Part shown: positions 1-64,000 of the stretch, in pieces
How the letters are laid out: every line of letters starts with the position of its first letter
How positions within the stretch are numbered: position 1 is the stretch's first letter
Assembly (NCBI GenBank): GCA_031459615.1
Contig: JAVKIE010000012.1
Coordinates: 1,405-65,404, forward strand
Reading direction: 5' to 3'
From: Candidatus Calidihabitans tengchongensis
GTDB taxonomy: Bacteria > Sysuimicrobiota > Sysuimicrobiia > Sysuimicrobiales > Kaftiobacteriaceae
DNA: 64,000 nucleotides
Position numbers and translations under genes: made by a program
The notes under the pieces: model-generated
What the model was told of the DNA's origin: nothing
Databases searched by the model: none
What the model saw: only the letters and a program-made list of their open reading frames with translations

Positions 1-151
1 GGGCGCTGCGGTCGGGGCCGCCCAGCACGTGCACCGTCTGGATGGCGCCGGCCTCGTCGGTCTCCACCCGCACCGCCTGCACGCCCCGCAGCCGCCGGAT
101 GACGTCCTCGGCGGCGCGGCCCAGGTCCTGTCTCTCCTCCGACTCGGCCAC
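1..151 (-). CDS. hypothetical protein, N-terminal part only (gene runs off the left edge)
   Basis: GTG at 149-151 lies 5 nt after AGGAGGG (157-163, minus strand). It reads MAESEERQDLGRAAEDVIRRLRGVQAVRVETDEAGAIQTVHVLGG and stays open to position 1. Co-directional with hpf. No family recognised. Confidence 0.4.
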   Translation of the reverse strand, partial: MAESEERQDLGRAAEDVIRRLRGVQAVRVETDEAGAIQTVHVLGGPDRSA

Positions 152-173
152 GTCTGCCCTCCTGTCCGGGACG

Positions 174-731
174 CTATCCTTCGGGCTCGATCACCCCGTA
201 CCCGCCCTCCCGGCGGCGGTAGACCACGTTCACCTCCCCGGTGGAGGCGTTGCGGAACACGAAGAAGTCGTGGCCCAGCAGTTCCATCTGCAGCGCCGCG
301 TCCTCGGGGGTCATGGGCTTCATGGCAAACCGCTTCACCCGGACGATCTGGGGGGCCGCCGGGACCCGGCGCAGCCCGGTCTCGGCGGCCGCCCGCTGCC
401 GCCCCCGCCGCCGGGACTCGTCCAGGCGGCGCTTGAGGATCAGGCGGCTGCGGTACCGCTCGATCTGCCGGCGCAGCTTGTCCACCACCTGGTCCAGGGA
501 CGCGTACATGTCCGCGGACGCCTCTTCCCCCCGCAGCAGGAGGCCGTCGCCCCGGATGGTCACCTCCGCCACCTGGGCGCGCCCCAGACCTCTCCGGCGC
601 TCCACGCTGAGGACCACCTGCGCCTCCGCGACGTGGTCCAGGTAGCGGGCGATCCGGCCCACCTTCTCCTCGGCGTAGTCGCGCAGCGCCGGGGTCACCT
701 GCAGGTGCTTGCCCGTGACGATGATGTGCAT
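174..731 (-). CDS. hpf: ribosome hibernation promoting factor, long form (HPF/RaiA family)
   Basis: N-terminus MHIIVTGKHLQVTPALRDYAEEKVGRIARYL and C-terminal dimerisation domain VRVKRFAMKPMTPEDAALQMELLGHDFFVFRN. The ATG at 729-731 lies inside the 283-aa track ORF. An alternative in-frame GTG at 755 sits 8 nt after GGAGGAG. Confidence 0.9.
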   Translation of the reverse strand: MHIIVTGKHLQVTPALRDYAEEKVGRIARYLDHVAEAQVVLSVERRRGLGRAQVAEVTIRGDGLLLRGEEASADMYASLDQVVDKLRRQIERYRSRLILKRRLDESRRRGRQRAAAETGLRRVPAAPQIVRVKRFAMKPMTPEDAALQMELLGHDFFVFRNASTGEVNVVYRRREGGYGVIEPEG

Positions 732-792
732 GGGGCGCTCGCTGTCTCGCTTCACGGCGGCCTCTCCTCCGTCCTGCCCGCAGTACACGAAC

Positions 793-826
793 GCCCCGGC
801 GGGGACCGTCCGTCCCGGGCCGGGGC
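793..826 (-). terminator. GC-rich imperfect stem-loop downstream of csp (possible terminator)
   Basis: Arms gccccggcggggac / gtcccgggccggggc with a short loop. On the minus strand it is followed only by a weak U-rich GUUCGUGU. Confidence 0.35.
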
Positions 827-838
827 GCGGGGGCGGGG

Positions 839-1048
839 TTACTCCTTCACCTTGACCACGTTGGCGGCCTGGGGTCCTTTGGCCCCTTCGACGATGTCGA
901 ACTCGACCAGCTGGCCTTCCTCCAGGGTCTTGAAACCCTCCATCTGGATGGCGGAGTAGTGGACAAACACGTCCCGCCCGTCCTCCCGGGCAATGAACCC
1001 GTACCCCTTTTCGGGGTTGAACCACTTCACCCGTCCACGGTACGGCAT
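839..1048 (-). CDS. cold-shock protein (CspA family)
   Basis: 69 aa. [34 protein letters not shown] carries the RNP1/RNP2 motifs. AGGAGG lies about 8 nt upstream. A long (about 180 nt) 5' spacer is typical of csp genes. Confidence 0.95.
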
Positions 1049-1140
1049 TGTCCTGCCTCCTGCTCCCTGAGAATCGTCCTGCCCTGCCCGGTCGTCTGTC
1101 TGTCGCTCTCGCCTCCCGCTGTCATGTGTGACTGCACTCC

Positions 1141-1229
1141 CGGTGATCCTGTTCTCCCCGGCGCGATCACCTCCCTGCAGGGATCCGGGATCCGTGATCG
1201 GGGGATCCGGATCCCTGATCCCCGATCCC
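1141..1229. repeat. GATC-dense short tandem/inverted repeat (GGATCC / GGGATC units) in the csp upstream spacer
   Basis: About nine GATC tetramers in about 90 nt, seven of them within 1181-1229: ggatccgggatccgtgatcgggggatccggatccctgatccccgatccc. The arms are partly self-complementary. Confidence 0.7.
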
Positions 1230-1231
1230 GT

Positions 1232-2302
1232 TCAAGGTGCCCACCCCCGCGGCACGAACAAAGTCTCCGCCAGGCGGATGGCGTAGCGGTCGGTCATCCC
1301 GGCCAGGAAATCCCCCACCACCCGCCCGACCGGCTCGCCGGCGGAGATCAGGTCCTGGTACTCCGCCGGCAGCTCGCGGGGGTGGTCCCGGTAGTACCCG
1401 TACAGCGCGGTGACCAGCCGGCGGGCCTTGACCACCTCGGCCATGGTGGCCGGGCCGCGGTACACCCGCTCCACCAGGAAGTCCTTCAGCAGATTCAAAG
1501 CTTCCCGGACCGGATCGCTGAGGCGGATGACCGGCGCGCCGGCGCTGGCCGCCACCAGGTCTGAGACCATGCGGCCCAGCCACTGGCCGCGGTGGTCTCC
1601 CAGGACCCGCCGCACCGCGGCGGGGACGTCGGACTCGGCGATCAGCCCCGCCCGGATGGCGTCGTCGGTGTCGTGGTGGACGTAGGCGATCCGGTCGGCC
1701 AGGCGGACCACCTGGCCCTCCAGGGTCTGGGGCAGGCCCTCGGCGTCTGCGGGCCCGGCGGCCGGCAGGTCGGCCAGCCCCTTGGAGTGGCCGCCGATCC
1801 CGTCCCGCACCTCCCAGGTGAGGTTGAGGCCCCGCACCGCGGACCCGTCGGACCGCACGCGCACCTCCAGCAGGTCCACCACCCGCAGGCTCTGGAGGTC
1901 GTGCCGGAACCCGCCCACCGGGGCCATCACCTCGTTGAGGGCCTCCTCCCCGGCGTGGCCGAAAGGCGGGTGGCCGAGGTCGTGGGCCAGGGCGATGGCC
2001 TCGGTCAGGTCCTCGTTCAGGCGCAGCGCCCTCGCCGCGGTGCGCGCCACCTGCATCACTTCCAGGGTGTGGGTGAGGCGGGTGCGGTAGTGGTCGCCCT
2101 CGGGGGCCAGGAACACCTGGGTCTTGTGCTTGAGGCGGCGGAACGCCTTGCTGTGGATGAGGCGGTCCCGGTCCCGCTGGAAGCAGGTGCGCAGGTCGTC
2201 CTCGGGCTCGGGGGCCGCCCGCCCGCGGGAGCGGGAGGCCAGCGCCGCCCCCGGCGCCAGCCACTCCCGCTCCCGCGCCTCGATGGCCTCCCGGACGGTC
2301 AT
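1232..2302 (-). CDS. dGTP triphosphohydrolase-like HD-domain protein
   Basis: Motifs HSKAFRRLKHKTQVF, YRTRLTHTLEV and HDLGHPPFGHAGE are typical of the Dgt-like family. 356 aa with an ATG start. Confidence 0.85.
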   Translation of the reverse strand: MTVREAIEAREREWLAPGAALASRSRGRAAPEPEDDLRTCFQRDRDRLIHSKAFRRLKHKTQVFLAPEGDHYRTRLTHTLEVMQVARTAARALRLNEDLTEAIALAHDLGHPPFGHAGEEALNEVMAPVGGFRHDLQSLRVVDLLEVRVRSDGSAVRGLNLTWEVRDGIGGHSKGLADLPAAGPADAEGLPQTLEGQVVRLADRIAYVHHDTDDAIRAGLIAESDVPAAVRRVLGDHRGQWLGRMVSDLVAASAGAPVIRLSDPVREALNLLKDFLVERVYRGPATMAEVVKARRLVTALYGYYRDHPRELPAEYQDLISAGEPVGRVVGDFLAGMTDRYAIRLAETLFVPRGWAP

Positions 2303-2318
2303 GCCCCGCGCGCCACTG

Positions 2319-5075
2319 CTACACGTCCCGGCTCACCGCCACCTTCTCCCGCAGAGCCGCGTGCGCCGCCGCCAGGCGCGCCACCGGCACGCGGTAGGGG
2401 GAGCAGGAGACGTAGTCCAGCCCGATCCGGTGGCAGAACTCCACCGACGAGGGCTCGCCGCCGTGCTCGCCGCAGATCCCCACCTCCAGGTCCGGACGCC
2501 GGCGGCGCCCCAGCTGGGTGGCCATCTCCATCAGCCGGCCCACGCCCTCCTGGTCCAGGACCGCGAAGGGGTCCTCGGACAGGATGCCCTTCTGGAGGTA
2601 GACGTGCAGGAACTTGGCCTGGGCGTCGTCCCGGCTGAACCCGAACACGGTCTGGGTGAGGTCGTTGGTCCCGAAGGAGAAGAACTCGGCCAGCTCGGCG
2701 ATCTGGTCGGCGACCAGGCAGGCGCGGGGGATCTCGATCATGGTCCCGAACATGTAGCGCACCGGCACCCCGGACTCCTCCACCATCTGCCGGGCGATGG
2801 CCTCCAGCTGCTGGCGGACCACCCGCAGCTCGTTGGGGTGGCCCACCAGGGGGATCATGATCTCGGGGATGACCTCCACGCCCTCCTCCCGCCGCAGCTC
2901 GATGGCCGCCTGGAGGATGGCCCGCACCTGCATCTCGTTGATCTCGGGGTACAGGATGCCCAGCCGGCACCCGCGCAGGCCCAGCATCGGGTTGAACTCG
3001 TGCAGGGCCCGCACCCGGTGCAGCAGGGCCTCCTTCTCCTTCAGCCGCTCGCCGTCGCCCCGCAGCCGCAGCTCGGTGACCTCCACCAGCAGGTCTTCCA
3101 GGCGCGGCAGGAACTCGTGCAGGGGCGGGTCCAGCAGGCGGATGATCACCGGGCGGTTGCGCATCTCGCGGAAGATGCCCTTGAAGTCCTCCTTCTGGAA
3201 GACCAGCAGCTGGTCCAGGGCGGCCCGGCGTTCCTCCTCGGTGGCCGCCATGATCATGCGCTGCATGATGGGCAGGCGGTCTTCCTCCATGAACATGTGC
3301 TCGGTGCGGCACAGCCCGATGCCCTCGGCGCCGAACTCCACGGCCGTGCGGGCGTCCCGGGGGTAGTCGGCGTTGGCCCGCACCCCCAGCCGGCGCACCT
3401 GGTCGGCCCAGGACAGCAGCTCCTGGATCTCGCCGGTCAGCTGGGGCTCGATGACGGGCACCTCGCCCAGGATCACCTCCCCCGTGCTGCCGTCGATGGT
3501 GATCACGTCGCCTTCCCGGACCACCACGTCGCCGCTGGTGAACAGCCGGGCGTGCTCGTCGATGCGCACGCCCTCGGCGCCCACCACCGCCGGCTTGCCC
3601 ATGCCCCGGGCCACGATGGCGGCGTGGCTGGTCATGCCGCCCCGGCTGGTCAGCACGCCCCGGGCGGCCACCAGCCCGTGGATGTCGTCGGGGCTGGTTT
3701 CGGGGCGCACCAGGATCACCGGCCGCTGGGCCGCCACCCGCACCGCCTCGTCGGCGTCGAAGACCACGGCGCCCGACGCCGCCCCGGGGCTGGCCGCCAG
3801 CCCGCGCCCGATCACCCGGCGGGGCGCCTGGGGGTCCAGGCGCGGGTGCAGCAGCTGCTCCAGGGACGCGGGCTCCACCCGCAGCAGCGCCTCCTCCCGG
3901 GAGATCAGGCCCTCGTGGACCATGTCCACGGCGATCTTCACCGCCGCCTGGGCGGTGCGCTTGCCGCTGCGGGTCTGCAGCAGGTACAGCCGGCCGTTTT
4001 CGATGGTGAACTCCACGTCCTGCACGTCCCGGTAGTGCCGCTCCAGCAGCTCGCACACCTGGAGGAACTGCCGGTGGACGTCGGGCATCTCGCGGGCCAG
4101 GTTCTCGATGGGCTGGGGGGTGCGCAGGCCCGCCACCACGTCCTCGCCCTGGGCGTTGAGCAGGTACTCGCCGTAGACCTTCTTCTCGCCGGTGGCGGGG
4201 TTGCGGGTGAAGGCCACGCCGGTGCCCGAGGTGGGCCCCAGGTTGCCGAACACCATCACCTGGACGTTCACCGCGGTGCCCAGGTCGTGGGGGATGCGGT
4301 GCACGGTCCGGTAGGTCACCGCCCGGGGGTTGTTCCACGACTCGAAGACCGCCCGGATGGCCATTTCCAGCTGCTCCCAGGGGTCGTCGGGGAAGTCCCG
4401 CCCGGTCTGCTCGCGCACGATGCGCCGGTAGTCCTCCAGCAGGGCGGCCAGGTCGTCGGCGGTCAGGTCCACGTCCTGGGTCACGCCCCGGGCCTGCTTG
4501 CGGGCCTGGAGGGCCTGCTCGAACAGCTCGTGCTTGATGCCCAGGACCACGTTGCCGAACATCTGCATGAAGCGCCGGTAGGAGTCGTAGGCGAACCGCG
4601 GGTTGCCCGTGGCCCGGGCCAGCCCCTCGCAGGTCCGGGGGTTGAGGCCCAGGTTGAGGACGGTGTCCATCATCCCGGGCATGCTGAACTTGGCGCCCGA
4701 GCGCACCGAGACCAGCAGCGGCGCCGACGGATCGCCGAACCGCCTGCCCGTGCGCTCCTCCAGGACGCGCATCTTCTGGCGCACCTCGTCCATCAGCCCG
4801 GGCGGGAACTGGCGGTCGCGCCGGTAGTACTCCAGGCAGGCCTCGGTGGTGATGGTGAAGCCGGGCGGCACGGGCAGCCCGATGCGGCTCATCTCCGCCA
4901 GGCCGGCCCCCTTGCCGCCCAGCAGGTCCCGCATGGTGGCGTCCCCTTCCTCGAACAGGAGGGTCCACCGGCCGCTGAACTTCCGCCGGCGCACCGGCGG
5001 CCGGACCGCCGCGCGGGTCCGGGCGGCGGTGCGGGCCGCGCTGGATCCAGAACGACGACGACGTACCTCCGCCAT
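2319..5075 (-). CDS. ppdK: pyruvate, phosphate dikinase
   Basis: LFEEGDATMRDLLGGKGAGLAEM (N-terminal ATP-grasp), GGMTSHAAIVARGMGKP (phospho-His site), FFSFGTNDLTQ and CGEHGGEP (PEP-utilising domain). The ATG at 5075 has GGAGAGGTGA 5 nt upstream. This gives an Arg-rich extension of about 35 aa before the canonical N-terminus. Confidence 0.93.
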   Translation of the reverse strand: MAEVRRRRSGSSAARTAARTRAAVRPPVRRRKFSGRWTLLFEEGDATMRDLLGGKGAGLAEMSRIGLPVPPGFTITTEACLEYYRRDRQFPPGLMDEVRQKMRVLEERTGRRFGDPSAPLLVSVRSGAKFSMPGMMDTVLNLGLNPRTCEGLARATGNPRFAYDSYRRFMQMFGNVVLGIKHELFEQALQARKQARGVTQDVDLTADDLAALLEDYRRIVREQTGRDFPDDPWEQLEMAIRAVFESWNNPRAVTYRTVHRIPHDLGTAVNVQVMVFGNLGPTSGTGVAFTRNPATGEKKVYGEYLLNAQGEDVVAGLRTPQPIENLAREMPDVHRQFLQVCELLERHYRDVQDVEFTIENGRLYLLQTRSGKRTAQAAVKIAVDMVHEGLISREEALLRVEPASLEQLLHPRLDPQAPRRVIGRGLAASPGAASGAVVFDADEAVRVAAQRPVILVRPETSPDDIHGLVAARGVLTSRGGMTSHAAIVARGMGKPAVVGAEGVRIDEHARLFTSGDVVVREGDVITIDGSTGEVILGEVPVIEPQLTGEIQELLSWADQVRRLGVRANADYPRDARTAVEFGAEGIGLCRTEHMFMEEDRLPIMQRMIMAATEEERRAALDQLLVFQKEDFKGIFREMRNRPVIIRLLDPPLHEFLPRLEDLLVEVTELRLRGDGERLKEKEALLHRVRALHEFNPMLGLRGCRLGILYPEINEMQVRAILQAAIELRREEGVEVIPEIMIPLVGHPNELRVVRQQLEAIARQMVEESGVPVRYMFGTMIEIPRACLVADQIAELAEFFSFGTNDLTQTVFGFSRDDAQAKFLHVYLQKGILSEDPFAVLDQEGVGRLMEMATQLGRRRRPDLEVGICGEHGGEPSSVEFCHRIGLDYVSCSPYRVPVARLAAAHAALREKVAVSRDV

Positions 5076-5078
5076 GGT

Positions 5079-7241
5079 TCACCTCTCCGTGGAGAGTCTC
5101 GCTGCGTGTCTCCGGGTGTCGCGCCGCGATGCGGCCTCCGCCGCCCGGGATGGCGGGCCCGCCGCGACGGCGGCCGGAGCCTCCGGAACCGCACTGATCC
5201 GGGAGAAGTCCCCCACCGTCCGGAACAGGTCCACCACCGCCCGCAGCAGCGCGAGCCGGTTGGCGCGCACCCGGGCATCCGGAGCCATCACCAGCACCTC
5301 GTCGAAGACGCGGTCCACCAGCGCCGGCACGCCGGCCAGCGCCTCCACCGCCTGCAGGTAGTCGCCGGATTCGGCGGCCTGCCGCAGCCGGGGGCGGAGC
5401 TGCTCCACCTCCCGGTAGAGATCGGCTTCCGCCGCGCTCTCAAACAGGGCGGGATCCACCTGCGGGGCCGCCTCCGGAGTGAGGATGCGGGCGGCCCGCT
5501 CGGCGGCCGTCAGCAGTCGTCCCCACTCGGGCCGGCCGGAGGCCTCCTGCAGCGCCCGCGCCCGCTCGGCGGCGGCCAGCAGGTCGGCGCCGCTGACCGC
5601 CACGGCCGCGTCCACCAGGTCCGGCCGCAGCCCGCGCTCCACCAGCGAGGCGCGCAGGCGCTGGCGGAGGATCTCCAGGGCCTGCTCGGCGGCCTCGGGG
5701 ACGCCGAAGGGCTCCGCGGCCGCCCGGCACAGGTCGTCGAGGGGAATGCGCTCTCCCAGCATGAGGACGATCTCCACCACGCCCTGGGCCACCCGGCGCA
5801 GGCCGTAGGGGTCGGCCGAGCCGGTGGGAGCCAGCCCCGCGGCCAGCCCGCCCACCAGCGTGTCCACCCGGTCGGCCAGGCCCAGCAGTGCTCCCAGGCG
5901 CGTGCGCGGCGGGCTGTCGGAGGCTCCGGCGGGCCGGTAGTGCTCCCCGATGGCCCGGGCCACCTCCGCCGGCTCGCCGTCCAGTTCCGCGTAGATCTGT
6001 CCCACCACGCCCTGCAGCTCGGGAAACTCCCCCACCATCTTGGTGACCAGGTCGGCCTTGCACAGGGTGGCCGCCCGCAGCAGGGCCTCGGTGGTGTGGC
6101 CGTCCAGCAGCATCCGCGCCGCCAGGTGGCGGGCCAGGGCGGTGATCCGGCGGGTCTTGTCGGCCATCGTCCCCAGGCGCTCGTGCACCACCACCCCCTC
6201 CAGCCGGCGGGCGTGCTCCTCCAGCCGGTGGCGGCGGTCGTCCTCGAAGAAGAAGCGGGCGTCGGCCAGGCGGGCGTGCAGGACCCACTCGTGGCCCCGG
6301 CGCACGGTGTCCAGGTGGACCCGGTCGCCGTCCCGCACCGCGATGAAGTACGGCAGCAGCCGCCCGCCCTCGGCCTCCACGGCGAAGTACTTCTGGTGGT
6401 GCTGCATCACCGTCACCAGCACCGGCCGCGGCAGGTCCAGGAACTGCTCGCTGTACGATCCCCGGAAGACCTGGGGGTGCTCCACGCTCATCACGACCTC
6501 GTCCAGCAGCGACGGATCCAGCACCGGCGCCCCGCCCACCGCCCGGGCCAGGGCCGCAGCCTGCGCGGTGATGACCCGGCGCCGGCGGGCCGGGTCGACC
6601 ATCACGCCCGCCGCCCGCAGGACCCGCACGTAGTCGGCCGGCGACGGAATCCGGCGGCGCCGCCCGCCGTCCAGGACCCGGTGGCCGACCGTCAGCGCCC
6701 CGGACTGTACCCCGGCCACCTGCAGCGGCAGGACCTGCCGCCCCCACAGGGCCACCACCCACCGGACGGGGCGGGCAAAGCGCGCCTCCCCGTCTCCCCA
6801 CCGCATGGTCTTGGAGAAGGACAGGCCCCGGACCACCTCCTCCAGGGCCGCGGGCAGGACCTCGGCGGCCGGCCGCCCGGGCTCGGCGAGGACCGCCACC
6901 GCGTACCGGCGGCCGTCGGACTCCCGCACCTGCAGCTGCTCCACCGGGACGCCCTGGCTGCGGGCGAATCCCCGGGCCGCCTCGGTGGGCTGGCCGCGGC
7001 TGTCGAAGGCCACGTGGGCCGCCGGCCCCCGCACCTCCCGCACGGCGGGCGCCTGGCGGGGCGCCACCTGGCGGACCACGGCCGCCAGCCGGCGCGGGGT
7101 CCCGTAGGTCCGCACGGGTCCCGCCTTCAGGCGCAGCGACCGCAGCGCCTGCGCGATGCCGGAGGCCAGCTGCTCCAGAGCCGGCGCGATCTCCCGCGGA
7201 GGGAGCTCCTCGGTCCCGATTTCCAGCAGCAGGTCGGGCAT
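5079..7241 (-). CDS. glyS: glycine--tRNA ligase beta subunit
   Basis: Starts [25 protein letters not shown], at M121 of the over-extended 840-aa track ORF; 720 aa. Its ATG shares one nt with the glyQ stop (TGATG). Confidence 0.93.
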   Translation of the reverse strand: MPDLLLEIGTEELPPREIAPALEQLASGIAQALRSLRLKAGPVRTYGTPRRLAAVVRQVAPRQAPAVREVRGPAAHVAFDSRGQPTEAARGFARSQGVPVEQLQVRESDGRRYAVAVLAEPGRPAAEVLPAALEEVVRGLSFSKTMRWGDGEARFARPVRWVVALWGRQVLPLQVAGVQSGALTVGHRVLDGGRRRRIPSPADYVRVLRAAGVMVDPARRRRVITAQAAALARAVGGAPVLDPSLLDEVVMSVEHPQVFRGSYSEQFLDLPRPVLVTVMQHHQKYFAVEAEGGRLLPYFIAVRDGDRVHLDTVRRGHEWVLHARLADARFFFEDDRRHRLEEHARRLEGVVVHERLGTMADKTRRITALARHLAARMLLDGHTTEALLRAATLCKADLVTKMVGEFPELQGVVGQIYAELDGEPAEVARAIGEHYRPAGASDSPPRTRLGALLGLADRVDTLVGGLAAGLAPTGSADPYGLRRVAQGVVEIVLMLGERIPLDDLCRAAAEPFGVPEAAEQALEILRQRLRASLVERGLRPDLVDAAVAVSGADLLAAAERARALQEASGRPEWGRLLTAAERAARILTPEAAPQVDPALFESAAEADLYREVEQLRPRLRQAAESGDYLQAVEALAGVPALVDRVFDEVLVMAPDARVRANRLALLRAVVDLFRTVGDFSRISAVPEAPAAVAAGPPSRAAEAASRRDTRRHAARLSTER

Positions 7242-8134
7242 CAGCGGGTGCGGGCGGCCACAGGCGCCTCCCGCAGCAGGGGATAGCCCTGCTCGGCCCG
7301 CCGGGCCACGTAGCGCTCCGCGCACCGGCGGGCCAGGGCCCGGCACCGCGCCATCAGGGCCGTGCGCTCGGCCACCGTGATCGCCCCGCGGGCGTCCAGC
7401 AGGTTGAACAGGTGCGAGCACTTCAGCACGTGGTCGTACGCCGGCAGGACCAGGCCCAGATCCAGCAGCCGGCCGGCCTCCCGCTCGCTGCTGGCGAAGG
7501 CGTCCCGCAGCGCGGGCACGTCGGCGTGGTCGAAGGCGTACGCCGACTGCTCGGCCTCCTCCTGCCGGCGCACCTCCCCGTAGGTGATGCCGGGCGCCCA
7601 CTCGATGTCGTAGACGCTGGACCGCCCCTGGATGTACATGGTGATGCGCTCCAGGCCGTAGGTGATCTCGGCGGCCACGGGGCGCACCTCCAGGCCGCCC
7701 ATCTGCTGGAAGTAGGTGAACTGGGTGATCTCGTTGCCGTCCAGGAACACCTGCCAGCCCAGCCCCGCGGCCCCCAGGGTCGGCGACTCCCAGTCGTCCT
7801 CCAGGAACCGCACGTCGTGCTCCCGCAGGCGGATGCCCAGGGCCGCCAGGCTGGCCAGGTACAGGTCCTGGACGTCGTCGGGAGAGGGCTTGAGGATCAC
7901 CTGGTACTGGTAGTGCTTGAACAGCCGGTGGGGGTTCTCCCCGTAGCGCCCGTCGGCCGGGCGGCGGGACGGCTGCACGTAGGCCACCCGCCAGGGCTCG
8001 GGGCCCAGCGAGCGGAGGAACGTGGCCGGGTGCATCGTCCCTGCCCCCACCTCCAGGTCGTAGGGCTGCTCGATGAGACAGCCCCGGGCCGCCCAGTACC
8101 GCTCCAGGGCCATGATCACGTCCTGAAAGGTCAT
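7241..8134 (-). CDS. glyQ: glycine--tRNA ligase alpha subunit
   Basis: 297 aa. [41 protein letters not shown] is the highly conserved GlyQ N-terminus. Confidence 0.96.
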
Positions 8135-8152
8135 CGGATCACCCGGGTGGGT

Positions 8153-8245
8153 GAAACGTTGGAACGTTCAAACGTTGGAACGTTGAAACGTTGGATCGTT
8201 GGAACATCGTGGCTGACGTTTCAACGCTTCAACGGTTCAACGGTC
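8153..8245. repeat. 8-bp periodic AACGTT array with an inverted arm, between the small ORF and glyQ
   Basis: Perfect AACGTT at 8155, 8163, 8171, 8179 and 8187 (exact 8-bp spacing), then ATCGTT at 8195. An inverted arm GACGTT-TCAACGCT-TCAACGGT-TCAACGGT lies at 8215-8245. Locally much lower GC than the flanks. Confidence 0.85.
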
Positions 8246-8260
8246 TTTTCTCTCCGCTCC

Positions 8261-8521
8261 CTACCCGATCCCCAGGGGTTCTTCGGACCGCTCCCGCTCC
8301 CGCCGCCGCACCGACGGCATCGGGACGCTGCTGAGGACGGCGGCCACCGCGAACGCCACCGCCCCGGCCACCGCCCACGACACCGGCAGCTCGATCACCC
8401 GGTCCTCGGTCTTGAGCCGCACCACGCCGTCGGGACCGGGCCGGACGACCCCCCGCGCCTCCTCCAGCGCCGTGCCCAGCTGCAACAACGCCCGTCGCGC
8501 CCGCTCCAGGTCCAGCTCCAC
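8261..8521 (-). CDS. small hypothetical protein with one predicted TM helix
   Basis: 86 aa. GTG start follows GGAGGTGA. Hydrophobic stretch WAVAGAVAFAVAAVLSSV. It occupies the recO-glyQ slot where Bacillus carries a small yqzL-type gene. No family recognised. Confidence 0.5.
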   Translation of the reverse strand: MELDLERARRALLQLGTALEEARGVVRPGPDGVVRLKTEDRVIELPVSWAVAGAVAFAVAAVLSSVPMPSVRRRERERSEEPLGIG

Positions 8522-8542
8522 CGCCTGTCACCTCCACCCGCC

Positions 8543-8551
8543 ACTATAGCA
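8543..8551 (-). promoter_or_regulatory. extended -10 promoter element (TGcTATAGT) upstream of the small ORF/glyQS
   Basis: The minus strand reads GGTGTGCTATAGTGGCGGGTGGAGGTGACAGGC-GTG. No good -35 is present. Confidence 0.4.
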
Positions 8552-8586
8552 CACCGCCGGACGACGTCTGTCGGATCGCCACCCGA

Positions 8587-9399
8587 TCAGCCCTCCTCCT
8601 GTCGGTCCCCCTCCGCCGGCGGGTGATGCGGACGGTCGGCCGAGCCCGGTCGCGGCGCGGGTGACACCCCCATCCGGCGCGCCACGGCGGGCACGCGCAG
8701 GGTGGTCTCCAGCCGGTATTCCAGGTAGCGGCGCAGCGCCCGCCCCACCTCCTCCCGCACGCGCCGGTCCCAGGCGGCGGGGTCCTCTGGCGGCGCGGCG
8801 GCGTCCAGCAGGTGCTCCAGAGCACCGCGCGCCCGGGCCGACAGCGGTTCCGCGGCGGGATCCCGCTGGCGGTGGGCGCCGCAGAGCACGCCGCCCAGGG
8901 CCAGGCTCAGCGCCCCGGCCGGGGCGGCCCGGCCGCACACCTGGCAGCGGGCGAGCTGCGGAGCGTAGCCGCTGCGGACCAGGACCTGCGCCGCCGCCCA
9001 CAGGGCCGCCAGCTCGGGGTCGCCGGTCTCGATGGCGCCCAGGGCGCGGTCGAGGACGTCGAACATCTCCGGGGCCGGCTGGCGCTCGTCGGTGGCCCGG
9101 TCCACCACCTCCACCGCGAAGGCGGCGGCGCTGAGCCGGTCCAGGTCCTCCCGCAGCCGGGCCCGGGAGGCCACCACCTCCACCTGAGTCACCACATCCA
9201 GGGTGCGTCCCACCGCCAGCAGCGCCCGGACGCGGGAAAACGGCTCCAGGCGGCCGGCCAGGCGGCTGCCCGGACGGCGCGCCCCGCGGGCCACGGCCGC
9301 CACCTTCCCCTGGTCGCGGCAGAACAGGGTCACCACCCGGTCGGCCTCACCCAGCGGGGTGCGGCGCAGCACGATGGCCTCGACCCTGTAGACGGGCAT
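8587..9399 (-). CDS. recO: DNA repair protein RecO
   Basis: MPVYRVEAIVLRRTPLGEADRVVTLFCRDQGKVAAVARGARRPGSRLAGRLEPF is the RecO OB-fold N-terminus. A CxxC...C zinc motif follows (CQVCGR...LCGAH). Confidence 0.9.
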   Translation of the reverse strand: MPVYRVEAIVLRRTPLGEADRVVTLFCRDQGKVAAVARGARRPGSRLAGRLEPFSRVRALLAVGRTLDVVTQVEVVASRARLREDLDRLSAAAFAVEVVDRATDERQPAPEMFDVLDRALGAIETGDPELAALWAAAQVLVRSGYAPQLARCQVCGRAAPAGALSLALGGVLCGAHRQRDPAAEPLSARARGALEHLLDAAAPPEDPAAWDRRVREEVGRALRRYLEYRLETTLRVPAVARRMGVSPAPRPGSADRPHHPPAEGDRQEEG

Positions 9400-9402
9400 C
9401 GC

Positions 9403-10689
9403 TCAGAAGGCGGCGACCAGCAGCAGGCTGAGGATCGCCATGCCGGCGACGGTGACTCCCGCCACCGCGTTGGCCGCCGGCGTGTTGACGTGGGGGCCCA
9501 TCACCGCCGGGTCGTTCACCAGGAGGATGATGACGGCGAGGACGGCGGGCAGCAGGATGCCGTTGAGGACCTGGGAGAGGACCATGACCCGGACCAGGGG
9601 CAGGCCCGGGATCAGGATGACCAGGGCCGAGGCCACCAGGACCCCGGTGAACAGGCCGAAGAACACCGGCGCCTCCCCGACGGACCGGTCCAGGCCGGCC
9701 TCCCACCCGAAGGCCTCGCACACGGCGTAGGCCGTGGACAGGGGAATGATGGCCACGGAGAAGACGGCGGCGTTCAGCAGCCCGGCGGCGAACAGCCCCG
9801 CGGCGTAGCGGCCGGCCAGCGGCTCCAGGGCCCGCGCGGCGTCGGCGGCGGTGCTGATCGGCGTCCCGTGGACGTAGAGGGTGGCGCCGCAGGCCACGAC
9901 GATGAAGAACGCCACCAGGTTGGTGGTGACCATGCCCAGGTAGGTGTCCAGCCGCACCTGGGGGTAGTCCCGGACGGTCAGCCCCTTGTCCACCACGGCG
10001 GCCTGCTGGTAGAACTGCATCCACGGCGCGATGGTGGTCCCCACCACGCCGATGGCCATGGCCACGAACGCGGGGTCGCGGGAGAACGCCGGGGTCACCG
10101 TCGCCCGCAGGACCTCCCCCCAGGGCGGGCGGGCCAGGACCGCCGACGCCACGTAGGTCGCGTACACCAGGGTGGCGGCCAGGAACACCCGCTCCACCCG
10201 GCGGTAGGTGCCGCGCACCACGAGGAGCCACACCGCCGCGGCCGCCAGCGGCACCGCCAGGTAGCGGCTGACGCCGAAGATCTCGGCCGCGCCCGCCACG
10301 CCCGCGAAGTCTCCCACGGTGTTGGCCCAGTTGGCCACGACCAGGACGCCCATGACCAGGACGGTGGTCCGGACCCGGAAGCGTTCCCGGATCAGGTCGG
10401 CCAGCCCCTTGCCCGTCACCGCCCCCATCCGGGCTACCATCTCCTGGACCACGGCCAGGGCCACGGTCGAGAGCAGCAGCGTCCACAGCAGCCGGTAGCC
10501 GAAGGCAGCCCCCGCCACCGAGTAGGTGGCGATGCCGTTGGCGTCGTTGTCCACGTTGCCGGTGATGATCCCGGGGCCCATGACAGCCGCGAACGCGGCC
10601 AGGCGGGCCCAGCGTGCGGCGAGCCACCCCCGCCCGGGCAGACCGACCCGGGCGTCTGCGGGTGCCCGGCGCCGGCGGGAGAAGATCAC
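9403..10689 (-). CDS. NRAMP/SLC11-family divalent cation transporter with non-canonical (NRMT-like) binding-site residues
   Basis: NRAMP TM1 and TM6 signatures are recognisable: GPGIITGNVDNDANGIAT and GVVGTTIAPWMQFY. About 11 hydrophobic segments. Start placed at the GTG at 10687-10689 (V384 of the 811-aa track ORF), which overlaps the upstream stop as GTGA. The first internal ATG, at 10581, would remove the N-terminus. Confidence 0.85.
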   Translation of the reverse strand: MIFSRRRRAPADARVGLPGRGWLAARWARLAAFAAVMGPGIITGNVDNDANGIATYSVAGAAFGYRLLWTLLLSTVALAVVQEMVARMGAVTGKGLADLIRERFRVRTTVLVMGVLVVANWANTVGDFAGVAGAAEIFGVSRYLAVPLAAAAVWLLVVRGTYRRVERVFLAATLVYATYVASAVLARPPWGEVLRATVTPAFSRDPAFVAMAIGVVGTTIAPWMQFYQQAAVVDKGLTVRDYPQVRLDTYLGMVTTNLVAFFIVVACGATLYVHGTPISTAADAARALEPLAGRYAAGLFAAGLLNAAVFSVAIIPLSTAYAVCEAFGWEAGLDRSVGEAPVFFGLFTGVLVASALVILIPGLPLVRVMVLSQVLNGILLPAVLAVIILLVNDPAVMGPHVNTPAANAVAGVTVAGMAILSLLLVAAF

Positions 10690-11972
10690 CGCCGTCTCCG
10701 GGCGCGCCGGCGGAACCGGGGCGGGACCCGGCGGCGGCCTTTGCGCAGGACCACGTCCATGACGTCGTCGACCGTCACCACCCCCAGCAGCCGGCCGTCG
10801 GGATCCACCACGGGCAGGGCCAGCAGGTCGTAGGTGGTCAGGGCCGCGGCCACCGTCTCCAGGTCGTCGTCGGGGTGCAGCGTCACCACCTGAGGGGTCA
10901 TGATCTCCGCGATGGGGGTGGCGGGACTGGCCACGATCAGCGCCCGCAGGGGCAGGACCCCCACCAGGCGGCCGGCGCCGTCCACCACGTACAGGTAGTA
11001 GATGTGTTCGGCTCGGGGAGCCAGGGCGCGCAGCCGCTGGAGGGTCTGGTCCACCGTCAGGTCCCGGGGCAGGGCGATCGCCTCGGTGGTCATCACGCTG
11101 CCGGCCGTGCCCTCGGGATACTGGAGCAGCGTCCGGACGTCGCGGGCCTCCTCGGGGGCCATGTGGCTGATCAGTTCCTGGGCCCGCTCGGGGGGCAGGT
11201 CGGTGAGGATGTCGGTGGCGTCGTCGGGCGCCATCTCCTCCAGGATGTCGGCGGCCACGTCGGTGGGCAGGGTGCGCATCACGTCGGCCTGCACCTGGGG
11301 CGCGGCCTCGGCCAGGGCCTCCGCCGCCTGCTCGTGGCCCAGGGCGGCCACCACCTCGACCCGCTCGGCCCGGTCCAGGTCGGCCATCAGCGCTGCCAGG
11401 TCGGCCGGGTGGATCTCCCGCAGCCTCTGCCGGGAGATGCTCAGGCGCACCGCCGTCCGCGGGCCCGCAAACGCCGCGACCATCGCCCAGGGGATGAGCC
11501 GCTCCGGCAGCTGCCGTCCCAGCAGGCCGGCGACCCACCGCGCCGCCCGTTCCAGGCCCACGCGCCGCAGCAGTCCCGCCGTCCCCACGTCCACGGCCGA
11601 CAGCCGCAGGGACCCGTCGGCCGGGGACAGCTGCAGGTCGTTGACCCGGACCACCTTCAGCCCGTCGGTGTCCACCACCTGGGTGTCCAGCAGGTCTCCC
11701 AGCAGCATCTCCTCCGGCTGCAGCGGGCGCGGCTGGAGGTGGCGGCGGGCCACCCGCAGCCTCACCTCCCCCGGGCCCAGGCGGTCCACCGCCTCCCAGG
11801 GGATCAGCGCCACCTTGCTGCGGTCCCCGCGCATCCACAGCCCGGTGACCCGGGGCAGGGGATCCCGCAGGTCCACCGCCACGTCCCCCAGGACACCCAG
11901 ACGGGTTCCCTCGCTGTCGACGATGGCCGCGCGCAGGATGGTGCTGACGTACACGCCCACACCCCCGGCCAA
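10686..11972 (-). CDS. soluble PRC-barrel x2 + MgtE N-domain + CBS-pair protein (MgtE cytosolic module without the membrane domain)
   Basis: Two PRC-barrel-like segments: ILRAAIVDSEGTRLGVLGDVAVDL and LLDTQVVDTDGLKVVRVNDLQL. MgtE_N-like acidic helices: PADLAALMADLD...DILEEMAPDDATDILTDLPPERAQELI. CBS pair: AGSVMTTEAIALPRD...YLYVVDGAGRLVGVLPLRAL...IMTPQVVTL...LLALPVVDPDGRLLGVVTVDDVMD. It ends in an Arg-rich tail with no TM helices. TTG start at 11972; an alternative GTG at 11954 follows GGGGGTG. Confidence 0.8.
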   Translation of the reverse strand: MAGGVGVYVSTILRAAIVDSEGTRLGVLGDVAVDLRDPLPRVTGLWMRGDRSKVALIPWEAVDRLGPGEVRLRVARRHLQPRPLQPEEMLLGDLLDTQVVDTDGLKVVRVNDLQLSPADGSLRLSAVDVGTAGLLRRVGLERAARWVAGLLGRQLPERLIPWAMVAAFAGPRTAVRLSISRQRLREIHPADLAALMADLDRAERVEVVAALGHEQAAEALAEAAPQVQADVMRTLPTDVAADILEEMAPDDATDILTDLPPERAQELISHMAPEEARDVRTLLQYPEGTAGSVMTTEAIALPRDLTVDQTLQRLRALAPRAEHIYYLYVVDGAGRLVGVLPLRALIVASPATPIAEIMTPQVVTLHPDDDLETVAAALTTYDLLALPVVDPDGRLLGVVTVDDVMDVVLRKGRRRVPPRFRRRARRRR

Positions 11973-11982
11973 GATGCGTGGG

Positions 11983-12033
11983 CTTCTTCCTGCCCTCCCC
12001 GCCTCTTCCCTCTTCCTTCTTCCCTCTTCCCTA
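11983..12033 (-). repeat. polypurine (GGGAARA)n tract starting at the era stop codon
   Basis: The minus strand reads TAGGGAAGAGGGAAGAAGGAAGAGGGAAGAGGCGGGGAGGGCAGGAAGAAG. Confidence 0.85.
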
Positions 12034-13035
12034 CTGCGGATACAGCCGCCTCACCACGGCGTCCTGGTCGCGCCAGCGCGGGGTCGTCTTGACCCACAGG
12101 TCCAGGTACACCCGGCGGCCCAGCAGCGCCTCGATCTCCTGCCGCGCCCTCCGGCCGACCTCCCGCAGCATGCGCCCGTCCCGGCCGATGAGGATCTTCT
12201 TGTGGGACTCCCGCTCCACGTGCAGGGTGGCCCGGATGTAGACCACGTCCGTCCCCTCCCGGGGGGCGAACTCCTCGATCTCGACGGCGATGCTGTGGGG
12301 GACCTCCTCCCGGGTCAGGTGGATGGCGGCCTCCCGGATGAGCTCCCGGGCCAGGAACTGCTCGGGCTGGTCGGTCACCATGTCCGGGGGGTAGTACGGC
12401 GGCCCCACCGGCAGCAGGCCCACCAGGGTCTCCACCAGCCGGTCCAGGCCGGCGCCGGTCAGGGCGGAGACCGGCAGGACCGCTGTCCACGTCCCCAGGC
12501 CGGCGACCCGGTCCTGGACGGCGGCCAGGCCGGCCGGATCGGTCCGGTCCACCTTGTTGAGGACCGCCACCACCGGCGCCGCCTGGGCCCGCAGCCGGGC
12601 GGCCACCTCCTCGTCCTCTGCGGTCACGCCCTCGGAGGCGTCCACCACCCACGCCACCGCGTCGGCGTCGGCCACCGCCCGGACGGCGGTCTCGACCATC
12701 CACTGCCCCAGCCGGTGCCGGGGCTGGTGCAGTCCGGGGGTGTCGACGAAGACCAGCTGGGCGTGCGGGAGGGTCAGGATGGCGGCGAGGCGGCTGCGGG
12801 TGGTCTGGGGGACCGGGGCGGTGATGGCCACCTTGTGCCCCACCAATCGGTTGACCAGCGTGGACTTGCCCACGTTGGGGCGGCCCACCACGGCCACGAA
12901 GCCCGAGCGGTGGTCGGGGGGCGGGGAACTGCCGGGAGCCGGAATCGGGAATCGGGGATCCGAGTGCCGGGATCCGGGGTCCGGAAGGACGTCCCTCCCC
13001 CTTTCACCCTCCAGCCTCCGACCTTCAACCTTCAC
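12031..13035 (-). CDS. era: GTPase Era
   Basis: GFVAVVGRPNVGKSTLVN (G1), DTPG (G3), NKVD (G4), and a C-terminal KH domain (HVERESHKKILIGRDGRMLREVG). The only in-frame start before the G1 motif is the GTG at 13033-13035, overlapping the cdd stop as GTGA. This gives a repeat-encoded extension of about 45 aa. Confidence 0.85.
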   Translation of the reverse strand: MKVEGRRLEGERGRDVLPDPGSRHSDPRFPIPAPGSSPPPDHRSGFVAVVGRPNVGKSTLVNRLVGHKVAITAPVPQTTRSRLAAILTLPHAQLVFVDTPGLHQPRHRLGQWMVETAVRAVADADAVAWVVDASEGVTAEDEEVAARLRAQAAPVVAVLNKVDRTDPAGLAAVQDRVAGLGTWTAVLPVSALTGAGLDRLVETLVGLLPVGPPYYPPDMVTDQPEQFLARELIREAAIHLTREEVPHSIAVEIEEFAPREGTDVVYIRATLHVERESHKKILIGRDGRMLREVGRRARQEIEALLGRRVYLDLWVKTTPRWRDQDAVVRRLYPQ

Positions 13036-13460
13036 CGTACCCGTCGCCGGGGCAGGCGGTCGGCCAGAAACGGTTCCGCCAGCAGGCGGCGCAGCGACCG
13101 CACCCGGACGCGGCCGCCGGGCGTGGCCGCCACCACCCGCCGGACGCCGAACTCCGCCATCACCTGGCGGCAGGCGCCGCAGGGCATCGCCGGATCGTCT
13201 CCGTCGGCCACCACCGCCACCTCCACCACGCGGCGGTGGCCGTCCGCCACCGCCCGGTGGATGGCCACCCGCTCGGCGCAGTGGGACAGGGAGTAGGACG
13301 CGTTCTCCACGTTGCACCCGGTGTAGATGGACCCGTCGGCGGTGCGCACCGCCGCCCCCACCCGGAAGCCCGAGTACGGCGCATACGCGTGCCGCCGGGC
13401 CTGCGAGGCGGCCTCGATCAGTTCCGCCAGCCCGCGGGCGCGGGTCCCCCGCCGCGTCAT
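13032..13460 (-). CDS. cdd: cytidine deaminase
   Basis: 142 aa. YAPYSGFRVGAAV, CAERVAI and PCGACRQV are the zinc-binding CDA motifs. The ATG overlaps the upstream stop as ATGA. Confidence 0.9.
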   Translation of the reverse strand: MTRRGTRARGLAELIEAASQARRHAYAPYSGFRVGAAVRTADGSIYTGCNVENASYSLSHCAERVAIHRAVADGHRRVVEVAVVADGDDPAMPCGACRQVMAEFGVRRVVAATPGGRVRVRSLRRLLAEPFLADRLPRRRVR

Positions 13461-14083
13461 GGGCGCCTGGCCGCCGTGGGGCCCGCCACCGTCAGCGGGT
13501 GGGAGGGGGTGACGATCCCTCCCGACATCACCATCTTGAGGGCGTCCTCCACGGACATCTCCAGGGGGATCACCTGGTCTTCGGGCACCAGCACCAGAAA
13601 GCCGGTGGTGGGGTTGGGCGTGGTCACCACGAACACGTTGAGCACCCGCTCGGGGGTCCGCTCCTGGGGTTCGCCCACGCTCTCTCCGGTCACGAACCCC
13701 ACCGTGTAGATGCCCCGCCGGGGCCACTCGATCAGGACCACCCGCTGAAAGGCGGACCGCCGCTGCAGGAACAGGCTGTCGGTGAGCTGCTTGACCGCCG
13801 AGTAGACGCTGCGGGCCAGGGGGATGCGCAGCATCAGCCGGTCGACCAGCTCCACCACCCGCCGGCCCAGCATGTTGGTGGCCAGCATGCCGGAGACCAG
13901 GATCACCACCAGCAGGGTCAGCAGGCCCAGCAGGGGAATCCGGGTGCCGATCAGGGGGACGAAGAACTGGCCCAGCAGGCCGTCCAGCACCCGCAGCGCC
14001 CACAGCAGGACGTTGAGGGTGACCGCCAGGGGCAGGACCACGATGAGGCCGGTGATGAAGTAGCGGCGCAGGCGGGCACGCAT
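13457..14083 (-). CDS. DUF502-family membrane protein
   Basis: 208 aa, starting at the internal ATG of the 553-aa track ORF. RRYFITGLIVVLPLAVTLNVL...RIPLARSVYSAVKQL...TTPNPTTGFLVLVP matches the DUF502 pattern. Confidence 0.75.
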   Translation of the reverse strand: MRARLRRYFITGLIVVLPLAVTLNVLLWALRVLDGLLGQFFVPLIGTRIPLLGLLTLLVVILVSGMLATNMLGRRVVELVDRLMLRIPLARSVYSAVKQLTDSLFLQRRSAFQRVVLIEWPRRGIYTVGFVTGESVGEPQERTPERVLNVFVVTTPNPTTGFLVLVPEDQVIPLEMSVEDALKMVMSGGIVTPSHPLTVAGPTAARRP

Positions 14084-14121
14084 CGAGGACCGCACGCCTC
14101 CCGGCGGTGGGGCGGCCCCCT

Positions 14122-15402
14122 TCACGGCCGCAGGGGGCCCGCCGGCACCTTGCGGGTGATCCGGACGCGGGCGATCCGGTGGCCCTCCAGCTTCTCGACC
14201 ACGATCTCCACGTCGCCGACGGTCACCGTCTCCCCCTGCTGGGGGACGTGACCCAGCAGCGCGAAGACGAATCCGCCCACCGTGTCCACCTCGCCAGTGG
14301 GCAGGTGCAGCCCCATCAGCTCGTTGACCTCTTCCAGGCTCATGCGCCCGTCCACCAGGGCGGTGTGGGCGTCCACCTGCTCGAACAGCTTCTCCTCCAC
14401 GTCGTACTCGTCCAGGATCGGCCCCACGATCTCCTCGAGCAGGTCTTCCACCGTCACCAGGCCGGCCGTGCCGCCGTACTCGTCCACCACGATGGCCATG
14501 TGGGTCCGCCGGCGGCGCATCTCCCGGAACAGGTCGTCCAGCCGCTTGCTCTCGGGCACGAAGAACGCCGGCCGCATGACCTCCCGCACCGGGAGGGCGT
14601 TGTGGCCGGCCCGGATGTGGCTGAGCAGGTCTTTGACGTGCACCACCCCGACGATCTGGTCGATGGTCTCGCGGTAAACCGGGATGCGGGAGTGCCCTTC
14701 CTCGATGACGACCCGCAGCACGCCCTCCAGGGGCGTGGTGTCCTCCACGCACACCATGTCGATGCGCGGGACCATCACCTCCCGGACCACCTTGTCCCCG
14801 AACTCGAAGATGGAGTGGATCATCTGACGCTCGTCCTTTTCGATGACCCCCTCCTCTTCGCCGAGCTTCAGCAGCAGCCGGATCTCCTCTTCCGTCACCA
14901 GGGGCGAGGTCAGGTCCACCCGCCCGCCCAGGGGGCGCACCAGCAGGTTGCTCGCCACCGACAGGACCCGGATCACCGGGGCCAGCAGCGCGGTCAGCGC
15001 CGCCACCGGGCGGCTGACCCACAGGCTCAGCCGGTCGGCGTGCTTGGCGGCAAACGTCTTGGGGGTGATCTCGCTGACGATGAGCAGGACCACCGACATC
15101 ACCGCCACAGCCGCCCACGGGCCGCGGCGGATCCCCAGCAGGTCCACGAACAGGCTCGCGGCCAGGACCGAGGCGGCGATGTTGACCAGGTTGTTGCCCA
15201 CCAGCAGGGCCGTCAGCACCCGCCCGGGATCCTCCAGCAGACGCAGCACGCGGGCAGCGCGGGGATCACCCGCATCGCGCTGCTGGCGCAGCCTCAACCG
15301 GTTGGCGGCCAGGAGGGCAGTTTCGGATCCCGAGAAGAACGCCGACAGAATCAATAAGGCAGCCAGCAGAACCCAGCCCCACGGGCTACTCGACGGATCC
15401 AA
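14122..15402 (-). CDS. CNNM/CorC-HlyC family protein (DUF21 + CBS pair + CorC_HlyC domain), putative Mg2+/Co2+ efflux
   Basis: [13 protein letters not shown] (DUF21), a CBS pair ([12 protein letters not shown]...[21 protein letters not shown]) and a C-terminal transporter-associated domain. TTG start at 15400-15402, about 12 nt after AAGGAG. Confidence 0.85.
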
Positions 15403-15443
15403 CGACGGCAGTCACTCCTTTTGACGCGGGCGCGTCGCTACCG

Positions 15444-15452
15444 ATTATACCA
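15444..15452 (-). promoter_or_regulatory. extended -10 promoter (TGgTATAAT) upstream of the CNNM/CorC gene
   Basis: The minus strand reads GGGCGTGGTATAATCGGTAGCGACGCGCCCGCGTCAAAAGGAGTGA. The -35 is weak (GGAACA). Confidence 0.5.
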
Positions 15453-15463
15453 CGCCCTGCAGC

Positions 15464-15517
15464 CCCTGTTCCCTTTTCCCTTCTCCCTTTTCCCTTTTCC
15501 TTTTTCCCTTTTCCCTA
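15464..15517 (-). repeat. polypurine (GGGAAAA)n tract starting at the ABC ATPase stop codon
   Basis: The minus strand reads TAGGGAAAAGGGAAAAAGGAAAAGGGAAAAGGGAGAAGGGAAAAGGGAACAGGGG, with seven G3+ runs separated by 3-5 nt loops apart from one 11-nt spacer. Confidence 0.9.
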
Positions 15518-16300
15518 CTGATGCAGGATCTTCGACAGAAACTGGCGCGTGCGGGGGTGGGTGGGAGCGGTGAAGAAGTGCTCGGGGGGACCCTCTTCCA
15601 CGATGACCCCTTCGTCCATGAAGACCATGCGGTCGGCCACCTCGCGGGCAAACCCCATCTCGTGGGTGACCACGATCATCGTCATGCCGGCGTCCCGCGC
15701 CAGGCCCCGCATCACGTCCAGGACCTCCTGGATCATCTCCGGGTCCAGGGCGGAGGTCGGTTCGTCGAAGAGCATGATCTTGGGCTGCATGGCCAGCGCC
15801 CGGGCGATGGCCACCCGCTGCTGCTGGCCGCCCGACAGCTGGGCGGGATAGGCGTGGGCTTTCTCGGGGATGCCGACCCGCTCCAGCAGCTCCAGGGCGA
15901 TGCGTTCGGCCCGCTCCCGGGGCCACCGGCGGACGACGAGGGGCGCCAGGGTGATGTTCTGCAGGGCCGTGAGGTGGGGGAACAGGTTGAACGACTGGAA
16001 GACCATGCCCACCTCGCTGCGCACGGCGTCGATGTTGCGCACGTCGTCGGTGAGCTCGATGCCGTCCACCACGATCCGTCCCCGCTGGTGGCTCTCCAGC
16101 CGGTTGATGCACCGGATCATGGTGGACTTGCCCGAGCCCGACGGGCCGGCCACCACCACCACCTCGCCCGGCCACACCTGGAGGTTGATCCCCCGCAGGA
16201 CGTGCAGGCGGCCGAACCACTTGTGGACGTCCTCCAGGATGATGATGGGCTCGCCGGTCCGCGGCGGCGGTGTGTGCACCCGGTCCTGGGTCATCGACAT
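15515..16300 (-). CDS. amino-acid ABC transporter ATP-binding protein (AapP/GlnQ-like)
   Basis: Walker [10 protein letters not shown], signature [15 protein letters not shown], Walker [21 protein letters not shown] precedes the ATG. Confidence 0.93.
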
Positions 16301-16342
16301 GGACCTCTCCTCATCTTCAGTATAGCCCGGAGCCGGCCGCCC

Positions 16343-17359
16343 TCACCGCTCGCCCAGCCCCATGGCCTTCTCCAGCCGGCGGCTGGCGGCCGAGAGGATC
16401 GAGGTGAAGGCGAAGTACACCACCAGCAGGAAGACGTACACCTCCTGCACGTCGTGGAGATACCGGGTGATGGCCAGCAGCGCCCGCCCGGTCCCCACCA
16501 GCTCGCTGAGGCCGATGATGACCGCCAGGGACGTGTCCTTGAACAGGCTGATGAACTGTCCCACCAGGGCGGGGATCATGTTCGTGATGGCCTGGGGGAG
16601 GACCACGGTGCGCATGGTCTGCCACCCGCTCAGCCCCAGGGCGCGGGCCGCCTCCACCTGTCCCCGGGATACCGACTGGATGCCTCCGCGGACGATCTCG
16701 GCCACGTAGGCCGAGGTGAACACGGTCATGGCCACCATGGCCCGCTGGACCCGGCTCAGGGCGTCCCCCGACACCAGGGTCACGAACACCGAAAACCACA
16801 GGAGGACGGTGATGAAGGGGACGCCGCGGATCACCTCGATGTACACCGTGGCCAGGGCGCGGACCACCGGCAGGCGGCTGACCCGACCGATACCGACCAC
16901 CACCCCGATGGGGAACGACGCCCCGATGGCCACCGCCGCCAGGAGCACGGTGAGGTACAGCCCCCCCACCTGGTCCAGCCGCACCGGCGACATCACCCAC
17001 CCCGCGCCCACCAGAACGCCGGCCCACGCCCCGGCCAGGCGCCGGCCGGCCACCCCCGCCCGCAGACCCAGGACGGTGAGCGCGGCCATGGCCACCACCA
17101 GGCCGCCCGCCCAGTAGGCGCGCCAGACCAGTTCCACGGGCATCAGCCCCACCAGCCAGAAGCGCAGGTTCTCGGTGACCACCGCCCAGTGGGCGCGGGC
17201 CGCCCACCGGGCCACCGAGGCCGCGGCGGCCAGGACGCCGGCGGCGGTGAGCACCGTCAGCAGGGAGTTGGCCACCCCGTCGAAGAGGTTGCGGCGGGCC
17301 CACTCCCGGACCGTCAGCCGCTCCGCCGGCGCAGCCAGGACATCGGCGCGCGTCGCCAC
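16343..17359 (-). CDS. amino-acid ABC transporter permease (AapM-like)
   Basis: 338 aa, multi-TM. EAARALGLSGWQTMRTVVLPQA is the EAA loop of polar amino-acid permeases. Confidence 0.88.
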   Translation of the reverse strand: MATRADVLAAPAERLTVREWARRNLFDGVANSLLTVLTAAGVLAAAASVARWAARAHWAVVTENLRFWLVGLMPVELVWRAYWAGGLVVAMAALTVLGLRAGVAGRRLAGAWAGVLVGAGWVMSPVRLDQVGGLYLTVLLAAVAIGASFPIGVVVGIGRVSRLPVVRALATVYIEVIRGVPFITVLLWFSVFVTLVSGDALSRVQRAMVAMTVFTSAYVAEIVRGGIQSVSRGQVEAARALGLSGWQTMRTVVLPQAITNMIPALVGQFISLFKDTSLAVIIGLSELVGTGRALLAITRYLHDVQEVYVFLLVVYFAFTSILSAASRRLEKAMGLGER

Positions 17360-17369
17360 GGACGGCTCC

Positions 17370-18416
17370 CTACAGGGTGCCCGGCAGCGCCAGCCGGGCC
17401 CGCACCAGGTTCAGCGCGGCGGCGATGCTCAGGGACAGGGCCAGGTAGGCCAGGGTCACCACGGTGAACGCCTCCAGGGAGCGGAACGACTGGCTGCTGA
17501 CCGTGTTGGCGGCGGTCAGCAGCTCGGCGTAGCCGATCCCGATGGCCAGACTGCTGTTCTTGGTCAGGTTCAGGAACTGGTTGCCCAGGGGCGGGATGAC
17601 GATGCGGAAGGCCTGGGGCAGGACCACGTGGCGCAGCGCCTGCCCGTAGGTGAGCCCCAGGCTGCGGGCCGCCTCCATCTGTCCCCGGGGCACCGCCAGG
17701 ATGCCGCCCCGCACGATCTCGCCGATGAACGCCGAGGTGTACACCGCCAGGCCGATGACCAGGGCGGCCAGTTCCGGAGGGAGCTGGTAGCCGCCGTCCA
17801 CCACCAGGCGTCCGAACCGCTCCACCACCTGCCCGCCCACCGCCAGCCCCGAGTTGGTCAGCGTCACCGGGCCCGCCCGCAGCGGCGGGCGGGCCGGCGA
17901 GCCGTCGGGCAGCTGCAGGAAGACGGCAAAGTACCAGAAAAACAGCTGGACCAGCAGCGGGGTGTTGCGCAGGGCTTCCACGTAGGCCAGGCTCAGCCGC
18001 GCGACCAGCCAGTTGCGGGACAGGCGGGCCACCCCCACCAGGACGCCCAGGGCCGTGGCCAGGACGATGCCCACCACCGCGACCTGCACGGTGTTGAACA
18101 GGCCGGCGATGATGGCCTCGGCGTTGCTGTCGGTGGGCTCGAAGGGCTTGAGATGCAGGGTCTGCAGGTCCAGGGTGACCGTGAGGGCGGACAGCTCAAA
18201 ACCGGCCGGCTGAGTGAAGACCCCCCAGTCCAGACGGATGTTCTGACGGGCGAAGCTGGCCCGCAGGGCGAGGGTGGCGGCCCACAGGCCTCCCGCCACG
18301 GCCGCGAGGACGACCACCTGGGCGGCCGCGGCCAGGATGCGGGCGTTCCGCCACGGGGGCGGGCCGGCCCGCCGCGAGGGGGGAGTTGCCTGTCTGTCCG
18401 GTGTGGGTTGCCGCAT
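17370..18416 (-). CDS. amino-acid ABC transporter permease (AapQ-like)
   Basis: 348 aa. EAARSLGLTYGQALRHVVLPQA EAA loop, with the long N-terminal periplasmic segment typical of AapQ. Confidence 0.88.
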   Translation of the reverse strand: MRQPTPDRQATPPSRRAGPPPWRNARILAAAAQVVVLAAVAGGLWAATLALRASFARQNIRLDWGVFTQPAGFELSALTVTLDLQTLHLKPFEPTDSNAEAIIAGLFNTVQVAVVGIVLATALGVLVGVARLSRNWLVARLSLAYVEALRNTPLLVQLFFWYFAVFLQLPDGSPARPPLRAGPVTLTNSGLAVGGQVVERFGRLVVDGGYQLPPELAALVIGLAVYTSAFIGEIVRGGILAVPRGQMEAARSLGLTYGQALRHVVLPQAFRIVIPPLGNQFLNLTKNSSLAIGIGYAELLTAANTVSSQSFRSLEAFTVVTLAYLALSLSIAAALNLVRARLALPGTL

Positions 18417-18426
18417 ACCTGGATCC

Positions 18427-18636
18427 GGTAGCGGGCGGGCTCCGGCCTGCTGGAGCCCGCCCGCCTCATCGGCCCCTCACCCTGCCCTCTCCCCACCGGG
18501 GAGAAGGGAACAGGGTAGGCCGCTACCGCGGCCTTGACATGCGGAGCGCTCCGCCTTCGATCGTAACTCCTCCCCCTCACCCTGCCCTCTCCCCACCCGG
18601 GAGAGGGGAATAAGGTAGGCCGCTACCGCGGCCTTT
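18427..18636. repeat. structured inter-cistronic spacer: perfect 13-bp hairpin plus two copies of a REP-like unit of about 63 nt
   Basis: Hairpin gcgggcgggctcc-N8-ggagcccgcccgc at 18431-18464. The unit cccctcaccctgccctctccccaccggggagaagggaacagggtaggccgctaccgcggcctt at 18473-18535 repeats at 18573-18636, exactly 100 nt later. Each unit contains its own CCCTCTCCCC/GGGGAGARGGG hairpin. Confidence 0.85.
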
Positions 18637-19645
18637 ACCTAAAGGGGCGGCTGGTCATGGCCCCGCCCCGGCTGGCCAGGTCGTTGCGGGTCCCCGCGCG
18701 GGTGATGGCCGTCTTCTGGCGGGGACCAAAGTAGCGGTCGTAGATCTCCCCGTAGTTGCCCACCAGCCGCAGGACCCGCAGCATCGCCCCGCCCTTCGCC
18801 TCCAGGAAGTTCTTGGCCACCGGGTCGCGGCCCGACAGCTCGGCCAGCCGGGCGGCGTCGCGGGCGACGGCCTGGGTGATGCCCAGTTCCTCGCCCAGAA
18901 TCACGCCCCAGACGGTCCAGTTCACCACGTCGGCCCACTTGGAGTCGTTCTCCTGGTACATGGGGGCCAGCGGCTCGTCGCTGAACTCTTTGCCCACGAT
19001 CTTGAAGTCCGCCGGGTTGGGGGCCGTCGACCGGAAGGCCGTCAGCTGGCTCGCGTCGGTGGTGAACACGTCGCACCGGCCCGCCACCAGACCGTCAAAC
19101 GCCTGCTTGGCCTCGGCAAAGGTGATGAGCTGGAACCGGAACCCCCGCTGGCGCATCTGGTCCGTGATGTTCCGCTCGCTGGTGGTACCCGAGTGGACGC
19201 AGATCCGGGCGCCGTTGAGGTCGTCCAGCCCGGCGATCCGCGAAGCGGCGCGCACCAGCAGCCGCTGGCCGTCGTAGAAGGTCACGGGTCCGAAGTCCAC
19301 CTGGTCGTCCCGGCTGATGGTGACGGTGGTGGTGCGGAACACCACGTCCACCGCGCCGGACACCACGGCCGGAATGCGGTTGGCCGAGGTGAGGTTGACG
19401 AACTCCACATCGGGGACGTCCACAAACGCGGCCACGGCCCAGCAGAAGTCGGCGTCGAATCCCACCATGCGGCCGGAGACCGGATCCGGGAACGAGAACC
19501 CGGGGGTGGCGCCGGAGACGCCGCAGATCAGCTTGCCCCGGGCGCGGACCATGTCCACCCGGGTGCGGGGCTGGGCCAGCGCCGTGTACGAGACCGCGGC
19601 CACCGTGAGGGCCACGGCCAGCAGATAGGCCACACCTCTGCGCAC
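18635..19645 (-). CDS. amino-acid ABC transporter substrate-binding protein (AapJ-like)
   Basis: GTG at 19643-19645 (V162 of the 497-aa track ORF) lies 5 nt after GGAGGTGG. Signal-like VRRGVAYLLAVALTVAAVSYTALAQP. The mature part (GKLICGVSGATPGFSF...FDADFC...TTDASQL) fits family-3 SBPs. Confidence 0.85.
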   Translation of the reverse strand: MRRGVAYLLAVALTVAAVSYTALAQPRTRVDMVRARGKLICGVSGATPGFSFPDPVSGRMVGFDADFCWAVAAFVDVPDVEFVNLTSANRIPAVVSGAVDVVFRTTTVTISRDDQVDFGPVTFYDGQRLLVRAASRIAGLDDLNGARICVHSGTTSERNITDQMRQRGFRFQLITFAEAKQAFDGLVAGRCDVFTTDASQLTAFRSTAPNPADFKIVGKEFSDEPLAPMYQENDSKWADVVNWTVWGVILGEELGITQAVARDAARLAELSGRDPVAKNFLEAKGGAMLRVLRLVGNYGEIYDRYFGPRQKTAITRAGTRNDLASRGGAMTSRPFR

Positions 19646-19776
19646 GCTTCCACCTCCCCGTAGGTCGCCGGAACGCCGCACCGGACCCTGCGCGGATGTG
19701 GCCGACCTCACCCGATCCGGCCCCGGCGCCCTGCGGCTACTTTCCACGCCGCGCGGCCGTCCCCCTGTGGAGCCCG

Positions 19777-20265
19777 CTACGGTCGGGGCGGGCCGGACCG
19801 CCGGACGACGAGCAGGCCCGCGGCTCCGCCGGCGACCGCCACGGCGGCCAGGATCCGGGCCCAGCGCTCCGCCGCCCCGGGGGCGAGGCCCGCCGCCGTG
19901 CCCAGGGGCGGCCCCAGGACGAGGACCCCCGCAACGGCCGCCGCGGCCGAGACCACCACCACCGCGGCGGCGGCCACGTCTTTGGCCACCCGGGCCAGCT
20001 CGTGGCGGTTGCGCTGCACGAGCAGGTCCACCACCACCTCCAGGGCCGTGTTGAGCAGCTCCGCGGCCAGGACGGCCGCCATCGCCAGGACCACCACGGC
20101 GGCCTGCAGCGACGGCAGGCGCAGCCACGCCGCCACGACCGTCACGGCGGCGGCCAGGACCAGCTGTACGCGGAACGTGCGCTGGGTGGCCACGGCGTGG
20201 CGCAGCCCGTCCCAGGCGTGGGCGAAGGCCTGGCGCAGGGTGCGCCGGGACGCCGGCTCCCTCAC
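19777..20265 (-). CDS. dgkA: diacylglycerol/undecaprenol kinase (DgkA family)
   Basis: AFAHAWDGLRHAVATQRTFRVQL...AELLNTALEVVVD are DgkA motifs. The GTG start overlaps the ybeY stop as GTGA. A C-terminal hydrophobic extension is present. Confidence 0.8.
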   Translation of the reverse strand: MREPASRRTLRQAFAHAWDGLRHAVATQRTFRVQLVLAAAVTVVAAWLRLPSLQAAVVVLAMAAVLAAELLNTALEVVVDLLVQRNRHELARVAKDVAAAAVVVVSAAAAVAGVLVLGPPLGTAAGLAPGAAERWARILAAVAVAGGAAGLLVVRRSGPPRP

Positions 20266-20699
20266 CCCCGCACCTCGATGCCGATCTCCCGCAGGAGCCG
20301 GCGCTGGAGGCGGTCCATCCGCGCGGCGTCGGTCCGGCGGCGGTCGTCGTACCCCAGCAGGTGCAGCACCCCGTGGGCGGCCAGCAGGGCCAGTTCCGCC
20401 GCGGGAGGATGCCCCGCCCGGCGCGCCTGCGCGCGGGCCCGGTCCACCGAGATCACCACCTCCCCCAGCCACCGGACCCCGCGGGAAGGTCCGGGTTCCG
20501 CGCCGCCGGGAAACGACAGGACGTCGGTGGCCCTGTCTGCCCCCAGGTACCGGCGGTGCAGGCGGCGGATCTCCCGGTCCCCGACCAGGGCCACGTCCAC
20601 CCGCACTCCCGGAGGATGCCGGCGGCGGCCGAGCACATGGCGCACCACCCGGCGGACCAGGCGCACCCACCGGGGCGACACCGTGACCCGGGCGACCAC
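20262..20699 (-). CDS. ybeY: rRNA maturation endoribonuclease YbeY
   Basis: TDVLSFP and the HGVLHLLGYDD zinc motif. The start is uncertain. GTG at 20699 gives 145 aa with canonical spacing to TDVLSFP; alternative in-frame GTGs are at 20783 and 20789. Confidence 0.8.
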   Translation of the reverse strand: MVARVTVSPRWVRLVRRVVRHVLGRRRHPPGVRVDVALVGDREIRRLHRRYLGADRATDVLSFPGGAEPGPSRGVRWLGEVVISVDRARAQARRAGHPPAAELALLAAHGVLHLLGYDDRRRTDAARMDRLQRRLLREIGIEVRG

Positions 20700-20869
20700 C
20701 CCGACCGTGGCGGAGCGGCGAGGCCGACCGGCCGGTGCCCTCCCGTCCCGCCGTGACCTGCGCGATCGTCGGGAACCCCGCACCTGCACGTTCTGTCCCC
20801 CCGCGCACTCCTGTGGGGGTGGCGCCGGAGCGGCGCGCGATGCCCGCCTGCACCCCGGACCGCGCGCTC

Positions 20870-23017
20870 TCAGCGCACCGACGCCGGCCGGTCCCGGGCG
20901 CCCGTCCGGAGGTCGCGCTCGAGCTCCGGATACTCCACCCGGGGGTGGAACATGGTGGCCAGCAGGCGGACGAACACCCGGGCGATGGCGTCCAGGTCCC
21001 GGAAGGTGAGGTCGCACTGGTCCAGCTGGCCGTCGTCCAGCTTCTCCCGGATGATGCGCCGGACCGTCTGCTCGATGCGGTCGGGCGTGGGGCGGGTCAG
21101 CGCCCGGGTGGCGCCTTCCACCGCGTCGGCCAGCATCACGATGGCGGTCTCGCGGGTCTGGGGCTTGGGACCGTCGTACCGGAAGACGTCTTCGGAGACC
21201 GAATCACCCCTCTGCACCGCCTGGTGGTAGAAGTATGCCATCAGGTTGGTCCCGTGGTGCTGGGCGATGAAGTCGGCCACCTGGGAGGGCAGCCGGTACT
21301 CCCGGGCGTACTCCAGCCCGTCCCGCACGTGGGACAGGACCGTGAGCGCCGACAGGCTGGGGGTCATGCGGTCGTGGGGGTTGTCCAGGCCCGCCTGGTT
21401 CTCGACGAAGAACGCCGGGCGGCGGATCTTGCCCACGTCGTGGTAGTACGCCCCCACCCGCACCAGCAGGCTGTCGGCCCCCACCGCTTCGGCGGCCGCC
21501 TCCGCCAGGTTGGCGACGATCAGGCTGTGGTGGTAGGTCCCCGGCGCCTCGACCTGCAGCCGGCGCAGCAGGGGGTGGCTGGGGTTGCTCAGTTCCAGCA
21601 GCTTGATGGGTGTGACCAGGCCGAACAGGTGCTCCAGATACGGCAGGGTGCCGATGGTGATGATGCCCGCCAGGACCCCATGCCCCAGGGCGTGGGCCAT
21701 CTCGGCGACCATGTCGGGGTACCACGGCAGCTGGTCACCCAGGGTCAGGGCGGCCGCCACCAGGGCGCTGGCGACTCCCATCCACACGCCGGCCACCACG
21801 AGGTCGGTACGGTGGCTGATCCGCTTGAGGGCGTAGACCCCGGCGGTGGAGCCCACGAAGGTGACCACGCCCAGGCGTACGTCGCCCCCGGCCACGGTGG
21901 ACACCAGCAGGGCGATGACCGCCGCGGTGTACAGGGCCAGGCGCGGCCGCAGGAGGACGGCGATGAGCATGACGCCCGCACCGGTGGGGATGAGGTAGGG
22001 ATTCACCCGGCCGATCAGCAGGCGCGCCATGGCCACCGTCAGGGCCACGGCCAGGCTCCACACCAGGAGCAGGCGGTCCTGGGCCCAGATGTCGGGCTGG
22101 AACTGGCGGATGTAGGCGCCGCTGACCACCAGCAGCAGGAGCACCATCAGGGCCGCCCCCACCGGACGCTGCCACGACAGGGGCGCCCGCACCAGGCCCA
22201 GCGCGGTCAGCTTCTGCATGTGGGCCTCGGTCACCACCTCGCCCCGGCGGACCACCACCTCCCCCCGGAGGATGCGGGTGGTCACCGGGACGACCTCCTC
22301 CATGGCCCGGCGGCGCAGCGCCTGGGTGGCGGCCAGGTCCACGGTGAGGCTGGGCTGCAGGGCTGCCAGCGCCACGGAGCTGGCCAGGGTCATGGTGCGC
22401 CCGGCGATGGGCACCGCCCGGATGGCGGACCGCACCTGGTCCTGGGCCCGCGGGAGGTCCTCCGGCCGCACCCCCTCCTCCATCACCCGCGCCACCGCCT
22501 GCTCGGCGGTGGCGCGGGCCACCGCCAGCGAGGGGGCGTCCAGGGTGAGGGCGGCCAGGACCGCGGGATCGTCCAGGGAGACCGGCGCCTGCTGCCGCAG
22601 CATCGCAGCCCGCTCGGCGAAACTGAGGCCGCCGACGCCGCGGGCCCGGTCGATGGCGGCAAACGTCCGGGCGATCGTCTCCCGGGCCCTGTCGGTCGCC
22701 TCGGGCGACAGGCGCGTCACCGGCCGGATCGCCGCCGCCGCCTCCCGGCGCAGGGCCTCGGTCCGGACGCGGTCCACGAACTCGACGCTGCGGGGAGCCT
22801 CCACATCCCGGGGGCTGACCTGCCCCACCCGCAGTTCCAGCCGGGGGGCCAGGTACTGGAGCCCGGTGGCCAGCGCCAGGGCCACGAAGGTCGCCGCGCC
22901 GATGACAGTCTTCCGCAACGGCGCCCGCGCCTCGCGCCAGGCCCTGCGCAGCCCCCGGGCGGTCGGAGTGATGGCCATAGAGGAGGCCGCCCCCACGGCG
23001 GGGGGCCACTGGTGCAT
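20870..23017 (-). CDS. pgpH: 7TM-receptor/HD-domain protein (PgpH/YqfF family, cyclic-di-AMP phosphodiesterase type)
   Basis: N-terminal extracellular region, a 7-TM block, and a C-terminal HD domain (HHSLIVANLAEAAA...YYHDVGK...HHGTNLMAYFY). ATG at 23017 (M228 of the track ORF); an alternative ATG is at 22978. Confidence 0.85.
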   Translation of the reverse strand: MHQWPPAVGAASSMAITPTARGLRRAWREARAPLRKTVIGAATFVALALATGLQYLAPRLELRVGQVSPRDVEAPRSVEFVDRVRTEALRREAAAAIRPVTRLSPEATDRARETIARTFAAIDRARGVGGLSFAERAAMLRQQAPVSLDDPAVLAALTLDAPSLAVARATAEQAVARVMEEGVRPEDLPRAQDQVRSAIRAVPIAGRTMTLASSVALAALQPSLTVDLAATQALRRRAMEEVVPVTTRILRGEVVVRRGEVVTEAHMQKLTALGLVRAPLSWQRPVGAALMVLLLLVVSGAYIRQFQPDIWAQDRLLLVWSLAVALTVAMARLLIGRVNPYLIPTGAGVMLIAVLLRPRLALYTAAVIALLVSTVAGGDVRLGVVTFVGSTAGVYALKRISHRTDLVVAGVWMGVASALVAAALTLGDQLPWYPDMVAEMAHALGHGVLAGIITIGTLPYLEHLFGLVTPIKLLELSNPSHPLLRRLQVEAPGTYHHSLIVANLAEAAAEAVGADSLLVRVGAYYHDVGKIRRPAFFVENQAGLDNPHDRMTPSLSALTVLSHVRDGLEYAREYRLPSQVADFIAQHHGTNLMAYFYHQAVQRGDSVSEDVFRYDGPKPQTRETAIVMLADAVEGATRALTRPTPDRIEQTVRRIIREKLDDGQLDQCDLTFRDLDAIARVFVRLLATMFHPRVEYPELERDLRTGARDRPASVR

Positions 23018-23070
23018 TTTACCCCGGCCGCCACCCGCCCCTGCCTGACGGCGTCCCCCCTCGGGGGCCG

Positions 23071-23550
23071 TCAGGAGGGGACCAGGGCCCGCAGCCGGCG
23101 CAGGACCTCCCCGACGACCCCGCGGGAGCGGGGCACCACCAGGATCGTATCCTCCCCGGCCACCGTGCCCGCCACCTCGGGCCAGCGCACGTCGTCGATC
23201 GCCTGGGCCACCGGGGCCGCCCCTCCGGGAACGGTCTTGACAAGGATCAGGTCCATCGCCCGCTCCACCGAGGTGGCGAACTCGGCGCAGACTCCCCGCA
23301 GCCGGTCCAGGGTGCCCGGCGGGACAGGCGTGTCCGTCGGCAGGGCGTAGCGGTAGTGTCCTTCCGGGGTGGCCACCTTCACCAGGCCCAGGCGCTTGAT
23401 GTCCCGGCTCACCGTGGCCTGGGTGACGCGGATTCCCCGGAGGCGGAGGGCGTGGACCAGCTCCTGCTGGGTCCGGACCTCCTGGGTGCGGACGATCTCC
23501 CGGATCCGGGCGGCGCGCACCGCGGCCGTCCCTGCCCCGGGCGAGCTCAC
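23071..23550 (-). CDS. argR: arginine repressor ArgR/AhrC
   Basis: RIREIVRTQEVRTQQELVHALRLRGIRVTQATVSRDIKRLGLVKV (winged helix) and a C-terminal oligomerisation domain (GTVAGEDTILVV). GTG at 23550 overlaps the argH stop as GTGA; an alternative GTG is at 23520. Confidence 0.88.
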   Translation of the reverse strand: MSSPGAGTAAVRAARIREIVRTQEVRTQQELVHALRLRGIRVTQATVSRDIKRLGLVKVATPEGHYRYALPTDTPVPPGTLDRLRGVCAEFATSVERAMDLILVKTVPGGAAPVAQAIDDVRWPEVAGTVAGEDTILVVPRSRGVVGEVLRRLRALVPS

Positions 23551-25004
23551 GCGGGCGGAGCGGATGGCGCGCCGAGCGCGGCCGCGCGCTCGAGCGTCCG
23601 GCGGGCCCCCTCGATCCACCGGCGCACCTCCTCCAGGCGCTGGCGGGCCTCGTCCAGCTGGGCGCGCACCGACGCCCTGGCCGTCCCCCCGGGAACATTC
23701 TTGGCCTCCACAGCGGCCAGGGGCCGGACCGCGTCCAGGATGTCCCGGTCGCACAGGTGGCTGTGGGACCGGTACACCTCCAGGGGGAGATCCCACAGGG
23801 CGCACCCCCGCTCCAGCGCCTCCCGGACCAGGCGGCCGGCCACCTGGTGCGCCTCCCGAAACGGCATCCCCCGGCGCGCCAGATAGTCGGCCACCTCGGT
23901 GGCGGTGAGGACTCCCCCCTGGAGGGCCGCTTCCATGCGGGACGGCACGAACTCCACGCCTTCCAGGAACACCTGCAGCGCCCGCACCGACGCGGCGGCC
24001 AGGTCCAGCGCTTCCATGGTCAGGGCCTTGTCTTCCTGCAGGTCGCGCTGGTAGCCGGGCGGCAGTCCCTTCAGCGCGGCCAGCAGCCCCACCGCGCACC
24101 CGATCACCCGCCCGGCGCGCCCGCGGATCAGCTCGGCCACGTCCGGGTTCTTCTTGTGCGGCATCAGGCTGCTGCCGGTGGCCACCCGATCGGCCAGGGC
24201 CACGAACCCGAACTCCTCGGTGGACCACAGGACGAGCTCTTCGGCCCACCGGGACAGGTGCACCATCAGCAGCGCCGCGTCGGCCGCCACCTCCACCGCG
24301 AAGTCCCTGTCGCCGGTGGCGTCCACGCTGTTGGGGCTGATCCGGGCGAACCCCAGCAGACCCGCCACGAGGGCGCGGTCGACCGGAAAGGATACCCCCA
24401 CCGCCGCGCCCGATCCCAGGGGCAGGACGTCGGCGCGGCGGTAGCAGTCCATCAGGCGGTCGGCATCCCGGTCCAGCGTCCACAGGTACGCCAGCAGGTG
24501 GTGCGCCAGGCGCACCGGCTGGGCGCGCTGGAGGTGGGTGTACGCGGGCAGCAGGACGTCCAGGGCGGAGGCGGCCCGGTCCGCCACGGCCGCCATCAGG
24601 GCGGCCACCGCGTCCACCAGCCGCACGATCTGCTCCCGGACGTACAGCCGGAAGGCGGTGGCCACCTGATCGTTGCGGCTGCGGGCGGTGTGCAGGCGGC
24701 CGGCCACCGGCCCCAGGCGGCGGTAGAGGACGGCCTCCACGAAGGTGTGGACGTCCTCGTAGGGTCCCTCGACCGCCAGACGGCCGGCCCGGACGTCGGC
24801 CAGCAGGGTCCGCAGCCCCTCCACCAATGCGGCGGCGTCGGAGGCGGGGATGATGCCGGTCTCTCCCAGCATCCGGGCGTGGGCGATGCTGGCGACCACG
24901 TCCCACGGCAGGAGCCGCCGGTCCACGTCGAAGGACGCGGTGTACTGCAGCAGGGCCGGGTCCAGGTCCTCGGCAAACCGCCCGCCCCACATGCGGTGAT
25001 CCAT
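23547..25004 (-). CDS. argH: argininosuccinate lyase
   Basis: [36 protein letters not shown] and [12 protein letters not shown] are signature motifs. Confidence 0.95.
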
Positions 25005-25019
25005 CTCGATCTGCGCAAT

Positions 25020-26278
<1,259 letters not shown>

Positions 26279-26282
<4 letters not shown>

Positions 26283-27499
26283 GAGGGTCCCTCCTCATCC
26301 TTCGGGCCGGCGGCCGCCGCCGCCAGGGCCGCGTCCAGGATCTCGATGGCTTCGTCCACATCCGCCTCGCCGATGATCAGCGGGGGGGCCAGGCGCAGGA
26401 CGGTGGGCTGCACCGCGTTGACCAGCAGGCCTCTGTCCCGGCAGGCGTCCACCACGGGCGCCGCCTCGGTGGCCAGCTCCACCGCCACCAGCAGGCCCAG
26501 ACCCCGCACGTCGGTGATGACCGGGTGCCGGCGGGCCAGCGCGCGCAGCCGCTCGGCCAGGTAGTCCCCGACCCGGGCGGCCCGCCCCACCAGGTCCTCC
26601 TCGTCCAGGGTCCGGGCCACCGCCAGGGCGGCGGCGCAGGCCAGGGGGTTGCCTCCGAACGTCGACCCGTGATCGCCCGGCGCCAGGGCCTCGGCCGCCC
26701 GCCCGCGGGCCAGCACCGCGCCGATCGGCACGCCGCCGCCCAGCCCCTTGGCCAGCGTCACCACGTCGGGCGTCACCCCGAAGTGCTGGTAGGCAAACAG
26801 GCGCCCGGTGCGGCCCATCCCGGTCTGCACCTCGTCCAGGATCAGCAGCAGCCCGTGGTCGTCGCACAGCCGCCGCGCCTCCGCCAGGTACTCCCGCGTC
26901 GCCGGGTGTATCCCGCCTTCGCCCTGCACCGGCTCCAGCATCACCGCGCACGTGGCGGGCGTCACCGCCGCCCGCAGGGCCGGGACGTCGTTGAAGGGCA
27001 CCGAGACGAACCCCGCCGGCAGCGGCTCGAACCCCTGGCGGTAGCGGGCCTGGCCCGTGGCCGCCAGCGCGCCCAGGGTCCGGCCGTGAAACGCCCTCTC
27101 GGCCACGATGACTTCGAACCGCCGTCCTCCGTCGGCGCGCCCCACCTTGCGGGCGATCTTGATGGCCGCCTCCACGGCCTCGGCGCCGCTGTTGCAGAAA
27201 AACACCCGCTCGGCCACCGAGTGCTCCACCAGCCAGCGGGCCAGGTCCACCTGCTCGGGAATGTGGTAGAGGTTGCTCACGTGCAAAAGGCGGCCGGCCT
27301 GGGCGCAGATGGCCCGGGTCAGGGCCGGGTGGTTGTGCCCCAGGGCGCACACGGCAATGCCGGCCACGAAATCCAGATAGGTGCGCCCGTCCACCCCGAC
27401 CAGGCGCGCGCCCTCCCCGGACCGGAAGGCGACCGGCGCGCGCCGGTAGGTGCGCATCAGGTAGCGGTCGCTGAGCTCGATCAGGGTGCGGATGTCCAC
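26279..27499 (-). CDS. argD: acetylornithine aminotransferase
   Basis: Class-III aminotransferase motifs FCNSGAEAVEAAIKIARK, LILDEVQTGMGRTG and the PLP-Lys region TLAKGLGGG. Confidence 0.92.
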
Positions 27500-27506
27500 G
27501 GCGGCC

Positions 27507-28400
27507 TCAAAGGGTGATCATGGTGCCGACCCCCTGCTCGGTGAACAGTTCGACCAGCAGCCCGTGGGGCTGGCGGCCGTCGATGATGTGGGCGGACGGC
27601 ACCCCCGCCTCCAGGGCGGTCAGGCACGCTTCCACCTTGGGGATCATCCCCCGGGAGATGACGCCCTCGGCCACCAGTGCGCGCACCTGGGCGGCGGTGG
27701 CGGTGGAGAGCACCTCCGCCTGCGGCGGCTGGCCGGTGAGGATGCCGGGGACGTCGGTGAGCACGATGAACTTGCCGGCGCCCAGCGCTCCCGCCAGCGC
27801 CGCCGCCGCGTGGTCGGCGTTGAGGTTGTAGGTGCGGCCGTCCCGCCCCCATCCCACCGATGCCACCACGGGGATGAATCCGTGCTCGGCCAGCACCCGC
27901 ACCACCGTGGGGTCCACCTCCTCCACCTCGCCCACCAGGCCCAGGTCCTCCGGCCCGGCCAGAGGCCGGGCCCGCAGCAGCCCGCCGTCCTTGCCGCTCA
28001 GGCCCACCGCCCGCCCGCCGGCGGCCGCCAGGCGCGCCACCAGGGCCTTGTTCGCCCGTCCGGCCAGGACCATCTCCACCACGTCCATGGTCTCCTGGTC
28101 GGTGACCCGCAGCCCGTTGACGAACCGGCTGGGCTTGCCCAGGCGGTCCAGCATCCGGGTGATCTCCGGCCCGCCGCCGTGGACCAGGACCGGGCGGACG
28201 CCCGCCCCCTGGAGCAGCACCAGGTCCTCGGCCAGGGTGTCGGCGGGCTCGCCGTCCATGATGCTGCCGCCGTACTTCACCACCACGGTGCGGGAGGCCC
28301 ACGCCCGCACGTAGCGCAGGGCCTGGGCGAGGGAAGCGCCCGGGTCGGAGCCGGTCCGCGCCCGGGCATCGGCCGCGGGGGAGGCGTCGGAGCGTCTCAT
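27507..28400 (-). CDS. argB: acetylglutamate kinase
   Basis: [20 protein letters not shown] and [11 protein letters not shown] motifs. Confidence 0.93.
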
Positions 28401-29620
28401 CAGCTCATGTATCCGGCGTTGGTCTTCACGTAGGCCTCGGTGAGGTCAGAAAACCACCCCGACCACGCCCCGTGTCCCAGGCGCAGGTCCACCACGATCT
28501 CCACCTCGGGGCGCCGCATGTCCGCCGCCACGGCGTCCAGGTCCGCCCCCGCGGCGGCGCCGCCCCGGGCCACCAGGTGGCCGGCGATCCAGACGTCGAA
28601 GCGGTCGGGATCCACCTCCGCCCCCGACCGGCCGGCGGCGGCGACAATCCGGCCCCAGTTGGGCTCCGGACCCGCCAGCGCCGTCTTCACCAGGGGGGAG
28701 GTCATCACCGCCTCCGCCACGCGGCGCGCGTCGTCGGCCGAACGGGCTCCCCGCACCACGAGCCTCCCGATCCGTCCGGTGCCCTCCCCGTCCCGCACCA
28801 CCATCAGGGCGAGCTCCCGGGCCACCGCGTCCAGGGCGGCCTGGAAGGCCGCCAGCCCCTCGCTGTCCTCGTCCAGGGGCGGGTTCCCGGCCATCCCGCT
28901 GGCCAGGCAGAACAGGGAGTCGTTGGTGCTGGTGTCGCCGTCCACCGAGATGCGGTTGAACGAACCGTCGGCGGCCTCGCGCAGGGCGCGCTGCAGCGCC
29001 GGCGGGGTCACCGCCGCGTCGGTGGTGATCACCCCCAGGGTCGTGGCCATGCGCGGGTGGATCATCCCCGCCCCCTTGGCCATCCCGCCCACGGTCACCG
29101 CGACCCCGCCGACCTCCACCCGGGCGGCCGCGGTCTTGGGGAAGGCGTCGGTGGTGAGGATCGCCCGCGCGGCGTCGTCGCCTCCGTCAGGCCGCAGGGC
29201 CCGCACCGCCTGCGGAATGCCCCGTCGGAGCGCCTCCATGGGCAGCGGAACCCCGATGACCCCGGTGCTGGCCACCAGCACCTCCTCCTCGGAGGCGCCC
29301 AGCCCGGCCGCCACCAGGGCGGCCATCTCCCGGGCGTCGGCCAGGCCCCGGGGGCCGGTGCAGGCGTTGGCGTTGCCGCTGTTGATCACCACGGCCCGCG
29401 CCCGCCCCGAGCGGATGCGCTGCTGGCTCAGCAGGACGGGCGCCGCCTTCACCCGGTTGGTGGTGAACACCGCCGCGGCCGTGGCCGGGCGCTCGCAGAC
29501 CACCAGGGCCAGGTCCGGGCGGGACGCTTTGATGCCGCAGTGGACGCCCGACGCCAGAAATCCCCGGGGCGAGGTGACTCCGCCCGCCTGCAGGGAGACG
29601 ACAGACGCGTGCACCGCCAT
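28400..29620 (-). CDS. argJ: bifunctional ornithine acetyltransferase / N-acetylglutamate synthase
   Basis: VTSPRGFLASGVHCGIK and the autoprocessing site region MATTLGVITTDA. Confidence 0.93.
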   Translation of the reverse strand: MAVHASVVSLQAGGVTSPRGFLASGVHCGIKASRPDLALVVCERPATAAAVFTTNRVKAAPVLLSQQRIRSGRARAVVINSGNANACTGPRGLADAREMAALVAAGLGASEEEVLVASTGVIGVPLPMEALRRGIPQAVRALRPDGGDDAARAILTTDAFPKTAAARVEVGGVAVTVGGMAKGAGMIHPRMATTLGVITTDAAVTPPALQRALREAADGSFNRISVDGDTSTNDSLFCLASGMAGNPPLDEDSEGLAAFQAALDAVARELALMVVRDGEGTGRIGRLVVRGARSADDARRVAEAVMTSPLVKTALAGPEPNWGRIVAAAGRSGAEVDPDRFDVWIAGHLVARGGAAAGADLDAVAADMRRPEVEIVVDLRLGHGAWSGWFSDLTEAYVKTNAGYMS

Positions 29621-29641
29621 CGCGCACCCTCCACCGACGCG

Positions 29642-30679
29642 TCAGGGAAACAGTCCCGGGGTCTCCAGCCCCAGAGTGTCGGGCCACCCCAGCATGACGT
29701 TCATGTTCTGCACGGCCTGGCCGCTGGCGCCCTTGCCCAGGTTGTCCAGCGCCGCCAGGGCCACGGCCACGCCCGCCCGCCGGTCCACCCGCACCGCCAC
29801 GTCGCAGAAGTTGCTGCCGGTGGTGGCCTTGGTCTGGGGCAGGCCGTCGGCCAGCACCCGCACGAAGGGCTCCCCGGCATACGCCTCCTGCAACACCGCG
29901 GTGGCCGCCTCGGTGGTGAGGTCCGACGCCAGCGGCAGATAGGCCGTCACCAGAATTCCCCGGGTCATGGGGATCAGGTGCGGGGTGAAGGCCACCGTCA
30001 CCGCGTGCCCGGCGCAGGCCAGAAGTTCCTGCTCGATCTCGGGGGTGTGCCGGTGTCCAGTCACCTGATAGGGCCGGACGTTCTCGTTGACCTCGCTGAA
30101 GTGCGTCTCCAGGGACGCGCTGCGCCCCGCCCCCGACACGCCGGACTTGGCGTCGATCACGATGCCGCGCGGAGCCACCACACCCGCCTGCAGCAGGGGG
30201 ACCACCGCCAGCAGGGCCGCGGTGGGATAGCATCCCGGATTGCCCACGATCCGCGCGCGGCGGACCTCCGCCCGGTGGAACTCGGTGAGGCCGTAGGCCG
30301 CCTGCTCGAGCAGGTGCGGGCACCCGTGGGGCATCCGGTAGGTCTGCTCGTAGACCTGCGGGTCCCGAAACCGGAAGTCCGCGCCGAGATCGATGACCCG
30401 CGCGCGCTCCACCAGCGCCGGCGCCAGGGCCATGGCGCGCCCCGGCGGCACGGCCAGGAAGACCACGTCCGAGTCGGCGGCGATGCGGGCCGCATCCGCC
30501 GGCTCGGTGACGGCGTCGGTGAATCCCCGCAGGTGGGGATGCAGTCCGGCCAGGGGCTCGCCGGCCCGGGTGTCCGCGGCCACATGGGTGAGCCGCACCC
30601 GGGGATGCCCCACCAGCAGCCGGGCCAGCTCTCCCCCGCCGTATCCCGATGCGCCGATGATGCTCACCCGGACCGCCAT
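29642..30679 (-). CDS. argC: N-acetyl-gamma-glutamyl-phosphate reductase
   Basis: MAVRVSIIGASGYGGGELARLL and the active-site region GNPGCYPTAALLA. ATG at 30679 (M24 of the track ORF) follows GGAGGGG. Confidence 0.93.
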   Translation of the reverse strand: MAVRVSIIGASGYGGGELARLLVGHPRVRLTHVAADTRAGEPLAGLHPHLRGFTDAVTEPADAARIAADSDVVFLAVPPGRAMALAPALVERARVIDLGADFRFRDPQVYEQTYRMPHGCPHLLEQAAYGLTEFHRAEVRRARIVGNPGCYPTAALLAVVPLLQAGVVAPRGIVIDAKSGVSGAGRSASLETHFSEVNENVRPYQVTGHRHTPEIEQELLACAGHAVTVAFTPHLIPMTRGILVTAYLPLASDLTTEAATAVLQEAYAGEPFVRVLADGLPQTKATTGSNFCDVAVRVDRRAGVAVALAALDNLGKGASGQAVQNMNVMLGWPDTLGLETPGLFP

Positions 30680-30713
30680 GGCCCCTCCGCCCGCGCGCGG
30701 CGCGGTGCGAAAA

Positions 30714-30742
30714 ATCATACCAGCCTCTGCATGAACATGCAA
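30714..30742 (-). promoter_or_regulatory. sigma-A type promoter of the arg operon overlapped by a palindromic ARG-box-like operator
   Basis: The minus strand reads TTGCAT-17 nt-TATGAT (-35 at 30737-30742, -10 at 30714-30719). The 14-bp palindrome TGCATGTTCATGCA (30728-30741) covers the -35 and spacer. Confidence 0.65.
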
Positions 30743-30770
30743 GGGCAACCGGCGGGTCCGGGCGGGCGCC

Positions 30771-31532
30771 CTAGGGCCCCGGCGGGACGGCGGACCGGCG
30801 CAGGACCAGCTCGTACAGGAGCATAGCCACCGCCGCCAGCCCGGCGGTCTCGGCGCGCAGGATCAGCGGTCCCAGGGTGACGGTCAGCGCGCCCTGGGCC
30901 CGCGCCTCCTCCACCTCGGCCGCGGTCAGGCCGCCTTCCGGCCCCACCACCAGCGCCACCCGCCGGGGCGATGCGTCCCGGAGGGCGTCGGCCAGGGTGC
31001 GGCGGGTCTCCCCTTCCCACAGGACCAATCGGAGGTCGCAGGAAGCGATGCGCGCCAGGGCCGGGGCCAACGACATCGGCGGATGGACCGCCGGCACGTC
31101 GCTGCGGCGGCACTGCTGGGCCGCCTCGCGGGCGATGCGCCGCCAGCGGTCCACCCGCCCCTCCGCCCGCGGGACGGCGCGGGCCGCGAGGAGGGGGATG
31201 AACTCCGCCACTCCCAGCTCCGTGCCGGCCCGCACCACCGCGTCCATCTTGGCGCCCCGGGGTACGCCCTGAACCAGCACCACGGTCAGGGGCGGCGTGC
31301 GCCCGGTCCGCACCTCCACCACCCGGCCCGTCACCTGCGCGGGGGTGACGGTGAGCAGTTCCACGACCCGGTCCACGCCGCTGCCGTCAAACGCCACCAC
31401 CCGGTCGCCGGGGCGCAGGCGGAGGACCGTCGCGATGTGGCGGGCCTGCTCCCGGGCAAAGTTCACGCGATCCCCGGCCACCCGGTCCGCGGGCACGAAG
31501 AACCGCCGCGCCGGCGCGTCGCGCTCCGTCAC
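30771..31532 (-). CDS. rsmE: 16S rRNA (uracil1498-N3)-methyltransferase RsmE
   Basis: 253 aa. RFFVPADRV...ARHIATVLRLRPGD (PUA-like N-terminus) and a C-terminal SPOUT region (VVGPEGGLTAAEVE...VTLGPLILRAETA). Confidence 0.88.
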   Translation of the reverse strand: MTERDAPARRFFVPADRVAGDRVNFAREQARHIATVLRLRPGDRVVAFDGSGVDRVVELLTVTPAQVTGRVVEVRTGRTPPLTVVLVQGVPRGAKMDAVVRAGTELGVAEFIPLLAARAVPRAEGRVDRWRRIAREAAQQCRRSDVPAVHPPMSLAPALARIASCDLRLVLWEGETRRTLADALRDASPRRVALVVGPEGGLTAAEVEEARAQGALTVTLGPLILRAETAGLAAVAMLLYELVLRRSAVPPGP

Positions 31533-31542
31533 GGCCGTCTCC

Positions 31543-32421
31543 TCACCCGGAGTCCGCGCGGGCGAGGACCAGGCACCGCCACTCCTCCTCGGCGCGGCGC
31601 TCCACCACGGTCCACCCGCAGGCCCGGGCCACCGCCTCCACCTCCAGGCACCGGTCGGCGCCGATGCCGGCGGCCGCCAGGCGGCCGCCGGGGCGCAGGT
31701 GCGCGGCGGCCTCGGCCACGAACTCCAGGTGCAGGTCCGCGGTGAGGTTGGCCACGATCAGGTCGCCCTGCTCGGGCACGTCGCGCAGGAACGTTCCCAC
31801 GCGCACCTCGACCCGGTCGGCCACGCCGTTGTGGACCACGTTGCGGGTGGCCACCTCCACCGCCACCGGGTCCACGTCCACCGCCACCACCCGGGCCGCC
31901 CCCAGGCGGGCGGCGGCGATGGCCAGGATCCCCGATCCGGTCCCGACGTCCAGGACGACCTCCCCGCCCCGCAGGCAGTCTTCCAGCACCTCCAGGCACT
32001 GGCGGGTGGACGGGTGCAGGCCCGTGCCGAACGCCATCCCCGGGTCGAGGCTCACCACGACCCGCCCCGGAGGCGGCGGCTCCGCCTCCCAGGTCGGAGT
32101 GATCCACAGGGTGCGCCCCACGGGCCGCGGCCGCACGTAGCGCTTCCAGGCGTGCGCCCACCCCTCGTCCTCGACGACGCGGGTGCGGATGCGGCCGGGG
32201 CCGATATCCAGCCCCACCCGGGGCAGGGCCCGGACGCGCCGGGCGATGGCCCGCAGGGTCACGTCGGTGGCCGGCCCGACCGGCAGGTACGCCCGCAGCA
32301 CGACCTGGCCGGAGCGGGGCGTCTCCTCCTGGACGCCTCCCACGCGGGTTTCCAGCAGGATGTTGGCCACCGCCTCGGCGGCCTGGGGGGTCGTGGTGAT
32401 GGCGATCTCTACCCACCGCAT
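31543..32421 (-). CDS. prmA: ribosomal protein L11 methyltransferase
   Basis: MRWVEIAITTTPQAAEAVANIL and the SAM motif VLDVGTGSGILAIAAARLGA. Confidence 0.9.
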   Translation of the reverse strand: MRWVEIAITTTPQAAEAVANILLETRVGGVQEETPRSGQVVLRAYLPVGPATDVTLRAIARRVRALPRVGLDIGPGRIRTRVVEDEGWAHAWKRYVRPRPVGRTLWITPTWEAEPPPPGRVVVSLDPGMAFGTGLHPSTRQCLEVLEDCLRGGEVVLDVGTGSGILAIAAARLGAARVVAVDVDPVAVEVATRNVVHNGVADRVEVRVGTFLRDVPEQGDLIVANLTADLHLEFVAEAAAHLRPGGRLAAAGIGADRCLEVEAVARACGWTVVERRAEEEWRCLVLARADSG

Positions 32422-32506
32422 GGCGTGCGCCGCACCGCCGCTCAGGCGGATCCCCGGACGTCGCCCCCGGGCGCCTTACGTCCGGGGGCAGGCTGCCCCC
32501 GGGCGG

Positions 32507-33610
32507 CTACGAGAGCAGGTCGCGCACCCGGTCTGTGGCCTTGCGCCGGCCAGGCCGGCGCCCGCCGTGGCGCAGGGCCGCCGCCTGCCGCAGCAGCTCC
32601 CGCTCCTCGTCGGTGAGGTCCCGGGGGACCTGCACATCGAGGCGGACGTGCAGGTCTCCCCTTCCCCCGCGGGTGTCGGGCAGCCCCAGCCCCCGCAGGG
32701 TCAGCACCGTCCCCGGTTGCACTCCGGGAGGAATCGCATGGCGGCGGGGACCCTGCAGGGTGGGAATCTCCACCTCGTCGCCCAGCGCCGCCTGGTAGAT
32801 GGAAATCGGGACCGTGCAGTACAGGTCGCGCCCCCGGCGCTCGAACACCGGGTGGGGTCGCAGGTGGACCACCACGTACAGGTCTCCCCGGGGACCGCCG
32901 CGCGCTCCCGCCTCGCCTTCCCCCGGCACCCGCAACCGGGCGCCATCTTCCACCCCCGCCGGAATCGTGACGGTGACGGACCGGGTGGCCTCGGCGCGGC
33001 CGCGGCCGCGGCACTGCCGGCACGGGTGGCGCAGCACGGTGCCCTCCCCGCCGCAGGTGGGGCAGGTGTTGATCCGGGTGAAGGAGCCGAAGATGGTGCG
33101 CTGGGAGTAGGTCACCTGTCCCGACCCCCCGCAGGTGCGGCAGCGCTCCGGCGCCGATCCCCGTTCGGCGCCGGTCCCGAAGCAGGACGGACACGTGTCC
33201 AGCCGGCGGATCTCCAGGGTCTTGTCCACGCCGGAGGCCGCCTCCTCGAGGGTGATCTCCAGGTCGTAGCGCAGGTCCGCCCCGCGCTCGGGCCCCTGGC
33301 GGTCGGCCCGCACCCGGCGGCCGAAGAACATCTCGAACAGGTCCCCAAAGGGTTCAAACGGCCCGAACAGGTCCTCCGACGGGGCCGACGGCACCGGCTG
33401 CACGGTGCCATACCGGTCATACCGGGCCCGCCGCTCGGGGTCGCTGAGGACCTGGTAGGCCTCGTTGATCTCCTTGAACCGCTCGCTGGCCTGAGGATCA
33501 TCCTTGCGGACATCGGGGTGGTACTCCCGGGCCAGCCGCCGGAACGCCTGCTTGATCTCTTCCTGGGTGGCGTTGCGGTCGACCCCGAGGATCTCGTAGT
33601 AGTCCCGCAT
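32507..33610 (-). CDS. dnaJ: molecular chaperone DnaJ
   Basis: J-domain DYYEILGV...YHPD and four CxxCxGxG zinc motifs ([32 protein letters not shown]). Confidence 0.96.
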
Positions 33611-33616
33611 CGCGGA

Positions 33617-34651
33617 TCAGCGCGCCTCGGCCAGCGCGTCGCTGACGCTGTCGGCCAGATACCGGACCAGGGCCACGACCCGGCCGTAGGGCATCCGCGT
33701 GGGCCCCACGATGCCCAGGGCGCCCGCGGGGCGCCCGCCCACGCGGTAGGCGGCCACCACCACGCTGCACCCGCGCAGCGCCTCCACCCGGTGCTCGCTG
33801 CCGATGGCGATCCACACCGGGCGCTCGGCGGCGTCCTCCAGGAGGCCCGCCACCACCTCTTCCTGTTCCAGCGCCCGCAGCACCGGCCGGGCGCGCCGGG
33901 CATCGCGGAACTCGGGCTGCGCCAGGATGTTGGCCGTGCCCTCGATGTGGATGCGCCGGGCCGCCGACGGCAGCCGGCGGAGCACCCGCTCCGCCAGCAG
34001 CCTGACCACCCGGTGCTGCCAGGCGACCTCGTCCACCACCTGCTGGAGGAGCGCGTCGGTGATCTCGCCCAGCGGATATCCCTGCAGGCGCTGGCTCACC
34101 GTGCGGGACGCCCGCTCCAGGCCGTCGGGATCCATCGGCTCCTGCAGGTCCAGCGCGCGCGCCTGGAGCACGCCGGCGTCGGTGACGATCACCGCCAGCA
34201 CCCGGGTGGCCTCCAGGGGGACGAAGTGGAGGTGGCGGAACGCCAGGCGCCGCGGGTGGGGATGGGACACCACCGAGGCGTACGGCACGAGGGCGGCCAG
34301 GGTCCGCGCGACCTCCTGGGGCACCCGCTCCCGTTCGGCCAGGGCGGCGGCCAGCCGGCGCCGCACCCAGTGACGCTGGGGGGCCGGCAGCCGCTCTTCC
34401 TCCAGCATGGAGTCCACGTACACCCGGTAGCCCCGCTCGGTGGGAATGCGGCCGGCGGAGGTGTGAGGCTGGGCCAGCAGGCCCATCTCTTCCAGGGCCG
34501 CCATCTCGTTGCGGATGGTGGCCGCGCTCACCCCCAGCCGGGCGCGGTGGGCCAGGGCCTCCGAGCCCACGGGCTCGGCGGTCTCCACGTACGTCTGGAT
34601 CACCGCCTGCAGGATGTCCCGCTTGCGCGCGTCCAGCCGCGGCATCGCCAC
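33617..34651 (-). CDS. hrcA: heat-inducible transcription repressor HrcA
   Basis: RKRDILQAVIQTYVETAEPVGSEALA...SAATIRNEMAALEEMGLL. GTG start. A CIRCE element lies upstream. Confidence 0.93.
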   Translation of the reverse strand: MAMPRLDARKRDILQAVIQTYVETAEPVGSEALAHRARLGVSAATIRNEMAALEEMGLLAQPHTSAGRIPTERGYRVYVDSMLEEERLPAPQRHWVRRRLAAALAERERVPQEVARTLAALVPYASVVSHPHPRRLAFRHLHFVPLEATRVLAVIVTDAGVLQARALDLQEPMDPDGLERASRTVSQRLQGYPLGEITDALLQQVVDEVAWQHRVVRLLAERVLRRLPSAARRIHIEGTANILAQPEFRDARRARPVLRALEQEEVVAGLLEDAAERPVWIAIGSEHRVEALRGCSVVVAAYRVGGRPAGALGIVGPTRMPYGRVVALVRYLADSVSDALAEAR

Positions 34652-34684
34652 AGGCCCCTCACCGTCCGGCCGCCACCGTCCGTC

Positions 34685-34711
34685 TTAGCACTCAATGTTC
34701 AAGAGTGCTAA
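34685..34711 (-). promoter_or_regulatory. CIRCE operator (HrcA binding site)
   Basis: Perfect TTAGCACTC-N9-GAGTGCTAA inverted repeat, 34 nt upstream of hrcA. Confidence 0.95.
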
Positions 34712-34723
34712 CCGGCCTCCCCC

Positions 34724-34753
34724 ACCATAGCACCCGCCGAAAAACAGTGTCAA
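34724..34753 (-). promoter_or_regulatory. sigma-A type promoter of the hrcA-dnaJ operon
   Basis: The minus strand reads TTGACA (34748-34753)-18 nt-TATGGT (34724-34729), immediately upstream of CIRCE. The -35 overlaps the murJ stop codon. Confidence 0.6.
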
Positions 34754-36342
34754 CGCAACCGGTCGCCCCCACCACCCGGCGCGGGACGGCCGCGCAGCAG
34801 AGCCACCACCAGACCCAGCTCGGCGACCCGCAGCACGCGGCACACGCCCACGTACGCCGCGAGCCCGCAGGCGGCGGCCAGGGCCGCGGCGCCGGCGGAG
34901 ACCGGACCCGAACTCCCCGCCGTGCCGGCCACGGGGACCATGACCCCGCCGCCGAGGGCGGCGGCCAGGGCGGCGCGCCCGGCGGTGGCCAGAATCCGCC
35001 GGCCGTCCAGCCTGCCCAGGTGCCCGCGCAACGCCGCCAGCATGAGGGCCAGGTTGACGACGGCCACCACCGATGTGGCCGCGGCGATGCCCACCACCCC
35101 CCACCACCGCATGAACACCACGTCCAGCACCGCGTTGAGGGCGATCATGGCGACCCCGGTGCGCACCGGCGTGGCCATGTCCTGCAGGGCGTACAGGGTG
35201 CGGGTGACCACATAGTAGCCGGCGATGGCGGGCAGGCCTACCGCGTATCCGGCCAGGGCCCCCGCCACCGCCTGCGTGGCGTGAGGCCCGAACTCTCCCC
35301 GCTGGAAGATAATCCGCACCAGGGGTTCGCGCAGGGCCACCGCCAGGGCCGCCACGGGAAGGATCACCACCATCAGGGACCGCAGGGCCAGCGAGAACGT
35401 GGCCCTCAGATCGGCGCGGTCGCCCGCGGCCGCGTGGCGGGCGAGAGCGGGGAAGGCCGCGGTGGCCACCGAGATGGCAAAGATCCCCGCCGGCGCCTGC
35501 ACGATCTCGTAGGCATAGTCCAGCGCCGCCACCGGGTGGACCGTCGGAGCGGCCGGCAGCAGGGACGCGAAGAACCGGTCCACGTAGGCGTTGACCTCCA
35601 CCACCGCCAGGCCCAGCATCGCCGGCACCGCCAGACGGGCCATCTCCCGGATCGCGGGGTGACGCAGGTCCATCCCGACCGGGCGCAACCCCAGCCGGCG
35701 GGCCGGCCACCACTGCACCAGCATCTGCGCCGCCGTCCCCAGCACCCAGCTGAGCGCCAGGCCCCGGATGCCCACGCGCGGCCCCAGCGTCAGGGTGCCG
35801 ACGATGATGACCCCGTTGAACACCAGCGGCGCCAGCGCGGGGGGCGCGAACCGCTGGTGGGCCTGCAGGAAGCCGGTGAGGTAGATGGCCAGCGCCAGGA
35901 AGAGCATGGCCACGAAGATGATCCGGGTCAGATCCACGGCCAGGTCCAGCAGCGCAGGCGCCCGGGCGAACCCCGGAGCGGCCAGCGCCACCAGGACCGG
36001 AGCCAGGGCCTGGCCGGCCACCGCCAGGGCCACGCCGCCCGCCGCCACCACGGTGAGGGTGATCCCCGCCACCCGCCGCGCCTCGGCCTCGTCCTGCGCC
36101 AGGAGCCGCGAGAGGGTGGGGATGAAGACGATGCTGAGGGTGCCGCCCAGCAGCAGTCTCTGGATGAAGAACGGCACCGAGTAGGCGACCACGTAGGCGG
36201 CCTTGGCGTCCGACGCCCCGAACAGCCACGCCGTCACCACCTCCCGCACCAACCCCAGGGCGCGGCTGACCACGGTGGCCCCGGCCATCAGGGATGCGGC
36301 CCGGACCAGGCGGACCGGAGCGGAGGGGGACGACGGGCTCAT
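34750..36342 (-). CDS. murJ: lipid II flippase MurJ (MviN family)
   Basis: 530 aa from M140 of the track ORF. SRALGLVREVVTAWLFGASDAKAAYVVAYSVPFFIQRLL is the MurJ N-terminal signature. About 14 TM segments. Confidence 0.88.
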   Translation of the reverse strand: MSPSSPSAPVRLVRAASLMAGATVVSRALGLVREVVTAWLFGASDAKAAYVVAYSVPFFIQRLLLGGTLSIVFIPTLSRLLAQDEAEARRVAGITLTVVAAGGVALAVAGQALAPVLVALAAPGFARAPALLDLAVDLTRIIFVAMLFLALAIYLTGFLQAHQRFAPPALAPLVFNGVIIVGTLTLGPRVGIRGLALSWVLGTAAQMLVQWWPARRLGLRPVGMDLRHPAIREMARLAVPAMLGLAVVEVNAYVDRFFASLLPAAPTVHPVAALDYAYEIVQAPAGIFAISVATAAFPALARHAAAGDRADLRATFSLALRSLMVVILPVAALAVALREPLVRIIFQRGEFGPHATQAVAGALAGYAVGLPAIAGYYVVTRTLYALQDMATPVRTGVAMIALNAVLDVVFMRWWGVVGIAAATSVVAVVNLALMLAALRGHLGRLDGRRILATAGRAALAAALGGGVMVPVAGTAGSSGPVSAGAAALAAACGLAAYVGVCRVLRVAELGLVVALLRGRPAPGGGGDRLR

Positions 36343-36380
36343 GGGACCGGCGCCGGCGGCCCGGCGACCGGACGGCGCCC

Positions 36381-36410
36381 TTGTGGGACGCGGCGGCGGT
36401 GTGGTAGGAT
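36381..36410 (+). promoter_or_regulatory. candidate promoter of rpsT
   Basis: TTGTGG-18 nt-TAGGAT, with TG one base upstream of the -10 (TGgTAGGAT). It lies about 38 nt upstream of the rpsT start. Confidence 0.4.
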
Positions 36411-36447
36411 ACGCCCCGGCTCGGCACCCACGATCGGGGAGGCAGCG

Positions 36448-36696
36448 GTGGCCAAGAGGCTGCGGTCGGGACTGAAACACCAGCGCAAGTCGGAAAAGCG
36501 CCGCCTGCGCAACCAGAGCGTGCGGACCCGGCTGAAGACGCTGACCAAGAAGGCGCTGGCCGATCCCCGCCTGCTGCCGCTGGTCCAGGCGGAGTTCGAT
36601 CGGGCGGCCCGCAAGGGCATCATCCACCCCAACAAGGCCGCCCGCAGGAAGTCGCGGCTGATGCGCCGCCTCGCGGCGGCCGCCGCCACCCCGTAA
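36448..36696 (+). CDS. rpsT: 30S ribosomal protein S20
   Basis: 82 aa. AKRLRSGLKHQRKSEKRRLRNQSVRTRLKTLTKKA. The GTG start follows GGGGAGG. Confidence 0.92.
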   Translation: MAKRLRSGLKHQRKSEKRRLRNQSVRTRLKTLTKKALADPRLLPLVQAEFDRAARKGIIHPNKAARRKSRLMRRLAAAAATP

Positions 36697-36733
36697 GGGC
36701 GGTCCACACGGCCCCGCTGCAACCCGTCTTCCC

Positions 36734-37756
36734 TCACCTCCGGTCCCGGGCAGCCGCATGCCGCCGGTGGCCGGGGAGCGGGTCCAGACACAGGCGGGCC
36801 ACGAGCATCTGCAGAGCCACGCGTCCCTGGCCCGTGGACTTGACGGCCCGGTCGGCGTCCTGCAGGCGGCCGAAGATCTCCGGAAACGCGGCCAGCGGGA
36901 AGTTCCGCGCCTGGGCGGCCAGGCGCCGGGCCACGAACGGGGGCACCCCCAGGGCCTCCGCCAGGGCCGCGCCCGGACGCCGGCGCGCCAGCAGGACGGC
37001 GGCCCGGTACAGCAGGCGGAACTGCCGGGCGATCATGAACAGGACGTAGGCCGGCGCCTCGTCCCGCACGATCTCCTCCAGAGCCGCCAGGGCCCGGTCG
37101 GCGGCCCGCTCGCCCACCGCGTCCACCAGGGCGAAGATGCTGGTGTCCGCCTGCCGGCTCACCACCGCGTCCACGTCGGCCCGGGTGATGCGGTCCCGCC
37201 CGGCGCAGGAGGCGAACAGCTTCTCCATCTCCAGGGACAGCTGCCGCAGGCCCGGGCCCGTGCGGGCGATCAGCAGGTCCGCCGCGTCCGGGTCCATGCG
37301 GAACCCGGCCGACCGGGCGCGGTCGGCGATCCAGGCTGGCAGTTCCCGGATGCTCAAGCGGGGGAACTCCTGGACGTGGCCCATCCTCCGGATGGTGCCG
37401 TACAGGCGGCGCCGCCGGTCCAGGCCCGCGGCCACCAGGATGAGGGCGGACGGAGGAGAGCCCCTGTCCAGGTAGGCCGCCAGGCGGTCCTGAGCCGGGA
37501 CAGGCCAGGCGTCCACGTCGCGGATCACCACCACCCGCCGCTGGCCGAAGAAGGGCAGCGTGTCCACCCGGGTGATGGCGTCGGCCACGTCCACCTCGTC
37601 CGCCCGCAGCATGTCCAGGTTCAGGGCGCGCTCCTCGGGCGGGATCAGCCGGTCCAGCAGGTCGCGCAGCGCCTGCTCGACCAACAGGTCCTCCTCCCCG
37701 TGGAGGAGGTAGACGTGGGCGGCCGCGCCGGCCGGCCGGTCAGGGTTCTGCGGCAT
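36734..37756 (-). CDS. holA: DNA polymerase III delta subunit
   Basis: 340 aa. VYLLHGEEDLLVEQAL...TLPFFGQRRVVVIRD matches the HolA N-terminal domain. It sits in the conserved position next to comEC and rpsT. Confidence 0.85.
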   Translation of the reverse strand: MPQNPDRPAGAAAHVYLLHGEEDLLVEQALRDLLDRLIPPEERALNLDMLRADEVDVADAITRVDTLPFFGQRRVVVIRDVDAWPVPAQDRLAAYLDRGSPPSALILVAAGLDRRRRLYGTIRRMGHVQEFPRLSIRELPAWIADRARSAGFRMDPDAADLLIARTGPGLRQLSLEMEKLFASCAGRDRITRADVDAVVSRQADTSIFALVDAVGERAADRALAALEEIVRDEAPAYVLFMIARQFRLLYRAAVLLARRRPGAALAEALGVPPFVARRLAAQARNFPLAAFPEIFGRLQDADRAVKSTGQGRVALQMLVARLCLDPLPGHRRHAAARDRR

Positions 37757-40181
37757 GTCGGGTCGGGCGCACCCACATCTGCCGTCCGTCGGTGACCACG
37801 GTGACGGCGCCGTGGCGGTCGGTGCGGTAGACGGCGGCCCCCTGGGCCAGCAGGGCGTCCACGGCCGCGGGGTGGGGATGGCCGAAGGGATTGCGGGCGC
37901 CCACGGAGATGACCGCCACCCGGGGGGAGACGGCGCGCAGGAACTCCGGCGAGCTGCTGGTGGCGCTGCCGTGGTGGGCGGCCTTCAGCACAGCGCTGCG
38001 CAGGTCGCGCCCCTGCCGGACCAGGTCGGCTTCGGTCAGGGCGTCAATGTCGCCGGTCAGCAGCACGCTCAGGGCACCGTATCGCACGCGCAGGACCACC
38101 GAGTTGGCGTTGACGTCCGAGGCGGTCCCCTCCACGGGAGGATCCGGCGGGTTCAGGATCGACGCCACCACTCCCCCGCCCAGCTCCAGGCGCCCGCCCC
38201 GCCGGGCCGGGATCACGTCCAGCCCCCGGGCGCGCACCGCCAGCACAAAGCGCGGGTAGGACGGAGCCGGATGGCCCACGCCGGCGTCGAGGACCAGACC
38301 TATCGGGAAGTTCTGGACGACGGCGGGGAGTCCTCCGACGTGATCCTCGTGGGCGTGGGTGAGGACCACCACGTCCACCGACCGCACCCCCAGACGCCGC
38401 AGGGCCGGGACCACGCGCCTCGCCCCGATGTCGTAACCCGTGATCCGCCCCTCCACCTCCCCGCCGCCGTCCACCAGCAGAACCCGGCCCGACGGCGCCC
38501 GGACCACGATGGCGTCACCCTGTCCCACGTCCAGAAACGTGACCACCAGGTGAGGCGGTGCGGCGGCGGCCACCAGGCGCAGCCACAGCGCCGCGGCCAG
38601 GGCCAGCGCGGCCGCAGGTGCCGCCGTCCCGGGGGACAGCCGCAGGCCGCCCCGCGCCCACCCCGCCAGCAGGGCCAGAACCAGATAGCAGGCGAGGAGG
38701 CCGGCGGCGGAGGGTGCGGGCACCGCCACGGTGGCCAGGGGAAGGCGGGATGCCGCCGAGGCCACGGCCCACAGGGCGTCCAGAAGGAAGGCGAGGGGTG
38801 GAGCGGCCGCCAGCGCCAGCGCGGGCAGGACCGCGCCCGCGCAGGCCACGGCGAATCCGGCCGGCACCAGCACCGCCACCAGGGGCAGCGCCGCCACGTT
38901 GGCCACGAGCCCGGCCACGGGGATCTGCTGGAAGTGGTATGCCAGCAGCGGCGCCACCGCCGCCTGAGCGCACGCGGTGGACACCACCAGCGTGTCCGCC
39001 AGGCGGGGCGCGGCCAGCCGGGACGCCACCGCCGGCGCCAGGACGATCAGCGCCCATGCGGCGGCAAACGACAGCTGGGCGCCGGCGTCGAACAGCAGCG
39101 CCGGCGAGGTCACCAGCAGGGCCAGCGCGGCCAGGGCCAGCCCGGCGGCCGGGTCGGCGGGCCGCCCCGCCCCGGCGGCGGCCAGACCGGCCAGGGCTCC
39201 CACCGTGGCGCGGAAGACCGAGGGGACCCAGCCGGCCATCAGCGCGAAGAACGCCACCGCCCCCGCCGCCACCGCGGACGAGGCCGCCGGGGGCGCCCGC
39301 AGCAGGCGTGTCAGCCACAGGACCGCGGCCAGGACCAGGCCGACCTGCGCCCCGGAGACCACGAGCACGTGGAGCAGCCCGGAGCGGGTGAATGCCTCGA
39401 CGGTCGAATCGTCCAGGGCCCCGTCGTCGCCCAGGAGGAGGCTGATCAGGATAGCGCCCCGCCGTCCGGGCAGCGCGTCGCGGAGGACGGTCGTCAGGCG
39501 GCGGCGCACCGCGTCGGCGGCGCCGATCAGGGAGTTGACCCGGCCGCGCCCCACCACGCGCGCCGAGGCGGGATCGGCGTACAGGAGGGCGGCGATGCCC
39601 CGCGCGGCCAGATAGTCCCGGTAGGAGAACTCCCCCGGATTGCCGGCCGGCGGAGGACTGACCAGACGTCCGCGCACCCGCACCCGGTCTCCCGGACGGA
39701 TGTCCGTGCCGCCCCGGACGGAGACCAGGACGCGTCCGGACGCCGCCCGGATGCCGTCCTCCTCCACCGCGTCGGCGGCCACGACCACCCGGACGCCGGC
39801 GGGGGTACTCCGCGCCGGCCCGACCACCGTGCCGGTCAGGACGACCCTCCGGCCCAGGGCCTCCCGCAGCGCGGGCGAGAGGGCGGGCTCCTCGTGCACG
39901 CGCAGCCACAGCCCGCCGGCCGCAACGGCGGCTGTCACCAGGAGCGCGCCGGCCGACCGCCGGACGGCCAGGAGCATCCCCGCGGCGGCGATCGCACCGG
40001 CCAGCAGCCCGGCCCACGCCCACGCCGTCAGGCCGGATCCCCGTCCCAGGGCGACTCCCAGGGCGAAGGCCGCGGCCAGGTGCGCGATCGGGCGCGACAT
40101 TGCCGGTCGGCGGGCCGGCCGGCACTGCGGTCCCGGCGGCCCCGCGCCCCGATCATGCCCGGACCGCATCGGGGAGGCCAT
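37740..40181 (-). CDS. comEC: DNA internalisation competence protein ComEC/Rec2 (with metallo-beta-lactamase domain)
   Basis: Multi-TM competence domain (LLHVLVVSGAQVGL) and a C-terminal MBL motif (LTHAHEDHVGG ... AAHHGS). The start is uncertain (ATG at 40181 or 40100). Its 3' end overlaps the holA start by 17 nt. Confidence 0.88.
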   Translation of the reverse strand: MASPMRSGHDRGAGPPGPQCRPARRPAMSRPIAHLAAAFALGVALGRGSGLTAWAWAGLLAGAIAAAGMLLAVRRSAGALLVTAAVAAGGLWLRVHEEPALSPALREALGRRVVLTGTVVGPARSTPAGVRVVVAADAVEEDGIRAASGRVLVSVRGGTDIRPGDRVRVRGRLVSPPPAGNPGEFSYRDYLAARGIAALLYADPASARVVGRGRVNSLIGAADAVRRRLTTVLRDALPGRRGAILISLLLGDDGALDDSTVEAFTRSGLLHVLVVSGAQVGLVLAAVLWLTRLLRAPPAASSAVAAGAVAFFALMAGWVPSVFRATVGALAGLAAAGAGRPADPAAGLALAALALLVTSPALLFDAGAQLSFAAAWALIVLAPAVASRLAAPRLADTLVVSTACAQAAVAPLLAYHFQQIPVAGLVANVAALPLVAVLVPAGFAVACAGAVLPALALAAAPPLAFLLDALWAVASAASRLPLATVAVPAPSAAGLLACYLVLALLAGWARGGLRLSPGTAAPAAALALAAALWLRLVAAAAPPHLVVTFLDVGQGDAIVVRAPSGRVLLVDGGGEVEGRITGYDIGARRVVPALRRLGVRSVDVVVLTHAHEDHVGGLPAVVQNFPIGLVLDAGVGHPAPSYPRFVLAVRARGLDVIPARRGGRLELGGGVVASILNPPDPPVEGTASDVNANSVVLRVRYGALSVLLTGDIDALTEADLVRQGRDLRSAVLKAAHHGSATSSSPEFLRAVSPRVAVISVGARNPFGHPHPAAVDALLAQGAAVYRTDRHGAVTVVTDGRQMWVRPTRHAAEP

Positions 40182-40209
40182 GCCCCGCCCCGGCCATTGA
40201 GGGGAGATG

Positions 40210-40310
40210 CAGTTCGATCTACGCGATCTACACGGTCGCGCAATCGGCGCAACTTACCGGATAGGCCGATATCCGTCAGATCGCGCAGATTGCGCAGATT
40301 GGGTAGATCG
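40210..40310. repeat. second locus of the ATCTGCGCAAT / GATCTAC short-repeat family (thrS-comEC spacer)
   Basis: gatctacgcgatctacac ... gcgcaatcggcgcaac ... cagatcgcgcagattgcgcagattgggtagatcgac. Tandem 9-mers and their inverted copies, with five GATC sites. Confidence 0.75.
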
Positions 40311-40313
40311 ACG

Positions 40314-42233
40314 TCATCGCCTCGCCGCCAGGTCGTCGCGGATGCGCTCCAGGAAGCGGTCCACCTCCATCGGGCCCAGGTCGCCCGCCGACCGGCTGCG
40401 CACCGCCACCTGGCCGCTTGCGACCTCCCGGTCGCCCACCACCAGCATGTAGGGGACGTACTCCAGCTGGGCGCGCCGTACCTTATAGCTGATCCTCTCG
40501 CTGCTGTCGTCCACCTCCGCCCGCAGGCCCCGCTCCGCCAGCGCCGCGGCCACCTGCCGGGCGTAGGCCGCGTGGCGGTCGGTCACCGGCAGCACCCGGA
40601 CCTGCACCGGCGCCAGCCAGGCGGGAAACGCCCCGCCGTAGTGCTCGATGAGGATGCCCAGGAAGCGCTCCAGCGAGCCCAGGATGGCCCGGTGGATCAG
40701 GACCGGCCGGTGCTGGAGGCCGTCCTCGCCCATGTACGCCAGGTCGAACCGCTCGGGCAGGACGAAGTCCAGCTGAATGGTGGTCAGCTGCCAGCGGCGG
40801 CCCAGGGCGTCGTACATGAAGATGTCGATCTTGGGGCCGTAGAAGTTGGCCTCGCCGACGGCCCGCTGGTAGGGCGTCCCCCGCCGGCGCAGGGCGTCCT
40901 CCAGGGCGGCTTCCGCCTGCTCCCACACCTCCGGCCGCCCCGCAAACCGCCCCGGCTGGGCGGGGTCGCGCACCGACAGCATGATCTCGTAGCGCTGGAA
41001 TCCGAACGCTCCCAGCACGGCGAAGGCCAGATCCATCAACCCGGTGATCTCCTCGCCGATCTGGTCGGGCCGGGCGAAGATGTGGGCGTCGTCCTGGGAG
41101 ATCATCCGCACCCGCAGCAGGCCGTGCAGGACGCCGGAGCGCTCGTAGCGGTACACCGTGCCGATCTCCGCCAGGCGCACCGGCAGCTCCCGGTAACTGC
41201 GCGTGCGGCTGGCGTAGATCATGATGTGGAAGGGACAGTTCATGGGTTTGACCAGGTACTTCTGCTGGTCGATCTCCATGCCGGCGAACATGTTCTCGGC
41301 ATACCACGCCATGTGCCCGCTGCGCTCCCACAGGTGCTGGCGGGCCACGTGGGGCGTGTACACCCACTGGTAGCCGCGCCGGTCCAGCTCCCCGCGCAGG
41401 AACTCCTCGATCAGGCGGCGGACCAGGGCGCCCCGGGGGTGCCACAGGACCAGACCCGGGCCGATCTCGTCGTTGATGCTGAACAGGTCCAGCTCCCGGC
41501 CCAGCCGCCGGTGGTCCCGGCGGCGCGCCTCCTCCAGGCGCTGCAGGTACTCCTCCAGCATCTCCGGGCGCGGGAAGGAGATGCCGTAGATCCGCTGCAG
41601 CATCTCCCGCCGCTCGTCCCCCCGCCAGTAGGCGCCCGCCACGCTGAGCAGCTTGACGGCCCGGATCATCCCCGTGCGGGGCAGGTGGGGCCCGCGGCAC
41701 ATGTCCAGAAAGCCGTCCTGGCGGTAGAAGGAGACCTGGGGATCGGTGATCTCGTCCAGCAGCTCCAGCTTGTACGTCTCCCCCATCTCCCGGTACAGGC
41801 GCAGGGCCTCGTCCCGGGGGATCTCCACCCGTTCGATGGGCTGATCCCGGGCGGCGAGCTCCCGCATACGCTCCTCCAGCCGCTGCAGGTCCTCGGGAGA
41901 CAGCGGGCGGCCCACGTCGATGTCATAGTAGAAACCGTCCTCGATGGGCGGCCCGATGGCCAGCCGGGCATGGGGAAACAGCTCTTTCACCGCCTGCGCC
42001 AGCAGGTGGGCGGAGGAATGCCAGTAGACTTCCCGGCCCTGGGGGTCGTCGAAGGTGAGCAGCTCCACCCGGGCGTCGGTCTCCAGGCGGGCCGACAGGT
42101 CCCGCAGGACGCCGTCCACTCGCGCCACCAGGGCGTCGGGCACGCCCGCGTCCCGGGCGATCTCGGCCACCGAAACGCCCCGGGGATAGACCTTCACCCG
42201 CCCGTCCGGCAGCGTAACGCGAATTCCGTTCAC
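40314..42233 (-). CDS. thrS: threonine--tRNA ligase
   Basis: 639 aa from the GTG at 42233 (V104 of the track ORF), with GGAGGAGG upstream. TGS domain (IRVTLPDGRVKVYPRGVSVAEIA), editing-domain motif HSSAHLLAQAV, class-II core (FRYERSGVLHGLLRVR). Confidence 0.93.
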   Translation of the reverse strand: MNGIRVTLPDGRVKVYPRGVSVAEIARDAGVPDALVARVDGVLRDLSARLETDARVELLTFDDPQGREVYWHSSAHLLAQAVKELFPHARLAIGPPIEDGFYYDIDVGRPLSPEDLQRLEERMRELAARDQPIERVEIPRDEALRLYREMGETYKLELLDEITDPQVSFYRQDGFLDMCRGPHLPRTGMIRAVKLLSVAGAYWRGDERREMLQRIYGISFPRPEMLEEYLQRLEEARRRDHRRLGRELDLFSINDEIGPGLVLWHPRGALVRRLIEEFLRGELDRRGYQWVYTPHVARQHLWERSGHMAWYAENMFAGMEIDQQKYLVKPMNCPFHIMIYASRTRSYRELPVRLAEIGTVYRYERSGVLHGLLRVRMISQDDAHIFARPDQIGEEITGLMDLAFAVLGAFGFQRYEIMLSVRDPAQPGRFAGRPEVWEQAEAALEDALRRRGTPYQRAVGEANFYGPKIDIFMYDALGRRWQLTTIQLDFVLPERFDLAYMGEDGLQHRPVLIHRAILGSLERFLGILIEHYGGAFPAWLAPVQVRVLPVTDRHAAYARQVAAALAERGLRAEVDDSSERISYKVRRAQLEYVPYMLVVGDREVASGQVAVRSRSAGDLGPMEVDRFLERIRDDLAARR

Positions 42234-42507
42234 GGCCGCACCTCGCCTCCTCCCATCAAAAAACCCGTCCCTGCATGGGACGGGCGTGCCCGCGGTTCCA
42301 CCCTGCTTCCGCCCGGACGCGCCGGGTCGGCTCTCTGATCCCGATGACGGGGGGTCCGGCGGCCCCTCCCGCACCGCCCGGGCGGCGGCTCGGGACCGCG
42401 GCTCGGAGGTGGTACCCTCCGGATCGCCGGGGGAGGCTCGCAGCCTGAGGCCTCCCTCTCTCAGGCCCGGCGTGATGCCGGAGGGCGTGTCCCCCTCATC
42501 GCCTGTC
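42234..42507 (-). promoter_or_regulatory. T-box riboswitch leader, Thr (ACC) specifier, with terminator/antiterminator
   Basis: Minus-strand elements: GCGATGAGG (GA motif), AGAGAG box, GGGTACCACCTCC (ACC followed by a purine), T-box sequence AGGGTGGAACCGCGGG (42289-42303), and terminator CCCGTCCC-ATGCA-GGGACGGG-TTTTTT (42258-42284) just before the thrS SD. Confidence 0.85.
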
Positions 42508-42513
42508 GGAGGC

Positions 42514-42542
42514 AGTATAGACACCGGCTCCGGCGGTGTCAA
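42514..42542 (-). promoter_or_regulatory. sigma-A type promoter of the thrS T-box leader
   Basis: The minus strand reads TTGACA (42537-42542)-17 nt-TATACT (42514-42519). Confidence 0.7.
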
Positions 42543-42559
42543 CGCCGCCGGCGGGGGTG

Positions 42560-43270
42560 TCAGGCCGGACCGGGTCCGTACGCCTGCCGCACGCTCCAGG
42601 GCACCACCGTGATGCTGACCAGGCGTTCCGTCCCGTCGAACAGGTCGGCCAGATCGGCGACGGTCACCCGCAGCTGGTAGCTGAGCACCCGGTCGATGTT
42701 CTGCGGGACGCTGCGGACCACGTCCACCAGCTCGTGGACCCGGTACACCCGCACGATGCCGGGATCGGCCGCGGACCGGATGGGGCCCCGGCTCACCACG
42801 TGGACGGGAACGCCGCGGCGGTACTGGAGCTGCAGCTCCACCGACCCGCCTCCCGGGTCCCGGAACCGGACGTGCTCGGTCACCGTGGCCGAGGTGTCGG
42901 TCCCCTTGGCGTAGTACTCCCGGGTCACCGAGCCCAGCCGCGCGGTCCGGTAGGCTCCCGGGACCGCCCGGGGGTGGGCGGTGAAGGTGCGGATGTTGAA
43001 CCCCGCCTCCTCCCCGGTCTGGGGATGGCGGGCCGGAACCGCCAGCCCGATGGACCGGCTGACGGCGTCGGGAGCGGGCTGGCCGGAGGCATCGGTCCGC
43101 AGCAGCGTGTCGGTGAAGATCACCGCCAGGTTGGCCCCCCGGGAGGCACCGCCGGACACCGGCGCCACCTGCCAGGGGGCCGGCAGCCGCGACTGCGCGG
43201 CCTCGGGGCGCACGGCCAGATGCAGCACGGTCTGGGTGGCGATGGTGAGATCCAGCAGCACCTCGCTCAC
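42560..43270 (-). CDS. hypothetical protein (236 aa), translationally coupled to dtd
   Basis: The GTG start overlaps the dtd stop as GTGA. Composition is protein-like (not the Gly/Pro/Arg-rich artefact type) and apparently beta-rich. No family recognised. Confidence 0.6.
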   Translation of the reverse strand: MSEVLLDLTIATQTVLHLAVRPEAAQSRLPAPWQVAPVSGGASRGANLAVIFTDTLLRTDASGQPAPDAVSRSIGLAVPARHPQTGEEAGFNIRTFTAHPRAVPGAYRTARLGSVTREYYAKGTDTSATVTEHVRFRDPGGGSVELQLQYRRGVPVHVVSRGPIRSAADPGIVRVYRVHELVDVVRSVPQNIDRVLSYQLRVTVADLADLFDGTERLVSITVVPWSVRQAYGPGPA

Positions 43271-43710
43271 GGCCGGGTGTCCAGGACCAGCGTCACCGGC
43301 CCCAGGTTGTGGATCTCCACCACCATCCGGGCTCCGAAGATCCCGGTGCGGACCGGCACCCCCAGGGCCTCCAGGTGCCGGTTGAACTCGCGGTACAGGG
43401 GCTCGGCCCGCTCCGGCGGCGCCGCCCGGATGAAGCTGGGCCGCCGGCCGCCGGTGGTGTCGCCGTACAGGGTGAACTGGGACACCGACAGCACCTCGCC
43501 GCCGACGTCCAGCACGCTGCGGTTGAGCCGGCCCTGGTCGTCGTCGAAGATGCGCAGGTGGGCGATCTTGTGGGCGAGGGAGCGGGCGTCGTCCGCGGTG
43601 TCGTCCACCGAGACGCCGAGGAGGACGACACAGCCCAGGCCGATGCGGGCCACCTCATCGCCCTCCACCCGGACCGCCGCCCGCTCGACGCGCTGGACCA
43701 CCGCCCGCAC
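43267..43710 (-). CDS. dtd: D-aminoacyl-tRNA deacylase
   Basis: 147 aa from the GTG at 43710, with GGGAGG 5 nt upstream. VRAVVQRV...GLGCVVLLGV...LSVSQFTLYGDTTGGRRPSF...FGARMVVEIHNLGPVT are conserved Dtd motifs. Confidence 0.92.
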   Translation of the reverse strand: MRAVVQRVERAAVRVEGDEVARIGLGCVVLLGVSVDDTADDARSLAHKIAHLRIFDDDQGRLNRSVLDVGGEVLSVSQFTLYGDTTGGRRPSFIRAAPPERAEPLYREFNRHLEALGVPVRTGIFGARMVVEIHNLGPVTLVLDTRP

Positions 43711-43840
43711 GCCGCCTCCCACCCCTCCCCCACCGACGGGACGCCCCTCAGACCTTTCGACGCGCACGCGCCGGCCATCCTTGACCCCGACAGGGATTTC
43801 CGCTCCCGCCCGGCGCATATCCCCCGGGGGAGGGAGACCC

Positions 43841-44383
43841 ATGGAGACGCACGATGCGGCGCTGATCAGGCGCATCCGCCGGCTGGAATGGTGCGTGGCG
43901 GGGTCGGCCGCCCTGTGGGCGCTCATGGCCTGGGGGCTGTGGGCGCGGGCGGCGGGCGCCGCCCCGCCTCCGGTGGTGCGGGCGGCAGCGGTGGAGGTGA
44001 CGGATGCCACCGGGCGGGTGCGTGCGGTCCTCGACGCCGCCGGCCGCCGACCGGCTCTGGTCCTGTACGACGCAGACGGACGCCGCCGGCTGTCCCTGGG
44101 CCTGGGAGTCCAGGGCAACCCCGAGGTGGTCCTGGCCGACGCCCGCGGTCGGCCGCGGCTGCTCCTGCGCGCGGGCTACGAGCGGGCGGCGGAGGTGCAG
44201 CTCGCCGACGGATCCGGGCGTCCCCGGGCGGGCCTGTGGATCACCCACCAGGACGAACCGGGGTTGTGGCTGTTTGACGAGCTGGCCCGACCGCGCATCG
44301 GCCTGAAGGTCCTGGCAGGCGGTGTGCCGCGGCTGTGGCTGTTCGAAGAGTCCACCGGCCGCATCCTCTTCACGGCACCCTGA
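43841..44383 (+). CDS. hypothetical membrane-anchored protein with about 20-aa beta-strand repeats
   Basis: The ATG follows GGGAGGGAG. One N-terminal TM helix (WCVAGSAALWALMAWGLWA), then six copies of a D-x-x-G-R-x-R-x-x-L-like unit (DATGRVRAVL, DADGRRRLSL, DARGRPRLLL, DGSGRPRAGL, DELARPRIGL, EESTGRILF). Divergent from dtd. Confidence 0.55.
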   Translation: METHDAALIRRIRRLEWCVAGSAALWALMAWGLWARAAGAAPPPVVRAAAVEVTDATGRVRAVLDAAGRRPALVLYDADGRRRLSLGLGVQGNPEVVLADARGRPRLLLRAGYERAAEVQLADGSGRPRAGLWITHQDEPGLWLFDELARPRIGLKVLAGGVPRLWLFEESTGRILFTAP

Positions 44384-44399
44384 CGGCCGCGGCGGGGTC

Positions 44400-44445
44400 T
44401 GTTCTCCCCTCTCCCCTCTTCCCTCTTCCCTCTTCCCTTCCCTCA
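44400..44445 (-). repeat. polypurine (GGGAAGA)n tract starting at the GH63-like gene stop codon, at a convergent gene junction
   Basis: The minus strand reads TGAGGGAAGGGAAGAGGGAAGAGGGAAGAGGGGAGAGGGGAGAAC, with six G3+ runs and 2-4 nt loops. Confidence 0.9.
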
Positions 44446-45720
44446 CCCCACCGGCCGCTTCACCAGGTCGAGGACCAGGGCCGCAGTCCAGGTGAACCCG
44501 TCCGCCCCCAGGCCGGCGCCCGTATACGGGTGGAAGTACTCGCGCCACCCGCCCCGGCGGACCAGGTCCACCGTGGCGGCGGCCAGGGCCGCGGCCCGGT
44601 CGCGCAGGCCCAGATCGTCCAGCCCCCGGGCGACCATCCAGTTGACGTTCACCCACACCGGTCCCCGCCAGTACCGGTCGGGCTCGAACCCCGGCTGGTC
44701 GGGCGGCACCGAGGGCACGGGCAGGCAGCCTGCGCAGCGGGCCAGATACCGGTCCAGGAGGGCGGCGGCCCCGGCGGCGTCCACCAGGCCACCGTAGATC
44801 GCCCCGAGCCCGGCCACCGTGTCGGCGGGAATGAGGGCGCCTGAGACCACGTCGAAGTCGGCGAAGATCCCGGACTCCGGCCGCCACAGCGTCCGCCGGT
44901 AGGCATCGGCAAACACGGCCAGGACGTCGGGGGACACCGCCGGCGGGCGGCCCAGGACGGCGGCGATGTGGTTGAGGTCCCGCGCCGCCCGGTACCAGAC
45001 CGCGTTGAACAGCGCGTCGTACACCGCAAACGGCGTGCGGGGGAGCAGCCGGCGCAGGTCGTATCCCGCGTCGGCAATCATCTCCACCAGCGCGTAGTAG
45101 AGGTCGTAATCGCGGTCGGTCGGACGCTGGCGCGCCTCCACCGCCGCCGTGTCCTCCCGGCGGTACGCCCGCGCGGGGCGCAGGCCCCGTCCGACGGCCC
45201 CGTCCCACCGGGGACTGTTGTCCGTCCCGCTCTCCCACGGGTGGATGACGACGATCAGGGGACACCCGCCCGTGGTGCGCCGGTCCAGGTAATACCGCAC
45301 CAGGTCCCGCAGAGGCTCCCACAGCCGCGCCCACCACCGGGGGGCGATGTCGGGCCGCATCTCGCCCACCATCCGCACGGCCGTGGGCAGCACCGGCGGC
45401 TGGGAAATCCCGCTGGTGCGCTCGGAGGGGTGGCGGACCGGGACCCCGGGCCACCAGGAGGGGTCCGGCTGGTAGCCGGCGGGCGCATGGGGCGCGTAGC
45501 GGATGTGGGGCAGGCAGCCGTCGGTCCACTGCCCCCGCAGCAGCGAGTCCACCTCGCGCGCGGCGCGGTCCCAGTCCAGGTGCGCCCACCCGATGGCGGC
45601 AAAGGCGCTGTCCCAGTTCCACTGGTGGGGGTACTGGCGGAGGCTGGGAGCGGTGTACTCCCCCCGGTCGTTGCCGCGCAGGACGGCCTCGGCGGCGGCG
45701 GCCAGGTCCGGTCCGGTCAC
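44443..45720 (-). CDS. GH63-like (alpha/alpha)6 glycoside hydrolase (mannosylglycerate/glucosylglycerate hydrolase-like)
   Basis: YPHQWNWDSAFAAIGW, HPWESGTDNSPRWD and RGPVWVNVNWM resemble the MGH/GgH branch of GH63. GTG at 45720 overlaps the upstream stop as GTGA. The track start at 45789 would overlap the ATPase gene by 73 nt. Confidence 0.75.
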   Translation of the reverse strand: MTGPDLAAAAEAVLRGNDRGEYTAPSLRQYPHQWNWDSAFAAIGWAHLDWDRAAREVDSLLRGQWTDGCLPHIRYAPHAPAGYQPDPSWWPGVPVRHPSERTSGISQPPVLPTAVRMVGEMRPDIAPRWWARLWEPLRDLVRYYLDRRTTGGCPLIVVIHPWESGTDNSPRWDGAVGRGLRPARAYRREDTAAVEARQRPTDRDYDLYYALVEMIADAGYDLRRLLPRTPFAVYDALFNAVWYRAARDLNHIAAVLGRPPAVSPDVLAVFADAYRRTLWRPESGIFADFDVVSGALIPADTVAGLGAIYGGLVDAAGAAALLDRYLARCAGCLPVPSVPPDQPGFEPDRYWRGPVWVNVNWMVARGLDDLGLRDRAAALAAATVDLVRRGGWREYFHPYTGAGLGADGFTWTAALVLDLVKRPVG

Positions 45721-46805
45721 GGCGTCGACAGGGCCTCGCCGGTGACCGCGTCCATCAGGCGGATCCGTGAGGGCGCCGCCCGCAGCCACACCCGCTGCCC
45801 GCTGGCGACGGCGGCGTCGGCCGGAACCGTGACCTTCACCGTGTGGCGGGCCACCCGGGCGGTGACCAGCTGGGTGGGCCCCACCGGCTCCACCACCACC
45901 ACCTCCGCGGGCAGTGCGCCCGCCGCCGGGGAGGTCAGGACCTCCAGGTGCTCGGGGCGGATCCCCACGTCCACCGGGCCGCCCCGGGCGGCGAGGCGGG
46001 CCGCCCCGGAGGGCAGCGGGATCCGGACCCCCGCCACCGCGACCGCGGGACCGTCCCCGTCAACGGTCAGCTCGCCCGGCAGGAAGTTCATGGGCGGCGT
46101 CCCGATGAACTCGCCCACGAAGCGGGTGGCCGGGGTGTCGTAGATGCGGGCGGGGGTGTCGCACTGGACGATCTGGCCGTCCCGCATCACCGCGATGCGG
46201 TCTCCCAGGGACAGCGCCTCCACCTGGTCGTGGGTCACGTACACGGTGGTGGACCCCAGCTCCCGGTGCAGCCGCTTCAGTTCCGCCCGCATGTGCAGCC
46301 GCAGCAGGGCATCCAGGTTGGACAGCGGCTCGTCCATCAGCAGGACATCGGGGCGCATCACGATGGCACGCGCGACCGCCACCCGCTGGCGCTGCCCGCC
46401 GGACAGCTGGGCCGGGAAGCGGTCCAGCAGGTCGGCGATCTCCAGCAGTTCGGCCGCCTCCCGGGCGCGCCGGCGCTGCTCGGCCACAGGCAGCCGGTGC
46501 ATCCGCAGCCCGAAGACGATGTTGTCGTAGACGGTCATGTGGGGGAAGACGGCGTAGGACTGGAAGACCATCGCGATCCCCCGCCGGCCCGGAGGCAGCC
46601 GGGTGACGTCGCGCCCGCCGATGACCACCCGTCCCCGGTCCAGCGTCTCCAGGCCGGCGATGGCCCGCAGGGTGGTGGTCTTCCCGCACCCGCTGGGCCC
46701 CAGCAGGACCAGGAACTCGCCGTCCCCGACGTGCAGGCTGAGGTCGCGGATGGCCACCACCCGGCCGAAGGTCTTGCGCAGCCCGGTCAGGGCGATGTCG
46801 GCCAT
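45717..46805 (-). CDS. sugar ABC transporter ATP-binding protein (MalK/UgpC/MsmX type)
   Basis: GPSGCGKTT, LSGGQRQRVAVARA and LLMDEPLSNLD, plus a C-terminal TOBE-like regulatory domain. Confidence 0.93.
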   Translation of the reverse strand: MADIALTGLRKTFGRVVAIRDLSLHVGDGEFLVLLGPSGCGKTTTLRAIAGLETLDRGRVVIGGRDVTRLPPGRRGIAMVFQSYAVFPHMTVYDNIVFGLRMHRLPVAEQRRRAREAAELLEIADLLDRFPAQLSGGQRQRVAVARAIVMRPDVLLMDEPLSNLDALLRLHMRAELKRLHRELGSTTVYVTHDQVEALSLGDRIAVMRDGQIVQCDTPARIYDTPATRFVGEFIGTPPMNFLPGELTVDGDGPAVAVAGVRIPLPSGAARLAARGGPVDVGIRPEHLEVLTSPAAGALPAEVVVVEPVGPTQLVTARVARHTVKVTVPADAAVASGQRVWLRAAPSRIRLMDAVTGEALSTP

Positions 46806-46827
46806 GGACGCACCGGACGCCGCCGGG

Positions 46828-47637
46828 TCACCGGACGGTCACCCCCCACAGGGTGAGCAGGTAGCGGCGGATCAGGAAGATGATGATCAGCGCGGGGACC
46901 ACCATGAAAAATCCCCCGGCAAACCGGAAGGGCAGAGGGGCGCCGGCGCCCAGCACCGAGTCCACGATGAGGGCGGGCAGGGTGCGCCGGTCCAGGGTCA
47001 GGATGGTGGCAGCAAACACCTCGTTCCAGGAGAGGACGAAGGTGAAGATGGCCGCCGCCGCCAGGCCCGGCGCCGCCATGGGGAGGGTCACCCGCAGGAC
47101 GGCCTGCGCCCGACTGCTGCCGAGGGTCAGGGCGGCCTCTTCCAGCTCGTAGGACACCCCCGCAAAGACGCTGGTGACGATGGCGGTGACGAAGGGGACG
47201 CTGAGGGCCGTGTGGACCGCGGCCACCCCCACCACCGTGTCGTACAGCCCCCACCGGATGAACGCCACCGCCAGGGGCACCGACAGGACCGTGGCGGGGA
47301 ACATCTTCACCGACAGGATCAGCAGCTGCAGCGCCTCGCGACCCCGGAAGGCGTAGCGGGCCAGGGCGTATCCCGCCGGCGCCGCCAGGGCCAGGGACAG
47401 GGCGATGGTCAGGACCGCCACCTGCACGCTGCGCAGCGTCGCCGGCCACACGCCGGTGGACCGCAGGAAGAACGCCAGCGTGTCCAGCGAGAACCGGGAC
47501 GGCCACAGGGGCCGCGGCCACTGGTACAGCACCTCCCGGGGGGTGAACGCCGCCAGGGTGATGAGCAGGAGCGGCAGGGCCACCCAGGCGGCGATGGCCA
47601 GGACGGCGGCGTAGACGGCCACCCGCCGCAGGGTCAC
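46828..47637 (-). CDS. carbohydrate ABC transporter permease (MalG-like)
   Basis: 269 aa from the GTG at 47637 (GTGA overlap with the upstream stop). EAA loop EEAALTLGSSRAQAVLRVTLPMAAPG. Confidence 0.88.
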   Translation of the reverse strand: MTLRRVAVYAAVLAIAAWVALPLLLITLAAFTPREVLYQWPRPLWPSRFSLDTLAFFLRSTGVWPATLRSVQVAVLTIALSLALAAPAGYALARYAFRGREALQLLILSVKMFPATVLSVPLAVAFIRWGLYDTVVGVAAVHTALSVPFVTAIVTSVFAGVSYELEEAALTLGSSRAQAVLRVTLPMAAPGLAAAAIFTFVLSWNEVFAATILTLDRRTLPALIVDSVLGAGAPLPFRFAGGFFMVVPALIIIFLIRRYLLTLWGVTVR

Positions 47638-48527
47638 GCCCGCCCCTCCCCCGCCCGGGGCGCCAGCCCCCGCAGGTACACCCAGGTGACGGCGCCCGAC
47701 AGCAGGAGGATCAGGACCGCGTAGGCGCTGGCCACCTGCGGGCTGCGGTACAGGGCGTACCAGAAGTAGGCCTCTCCGGCCAGGACGGGCACCTGCCGGC
47801 CGGCCAGGGCGACCACGGTGGCGAACAGCTGGAACGCCAGGATGGTGCGGATGATCAGCGCGGTCTGGAGGCTGGGGCGCAGCAGGGGCAGGATCACGTG
47901 CCGCAGCGTCTGCCAGGGCCCGGCGCCGAACACGGCGGCGGTTTCCGCGTAGTCCCGCGGGATCAACTGCAGCCCCGCCAGGAGGATGACCATCACGATG
48001 GCCGTGGCGCGCCACACCTCGGCGGCGACGATCGCGGCCAGGAGCCACCCGGGCCGCTCCAGGGTCAGGAACACCACCGGGTGCGCGATCACCCCCAGGG
48101 TCTGCAGGAGGGCGTTGAGATAGCCCCGTTCGGTGAAGATCGACAGCCAGATCAGCCCGGCCGCCAGGTCGGAGATGCCCAGGGGCAGCGCCGTCAGGTA
48201 CAGGAACGCCCCGTGGCCCCGGAAGCGGGCGTGCACCAGCAGGGCGATGGCCAGGCCCAGGGCCACCTGCAGGGGCACCGCCAGCGCGGTGATGACCAGC
48301 GTGAACCGCAGCGCGGGGCGGAAGTACAGGTCGGCGGCCATGCGCCGCAGGTGGGCCGGGGTCAGCCCGCCCGCCGGATCGTCCACGGCCAGCCAGATGG
48401 CCTGAGCCATGGGATAGAGGAAGAACACCGCGAGAAACAGCACCACCGGCACCACCAGCAGGTACGGGGTCCAGTCCACCCGCGGGCGGGCCGGCGCGGC
48501 GGAGAGGTCGGCATCAGCCACGGCCAT
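47634..48527 (-). CDS. carbohydrate ABC transporter permease (MalF-like)
   Basis: 297 aa, 6 TM. EAA loop ETAAVFGAGPWQTLRHVILPLLRPS. Confidence 0.88.
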   Translation of the reverse strand: MAVADADLSAAPARPRVDWTPYLLVVPVVLFLAVFFLYPMAQAIWLAVDDPAGGLTPAHLRRMAADLYFRPALRFTLVITALAVPLQVALGLAIALLVHARFRGHGAFLYLTALPLGISDLAAGLIWLSIFTERGYLNALLQTLGVIAHPVVFLTLERPGWLLAAIVAAEVWRATAIVMVILLAGLQLIPRDYAETAAVFGAGPWQTLRHVILPLLRPSLQTALIIRTILAFQLFATVVALAGRQVPVLAGEAYFWYALYRSPQVASAYAVLILLLSGAVTWVYLRGLAPRAGEGRA

Positions 48528-48585
48528 GGTCCGGGGAACCGGGGCGGGGCGGCCGGTCGGCCGCCCCGCCCCGGCGGTCAGGCCC

Positions 48586-49890
48586 TCAGTCGGGCACGCA
48601 CGGCCGCTCGGGAGGGTCGGGCGGCGTGCAGGGCGCGTTGGTGGCCCGGTACAGCTCGGCCAGCTTGGCGGCCTGCTCGTTCAGCACCCGCGGAATGTCC
48701 TCCCCCTGGATGGCGATGCGGCGGAAGGTGTCCACGTAGATGGGCACAAACTCGCCGGTCCGCGCGCCCAGGCCCACCGGCAGCAGCGCCGTCCGCGCGT
48801 CCCGGGCGCCGGCCTGGGCCGCCACGCCGTCGGCCACCACCTTCAGGCCGCCGGTGGGCGTGGCGCGGGCGGCCTCCGGAGAGACCGGGAAGAAGGCCAC
48901 GCCCTGCAGGGTCAGGACCTGGGTGTCCGGCCGGGTGAGGTACTCGATCAACCGCTCACCCAGGTCGGGGTTGTCGGCCGTGCGGGGGATGGCCAGGCCC
49001 ACGATGACCGAGATGAACGACCTGCCCCGGGGGCCTGCGGGCGAGGGCAGCACCACGAAGTCGTCGGGACGCTCCCGCAGGGCCGGAATCAATCGCGCGG
49101 TGTGGTCCCACGCCACCCACACCTCGCCCAGCAGCAGGGGCTCGGACATGAACTCGTAGACGAACGACGAGGGGTGGGTGACGCCCCACAGGCGGCGCAG
49201 GTACCGCCACATCTCCACCGCCTCGGGGGAGCGGAACCGCTTGACCTGCGACCCGGTGAACGACGGGTAGGCGTACCCGTGCAGGAAGCGGCCGTACAAC
49301 CCCCGGGGGCCCACCGGGAACCCCACCCGCCGCTGCCCGGTGGCCTGCCGGATGTTCTCGCCCCACTGGAGCAGGTCGTCGTAGGTCATCCGCATCGGGT
49401 CCCGGCCCGCCGGAAAGTGCCGCAGGGCTTCCTTGCGGGCGGCGATCAGGTAGGTGGCCTGCATCCAGGGAACGAACGCCTGGATGCCCTCCATGCGGGC
49501 CACCCGCAGGAGGTCGGGAAAGAAGGTGCGGTCTCCGCGGGCGTCCAGGCGGCGCTGCACCTCGGCCATGTCCCGGATGGCGTTGTTGGCGATGAACACC
49601 GGGAAGATCCCGTGCAGGGTCCCGGTGACGTCGATGGTCCCCCGGCCGGCCCGGGCCTCGGCCAGCAGCCGGTCCACGTACGGCCCCTCACTCTCGGTGA
49701 CGAACTGGACGCGGATGCCGGTCTCCTGGGTGAAGCGGGCCAGCAGGGTGTTCCGCGCCCACTCCTGCTCCTGGATGGGTGTGAGCTGGTTGGAGGTGAA
49801 GACCACCTCGGGGGCCGGGGCGGACACGCCCGCTCCGGCGGCACCCAGGGAGGCCACCACCAGTACGACACACGCCGACAGGATGCGCAT
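48586..49890 (-). CDS. extracellular solute-binding protein family 1 (sugar ABC)
   Basis: ATG at 49890 (M89 of the track ORF) follows AGGAGGTGA. Signal peptide MRILSACVVLVVASLGAAGAGVSAP. Confidence 0.85.
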   Translation of the reverse strand: MRILSACVVLVVASLGAAGAGVSAPAPEVVFTSNQLTPIQEQEWARNTLLARFTQETGIRVQFVTESEGPYVDRLLAEARAGRGTIDVTGTLHGIFPVFIANNAIRDMAEVQRRLDARGDRTFFPDLLRVARMEGIQAFVPWMQATYLIAARKEALRHFPAGRDPMRMTYDDLLQWGENIRQATGQRRVGFPVGPRGLYGRFLHGYAYPSFTGSQVKRFRSPEAVEMWRYLRRLWGVTHPSSFVYEFMSEPLLLGEVWVAWDHTARLIPALRERPDDFVVLPSPAGPRGRSFISVIVGLAIPRTADNPDLGERLIEYLTRPDTQVLTLQGVAFFPVSPEAARATPTGGLKVVADGVAAQAGARDARTALLPVGLGARTGEFVPIYVDTFRRIAIQGEDIPRVLNEQAAKLAELYRATNAPCTPPDPPERPCVPD

Positions 49891-49966
49891 CAGGTCACCT
49901 CCTGAGGGTGGGTCACTGCCGGACATCCCGTGGGTCGCACCCCCCTTCCCGCTCCCGGACGGATTC

Positions 49967-49995
49967 AAAAGGGACTGACGGCGGCGGTCAGTCCC
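49967..49995 (-). terminator. rho-independent terminator downstream of tRNA-Val
   Basis: Perfect 9-bp stem GGGACTGAC-N7-GTCAGTCCC, followed on the minus strand by CTTTTGAA. Confidence 0.65.
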
Positions 49996-50114
49996 TCTGC
50001 CAATGCCTTCTGCCTCGACCGCGATATGCAGTTGTCCGACACCGGAAAAGGTACTTCGGCGGGCGGCCGTCGGCGGTCCTGCTCGCGCCGGGGAGAGAGG
50101 CCACCCCGGCGGGA

Positions 50115-50191
50115 TGGTGGGCGGTGCAGGACTTGAACCTGCGACCTCATCCATGTCAAGGATGCGCTCTGGCCACCTGAGCTAACCGCCC
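50115..50191 (-). tRNA. tRNA-Val (anticodon GAC), CCA encoded
   Basis: Hand-folded cloverleaf: GGGCGGT-TA-GCTC-AGGTGGCCA-GAGC-G-CATCC-TTGACAT-GGATG-AGGTC-GCAGG-TTCAAGT-CCTGC-ACCGCCC-A-CCA (77 nt). Confidence 0.9.
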
Positions 50192-50228
50192 GCGCGGACT
50201 CATTATAGCCGGAACCGCCGGCGGGGGG

Positions 50229-51041
50229 CTACCGGTATCCCCTCCCCGCCCACCGCTCCAGCCCCCGCACACCCAGAGACCCCAGCAGGGTCATGATCAG
50301 GTACAGCAGCGCCACCATGTTGAAGGTCTCAAAGGAGCGGAAGGTGCGGGCGTTGAGCAGCTGGCCCGAGTAGGTGAGCTCCTGGACCGACAGCACCGAC
50401 GCCAGGGACGAATCCTTGAGCATGGCCACAAAGTCATTGCCCAGCGGCGGCAGGATCACCCGCACGGCCTGGGGGAGGATGACAAAGCGCATCGCCTGCC
50501 AGGACGACATCCCCAGCGACCGCGCCGCCTCCCACTGGCCCCGGGGAATCGACTCGATGCCGGCCCGGTAGATCTCGGCGAGGTAGGCTCCGTACCCGAT
50601 CCCCAGACCCAGCGACGCCCGCACGATGTCATTGCGGAACCAGCGGATCCCCGTGGCGTCGGCCAGGACCGGGGTCACCACGAAACCGATGTAGATCAGC
50701 TGCACCAGCAGCGGGACGCCGCGGACCACCTCCACGTACAGCCGGGCCGGCGTGTAGAAGAGAGGGTTGCGGGAGAGCTGGCCCAGCGCCGCCACCAGGC
50801 CCAGGGCCATGGCCAGGCTGTAGGCGGCCACGGCCACCTCGAGGGTGAGCACGATCCCCGGCGCCAGGAAGCGGTAGGTTTCGACGTACACCGGCGACCG
50901 GAGGATCCCCGCCAGGGCCAGCAGCCCGCCGGCCAGCAGGACCACCGCCCACCAGGGAGCCCGCTCGAGGGCGGCCAGGGACACCAGCCTGCCCTGGCCG
51001 GGCAGCCGGGGGGCCTCGGCGGGAGCGGGAGTCATGGGCAT
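50229..51041 (-). CDS. polar amino-acid ABC transporter permease
   Basis: 270 aa. EAARSLGMSSWQAMRFVILPQA EAA loop of the His/Glu/Gln/Arg family. Confidence 0.88.
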   Translation of the reverse strand: MPMTPAPAEAPRLPGQGRLVSLAALERAPWWAVVLLAGGLLALAGILRSPVYVETYRFLAPGIVLTLEVAVAAYSLAMALGLVAALGQLSRNPLFYTPARLYVEVVRGVPLLVQLIYIGFVVTPVLADATGIRWFRNDIVRASLGLGIGYGAYLAEIYRAGIESIPRGQWEAARSLGMSSWQAMRFVILPQAVRVILPPLGNDFVAMLKDSSLASVLSVQELTYSGQLLNARTFRSFETFNMVALLYLIMTLLGSLGVRGLERWAGRGYR

Positions 51042-51100
51042 CTACCAGGACGGGGGAGGTGTTCCCTCCCCCGCCCTGGCGTGCGTCGGTCCGGTTCCGG

Positions 51101-51937
51101 TTACTGGGTGGGCTTCCACTCCACGAACCACTTCTGGTACAGCCGGTCCAGGGTGCCGTTCTCCCGCAGGACCTTCAGGGCGGCGTTGAAGGCGCTCTGC
51201 AGCTCCACGTCGCCCTCCCGCACCACGATGCCCAGGCCCTCGCTGGTGAGGGGCTCGCCCACGATCTTCAGCTTGTCGGGATTGGTGCCCATGTAGCCCG
51301 AGGCGCCGGTGTTGTCGATGATCACCGCGTCGACGTCCTTGTTCAGCAGCGCCCGGACCGCCAGGTCGAAGGTGGGGTACCGCTTGACCTCCTTGATCTT
51401 GCCCTCCTTCTGCAGCTGGGACGCCAGCTCGTCGTTGGTGGTGCCCCGCTGCACCGCCACCAGCTTGTCCGCCAGGTCGCCGACCCCGCTGATCCGGGTC
51501 TCGTCGGCCCGCACCAGGATCACCTGCCCCACCTGGATGTAGGGCTCGGTGAAGTCCATGGTCTTGTCCCGCTCGGCGGTGATGGTCACCCCCGAGATCA
51601 CCGCGTCAAAGTCGCCCTTCTGCAGGGCCGGGAAGATCCCGTCCCAGGCCACACTCTTGATGTCCACCTTGCAGTTGGCCAGCTCGCAGATGGCCCGGAT
51701 CAGGTCGATGTCGTAGCCGATGATGTTCTTGTTGGCGTCCAGCATTTCAAACGGCGGGTAGGTGGCGTCGGTGGCCACCCGGATGGTCCGCCCGCCCAGG
51801 TCGGGGACCTGCGCCGCCGGCGGCGGCGCCGGCGCCGGGGCCTGGGCCTGCCGGCGCTGGCAGCCCGCCACCGCGAGCACGACGGCGGCCGCCACGGCGG
51901 CCAGGATCGCCCACCGGACGCGGAACGCATGCCTCAT
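51101..51937 (-). CDS. polar amino-acid ABC transporter substrate-binding lipoprotein (family 3)
   Basis: Lipobox LAVAGCQ. YPPFEM...GYDIDL...WDGIFPALQKGDFDAVISGVTIT...VAVQRGTT motifs. Confidence 0.88.
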   Translation of the reverse strand: MRHAFRVRWAILAAVAAAVVLAVAGCQRRQAQAPAPAPPPAAQVPDLGGRTIRVATDATYPPFEMLDANKNIIGYDIDLIRAICELANCKVDIKSVAWDGIFPALQKGDFDAVISGVTITAERDKTMDFTEPYIQVGQVILVRADETRISGVGDLADKLVAVQRGTTNDELASQLQKEGKIKEVKRYPTFDLAVRALLNKDVDAVIIDNTGASGYMGTNPDKLKIVGEPLTSEGLGIVVREGDVELQSAFNAALKVLRENGTLDRLYQKWFVEWKPTQ

Positions 51938-52111
51938 GGGGCTCCCTCCTTGGCCTGTGGGGGTCTCGCACCCTCTCCGCCCCCTAACTTCTCTTCACCG
52001 CCACCGTCTCCTCCCGAGGAGGACCTGACCGTCGCCGATGGAACACTCTCCCCCGGCCCGGAGGCGCCGTCGCTCGATGCGGCGCCGGGCGGGATGCGCT
52101 CTGCCATGGGC

Positions 52112-53122
52112 ATGGGACGCTACATTCTGGCGCGGGCCGCCCTGGCCGTCCCCATGCTGGGGGTGCTGCTGACGCTGGTCTTCGTGATCCTCCGGGTCAT
52201 GCCCGGGGACCCCTGCGTGGCGCTGCTGGGCGGCCGCAACGTCACCCCCGAAACCCTGGACCGGTGCCGGCAGGCGCTGGGGGTGGACCAGCCCATCCAC
52301 GTGCAGTACGTCCGCTACCTGGAGGACATCCTCCGCGGGAACCTGGGGACGTCCATCCGCACGGGGCTGCCGGTGCTGCAGGAGCTCCTGCTGCGGATCC
52401 CGGCCACCATCGAGCTGGCGCTGGGGGGCATGGTGGTGGCCACCGCGCTGGGGCTGGTCACCGGCGTGTACGCGTCCCTGCACAGCGACCGGCCCCTGGA
52501 CCACGGGCTGCGCCTGTTCAACGTGGCGTCGTTCGCCATGCCGGTGTTCTGGATCGGCCTGATGCTGGTGCTGCTGCTCAGCGTGCGCTGGCGGCTGTTT
52601 CCGGTGGGGGGGAGGCTGGATCCGGTGGCGGCGGCCACCTTTGAGCCGATCACCCACTTCTACCTGCTGGACACCCTGCTGCGGGGCGACGTGGCCCTGT
52701 TCGTGGACGCGCTGCGCCACCTGGCGCTGCCGGCCCTGACCCTGGGATTCGTGGTCAGCGGCTTTATCGGGCGCATGACCCGGGCCAGCATGCTGGACGT
52801 TCTGGACAAGGAGTACGTCACCGCCGCCCGGGCCAAGGGGTTGCGGGAGCGGGTGGTGGTCCTGCGCCACGCCCTGCGCAACGCGCTGATTCCCATCGTC
52901 ACGGTGGTGGGCCTGCAGTTCGCCCTGCTGATGGCCGGCGCCATCCTCACCGAGACCGTGTACAGCTGGCCGGGCGTAGCCCGCTACCTGATCGCCAGCA
53001 TCGAGGCGCGGGACTTCCAGGCCATCCAGGGCACGGTGGTCTTCATCGCCATCTTCATCTCGGCCATCAACCTGCTGGTGGACGTCCTCTATGCCCGCCT
53101 GGACCCCCGGATCCGGTTCTAG
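52112..53122 (+). CDS. peptide/nickel (Dpp/Opp-type) ABC transporter permease
   Basis: MGRYILARAALAVPMLGVLLTLVFVILRVMPGDP is the canonical DppB-like N-terminus. Other in-frame ATGs are at 52094 and 52106. Confidence 0.88.
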   Translation: MGRYILARAALAVPMLGVLLTLVFVILRVMPGDPCVALLGGRNVTPETLDRCRQALGVDQPIHVQYVRYLEDILRGNLGTSIRTGLPVLQELLLRIPATIELALGGMVVATALGLVTGVYASLHSDRPLDHGLRLFNVASFAMPVFWIGLMLVLLLSVRWRLFPVGGRLDPVAAATFEPITHFYLLDTLLRGDVALFVDALRHLALPALTLGFVVSGFIGRMTRASMLDVLDKEYVTAARAKGLRERVVVLRHALRNALIPIVTVVGLQFALLMAGAILTETVYSWPGVARYLIASIEARDFQAIQGTVVFIAIFISAINLLVDVLYARLDPRIRF

Positions 53123-53987
53123 CCCGGCGCCGGACGCCCTCTCCGGCCCCCGGCGCCGGGGGCCGCTCTCCCGCCACTACCTGCTCCTGGCGGGCAGCGT
53201 CCTGGTGGCGGCGTTTGTCGCGGTGACCCTCCTGGCTCCGGTCCTGGCCCCCTACGATCCCACCGCCCCCACGCCGGGCGGCCGCCTCGCCCCGCCCAGC
53301 CGCCAGCACCCCATGGGCACCGACCAGCTGCACCGCGACGTCCTGAGCCGGGTGCTGTACGGCGGCCGGGTGCCGCTGATGGTGGCCGCGCTGTCCTGCG
53401 CGGCCTCCCTGGCGGTGGGGACCCTCCTGGGCTGGATCTCCGGGTACGCGGGCGGCCGGGTGGACCGGGTCCTGTCGCTGGTGATGGACGCCATCTACTC
53501 GTTTCCGGCGCTCATCCTCGCCATCGCCATCGTCGCCATGCTGGGGCCGGGCCTGACCAACATGGTCCTGGCCATCTCGTTCGTCTACATCCCCGCCTAC
53601 TTCCGGGTCGCCCGGGGACAGGTCCTGGTGGTGCGGGAGCAGGACTTCGTGGAGGCCGCCCGCGCCCTGGGCGCCAGCCGCGCCCGGATCCTGCTGCGCC
53701 ACATCGCCCCCAACACCCTGTCGGCGGTGATGACGGTCCCGTCGTTCAACATCGCCGACGCCATCCTCACCGAGGCCGCCCTGTCCTTCCTGGGGTTCGG
53801 GCTGCCACCGCCCACCCCGGACTGGGGGTTTGACATCCAGAACGGCCAGCGGATGCTGCAGGCCGGCTTCTGGTGGCTGATCACCTTCCCCGGGCTGATG
53901 ATCATCCTCGTGTCGCTGGGGTTCGGCATGATCGGCGAAGGGCTGAATGACCTCCTCAATCCCCGCCGGCGCCGCCGGATCGCCTGA
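53091..53987 (+). CDS. peptide/nickel (Dpp/Opp-type) ABC transporter permease
   Basis: LLAPVLAPYDP, HPMGTDQLHRDVLSRVLYG and EAARALGASRARILLRHIAPN are DppC-like motifs. It overlaps the upstream gene by 32 nt. Confidence 0.85.
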   Translation: MPAWTPGSGSSPAPDALSGPRRRGPLSRHYLLLAGSVLVAAFVAVTLLAPVLAPYDPTAPTPGGRLAPPSRQHPMGTDQLHRDVLSRVLYGGRVPLMVAALSCAASLAVGTLLGWISGYAGGRVDRVLSLVMDAIYSFPALILAIAIVAMLGPGLTNMVLAISFVYIPAYFRVARGQVLVVREQDFVEAARALGASRARILLRHIAPNTLSAVMTVPSFNIADAILTEAALSFLGFGLPPPTPDWGFDIQNGQRMLQAGFWWLITFPGLMIILVSLGFGMIGEGLNDLLNPRRRRRIA

Positions 53988-54073
53988 GCGGAGGTCGGCG
54001 CGGCAGGAGGGCGGGTGCGGGGTCACGTAGGTGAAGGGGGGAAGGAGATCCCACGTTCGGGAGGGGGTGACGT

Positions 54074-55648
54074 ATGAGGCGCGTGTGCGCGGCCGCCGCC
54101 GTGATGGCGGTGGCGGCCCTGGCGTGGTCTGTGGCCCCGGGGGCCACGGCGGCAACGCCCCGGGATACCCTCGTGATGGGCACCACCGACCGCATCACCG
54201 AGCTGTCCCCCGAAAACTCCTACGACTACTGGACCTGGCACGTGTTCCAGCAGGTGGCCGAGGGCCTGGTGACGTTCCCGCCGGGCTCCACGGTGGTGGG
54301 GCCCCGGCTGGCGGAGAGCTGGACCGTGTCCCCCGACGGGAAGGTCTACACCTTCCGCCTGCGCAGCGGGGTGCTGTTCACCGACATGACGCCGTTTGAC
54401 GCCGACGCCGTCAAGTGGTCCCTGGAACGGGCCCTGCGGCTGAACGGACCCGAGGGCGGGGTGGGCCTCATCATGAACATCCAGAAGGTGGAGGCCCTGG
54501 ATGCCCGCACGGTCCGGATCACCCTCAAGGAGGCCGACGCCACCTTCCTGGCGCGCATGACCGACCCCATCGCGCCGGCGATGATCTTCAGCCCCAAGTC
54601 CACGCCCGCCAACGAGTTCGCCCGCGGGCGGTTTGCCGGCACGGGCCCCTACATGCTGACCCAGTACGTGCCCGACCAGCGGACGGTGTACGAGGCCTTC
54701 CGCAGCTACTGGGGCCCCCAGCCCCGCAGCCGCCGGGTGATCACGGTGTTCTTCGCCGACGAGTCGTCGCTGACGGCCGCGGTGGAGTCGGGCCAGGTGG
54801 ACGTGGGCTTCCGCAGCTTCAACCCCGAGACCCTGCGGCGCCTGCGCACCAACCCCAACCTCCAGGTCCTGCAGGGGCCCAGCCTGTCGGTGCGCTACAT
54901 CGTCTTCAACGTGCGGGCCAAGCCCTTCGACAACCCCAAAGTCCGCCAGGCCATCGCCTACGCCGTGGACCGGGAGCGGATCGCCCGGGATGTCTTTGGC
55001 GGCATCAACACCCCCCTGTACAGCATGGTGCCGCCGGGGCTGTGGAGCCACATCCCGGCGTTCCCCCGCCGGAACCTGGACCGGGCGCGGGCGCTGCTGC
55101 GGGAGGCGGGGTACTCGTCGGCCAACAAGCTGCGGATCACCCTGTGGCTCACCCCGGTGCGGTACGGGGCCACCGAGCCCGACGCGGGCGCGGTGGTCAA
55201 GCGGGCCATCGAGGAGACCGGCCTGGCCCAGGTGGAGATCAAGACCCAGGAGTGGGCCACCTACACCAAGTCCATGAGCGCCGGGGAGTTCGGCATGTTC
55301 TTCCTGGGCTGGTTCCCCGACTTCGTGGACCCCGACAACTTCCTGGCGCCGTGGCTCACGGAGTCCCCGGAGTCCCTGGGCACGTTCCTGAACAAGGCCA
55401 CCAGCGCCGCTGACCAGCAGACCTACCGGCGCTTCGTGCAGCTGCTGACCGACGCCAAGAAGACCACTGACCGTCAGGTGCGCACGCAGCTGTACCAGCA
55501 GGCCCAGCGGCTGCTGGCGGAGACCGCCATCCTGGTCCCGCTGTGGAGCAACAACGTCCAGGCCTTCGCCGTGGCGCAAAAGAATGTGCGGGGCATCGTC
55601 CTGGACGGGACCATGAACTTCCGGACCTGGCTGGTGTACAAGGAGTGA
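54074..55648 (+). CDS. ABC transporter substrate-binding protein family 5 (peptide/nickel type)
   Basis: Signal peptide MRRVCAAAAVMAVAALAWSVAPGATAA. LAESWTVSPDGKVYTFRLRSGVLFTD and WFPDFVDPDNFL motifs. Confidence 0.88.
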   Translation: MRRVCAAAAVMAVAALAWSVAPGATAATPRDTLVMGTTDRITELSPENSYDYWTWHVFQQVAEGLVTFPPGSTVVGPRLAESWTVSPDGKVYTFRLRSGVLFTDMTPFDADAVKWSLERALRLNGPEGGVGLIMNIQKVEALDARTVRITLKEADATFLARMTDPIAPAMIFSPKSTPANEFARGRFAGTGPYMLTQYVPDQRTVYEAFRSYWGPQPRSRRVITVFFADESSLTAAVESGQVDVGFRSFNPETLRRLRTNPNLQVLQGPSLSVRYIVFNVRAKPFDNPKVRQAIAYAVDRERIARDVFGGINTPLYSMVPPGLWSHIPAFPRRNLDRARALLREAGYSSANKLRITLWLTPVRYGATEPDAGAVVKRAIEETGLAQVEIKTQEWATYTKSMSAGEFGMFFLGWFPDFVDPDNFLAPWLTESPESLGTFLNKATSAADQQTYRRFVQLLTDAKKTTDRQVRTQLYQQAQRLLAETAILVPLWSNNVQAFAVAQKNVRGIVLDGTMNFRTWLVYKE

Positions 55649-55672
55649 CCCGGCCGGGGACGGGTGCCGCGC

Positions 55673-55702
55673 GGGAGCCGGGCGGGACGCCGCCCGGCTC
55701 CC
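55673..55702. terminator. perfect 13-bp GC hairpin between convergent genes (possible bidirectional terminator)
   Basis: gggagccgggcgg-gacg-ccgcccggctccc. No U-tract on either side. Confidence 0.45.
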
Positions 55703-55708
55703 GGCACT

Positions 55709-56692
55709 TCAGGCCTCCAGCACCTCCGGGTTCACCGGCGTGGGGGGACGGCGGCCCTGCAGGACCGCCACCAGGTTCTCCGCCGCCAGGGTGGCCATCC
55801 GGGTGCGGGTGGGCACGCTGGCGCTGGCGATGTGGGGCGCCACCGCCACGTTGTCCAGCCGCAGCAGCGGGTCGTCGGGCGGCACCGGCTCCACCTCGAA
55901 GACATCGATGCCGGCGGCGAAGATGCGCCCGGTGGCCAGGGCCTCGGCGAGCGCCCGCTGGTCCACCACCGGCCCCCGGCTGGTGTTCACGAACACCGCC
56001 GTGGGCTTCATCAGGGCGAACTGCGCGGGGCCGATGAGGTGGCGGGTCTGGGGCGTCAGCGGCACGTGGACGCTGATGATGTCCGCCTCCCGCAGGACGT
56101 CGTCCAGCGGGGCGTAGGCGATTCCCAGGGTCTGCTCGAGGTCCTGGCGGCGGACCACGTCGTAGTACAGGACCCGCATGGCGAACCCCTGGGCCCGGCG
56201 GGCCACCGCCGACCCGATGCGCCCCAGGCCCACCAGGCCCAGGGTGGCGTGGTGCACGTCCTGGCCGGCCAGCAGCATCGGCTCCCAGGTCTTCCAGCGG
56301 CCGGCTCGGGTGAACCGGTCCGCCTCCACCAGGCGGCGGGCCGCCGCCAGGATCAGGCAGAAGGCGAAGTCGGCGACGGTCTCGGTCAACACCTCGGGGG
56401 TGTTGGTCACCACGATCTTCCGGCGGGTGGCTTCCGGCACATCGATGTTGTCGTAGCCCACCGCGAAGTTGGCCACGACCCGCAATCGGGGAGCCGCGTC
56501 CATGACCTGGGCGTCGATGCGGTCGGTCAGCAGGCTCAGCAGGCCGTCCACCTCGGCGACCTCCCGCAGCAACACGTCGCGGGGAACCGGCTGGTCTTCC
56601 CGGTCCCAGAGGGTGACGTCGGCCACGGACCGCAACAGGTCCAGGGCAGGCTGGGGAATCCGTCGCGTCACGTAAACGCGAGGGCGGCTCAC
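55709..56692 (-). CDS. D-isomer-specific 2-hydroxyacid dehydrogenase (glyoxylate/hydroxypyruvate reductase-like)
   Basis: NAD motif GLVGLGRIGSAVARRA, plus VNTSRG and the catalytic region PHIASAS. The GTG start follows AGGAGGTGA. Confidence 0.88.
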   Translation of the reverse strand: MSRPRVYVTRRIPQPALDLLRSVADVTLWDREDQPVPRDVLLREVAEVDGLLSLLTDRIDAQVMDAAPRLRVVANFAVGYDNIDVPEATRRKIVVTNTPEVLTETVADFAFCLILAAARRLVEADRFTRAGRWKTWEPMLLAGQDVHHATLGLVGLGRIGSAVARRAQGFAMRVLYYDVVRRQDLEQTLGIAYAPLDDVLREADIISVHVPLTPQTRHLIGPAQFALMKPTAVFVNTSRGPVVDQRALAEALATGRIFAAGIDVFEVEPVPPDDPLLRLDNVAVAPHIASASVPTRTRMATLAAENLVAVLQGRRPPTPVNPEVLEA

Positions 56693-56780
56693 GGATCACC
56701 TCCTGTGGTGAGGACGCGGGTGAGTGCTACGACCCGTCGGGCCCGTCTTCCTGCGTGCGGGCGCGACCGGACCGGGACTC

Positions 56781-57983
56781 TTACCCCGGGGACAGCAGGT
56801 CGGCTACGGGGATGCGGATGAGCACATCCGGGGGCAGGAGGGCCGCCAGGCGGTGTTCCCGGGCCCGGTGGATCACGGGCTCCAGGGCGCCGTCCAGGCC
56901 GCTGAGGGTGTCCACCACGACCACCCCCGCCTCCCGGACCTCGGGAGGCACCGGCTGGTCGCACACCAGTACCGGTACCACCGGCCATCCCTGGTGCGTC
57001 AGGCGCGCGGCGGCGTCCTGCAGGCCCGCCACGTCGGCGGGATCGGGCATTCCCTCCCGCACCCGGAAAACGACGACCGTCCCGCCCAGGCAGGCCGCGC
57101 CGTCCACCGGGCCGCCCCCCGCGTGCACCGCGACTTCTTCGGCGCCGGCGCGGCGCAGCGCCGACTCCACCAGGCCCACCACCGCCTGCCGGTCCGGCGG
57201 ATGCAGGGCGACTTCCGTGAGGAGGTAGGCCGTGTCCCGTTCTTCGTCCCCCACCCGGGCGCCGCAATGCGGGCAGAGCACATCCAGGGAGGCGTAGGTG
57301 GCGATCTCGTTTGCCCGGGGGGAGGCGGCCAGCCACTGTCCCCCCTGGCGGCAGATGACCACGTGCCAGCGGTCCACCGCCCCGACCGCCACCAGCCGCT
57401 CCAGGGTCTCCCGGACCGTCTCCGGCGGCCGGTCGTTCAGCAGGGAGGGTGCCCGCGACGCGAGCACGGCGGGGCGGCCGCGAAAGGCGGGCTGACGGCG
57501 CAGCGCGGCCAGGACCTGCTCGGAGACGGGATCGCGCGGCAGGGAGATCATTCCCCCGTTGGGGGTCAGGCGCAGGGCGGTGAGGACGTCCCGGCGGAAG
57601 CGCTCCGCCACCGGCTCTCCCTCCGCCGGCGCCTCGACCAGCCGTCCCTCCACGGCCCCGTCCAGATGCAGCCGGGTCGCCGTCAGGACCTTCCGGACCG
57701 CCTGCTGATCCCTCCCGACCACCACCATCCGCAGGATCTTCGGCGAATGCAGGACCAGCAGGAGGCGTACCCCGGGGTGGGCCGGCGGGATGAAGACGTC
57801 CGTGAAGGGGTCACTGCGGAGCACAGGACGGCGCGCCGGCCCCGGGCGGGCAAACCGGGTGACGGCCTCCTGGACGCCGGCCAGCAGGCCCTGGTAGCCG
57901 CTGTCCACCAGGCGGGCGCGGATGGCGGCGAGGACCTCCGGCTCCCAGGCGGGTCGCTGGAAGTCGACGCGCTCGACGTACAT
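56781..57983 (-). CDS. hypothetical protein (400 aa), no recognisable family
   Basis: ATG start with no obvious SD. Non-artefactual composition. A single CxxC (LCPHCGARVGDEE) follows a winged-helix-like stretch (ETVRETLERLVAVGAVDRW). Divergent from the GGDEF response-regulator gene. Confidence 0.6.
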   Translation of the reverse strand: MYVERVDFQRPAWEPEVLAAIRARLVDSGYQGLLAGVQEAVTRFARPGPARRPVLRSDPFTDVFIPPAHPGVRLLLVLHSPKILRMVVVGRDQQAVRKVLTATRLHLDGAVEGRLVEAPAEGEPVAERFRRDVLTALRLTPNGGMISLPRDPVSEQVLAALRRQPAFRGRPAVLASRAPSLLNDRPPETVRETLERLVAVGAVDRWHVVICRQGGQWLAASPRANEIATYASLDVLCPHCGARVGDEERDTAYLLTEVALHPPDRQAVVGLVESALRRAGAEEVAVHAGGGPVDGAACLGGTVVVFRVREGMPDPADVAGLQDAAARLTHQGWPVVPVLVCDQPVPPEVREAGVVVVDTLSGLDGALEPVIHRAREHRLAALLPPDVLIRIPVADLLSPG

Positions 57984-58137
57984 GGGGCGGACCGGCGCAC
58001 AGAGCGCCTACAGAGGCCTATTCCCCGGAGAGGGCGCGCACAGACGGGCTCTGGCACGCTTTGTGCCTCCCGCAGGAGGGGGCAGACCCGCCCTCCGGCG
58101 GAGGAGATCCCCGGGCAGGACAGCCAAAGTGCTCTCC

Positions 58138-59058
58138 ATGATGATCGGCCGCACCGGACGGCTGCTCGTCGCCGAAGACGACGAGAGCCTGCGCAATCTG
58201 CTGGTCCGGTACTTCGCGTCCCTGGGGCACACGGTCGATGCCTGTGCCGACGGGGCCACGGCGATCGCCCGGGTGGCCACCACCGCCTACGATGTGATCA
58301 TCACCGACATCCTCATGCCGGGCGCCGGAGGCCTGGAGGTGATGCGGGCGGCCAAAGCGGCCGATCGGTTTGTGGAAGTCGTCATCCTCACCGGCGCCCC
58401 CGACCTGTCCACCACCGTCCGGGCGCTGCGGGAGGGGGACGCCTTCGACTACATCCTCAAGCCCTTCCCCAACGTGGAAATCCTGCGGGCCACCGTGGAC
58501 CGGGCCCTGGAACGCCGCCACCTCCGGCAAGAGAACGAGCGCCTGGCCCGGGAACTGCGCCAGTTCCAGGCCACCGATCCCCTGACCGGCACCCTCAACC
58601 GCCGGGCGTTCTTCGATCAGGGGGAACCGCTGCTGGCCCGCGCGGTCCGCCACCAGGAACCGCTGTCCCTGATCATGGTTGACCTGGACGGGTTCCGGGA
58701 CGTCAACGAGCGCCTGGGACCCACGGTGGCCGATGCGGTCCTCGCCCGGTGCGCCCAGATCTGCCGCGAGCAGCTGCGGGCGGAAGACCTGCTGGCGCGG
58801 TACTGGGCCGACAAGTTCGTGTGCCTGTTGCCGGTCACCGGCCTTTCCGACGCCGCCCTGGTGGCGGAGCGGATCCGCTCGGCCATCGCGGCGGCCCCCC
58901 TGTCCGCCGACGGACAGGCGATCCCGGTCCGGGCCAGCGCCGGTGTGACCTCCCGTCAGGCGGCCGACCGGTCCCTGGACACCCTGGTGCGCCGCGCCGA
59001 GCGCGCCCTGCGCCGGGCCAAAGAGCGCGGCGGCAACCAGGTGTGGACGGAGGGGTAG
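58138..59058 (+). CDS. response regulator: REC domain + degenerate GGDEF domain
   Basis: REC residues: LLVAEDDE, ITDILMPG, ILTG and DYILKPF. GGDEF-domain landmarks: DPLTGTLNRRAF and LIMVDLDGFRDVNERLG. The A-site reads WADKF instead of GG(D/E)EF, preceded by RAED at the I-site position. Start at the ATG at 58138, or the GTG at 58129. Confidence 0.85.
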   Translation: MMIGRTGRLLVAEDDESLRNLLVRYFASLGHTVDACADGATAIARVATTAYDVIITDILMPGAGGLEVMRAAKAADRFVEVVILTGAPDLSTTVRALREGDAFDYILKPFPNVEILRATVDRALERRHLRQENERLARELRQFQATDPLTGTLNRRAFFDQGEPLLARAVRHQEPLSLIMVDLDGFRDVNERLGPTVADAVLARCAQICREQLRAEDLLARYWADKFVCLLPVTGLSDAALVAERIRSAIAAAPLSADGQAIPVRASAGVTSRQAADRSLDTLVRRAERALRRAKERGGNQVWTEG

Positions 59059-59059
59059 G

Positions 59060-59701
59060 TCACTCGAACTCGCGGGCCGGCGGGCGGGCCAGCCGCTCTT
59101 CAACGAGCAGCGCGTACTCCCGCGCCGCCCGCTCCGGCGATGCGCCCAGCATGCCCAGGAGGCACTCCGTGGTCACCCACCCCCGGACCTCCGGCCGCAG
59201 GTACAGGAGGTGGCTGGACCAGGGGTAGTCTTCGGGGCGACTGACCAGCCCCGCCCGAACCGGGTTCAGGTGGATGTAGGTCACCGCCTCCAGCAGGTAC
59301 GCGTCCCGATCGCACGGTTGGGACCAGAATCGGTCGGTGAAGACATGCCCCCGGGTTCCGTGCCGGCGGTTGAGTCCCTGCGCGTAGACCTGGAGGACGC
59401 GCTGCATCAGGAGGGCCAGGGGCACGTCGGACACCTCCACCACCAGGTGCGCGTGGGTGCTCATCAGGCAGAAGGCGTGAACCCGGGCGCGGAAGGCCGG
59501 AAGGTATCGCCGCAGGGAGGCCACAAAGGCCTCCCGGTCGACGTCGTCCGCGAACAGCGCGGTCCCCCGAGTTGCCGTGGCTCCCACGTGGAAGAATGCG
59601 TGCAGAGGCGCCACCCGCGGCTTTCTGGCCACCAGCTCACCACGACCCTCCCACCAATCGGTACCGCGGCCACCGTACCGCCTTTCCCGGTCGGCCACCA
59701 T
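59060..59701 (-). CDS. REP-associated tyrosine transposase (RAYT; IS200/IS605-like Y1 HUH transposase, COG1943 type)
   Basis: HUH motif CLMSTHAHLVV. GLNRRHGTRGHVFTDRFWS, and the catalytic Tyr region YIHLNPVRAGLVSRPEDYPWSS. The start is uncertain (ATG at 59701, or an internal GTG before ARKPRV). Confidence 0.85.
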   Translation of the reverse strand: MVADRERRYGGRGTDWWEGRGELVARKPRVAPLHAFFHVGATATRGTALFADDVDREAFVASLRRYLPAFRARVHAFCLMSTHAHLVVEVSDVPLALLMQRVLQVYAQGLNRRHGTRGHVFTDRFWSQPCDRDAYLLEAVTYIHLNPVRAGLVSRPEDYPWSSHLLYLRPEVRGWVTTECLLGMLGASPERAAREYALLVEERLARPPAREFE

Positions 59702-59733
59702 GCCCCAACCGAGCCACTGCCCCCTGCCCCCTC

Positions 59734-59804
59734 GGGGTCTGTCCCCATCGGGGTCTGTCCCCGGTCCAGGCGGATGGGGTCTGTCCCCGCCGGGGACAGA
59801 CCCC
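59734..59804. repeat. REP array next to the RAYT gene: three direct GGGGTCTGTCCCC and one inverted copy
   Basis: Direct copies at 59734-59746, 59750-59762 and 59776-59788. The inverted GGGGACAGACCCC at 59792-59804 forms a 13-bp hairpin with the third copy (loop gcc). Confidence 0.9.
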
Positions 59805-59813
59805 AGAAGTCGG

Positions 59814-60335
59814 CTACCAGCGATCGTGGTGGACCAGCGATTCCAGCGGCCGGCGGCGGTACCGGGGAGGGCGTTCGGCGGGATACCCCACGGGAATGAG
59901 GCCTACCGGCAGGACGTGGGGTGGCAGTCCCAGGACGTCCCGCACCGCGTCGTCGTCGAACGCGCCCACAAAACAGGCCCCCAGGCCTTCGTCCACCGCC
60001 CCCAGGAGGATCAGCATGCTGGCGAACGCGGCGTCGACGATACTGTACCGCCGCACGCCGCGCTCACCGTACCGGGCGGCGCTGCGCCGGGTGTCGGCGC
60101 ACACGGCCAGGACCACCGGAGCGGCCCCCACCCAGGTCTGACCCCAGGCGGCCTGAACCAGCCGCTGGCGCACCGCGGGGTCCCGGACCACCACGAACTC
60201 CACCGGCTGGGTAAAACCGGCGCTGGGCGCCCGGTGGGCATACTCCAGCAGGCGCCGCACGGTGGCCTCCTCCACCGGCCGGGACAGAAACGCTCGAACC
60301 ATGCCGCGTCGGCGGACCACCTCGGCGAACTCCAC
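59814..60335 (-). CDS. nitroreductase family protein
   Basis: 173 aa. VVRRRGMVRAF, HRAPSAGFTQPVEFVVV and IPVGYP are typical of the nitroreductase fold. Confidence 0.85.
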   Translation of the reverse strand: MEFAEVVRRRGMVRAFLSRPVEEATVRRLLEYAHRAPSAGFTQPVEFVVVRDPAVRQRLVQAAWGQTWVGAAPVVLAVCADTRRSAARYGERGVRRYSIVDAAFASMLILLGAVDEGLGACFVGAFDDDAVRDVLGLPPHVLPVGLIPVGYPAERPPRYRRRPLESLVHHDRW

Positions 60336-60349
60336 GACCGCCTCCCCCC

Positions 60350-62455
60350 TCAGGGATACAGCCAGCGGTAGATACCGTACGTCTGCATCACCCGCTGCAC
60401 GTAGGCCCGCGTCTCCGCGTACGGAATGCTCTCCACAAACACGTCCGGATCGTTTCGGGGACCGCGGGACCAGCGCCCCGCCGCGGCGGGACCCGCGTTG
60501 TAGGCGGCCAGAGCCAGGATCAGGTCGCCGCCGAACCTCCGCACCATCGCCCCCACATACGCGGCCCCCAGGTCAATATTGACAGCGGGATCCATCAGCT
60601 GGCGCAGGTCGACCGGTCGGCCCGCCGTGGCCTCCGCGGTCGCCGGGATGATCTGCATCAACCCCACCGCCCGCGCCGGGGAGACGGCCCGGGGATCGAA
60701 CCGGCTCTCCTCCCGCATGACCGCCAGCACCAGGTACGGATCCACGCGATGCCGGCGGGCGGCGGCCTGGACCTCCTCCCAGAAGGCGCGGGGATACGCC
60801 GCCTCCCACACATCCCGATCCGCCGCCGGGCCCCCCGCCAGCGCCGCAGGCACCAGGGAGGACGCCGCCTCCAGGGCCCCCTTCGCATCTCCCGCCACCG
60901 ACGCCAGCCACGCCTCCGCGGCGGCCAGTTCCCTGGCCTGCGATGGCGACAGGGCTGTGCCGGCCCGCCGAGCCCGCACCGCCTCCAGCGCGTCGTCCAC
61001 GAAGCCCAGCGCGGCCAGCTCCTGGTAGGCGGAGGAGGGCTGGTCGTCGGCAAGGCGCACGGGCGCCGCGCCAGGCGGCGGGGGCGGCGACGGTCGTCCC
61101 AGCATCAGCCGCGCCCGCTGGCCGTAGTACGTCAGGGGATACCGGTCCGCCACAGTGCGCCACAGGGCGTCCGCGCGCATCCCCGCCGCCTGCCGCGCCT
61201 TGGCCGCCCAGAACAGGCCGGCGGCGGCGCGAGGGGCGCCGTCAAGGTGGTCCGCATACGCCCTGAACAACCGCTCGGCCTCGCCGTACCGGTGCTGCCG
61301 GAACGCCAGCCAGCCCAGTCGCCAGCGGGCATCGTCGGCCACTGACGAGGTCGGGTAACGGCGCGCCAGCTCCGTCCACCAGCGGCGAGCCTGGGCGAGG
61401 TCGCCGGCGGCCTCGGCGGAGGACGCCAACGACGCCATCGCCCGAGGAGCCCACGGGGTCGCCCCCAACTCCCGGAGCACGCGCACCCAGACGGCCCGGG
61501 CTTCCCCACGCCTGCCCCGGGCGGCGAGAGCCCGCCCCATCCAGTACAGTCCGCGGGCCCGCACTCCCGGATCCGCGATCCGGGCGGACTGGCCGAAGGC
61601 GTAGACGGCGTCCTCGCCGGGCAGACGCAGCAGGCCCAGCCGGAACCACGCGTCCGCGGCCTGGATTCCGGTCACTCCCCGGTGCAGGGCCGCAACCAGT
61701 TCCCGCCGGGCGGCCTCGAATTCCCCCAGGGCGATCAGCCGCCGGGCGCGCGTCAGGCGGGCCTCCACCGGCAGCGCCTCGTCCCCCAGCCCCCTCAAGT
61801 GCAGCCAGGCCCGGGCGGCATCGGCCTCGGGGCCGCCTTCGGGATCGCTCCACCCCGCCATGGCATAGGCCCGCACGGCGTCGGCGCGCCGGCCCATCGC
61901 CTCCGCTGCCCGACCCCGCAGCCACCACACTCTGACCATCTCCGGACCGGAATCTTCCGGCCGGAACGGGGACAGCATCCGCAGGGCCGCGTCCGGCCTG
62001 TCCAGCTGCAGCAGGACCTCGGCCGCCTGCAGCCGGGCGCGGCGGGCCAGAAGACCGTTGCCGCTGGAGACCGCCAGGGACACCAGGCGATCGGCCGCCC
62101 CCGCAAGGTCCCCCGACAGCAGAGCCGCCGAGGCCGAGTACCACCGGGCATAATCGGCCAGGGGTGGATGGCCCGCGGCCACGGCGTCGAACTCCGCGCC
62201 GGCCGCGGCCGCGTCGCCGGCAGCCAGAGCGCAGTGGCCCAGCAGGTACCGGGCCCGGTATCCCGCGGGGCCCGGATGCCACCGCAGCCGGCGGAGGAGG
62301 TCGGAGGCGTCGGCGCACCGCCCGCCCGCCCGCGCCACCACGGCGGGCAGCAGCTCGCGCGGCGGCAGGACCACCCCTCCCGACGCCCGCCCGGCGGCGC
62401 AGGACACGGCGGCGACAATCGCACCCGCACAGGCCAACCAGCTCGTGCGCGTCAT
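60350..62455 (-). CDS. soluble lytic murein transglycosylase (TPR/superhelical N-domain + SLT domain)
   Basis: C-terminal SLT motifs LAVMREESRFDPRAVSPARAVGLMQI and AAYNAGP. A long Ala/Arg-rich helical-repeat N-terminal region and a signal-like N-terminus. Confidence 0.88.
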   Translation of the reverse strand: MTRTSWLACAGAIVAAVSCAAGRASGGVVLPPRELLPAVVARAGGRCADASDLLRRLRWHPGPAGYRARYLLGHCALAAGDAAAAGAEFDAVAAGHPPLADYARWYSASAALLSGDLAGAADRLVSLAVSSGNGLLARRARLQAAEVLLQLDRPDAALRMLSPFRPEDSGPEMVRVWWLRGRAAEAMGRRADAVRAYAMAGWSDPEGGPEADAARAWLHLRGLGDEALPVEARLTRARRLIALGEFEAARRELVAALHRGVTGIQAADAWFRLGLLRLPGEDAVYAFGQSARIADPGVRARGLYWMGRALAARGRRGEARAVWVRVLRELGATPWAPRAMASLASSAEAAGDLAQARRWWTELARRYPTSSVADDARWRLGWLAFRQHRYGEAERLFRAYADHLDGAPRAAAGLFWAAKARQAAGMRADALWRTVADRYPLTYYGQRARLMLGRPSPPPPPGAAPVRLADDQPSSAYQELAALGFVDDALEAVRARRAGTALSPSQARELAAAEAWLASVAGDAKGALEAASSLVPAALAGGPAADRDVWEAAYPRAFWEEVQAAARRHRVDPYLVLAVMREESRFDPRAVSPARAVGLMQIIPATAEATAGRPVDLRQLMDPAVNIDLGAAYVGAMVRRFGGDLILALAAYNAGPAAAGRWSRGPRNDPDVFVESIPYAETRAYVQRVMQTYGIYRWLYP

Positions 62456-63093
62456 CGGCCCAGCAGGGCGGCCAGAGTCCGGCGGATGGACGCGGTGAAG
62501 TCGTCGATCAGGCGGAGGTCGGGGGGCGGGAGGATCGGATCGCCGACCCGGACGGTCACGCGGGCCGGGCGCGGGACACGCGCCCGCAGGGGGAGCATGC
62601 GGGCCAACCCCAGCAACCCCACCGGCACCACGGGCACCTGGGCCCGGATGGCCAGGAAGGCGGCCCCGGGCTGCAGCGATCCCATCCCCGGCTGGACCAC
62701 CCCGCCCTCCGGAAAGACGACCAGCACCTCGCCGCGGGCCAGGCGGTCCAGACAGGCCTTGACCGCCGCCACATCGGGGGCTCCCCGGCGAACGAAAATG
62801 GGATTGAACAGCCGGATCAGCGCAAACAGCACCGGGTAGCGGTCCAGCTCCCGTCCGGCCAGGTACGTGACCCGGAACGGCATCGCCGCCGACAGGACGA
62901 TCGGATCGATCTCGCTGGCGTGGTTGGCGGTGATGATGAACGGGCCGCGGGGGGGCAGGCGGTCCAGCCCCTCCACCCGCAGCTGCCAGCCCACCCGCAG
63001 CAGGGTGCGGAAGAACCAGGCCACGAGCCGATAGCCCGGGCCCATGCGTGTGCCCGGATGGCGTGCGCGCTCACGGGCTCCCGCCGGGTGCAT
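62452..63093 (-). CDS. plsC: 1-acyl-sn-glycerol-3-phosphate acyltransferase
   Basis: The NHASEIDP (HX4D) and FPEGG motifs. Start at the ATG at 63093 (1-nt overlap with the upstream stop) or the ATG at 63045. Its stop overlaps the SLT start as ATGA. Confidence 0.85.
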   Translation of the reverse strand: MHPAGARERARHPGTRMGPGYRLVAWFFRTLLRVGWQLRVEGLDRLPPRGPFIITANHASEIDPIVLSAAMPFRVTYLAGRELDRYPVLFALIRLFNPIFVRRGAPDVAAVKACLDRLARGEVLVVFPEGGVVQPGMGSLQPGAAFLAIRAQVPVVPVGLLGLARMLPLRARVPRPARVTVRVGDPILPPPDLRLIDDFTASIRRTLAALLGR

Positions 63094-64000
63094 CAGGGAC
63101 TCCGGTCCAGGCGCACGATGCATTCCACGTGGTAGGTGTGAGGGAACAGGTCCAGGGGCTGCACCACGCTCGCCCGGTACCCGGCGGCGACCAGGACCCT
63201 CAGGTCCGGCGCCAGGGTGGTCGGGTTGCAGGACACGTACACCACCCGCGGGGGACCCAGGGCGGCGATCCGCCGCATCACCCGGGCACCCGCCCCGGCC
63301 CGCGGCGGGTCCAGCACCACCACGTCCGGCGGCGCGCCGCTCACGATCTCCGGCAGGCGCGCGGCGTCGGCGCAGACGAACCGGGCGTTGGCAATGCCGT
63401 TGCTGGCGGCGTTGTGCCGGGCCGCGTCCACCGCGGCGGGCGCCGCCTCCACCCCCACCACCTCCGCCGCCCGGGACGCCAGCGCCAGGGCGAACGTCCC
63501 CACCCCGCAGTACAGGTCGGCCACGCGCTCCCGCCCGGACAGCGCGGCGAACTCCACCACCACGTCGAGCATCCGCTCGGCGGCGGCGGTGTTGGTCTGG
63601 AAGAAGGTCTGCACGTCCAGCCGGAAGGTCAGCCCGCGCAGGCGCTCGTGGATGAACGGGCGCCCCGCCAGCACCTCGACCCCGGCCACCTCCACCGCAT
63701 CGCTGCGGGACGGGTTGAGGACGCGGACCACTCCGGTCACGTCGGGAACGGCCCGGCGGACCGCCTCCACCCATTCCCGCGCCTGCGGGAACGGGCCGGG
63801 AGTGGTGACCAGCCCCACCAGCATCTCGCCGGTGGCCCGTCCCTCCCGAACCACCAGGTGGCGGGCGAACCCCTGGTGGGTCCGCGGGTCGTAGCAGGGA
63901 ATCGCCCAGGCCCGCAGGAACTCCCGCGTCGCCTGCAGCACGGCCACCACCCGCGGCGAGGGCAGGTAGCACACCTCCAGGTCCACCACCTCGTCCCACC
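63093..64000 (-). CDS. 23S rRNA (uracil-C5)-methyltransferase, RumA/RlmD family, C-terminal part (5' end beyond the window)
   Basis: FFQTN, SAM motif DLYCGVGTFALALA, DPPRAG, and the catalytic Cys region VYVSCNP. The frame stays open to position 64000. The TRAM/Fe-S N-terminus is missing. Confidence 0.85.
   Translation of the reverse strand, partial: WDEVVDLEVCYLPSPRVVAVLQATREFLRAWAIPCYDPRTHQGFARHLVVREGRATGEMLVGLVTTPGPFPQAREWVEAVRRAVPDVTGVVRVLNPSRSDAVEVAGVEVLAGRPFIHERLRGLTFRLDVQTFFQTNTAAAERMLDVVVEFAALSGRERVADLYCGVGTFALALASRAAEVVGVEAAPAAVDAARHNAASNGIANARFVCADAARLPEIVSGAPPDVVVLDPPRAGAGARVMRRIAALGPPRVVYVSCNPTTLAPDLRVLVAAGYRASVVQPLDLFPHTYHVECIVRLDRSP

Follow-up and report, generated by a model that had tools for sequence, protein, structure and literature searches.

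In the window, the 64,000-nucleotide stretch of contig JAVKIE010000012.1 of Candidatus Calidihabitans tengchongensis that was analysed, two adjacent genes of the reverse strand encode a membrane-less protein with MgtE-type domains (hereafter the accessory protein) and, immediately downstream, a transporter related to the SLC11/NRAMP family (Table 1). The transporter gene begins with GTG, encodes 428 aa and ends with a stop codon at 9403-9405; recO starts at 9399, 3 nt further downstream. The TGA of the accessory gene (10688-10686) and the GTG of the transporter gene (10689-10687) overlap, giving a 4-nt gene overlap that a previous inspection of this DNA, here called the sequence-only reading, had already recognised as a GTGA stop/start, and a GGAG motif (10699-10696) lies 6 nt ahead of this GTG. 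Both open reading frames were recovered at the coordinates given in that reading, on the minus strand; the start of the accessory gene at 11972 is ambiguous. Indeed, TTG 11972, GTG 11960 and GTG 11954 are all candidate starts, and the near-identical database entries, which are 422 aa long, fit GTG 11954 and favour it.

Table 1. Features of the accessory-NRMT locus and of its surroundings (window coordinates)
Feature	Position	Strand	Evidence
Accessory gene, PRC-PRC-MgtE_N-CBS-CBS-basic tail, membrane-less, 428 aa from TTG 11972	10686..11972	-	ORF, Pfam, NCBIfam, AF2
PRC-barrel-like segment 1, residues 7-70	11763..11954	-	Pfam PRC, AF2 model
PRC-barrel-like segment 2 and helical hairpin, residues 84-169	11466..11723	-	Pfam, hhalign, AF2 secondary structure
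MgtE_N acidic helical domain, residues 187-288	11109..11414	-	Pfam, TtMgtE alignment
CBS pair, residues 292-409	10746..11099	-	Pfam, TtMgtE alignment
Arg-rich C-terminal tail, residues 410-428	10689..10745	-	12 Arg and 1 Lys of 19 residues
Junction: GGAG, spacer, NRMT GTG over accessory TGA	10686..10699	-	Sequence
NRMT-type (NRAMP-related Mg2+ transporter) gene	9403..10689	-	Pfam Nramp, 7QIA match
TM1 binding-site motif D49-A-N-G52 (DxxG)	10534..10545	-	Alignment to D55...G58 of EleNRMT and DPGN of classical NRAMPs
TM6 motif T218-T-I-A221-P-W223 (TxxA)	10021..10038	-	Identical to EleNRMT T224...A227, W229
CNNM/CorC-type gene (context only)	14122..15402	-	CNNM, CBS and CorC_HlyC (Pfam), co-directional run

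A transporter of the NRMT clade

Judged by its sequence, the transporter is a member of the NRMT clade of SLC11/NRAMP, as had been proposed in the sequence-only reading. Indeed (i) it matches the Nramp model PF01566 with 332.6 bits (cut-off 29.8) over profile positions 1-356 of 357, (ii) in a search of solved structures its best relative is EleNRMT, the NRAMP-related Mg2+ transporter of Eggerthella lenta (7QIA, E 3.9e-113), whereas the classical Mn2+/Fe2+ NRAMPs reach 1.5e-22 at best and are otherwise weaker, (iii) it shares 48% identity with EleNRMT over 392 gapless residues, and (iv) it scores far under the cut-offs of the NCBIfam MntH models.

The published NRMT signature consists of DxxG on TM1 and TxxA/T on TM6, replacing DPGN and AxxM (PMC8806188). 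This DxxG-TxxA signature is complete in the window transporter (D49, G52, T218, A221), within the contexts NDANG on TM1 and GTTIAPWM on TM6. HMMER alignments to solved NRAMPs set D-A-N-G opposite D-P-G-N of two classical NRAMPs and T-T-I-A-P-W opposite A-x-x-M-P-H of the solved classical proteins; the exchanges of Asn for Gly, Ala for Thr and Met for Ala noted earlier therefore hold, and no canonical Asn or Met occupies the binding site in the alignments to NRAMPs and to the E. lenta NRMT. The first His of TM6b is a Trp (W223), as in EleNRMT, the acidic residue of TM3 is kept as D127, and the alpha10 Gln is present. When compared with EleNRMT (7QIA/7QIC/7QJI/7QJJ; Ramanadane et al. 2022, PMC8806188), the window transporter is identical at D55, G58, T224, A227, W229 and Q379 and has a conservative Asp in place of E133. 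EleNRMT, which was characterised without an accessory protein, also transports Mn2+, is not proton-coupled and requires T224 for Mg2+ transport (PMC8806188). The widened binding site of the window transporter is likewise predicted to accept Mg2+ without proton coupling, and the annotation "Nramp family divalent metal transporter" would here stand for a transporter of the Mg2+ type.

An MgtE-type sensor module without a pore

Joined to two PRC barrels, the accessory protein has the whole cytoplasmic, Mg2+-sensing portion of MgtE but not the pore. Pfam detects PRC (PF05239, 34.9 bits, cut-off 21.2), MgtE_N (PF03448, 95.7 bits) and CBS (PF00571, 75.9 bits) in the accessory protein and no match to the MgtE membrane model PF01769, a hydropathy scan of the same protein gives no membrane helix, and the NCBIfam model TIGR00400 (mgtE) covers it only at model positions 23-254 of 450, with 191 bits (cut-off 232.75). 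The ORF ends 19 residues past CBS2, and the C-terminus directly after this domain reads RKGRRRVPPRFRRRARRRR, with 13 basic residues out of 19. Both the sensor without transmembrane helices and the stop after CBS2 with an Arg-rich tail had been described from the letters alone, and both were retrieved. An assignment of the protein as an MgtE channel was discarded in view of the missing PF01769 match, the missing hydrophobic helix and the early end of the ORF; the basic tail occupies the position that the acidic plug helix has in MgtE channels. When searched by itself, PRC-like segment 1 scores 21.4 bits and segment 2 scores 20.2 bits (E 6e-4), slightly below the 21.2-bit cut-off; the two segments are weakly similar to each other (hhalign E 7.7e-5), and segment 1 is all-beta in the AF2 model, with a block pLDDT of mostly 76-93.

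The cytosolic domain of Thermus thermophilus MgtE (TtMgtE, 2YVY) is matched with an E-value of 3e-50 and shares 46% identical residues in an alignment of about 230 columns, and the AF2 model of the accessory protein superimposes on the Mg2+-bound 2yvy structure with a target-normalised TM-score of 0.84 and an rmsd of 2.3 A. The accessory protein thus has the N domain and CBS fold and the acidic Mg4-Mg7 ligands in common with TtMgtE (2YVX/2ZY9; 2YVY), but it has neither the plug helix nor the five-helix pore, carries two additional N-terminal PRC-like segments, and has a Leu in place of the ATP-stacking Phe. The six Mg4-Mg7 ligand positions that were checked are all conserved: E218, D250 and D254 of the MgtE_N domain correspond to E59, D91 and D95 of TtMgtE, and D382, D403 and D406 of the CBS pair to D226, D247 and D250. 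In a family alignment of 58 sequences, consisting of the window accessory and 57 NRMT-linked homologues, D95 is conserved in 57, D247 in 49 and D91 in 48 sequences; D226 is replaced by Asn in 34 and D250 is variable. Among the ATP contacts, Y326 (TtMgtE Y170) and R343 (R187) are retained, and D188, N203 and F227 are altered to A344, T359 and L383, respectively. In 42 of the 58 family members the residue corresponding to F227 is a Leu, and the F227A exchange abolishes ATP binding in MgtE. ATP sensing by the accessory protein was discarded because these three contact residues are replaced; of the Mg2+/ATP sensor suggested by the sequence-only reading, the Mg2+ part was thus retained and the ATP part was not.

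The same PRC-MgtE_N-CBS cassette also occurs covalently joined to other transporters. Proteins of about 600 aa, for example P0365, P0372 and P0377, combine it in cis with an MgtE pore, and in P0375 it is part of the same polypeptide as a complete Mg2+ P-type ATPase of the MgtA type (TIGR01524, 1119.8 bits), whose gene is preceded by an M-box riboswitch (125 bits). That the cassette is covalently attached to two further kinds of Mg2+ importer speaks for its direct action on a transporter.

Conservation and genomic context of the gene pair

The NRMT motifs were found in at least 598 species-level genome matches, and linkage was surveyed within 4 kb of the NRMT gene at the best 80 loci among these matches. 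An accessory gene is present at 66 of the best 80 loci and lies upstream on the same strand at 62, where its stop codon precedes the codon that aligns with residue 26 by at most 150 nt in 49 of these 62; it is missing from the neighbourhood at 14 loci, 2 of which have too little upstream sequence to judge. The surveyed loci belong to Acidobacteriota, Chloroflexota, Nitrospirota, Desulfobacterota, Omnitrophota, Planctomycetota, Bacillota and two methanogen lineages. This co-occurrence supports the accessory gene and the NRMT gene as a conserved two-gene unit, in agreement with the earlier suggestion. Relatives of EleNRMT in the Eggerthellaceae, 91-93% identical to the crystallised construct, are encoded 3-4 nt downstream of a gene for a PRC-MgtE_N-CBS protein of 450 aa. 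In database searches, about 30 pairs of an accessory match and an NRMT match agree in the length of their longest contig, which partly supports the linkage as seen from the membrane-less cassette. An 858-aa ORF at L024 that seemed to be an accessory-NRMT fusion was rejected, the two genes being divided by an in-frame TAG.

The sequence-only reading knew of no characterisation of such a pairing, which was in fact reported in 2014: most NrmT genes adjoin a gene for an MgtE cytoplasmic domain, for which a cytoplasmic feedback regulation was speculated and a metal-chaperone activity was offered as an alternative (Shin et al. 2014, PMC4072509). The window pair is a well-preserved copy of this arrangement and is not new. 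It has the same gene order and both protein families in common with the operons of that study (Clostridium acetobutylicum Ca_c0685; Acidobacterium capsulatum ACP_2976/2977), but it has no M-box and is located inside a housekeeping run of an uncultured, high-GC (about 73%) lineage. In the only published test, a single one, co-expression of the A. capsulatum accessory protein with its transporter in Bacillus subtilis left the rescue unchanged (PMC4072509).

The housekeeping run surrounding the pair has the order cdd-era-[pair]-recO-glyQS. In relatives, the CNNM gene is part of a ybeY-dagK-ABC-CNNM-DUF502-cdd-era string that continues with recO-glyQS, and the pair is inserted into this string. 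A CNNM gene is found within 4 kb of the NRMT gene at 5 of the best 80 loci, two of them from the lineage of the window itself, recO at 4 and era at 1. The CNNM/CorC identity proposed earlier for 14122-15402 is confirmed by Pfam, but the local Mg2+ homeostasis cluster postulated around it is weak, and the CNNM gene was rejected as a part of such a cluster on account of the conserved string and of the 5 loci out of 80. It may nevertheless be co-transcribed with the accessory-NRMT pair: a TGgTATAAT element is located upstream of the CNNM gene, and no terminator-like site was found in the intergenic spaces from CNNM to recO, the three matches all lying inside coding sequence. Polypurine tracts were rejected as a regulatory element common to the Mg2+ genes: relatives lack the one that precedes the accessory gene here, and a third copy is located in an unrelated convergent region.

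The position of the accessory gene, flanked by era and recO and in the same run as CNNM, could also suggest that its product acts apart from the transporter, either as an Mg2+ buffer or chaperone, in line with the metal-chaperone alternative raised by Shin et al. (PMC4072509), or by signalling to the ribosome/Era, to the CNNM exporter or to the nucleotide pool. Such a role is highly unlikely, since the linkage to NRMT extends across phyla whereas the CNNM, recO and era neighbours are lineage-specific, and since the cassette is covalently fused to two other Mg2+ importers.

No M-box (RF00380) was detected: the whole window gave no match above the gathering threshold, and positions 9000 to 17000 gave none with E<=10. 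The intergenic space between the accessory gene and era is about 58 nt. M-box riboswitches are present ahead of the pair at two other loci (L015 and L052) and have been reported as frequent, but not universal, ahead of NrmT pairs (PMC4072509). The A. capsulatum NrmT-group protein, encoded next to an MgtE-like gene without an M-box, fully rescued an Mn2+ mutant and only partly an Mg2+ mutant (PMC4072509). This result, together with the Mn2+ transport of EleNRMT (PMC8806188) and the lack of an M-box in the window, would fit a unit that is mainly an Mn2+ (transition-metal) importer, with an accessory protein sensing Mn2+ or another cation. This is an unlikely explanation in view of the full DxxG-TxxA site including T218, the equivalent of EleNRMT T224, of the MgtE Mg2+ ligands conserved in the accessory protein, and of the other carriers of the cassette, which are MgtE pores and an MgtA under M-box control.

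Possible regulation of the transporter by the accessory protein

The two genes probably encode an NRMT-type transporter and its soluble regulatory subunit, acting as a feedback sensor, and the product annotated as a "CBS domain-containing protein" would accordingly be an NRMT accessory subunit. [quoted passage not shown] The closed form could then engage the NRMT in trans from its cytoplasmic side and lower the uptake when the cell has sufficient Mg2+, with the basic C-terminal tail and the PRC module as candidate contact elements. The outcome would be a negative feedback for an uncoupled transporter driven only by the membrane potential, of the kind that is built into MgtE and CorA. As for the direction of this regulation, inhibition as opposed to activation, we purely infer from MgtE that it would be inhibition. 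Several observations speak against the feedback reading: the unchanged rescue in the A. capsulatum test, the activity of NRMTs that lack the accessory protein in complementation and in proteoliposomes, the 14 loci out of 80 with no adjacent accessory gene, and the variable Mg2+-ligand positions in the family. In this genome, the control would take place mainly at the protein level, as the pair has no M-box and lies inside a run of housekeeping genes. The rationale for a feedback comes from EleNRMT, which is not proton-coupled (PMC8806188): an unregulated activity of uncoupled NRMTs should be risky to the cell.

A positive role of the accessory protein, which would activate, assemble, stabilise or tether the transporter without any feedback inhibition, is quite unlikely. 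The tight translational coupling of the genes suggests a stoichiometric co-production, EleNRMT by itself lacked stability in detergent and had to be given consensus mutations (PMC8806188), and the basic tail and PRC barrels could be anchoring elements; however, NRMTs relieve Mg2+ auxotrophy and are active as transporters in proteoliposomes without the accessory protein (PMC4072509, PMC8806188), and the homologous domains of MgtE shut the channel when Mg2+ is bound (PMC5882242).

For the window itself, the result is mainly a corrected annotation. NRMTs constitute a fourth class of prokaryotic Mg2+ importer, and to our knowledge the only structural and functional work on them, that on EleNRMT, was done without the neighbour-encoded protein, which is present in most genomes. 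If an MgtE-derived subunit does gate an unrelated transporter of the LeuT fold in trans, this would clearly exemplify the transfer of a regulatory module from one transporter family to another, and would account for the adjustment of NRMT activity to the Mg2+ level of the cell. More tentatively, and with somewhat less than even confidence, the cassette could be a portable Mg2+ gate used on three unrelated importer classes, joined covalently to MgtE pores and MgtA-type P-type ATPases but supplied to NRMT by a separate subunit whose gene is translationally coupled; this free form could dock on NRMT through its basic tail and PRC module. What has been published on NRMT in vitro would then concern a system of two subunits from which the regulatory one was missing. 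The PRC module of the window accessory is 40-46% identical to those of the cis-fused cassettes, which are covalently joined to their transporters whereas the window cassette is a separate polypeptide; in the MgtE-type fusions the cassette is followed by an acidic segment, where the window accessory has its charge-reversed, basic tail.

The transporter and the free-standing MgtE module

Both reading frames lie on the minus strand of the window (about 73% G+C), with exactly the limits proposed for them from the sequence, and they overlap as had been noted, the accessory TGA (10688-10686) being shared with the transporter GTG (10689-10687), which has a GGAG six bases upstream (see table). The accessory start is ambiguous between TTG 11972, GTG 11960 and GTG 11954, the last of which fits the 422-aa length of near-identical database entries.

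Features of the window and of database loci L081, L082 and L087
Feature	Position	Strand	Remarks
NRMT (transporter) gene	9403-10689	minus	428 aa; Pfam Nramp over the whole model, 332.6 bits
Accessory gene	10686-11972	minus	428 aa; Pfam PRC 34.9, MgtE_N 95.7, two CBS 75.9 bits
Housekeeping string DUF502-cdd-era ... recO-glyQ-glyS	5079-9399 and 12031-14100	minus	flanks the pair
Extended -10-like element TGgTATAAT	15444-15452	minus	about 40 nt 5' of the CNNM start; conserved in L081 and L082
Polypurine tracts of the (GGGAAG)n kind	12002-12032, 15469-15516, 44402-44444	minus	31-48 nt
ORF of 86-89 aa between recO and glyQ	8261-8521; L081 11437-11697; L082 11317-11586	minus (window)	shared location
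M-box, 1,314-aa cassette-MgtA fusion, 621-aa cassette protein	L087 1423-7883		also in L088

The identities of the two products are nearly certain. The transporter has a full set of membrane helices by hydropathy scan, and of all solved structures the one it matches best is 7QIA, the NRAMP-related Mg2+ transporter (NRMT) of Eggerthella lenta (EleNRMT; E 3.9e-113, 48% identity over 392 residues without a gap), whereas for classical NRAMPs of the Mn2+/Fe2+ type the E-values lie between 1.5e-22 and about 1e-8. The NRMT clade is defined by a DxxG-TxxA/T binding-site signature that replaces DxxN-AxxM (PMC8806188). Indeed, the transporter carries D49...G52 and T218...A221, and HMMER alignments set these positions opposite the D-P-G-N and A-x-x-M-P-H of two classical NRAMPs; in addition, W223 replaces the first TM6b histidine, and D127 and Q373 take the places of EleNRMT E133 and Q379. 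The NRMT-type substitutions read from the sequence are thus borne out by alignment with EleNRMT and with classical NRAMPs. Judged by its sequence, the transporter agrees with the NRMT clade at each point that can be tested, and the structure match together with the signature residues argues for membership.

The accessory protein had been described as the cytosolic part of an MgtE channel devoid of membrane helices, and this description holds: MgtE_N and CBS domains are present, the Pfam model of the MgtE membrane domain finds no match, NCBIfam mgtE covers positions 23-254 of 450 only (score below the cut-off), and no membrane helix appears in the hydropathy scan. It matches the cytosolic domain of Thermus thermophilus MgtE with E 3e-50 and 46% identity over about 230 aligned columns, and the last 230 residues of its AlphaFold2 model (70 homologues, mean pLDDT 82.6) can be overlaid on Mg2+-bound 2YVY with an rmsd of 2.3 A and a target-normalised TM-score of 0.84. 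Mutation of the acidic Mg4-Mg7 ligands of MgtE blocks Mg2+-dependent channel closure (PMC5882242), and all six (E59, D91, D95, D226, D247, D250) are kept, as E218, D250, D254, D382, D403 and D406. Among the ATP contacts of MgtE (PMC5529423), Y170 and R187 are kept, but Ala and Thr replace D188 and N203, and Leu replaces F227, which stacks on adenine; the F227 position is Leu in 42 of 58 family members. Of the "Mg2+/ATP sensor" proposed earlier, the Mg2+ part is therefore well founded and the ATP part is not. The two PRC-barrel-like segments seen in the sequence are also supported: in the model the N-terminal 170 residues consist of two all-beta segments and, after them, a helical hairpin, the segments scanned alone against PRC score 21.4 and 20.2 bits (cut-off 21.2), and they align weakly with each other (hhalign E 7.7e-5).

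Recurrence of the pair and of the cassette

The pairing, which had been thought uncharacterised, was already described in 2014 by Shin et al. (PMC4072509), who reported that most NrmT genes adjoin a gene for the MgtE cytoplasmic domain, often co-transcribed under an M-box riboswitch, and speculated on cytoplasmic feedback regulation or chaperone activity; the later NRMT and MgtE literature, as far as searchable, does not address the accessory protein. The pair in the window is a further instance, in a poorly known high-GC lineage. Our own survey agrees with Shin et al. on the conserved pairing. A motif scan of one genome per species yielded at least 598 NRMT loci; among the best 80, an accessory homologue lies within 4 kb of the NRMT gene in 66, and upstream on the same strand in 62. 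In 49 of these 62 at most 150 nt separate its stop from the codon that aligns with transporter residue 26 (71 nt in the window). The accessory matches span the whole protein, PRC region included, and none runs on into a membrane domain. The surveyed loci represent many phyla: Acidobacteriota, Chloroflexota, Nitrospirota, Desulfobacterota, Omnitrophota, Planctomycetota, Bacillota and two methanogen lineages. Close EleNRMT relatives, 91-93% identical to the crystallised construct, likewise have a 450-aa PRC-MgtE_N-CBS gene 3-4 nt upstream, so that the structurally characterised transporter has been studied without its genomic partner.

The remaining 14 of the 80 loci (e.g. L032, L057, L068, L070, L072-L074, L079) lack an accessory gene next to the NRMT gene and cluster in Acidobacteriaceae and Terriglobia; other members of these groups have the gene 0.4-1.2 kb off, with a very short tail (...LLRAKL).

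The PRC-PRC module alone, searched against 1.84 billion representative proteins, returned 1,470 relatives. The best 150 of these comprise 54 of membrane-less length (395-500 aa), 22 of about 600 aa, 72 shorter, many of them probably fragments, and two very long. The PRC-MgtE_N-CBS cassette is joined to an MgtE membrane domain in three proteins of about 600 aa, and three others of this size have a hydrophobic C-terminal region without domain assignment. Furthermore, P0375 (1,314 aa) is a fusion of the cassette with an entire Mg2+ P-type ATPase of the MgtA type (TIGR01524, 1119.8 bits, cut-off 610.75); it is present on two contigs of different sequencing runs, whose consecutive accessions leave the samples possibly non-independent. 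An M-box (125 bits) precedes its gene, and a 621-aa cassette-plus-membrane gene follows, whose hydrophobic C-terminal region matched no Pfam model. The cassette is thus attached to three kinds of Mg2+ importer, which offers a concrete and testable way to approach what the accessory subunit does. No mention of MgtE together with a PRC barrel was found in the literature searched.

In P0386, P0404 and P0429 (about 620-650 aa), the hydrophobic C-terminal part of some 200 residues does not match the MgtE membrane-domain model and may represent either a pore that has diverged or another kind of membrane domain. In P0366 (1,756 aa, ENA), 12 separate stretches match the PRC-PRC module.

A possible Mg2+-dependent brake

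Cis-fused MgtE-type proteins carry a strong negative charge (net -4 to -9 over 20 residues) in the stretch that follows CBS2, which in MgtE is the plug helix. The tail of the free-standing NRMT-linked proteins is short (median 10 residues); its net charge is positive in 44 of 54, the window's protein being an extreme case (13 of 19 residues basic). We infer that the accessory protein would bind millimolar Mg2+ between its N and CBS domains, close like the MgtE cytosolic domain and, once closed, restrain the NRMT from the cytoplasmic side, with the basic tail and the PRC module as likely contact elements. Such a brake would be useful because EleNRMT is not proton-coupled. Taken as a whole, this role as a Mg2+-sensing brake is rather probable; it builds on the observed identities, the conserved and often overlapping pair, the kept Mg2+ ligands and the cassette on other Mg2+ importers. 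For direct inhibitory gating in particular, the chances are about even.

The accessory protein might instead act positively or stabilise the transporter. In the one published experiment, rescue was no better when both Acidobacterium capsulatum genes were expressed together (PMC4072509); this counts against any strong requirement for the accessory protein and is silent on inhibition at high Mg2+. The system could also serve mainly Mn2+, as was found for A. capsulatum, or the accessory protein could act without touching the transporter; the attachment of the cassette to three kinds of Mg2+ importer argues for direct action on the transporter, with Mg2+ as the signal.

Genomic setting

The housekeeping genes cdd-era-recO-glyQS form a string that is widely conserved in Bacillus-like genomes; in proteobacteria, ybeY is linked to a gene of the CorC/YbeX type. 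A fairly close locus belongs to Candidatus Fervidifonticultor (phylum Sysuimicrobiota). The gene order in relatives (70-82% identity) is 7TMR-HD, ybeY, dagK, ABC ATPase, CNNM, DUF502, cdd, era, accessory, NRMT, recO, small ORF, glyQ, glyS, and the window follows it from the ABC ATPase gene on. The pair looks like an insertion between era and recO that is conserved in these relatives. A local Mg2+ homeostasis cluster including the CNNM gene had been suggested; only five of the 80 surveyed loci, two of them from the window's own lineage, have CNNM within 4 kb of NRMT, so the gene is better taken as context than as part of a dedicated cluster. The sequence-only reading was accordingly confirmed as an observation of the gene pair and right at the core of its interpretation, having overstated ATP and the CNNM cluster and erred on novelty.

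The CNNM gene could still be co-transcribed with the pair: the TGgTATAAT element may mark the start of a unit CNNM-DUF502-cdd-era-accessory-NRMT-recO, and the intergenic spaces from this element to recO hold no terminator-like site, the three scan hits lying inside coding sequence. No M-box was found in the window; one precedes the pair in 2 of 14 other loci tested.

The polypurine tracts, striking against the 73% G+C background, start at the stop codons of the minus-strand era, ABC ATPase and 448-aa genes; the tract before CNNM is retained in L081 (4395-4442), the others in neither L081 nor L082. For the small ORF between recO and glyQ, no Pfam match is recorded for the L081 and L082 products, and in the window's product the C-terminal segment is hydrophobic.

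Follow-up and report, generated by a model that had tools for sequence, protein, structure and literature searches.

The purine-only repeat that directly adjoins the stop codon of an ABC transporter ATPase gene in the DNA analysed here (a stretch of 64,000 nucleotides, referred to as the window) is not a special element; it exemplifies a general class of tandem arrays, with units of 7-8 nt, in a hot-spring lineage. This repeat, T1, is located at 15463-15517 on the minus strand. The explanation favoured, with modest confidence, is that T1 is a slippage-driven heptamer repeat of the G-rich class which fills an unconstrained slot between a stop codon and a promoter, its purine and G-quadruplex (G4) character being incidental. 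Nothing here shows T1 acting as a G-quadruplex terminator. Stop-adjacent G-rich heptamer repeats are already known (PMC4692102), and the purine-only units of this lineage are an addition to them.

The window has a GC content of 73.2% and its minus strand holds nearly all of the genes, which are arranged in the order 7TMR-HD, ybeY, dgkA, an amino-acid ABC operon, CNNM/CorC, DUF502, cdd, era, MgtE_N-CBS, Nramp, recO and glyQS. Proteins identical to those of the window were identified in several hot-spring MAGs that carry the NCBI label Armatimonadota, and among named relatives Candidatus Segetimicrobium (Ca. Sysuimicrobiota) is the closest, with an Era identity of 65%. The ABC transporter ATPase gene (15515-16300, minus strand; Pfam ABC_tran, 3.9e-38) is the last of an SBP-permease-permease-ATPase amino-acid uptake operon. 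Its TAG stop codon (15517-15515) adjoins T1 and is followed on the minus strand by GGAAAAGGGAAAAAGGAAAAGGGAAAAGGGAGAAGGGAAAAGGGAACAGGGG down to 15463, the purine-only run GGGAAAAGGGAAAAAGGAAAAGGGAAAAGGGAGAAGGGAAAAGGGAACAGGGG being opened by the G of TAG and extending to the same position. This (GGGAARA)n array possesses seven G3+ runs, the first of which takes in the G of TAG, and one 11-nt spacer. TRF analysis showed it to be the strongest short-period repeat of the window (period 7, 15464-15516, 7.6 copies, 89% matches, score 85). Nine bases past the end of T1 is the extended -10 promoter TGgTATAAT (15452-15444, minus strand), which serves the downstream CNNM-CBS-CorC_HlyC transporter gene (14122-15402, minus strand; Pfam, called genes); T1 thus reaches from inside the stop codon to about -35 of this promoter and lies at about -38 to -90 relative to it. 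These details of place, sequence, G-runs, spacer, shared G and promoter had been reported in a first-pass annotation of the window and were all confirmed on the sequence. A promoter-like sequence, TTGACG-16-GATTAT, is also present on the plus strand (15421-15448), from which an antisense transcript would enter the pyrimidine tract of T1 directly; as it lies across the leader hairpin and the conserved promoter of the sense strand, it may be coincidental.

Two other tracts of this kind were identified, both on the minus strand. T2 (11983-12033, core 12002-12032) is a (GGGAAGA)n array that begins in the TAG of era and degenerates towards the MgtE_N/CBS gene, within an intercistronic spacer. T3 (44398-44449) is a (GGGAAGA/GGGGAGA)n array that begins at the TGA of a gene for an MGH1-like glycoside hydrolase and has no downstream promoter or gene; it takes up most of the 59-nt gap before a convergent gene of 180 aa (stop 44381-44383, plus strand), a gene also called in every related assembly. 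T3 forms the 46-nt loop of a GC-rich stem of 8 bp, GGUGGGGU/ACCCCGCC (44443-44460 and 44397-44404). With a period of 7, TRF counted 4.4 copies in T2 and 5.9 in T3, and each of the three arrays carries 6-8 G-runs. Although both tracts exist as had been claimed, their units are similar to those of T1 rather than near-identical. The unit AGGAARA occurs third in both T1 and T2; copying between the two loci was rejected as its origin, given that there are two cases and that the variant is also found in an unrelated Lysobacterales tract (L081), and it is regarded as a common G-to-A change.

T1, T2 and T3 stand out from the rest of the window. A degenerate three-unit pattern (up to 2 mismatches) gave 11 matches, all of them within these tracts and on the minus strand, against a mean of 0.13 in shuffled windows, with none of 100 shuffles reaching 11. 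They are also the only purine or pyrimidine tracts of at least 24 nt at 92% purity in the 64 kb and, among approximately 50 gene 3' ends, the only ones whose first 40 nt past the stop codon are at least 95% purine (next highest, 70%). Each starts at, or within, the stop codon of a gene on the minus strand and is intergenic, with the G-rich strand being the coding strand, which supports the earlier proposal of an element recurring straight after stop codons on the sense strand. Comparison of T1-T3 with Rfam 15 showed no family at gathering score; the sole Rfam match in the window is a tRNA gene (50118-50191, minus strand).

Comparison of orthologous junctions, which the first-pass annotation had asked for, revealed whole-unit polymorphism within the species and turnover between species. 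Seven MAG contigs cover T1 with identical flanks, and in three of these (L003, L005 and L007) the array is shorter by exactly one GGGAGAA unit, while T2 differs between strains by a G/C SNP. In the related species L130 (Era 85% identical), the junction of the ABC and CNNM genes reads TAG-A-(GGGAAAA)3-AAGGAAAA-(GGGGAAA)2. Because the irregular AAGGAAAA unit is common to this array and T1, the array is probably ancestral. L128 (Era 88% identical) lacks T1 and possesses in its place a 28-nt GC-rich spacer with a hairpin of -20.5 kcal/mol. T2 is absent at the orthologous junction of both L128 and L130, and T3 is absent at the orthologous junctions of L131 and L132, relatives that are 86% and 82% identical. 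The arrays are therefore length-polymorphic within species and are gained and lost between species, and where present they lie on the sense strand and adjoin a stop codon. A coding or read-through extension was rejected, since 7 is not a multiple of 3 and relatives that carry the tract have the same protein C-termini as those that lack it. A further purine array, (GGAAAAG)n, is found directly past the thrS stop codon in L131 (15349-15401), a site at which the window genome has none.

The junction at T1 was compared among 80 loci fetched via the CNNM protein. Across more than 20 relatives, with protein identities as low as 57%, the TGnTATAAT promoter and its leader are conserved, the promoter being at a constant distance from the start codon. 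The spacer between the ABC stop codon and this promoter is filled in relatives by (GGGGATA)n and its complement, by (AGGGACCA)n and its complement, by (GGGATCA)n with (GATCCCT)n, by (TATCCCCT)n, by (AATTGTG)n and its complement, by a plain GC hairpin, or by no repeat. Inverted arrays are present at this junction in L135, L137, L143 and L149, and the spacers of four relatives form long hairpins with an MFE of -19 to -47 kcal/mol (z -2.9 to -4.0). T1 hence occupies the slot that in its relatives holds a terminator-type hairpin, often made of two inverted arrays. The T1 spacer itself has an MFE of 0 with no Watson-Crick fold, and the predicted folding of the surrounding 181 nt was not significant (z -0.16). 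A terminator scan found no hairpin with a U-tract at T1, in agreement with the earlier statement that a classical hairpin terminator is missing from this site; the same scan gave no intrinsic (Rho-independent) site at any of T1-T3, which have no U-tract. A REP or palindromic element was not identified at these tracts either, as all three consist of direct repeats only, with no self-complementarity.

Elsewhere in the window, the minus strand carries arrays of other units with periods of 7 or 8. At 1180-1229, 1 nt past a TGA (1234-1232), two GGGATCN heptamer arrays in inverted orientation form a self-complementary hairpin; their unit resembles the GGGNATC repeats known from Xanthomonas and Nostoc. 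At 8155-8244, octamer arrays that are likewise inverted, (CCGTTGAA)n ... (TTCCAACG)n, are located in the spacer between a gene of 86 aa and glyQ, and are longer by two units (16 nt) in MAG contig L001 than in the window. Unlike other arrays, the octamer unit is kept at the same junction in L135 (12096-12127) and L148 (13695-13724), relatives with approximately 67-78% CNNM identity; the region upstream of glyQS matched neither a T-box nor any other Rfam family. Between cdd and era, TRF identified a period-7 array of (GGATCCC/CGATTCC)n (12932-12984), and directly past the cdd stop codon (TGA 13034-13032) lies a (GAAGGTY)n heptamer array (12992-13031), of which a counterpart with 5 units is also present in L128. 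The latter had been taken for a weaker purine run; it is not a purine tract.

In 310 kb of DNA from this lineage, the period is 7 in 12 and 8 in 8 of 30 tandem arrays, and many of the units are unrelated to one another. About 14 of 21 arrays are located within 19 nt past the stop codon of a coding-like ORF regardless of their sequence, two of them being C-rich on the sense strand. In the source metagenome, the bin of DNA contig depth over T1 is about eight times that of its neighbours, which suggests many similar tracts, the direct count being three arrays in 64 kb. Repeated elements of other kinds were observed as well. A duplicated REP-like palindromic element of about 105 nt follows the stop codon of the SBP gene (18417-18634) and consists of a hairpin GGCCGCGGTAGCGGCC, a second hairpin CCCCTCTCCC/GGGGAGAGGG and a G-rich tail CAGGGTGAGGGG matching the G4 consensus; L128 has two copies of the element and L130 has one, and in MAG contig L001 a run of N stands at this place. 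The 9-mer GCGCAGATT occurs in tandem at the stop/start junction of two arginine-pathway genes (25005-25030 and 40277-40301) and recurs in inverted form past the thrS stop codon; it may be a putative regulator binding site.

The association with gene ends extends to other phyla. A scan of collected genome contigs for a four-G-run purine pattern yielded at least 120 loci, with cyanobacteria, Gemmatimonadota, Planctomycetota, Proteobacteria, Bacteroidota and others among the matches listed. For the 97 listed tracts with enough flank, the end of an ORF of at least 100 codons lies within 30 nt 5' of the purine strand in 37, compared with an antisense ORF end at the other side in 9 (p=4e-5), and 15 tracts among the matches listed directly adjoin a stop codon. 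The sense-strand 3'-end bias that had been set as a check is thus present across phyla (37 versus 9), as it is in the window, where all tracts are on the sense strand. Among the listed matches that are solo tracts, 23 are sense and 8 antisense. A complementary pyrimidine tract occurs within 200 nt downstream of 24 of 104 listed purine tracts and upstream of 3, and inverted arrays in this purine-then-pyrimidine order give U-rich sequence on the 3' arm in both directions. In one locus (L053), inverted arrays lie between convergent genes and both stop codons adjoin the purine arms. Several of the cross-phylum tracts precede ordinary terminator hairpins.

The excess of periods 7 and 8, the polymorphism in whole units, the turnover between species and a unit that is not conserved at a conserved junction are all observed here. 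We infer that such an array grows by slipped-strand mispairing and would spread until it meets two selective walls, namely the stop codon and the promoter; the apparent fusion of T1 to its stop codon would be due to expansion up to these walls. The sense-strand purine character could arise if arrays are tolerated or selected in the purine-then-pyrimidine (R-then-Y) order of terminator hairpins, T1 being of the 5'-arm type only. The predicted T1 RNA, with no Watson-Crick structure and no C for Rho loading, would act at most as a weak generic 3' spacer or boundary. Its G-quadruplex potential would be a by-product of whichever unit expanded and not a selected function.

Three observations argue against this explanation by slippage. 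Firstly, T1 and its irregular AAGGAAAA unit are common to species whose Era proteins are 85% identical, a long persistence for a neutral repeat. Secondly, some structure seems to be selected in the slot, since most relatives hold a significantly stable hairpin there, and T1 could fold in no way other than as a G4. Thirdly, the sense bias of solo tracts (23 versus 8) is unexplained by slippage alone.

Possible, if rather unlikely, is that T1 is a hairpin-free 3'-end element whose G-runs, as an RNA, non-template-DNA or hybrid G4, would end or pause transcription or block 3'->5' exonucleases, replacing the hairpin of the relatives. Hairpins are present in the same slot in L128, L135, L137, L143 and L149, T1 has no other terminator, and T1 and T3 each mark the end of an operon, T1 preceding a promoter and T3 lying between convergent genes. 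The persistence of T1 in two species is also in keeping with such a role, as is the finding that transcripts start or stop more often at G4-capable repeats (PMC4692102). Canonical G4 motifs are depleted on both strands of the window (7 and 14 seen, against approximately 19 and 28 expected from first-order Markov simulations), yet they are concentrated in intergenic repeats, which contain 5 of the 14 on the minus strand. Against a G4 role, T1 and T3 fit the (G3+N1-7)x4 consensus but T2 does not, as its 11-nt loop is accompanied by only three further runs. For T1, the G4 predicted at 37 C by ViennaRNA with its G4 term was marginal (-9 to -13 kcal/mol), and none was predicted at 60 or 70 C, temperatures relevant to a hot-spring organism, although the G4 model of this program is crude and high intracellular K+ could shift the outcome. 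In relatives, non-G4 and even C-rich arrays occupy the same site, so the G-quadruplex is not the conserved property at this junction. At the orthologous junctions of T2 and T3 the tract is lost without replacement, and because many such tracts in other phyla precede an ordinary terminator hairpin, the tract itself would not be the terminator there.

RNA evidence consists of low-depth, strandless Logan contigs from four metatranscriptome libraries (X9, X10, X11 and X22). A contig of X10 (15403-15574) spans T1 without a mismatch, starting in the ABC gene and reaching the leader of CNNM, which argues against termination at T1, although DNA carry-over is possible. Contigs of X9 and X22 end at 15415 and 15420, respectively, approximately 20 nt downstream of the expected start of the promoter transcript. 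The depth of the RNA contigs is uniform at about 4-5 and equal to that of neighbouring genes, as DNA carry-over gives, and contigs tend to break at repeats; neither the read-through contig nor the contig ends are decisive. Taken with the promoter conserved in more than 20 relatives, the contig ends favour the proposal that T1 marks an operon boundary. The G4 role suggested for it in the first-pass annotation fared less well, given the deviation of T2 from the consensus, the absence of a predicted G4 at 60-70 C, the depletion of G4 motifs in the window and the RNA contig spanning the tract. A bolder proposal is that solo polypurine G-run arrays are working hairpin-free transcript-end elements (by G4 or by a stable purine-RNA/pyrimidine-DNA hybrid) which do the job of the hairpin of sister species, their copy number tuning read-through into Mg2+/metal-transport genes; this appears quite unlikely.

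Improbable, too, is that T1 represents the orphan half of an array-built hairpin. An ancestral inverted pair in purine-then-pyrimidine order would have formed a (bidirectional) terminator of the intrinsic type, of which the 3' arm was lost while the 5' arm is still slipping. The placement of complementary tracts downstream of the purine tracts listed from other phyla (24 of 104, versus 3 upstream) points in this direction, as do the arrays of L053 between convergent genes and the inverted arrays found at the T1 junction in four relatives and in the window at 1180-1229 and 8155-8244. However, no pyrimidine arm is present on the sense strand near T1-T3, and the window contains no further tract of 24 nt or more. 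The array of L130 is also solo, from which the solo state would be old.

The two strands of the array differ in base composition, and C/U-rich RNA is known to favour Rho loading. A strand-specific Rho logic might follow, in which the C-free sense RNA cannot load Rho and the antisense (CCCUUUU)n is a loading site that insulates against antisense or convergent read-through; at T3, which begins 15-19 nt past the stop codon of the convergent gene, it would be the Rho site of that plus-strand gene. Arrays of other composition fill the same slots, and this account is considered very improbable. Hardly credible is a periodic protein-binding array (for a CsrA-like GGA binder or another multimeric RNA- or DNA-binding protein) or an upstream activating element for the extended -10 promoter: the regular 7-nt GGG/GGA spacing, the position of T1 upstream of the promoter and the binding-array-like proposals made for the TAACTGA repeats of Beggiatoaceae (MacGregor 2015, PMC4679880) would agree with it, but the unit changes among relatives in which the promoter is conserved, neither a promoter nor a gene lies downstream of T3, T2 is inside an intercistronic spacer, and a spacing of 7 bp does not keep in phase with the helical repeat. 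The array of GGA motifs for a CsrA-like protein suggested in the first-pass annotation would in addition need display of GGA in hairpin loops, and purine-only RNA forms no hairpin. For the H-DNA suggested there, inspection showed the mirror symmetry in the (GGGAAAA)nGGG of T1 but not in the (GGGAAGA)n of T2 and T3.

Two other candidates were rejected. Stop codons here often precede a GGGAG/GGGAAGA Shine-Dalgarno (SD) sequence, which could have seeded the arrays, but orthologous junctions without the tract are not tight stop-SD junctions. A metal-sensing leader for the CNNM and MgtE_N genes does not agree with T1 being upstream of the promoter and T3 being without a downstream gene.

If T1 is indeed a slippage-driven repeat, its importance is mainly practical, as a hypervariable marker at which assemblies break (DNA contigs end in T1), and it does not merit annotation as a regulatory RNA. 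Of greater interest than T1 is the wider pattern in this uncultured hot-spring lineage: the terminator slot past stop codons is repeatedly filled by unrelated 7-8-nt arrays, either solo or as inverted pairs that form long hairpins. This provides a natural series for asking how terminator-like hairpins arise and why heptamer repeats of bacteria show a fixed polarity relative to genes, the latter being a question left open by Rehm et al. 2015 (PMC4692102).

Among known systems, intrinsic terminators and REP palindromes resemble T1-T3 in being located directly past stop codons and between convergent genes, and differ in the self-complementarity and U-tract that T1-T3 lack (MFE 0). In mitochondrial CSB II, termination is G4-dependent and the G-rich non-template strand or RNA is proposed to halt the polymerase without a hairpin. 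CSB II is a single long G-run element acting on a phage-type RNA polymerase, in which it differs from T1, and any halting of a bacterial RNA polymerase at T1 is hypothetical. The TAACTGA repeats of Beggiatoaceae are likewise lineage-specific intergenic heptamers with an orientation bias, whereas they are mostly upstream of start codons, contain stop codons in all frames and have no G-runs (PMC4679880). The STRR heptanucleotide repeats of Calothrix PCC 7601, as outlined in PMC4692102, are also lineage-specific and intergenic with a bias in gene orientation, with different units that have no G-runs. Mrazek et al. 2007, as represented in PMC4692102 and PMC4679880, found an excess of heptamers among the long SSRs of large high-GC bacterial genomes and proposed polymerase slippage. 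The dominance of period 7 (and 8) in the 310 kb of lineage DNA and the 73% GC of this genome agree with that excess, and the whole-unit polymorphism is consistent with slippage; the survey, to the extent that it is represented in those two papers, is statistical and silent on placement in a terminator slot and on replacement of arrays at an orthologous junction.

The closest resemblance is to the G-rich heptameric repeats GGGAATC of Xanthomonas and GGGGA(C/T)T of Nostoc described by Rehm et al. 2015 (PMC4692102). Like T1-T3, these consist of 7-nt units in tandem, each with one run of three or four G, and they show a bias to positions near stop codons with the G-rich strand as the coding strand. 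T1-T3 have at least four units each, are intergenic and lie within 50 bp of a stop codon with the G-rich strand as the coding strand; the array of L130 and the thrS tract of L131 share this placement and strand. The published repeats show a strong non-coding bias, some overlap the stop codon, and they are sometimes tandemly inverted and hairpin-capable (PMC4692102). Their length and sequence vary widely between close relatives; T1 likewise differs by one unit in three of seven MAGs and is present or absent between species. Oligonucleotides of the published repeats fold into G4 in vitro, as shown by CD, with no tie to gene function and a role described as unknown (PMC4692102), while any G4 of T1-T3 is a prediction. 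Arrays of the published type prefer four units, compared with the 6-8 G-runs carried by T1-T3, and the units described here differ from them in being purine-only (GGGAAAA/GGGAAGA) and in belonging to an uncultured high-GC hot-spring bacterium.
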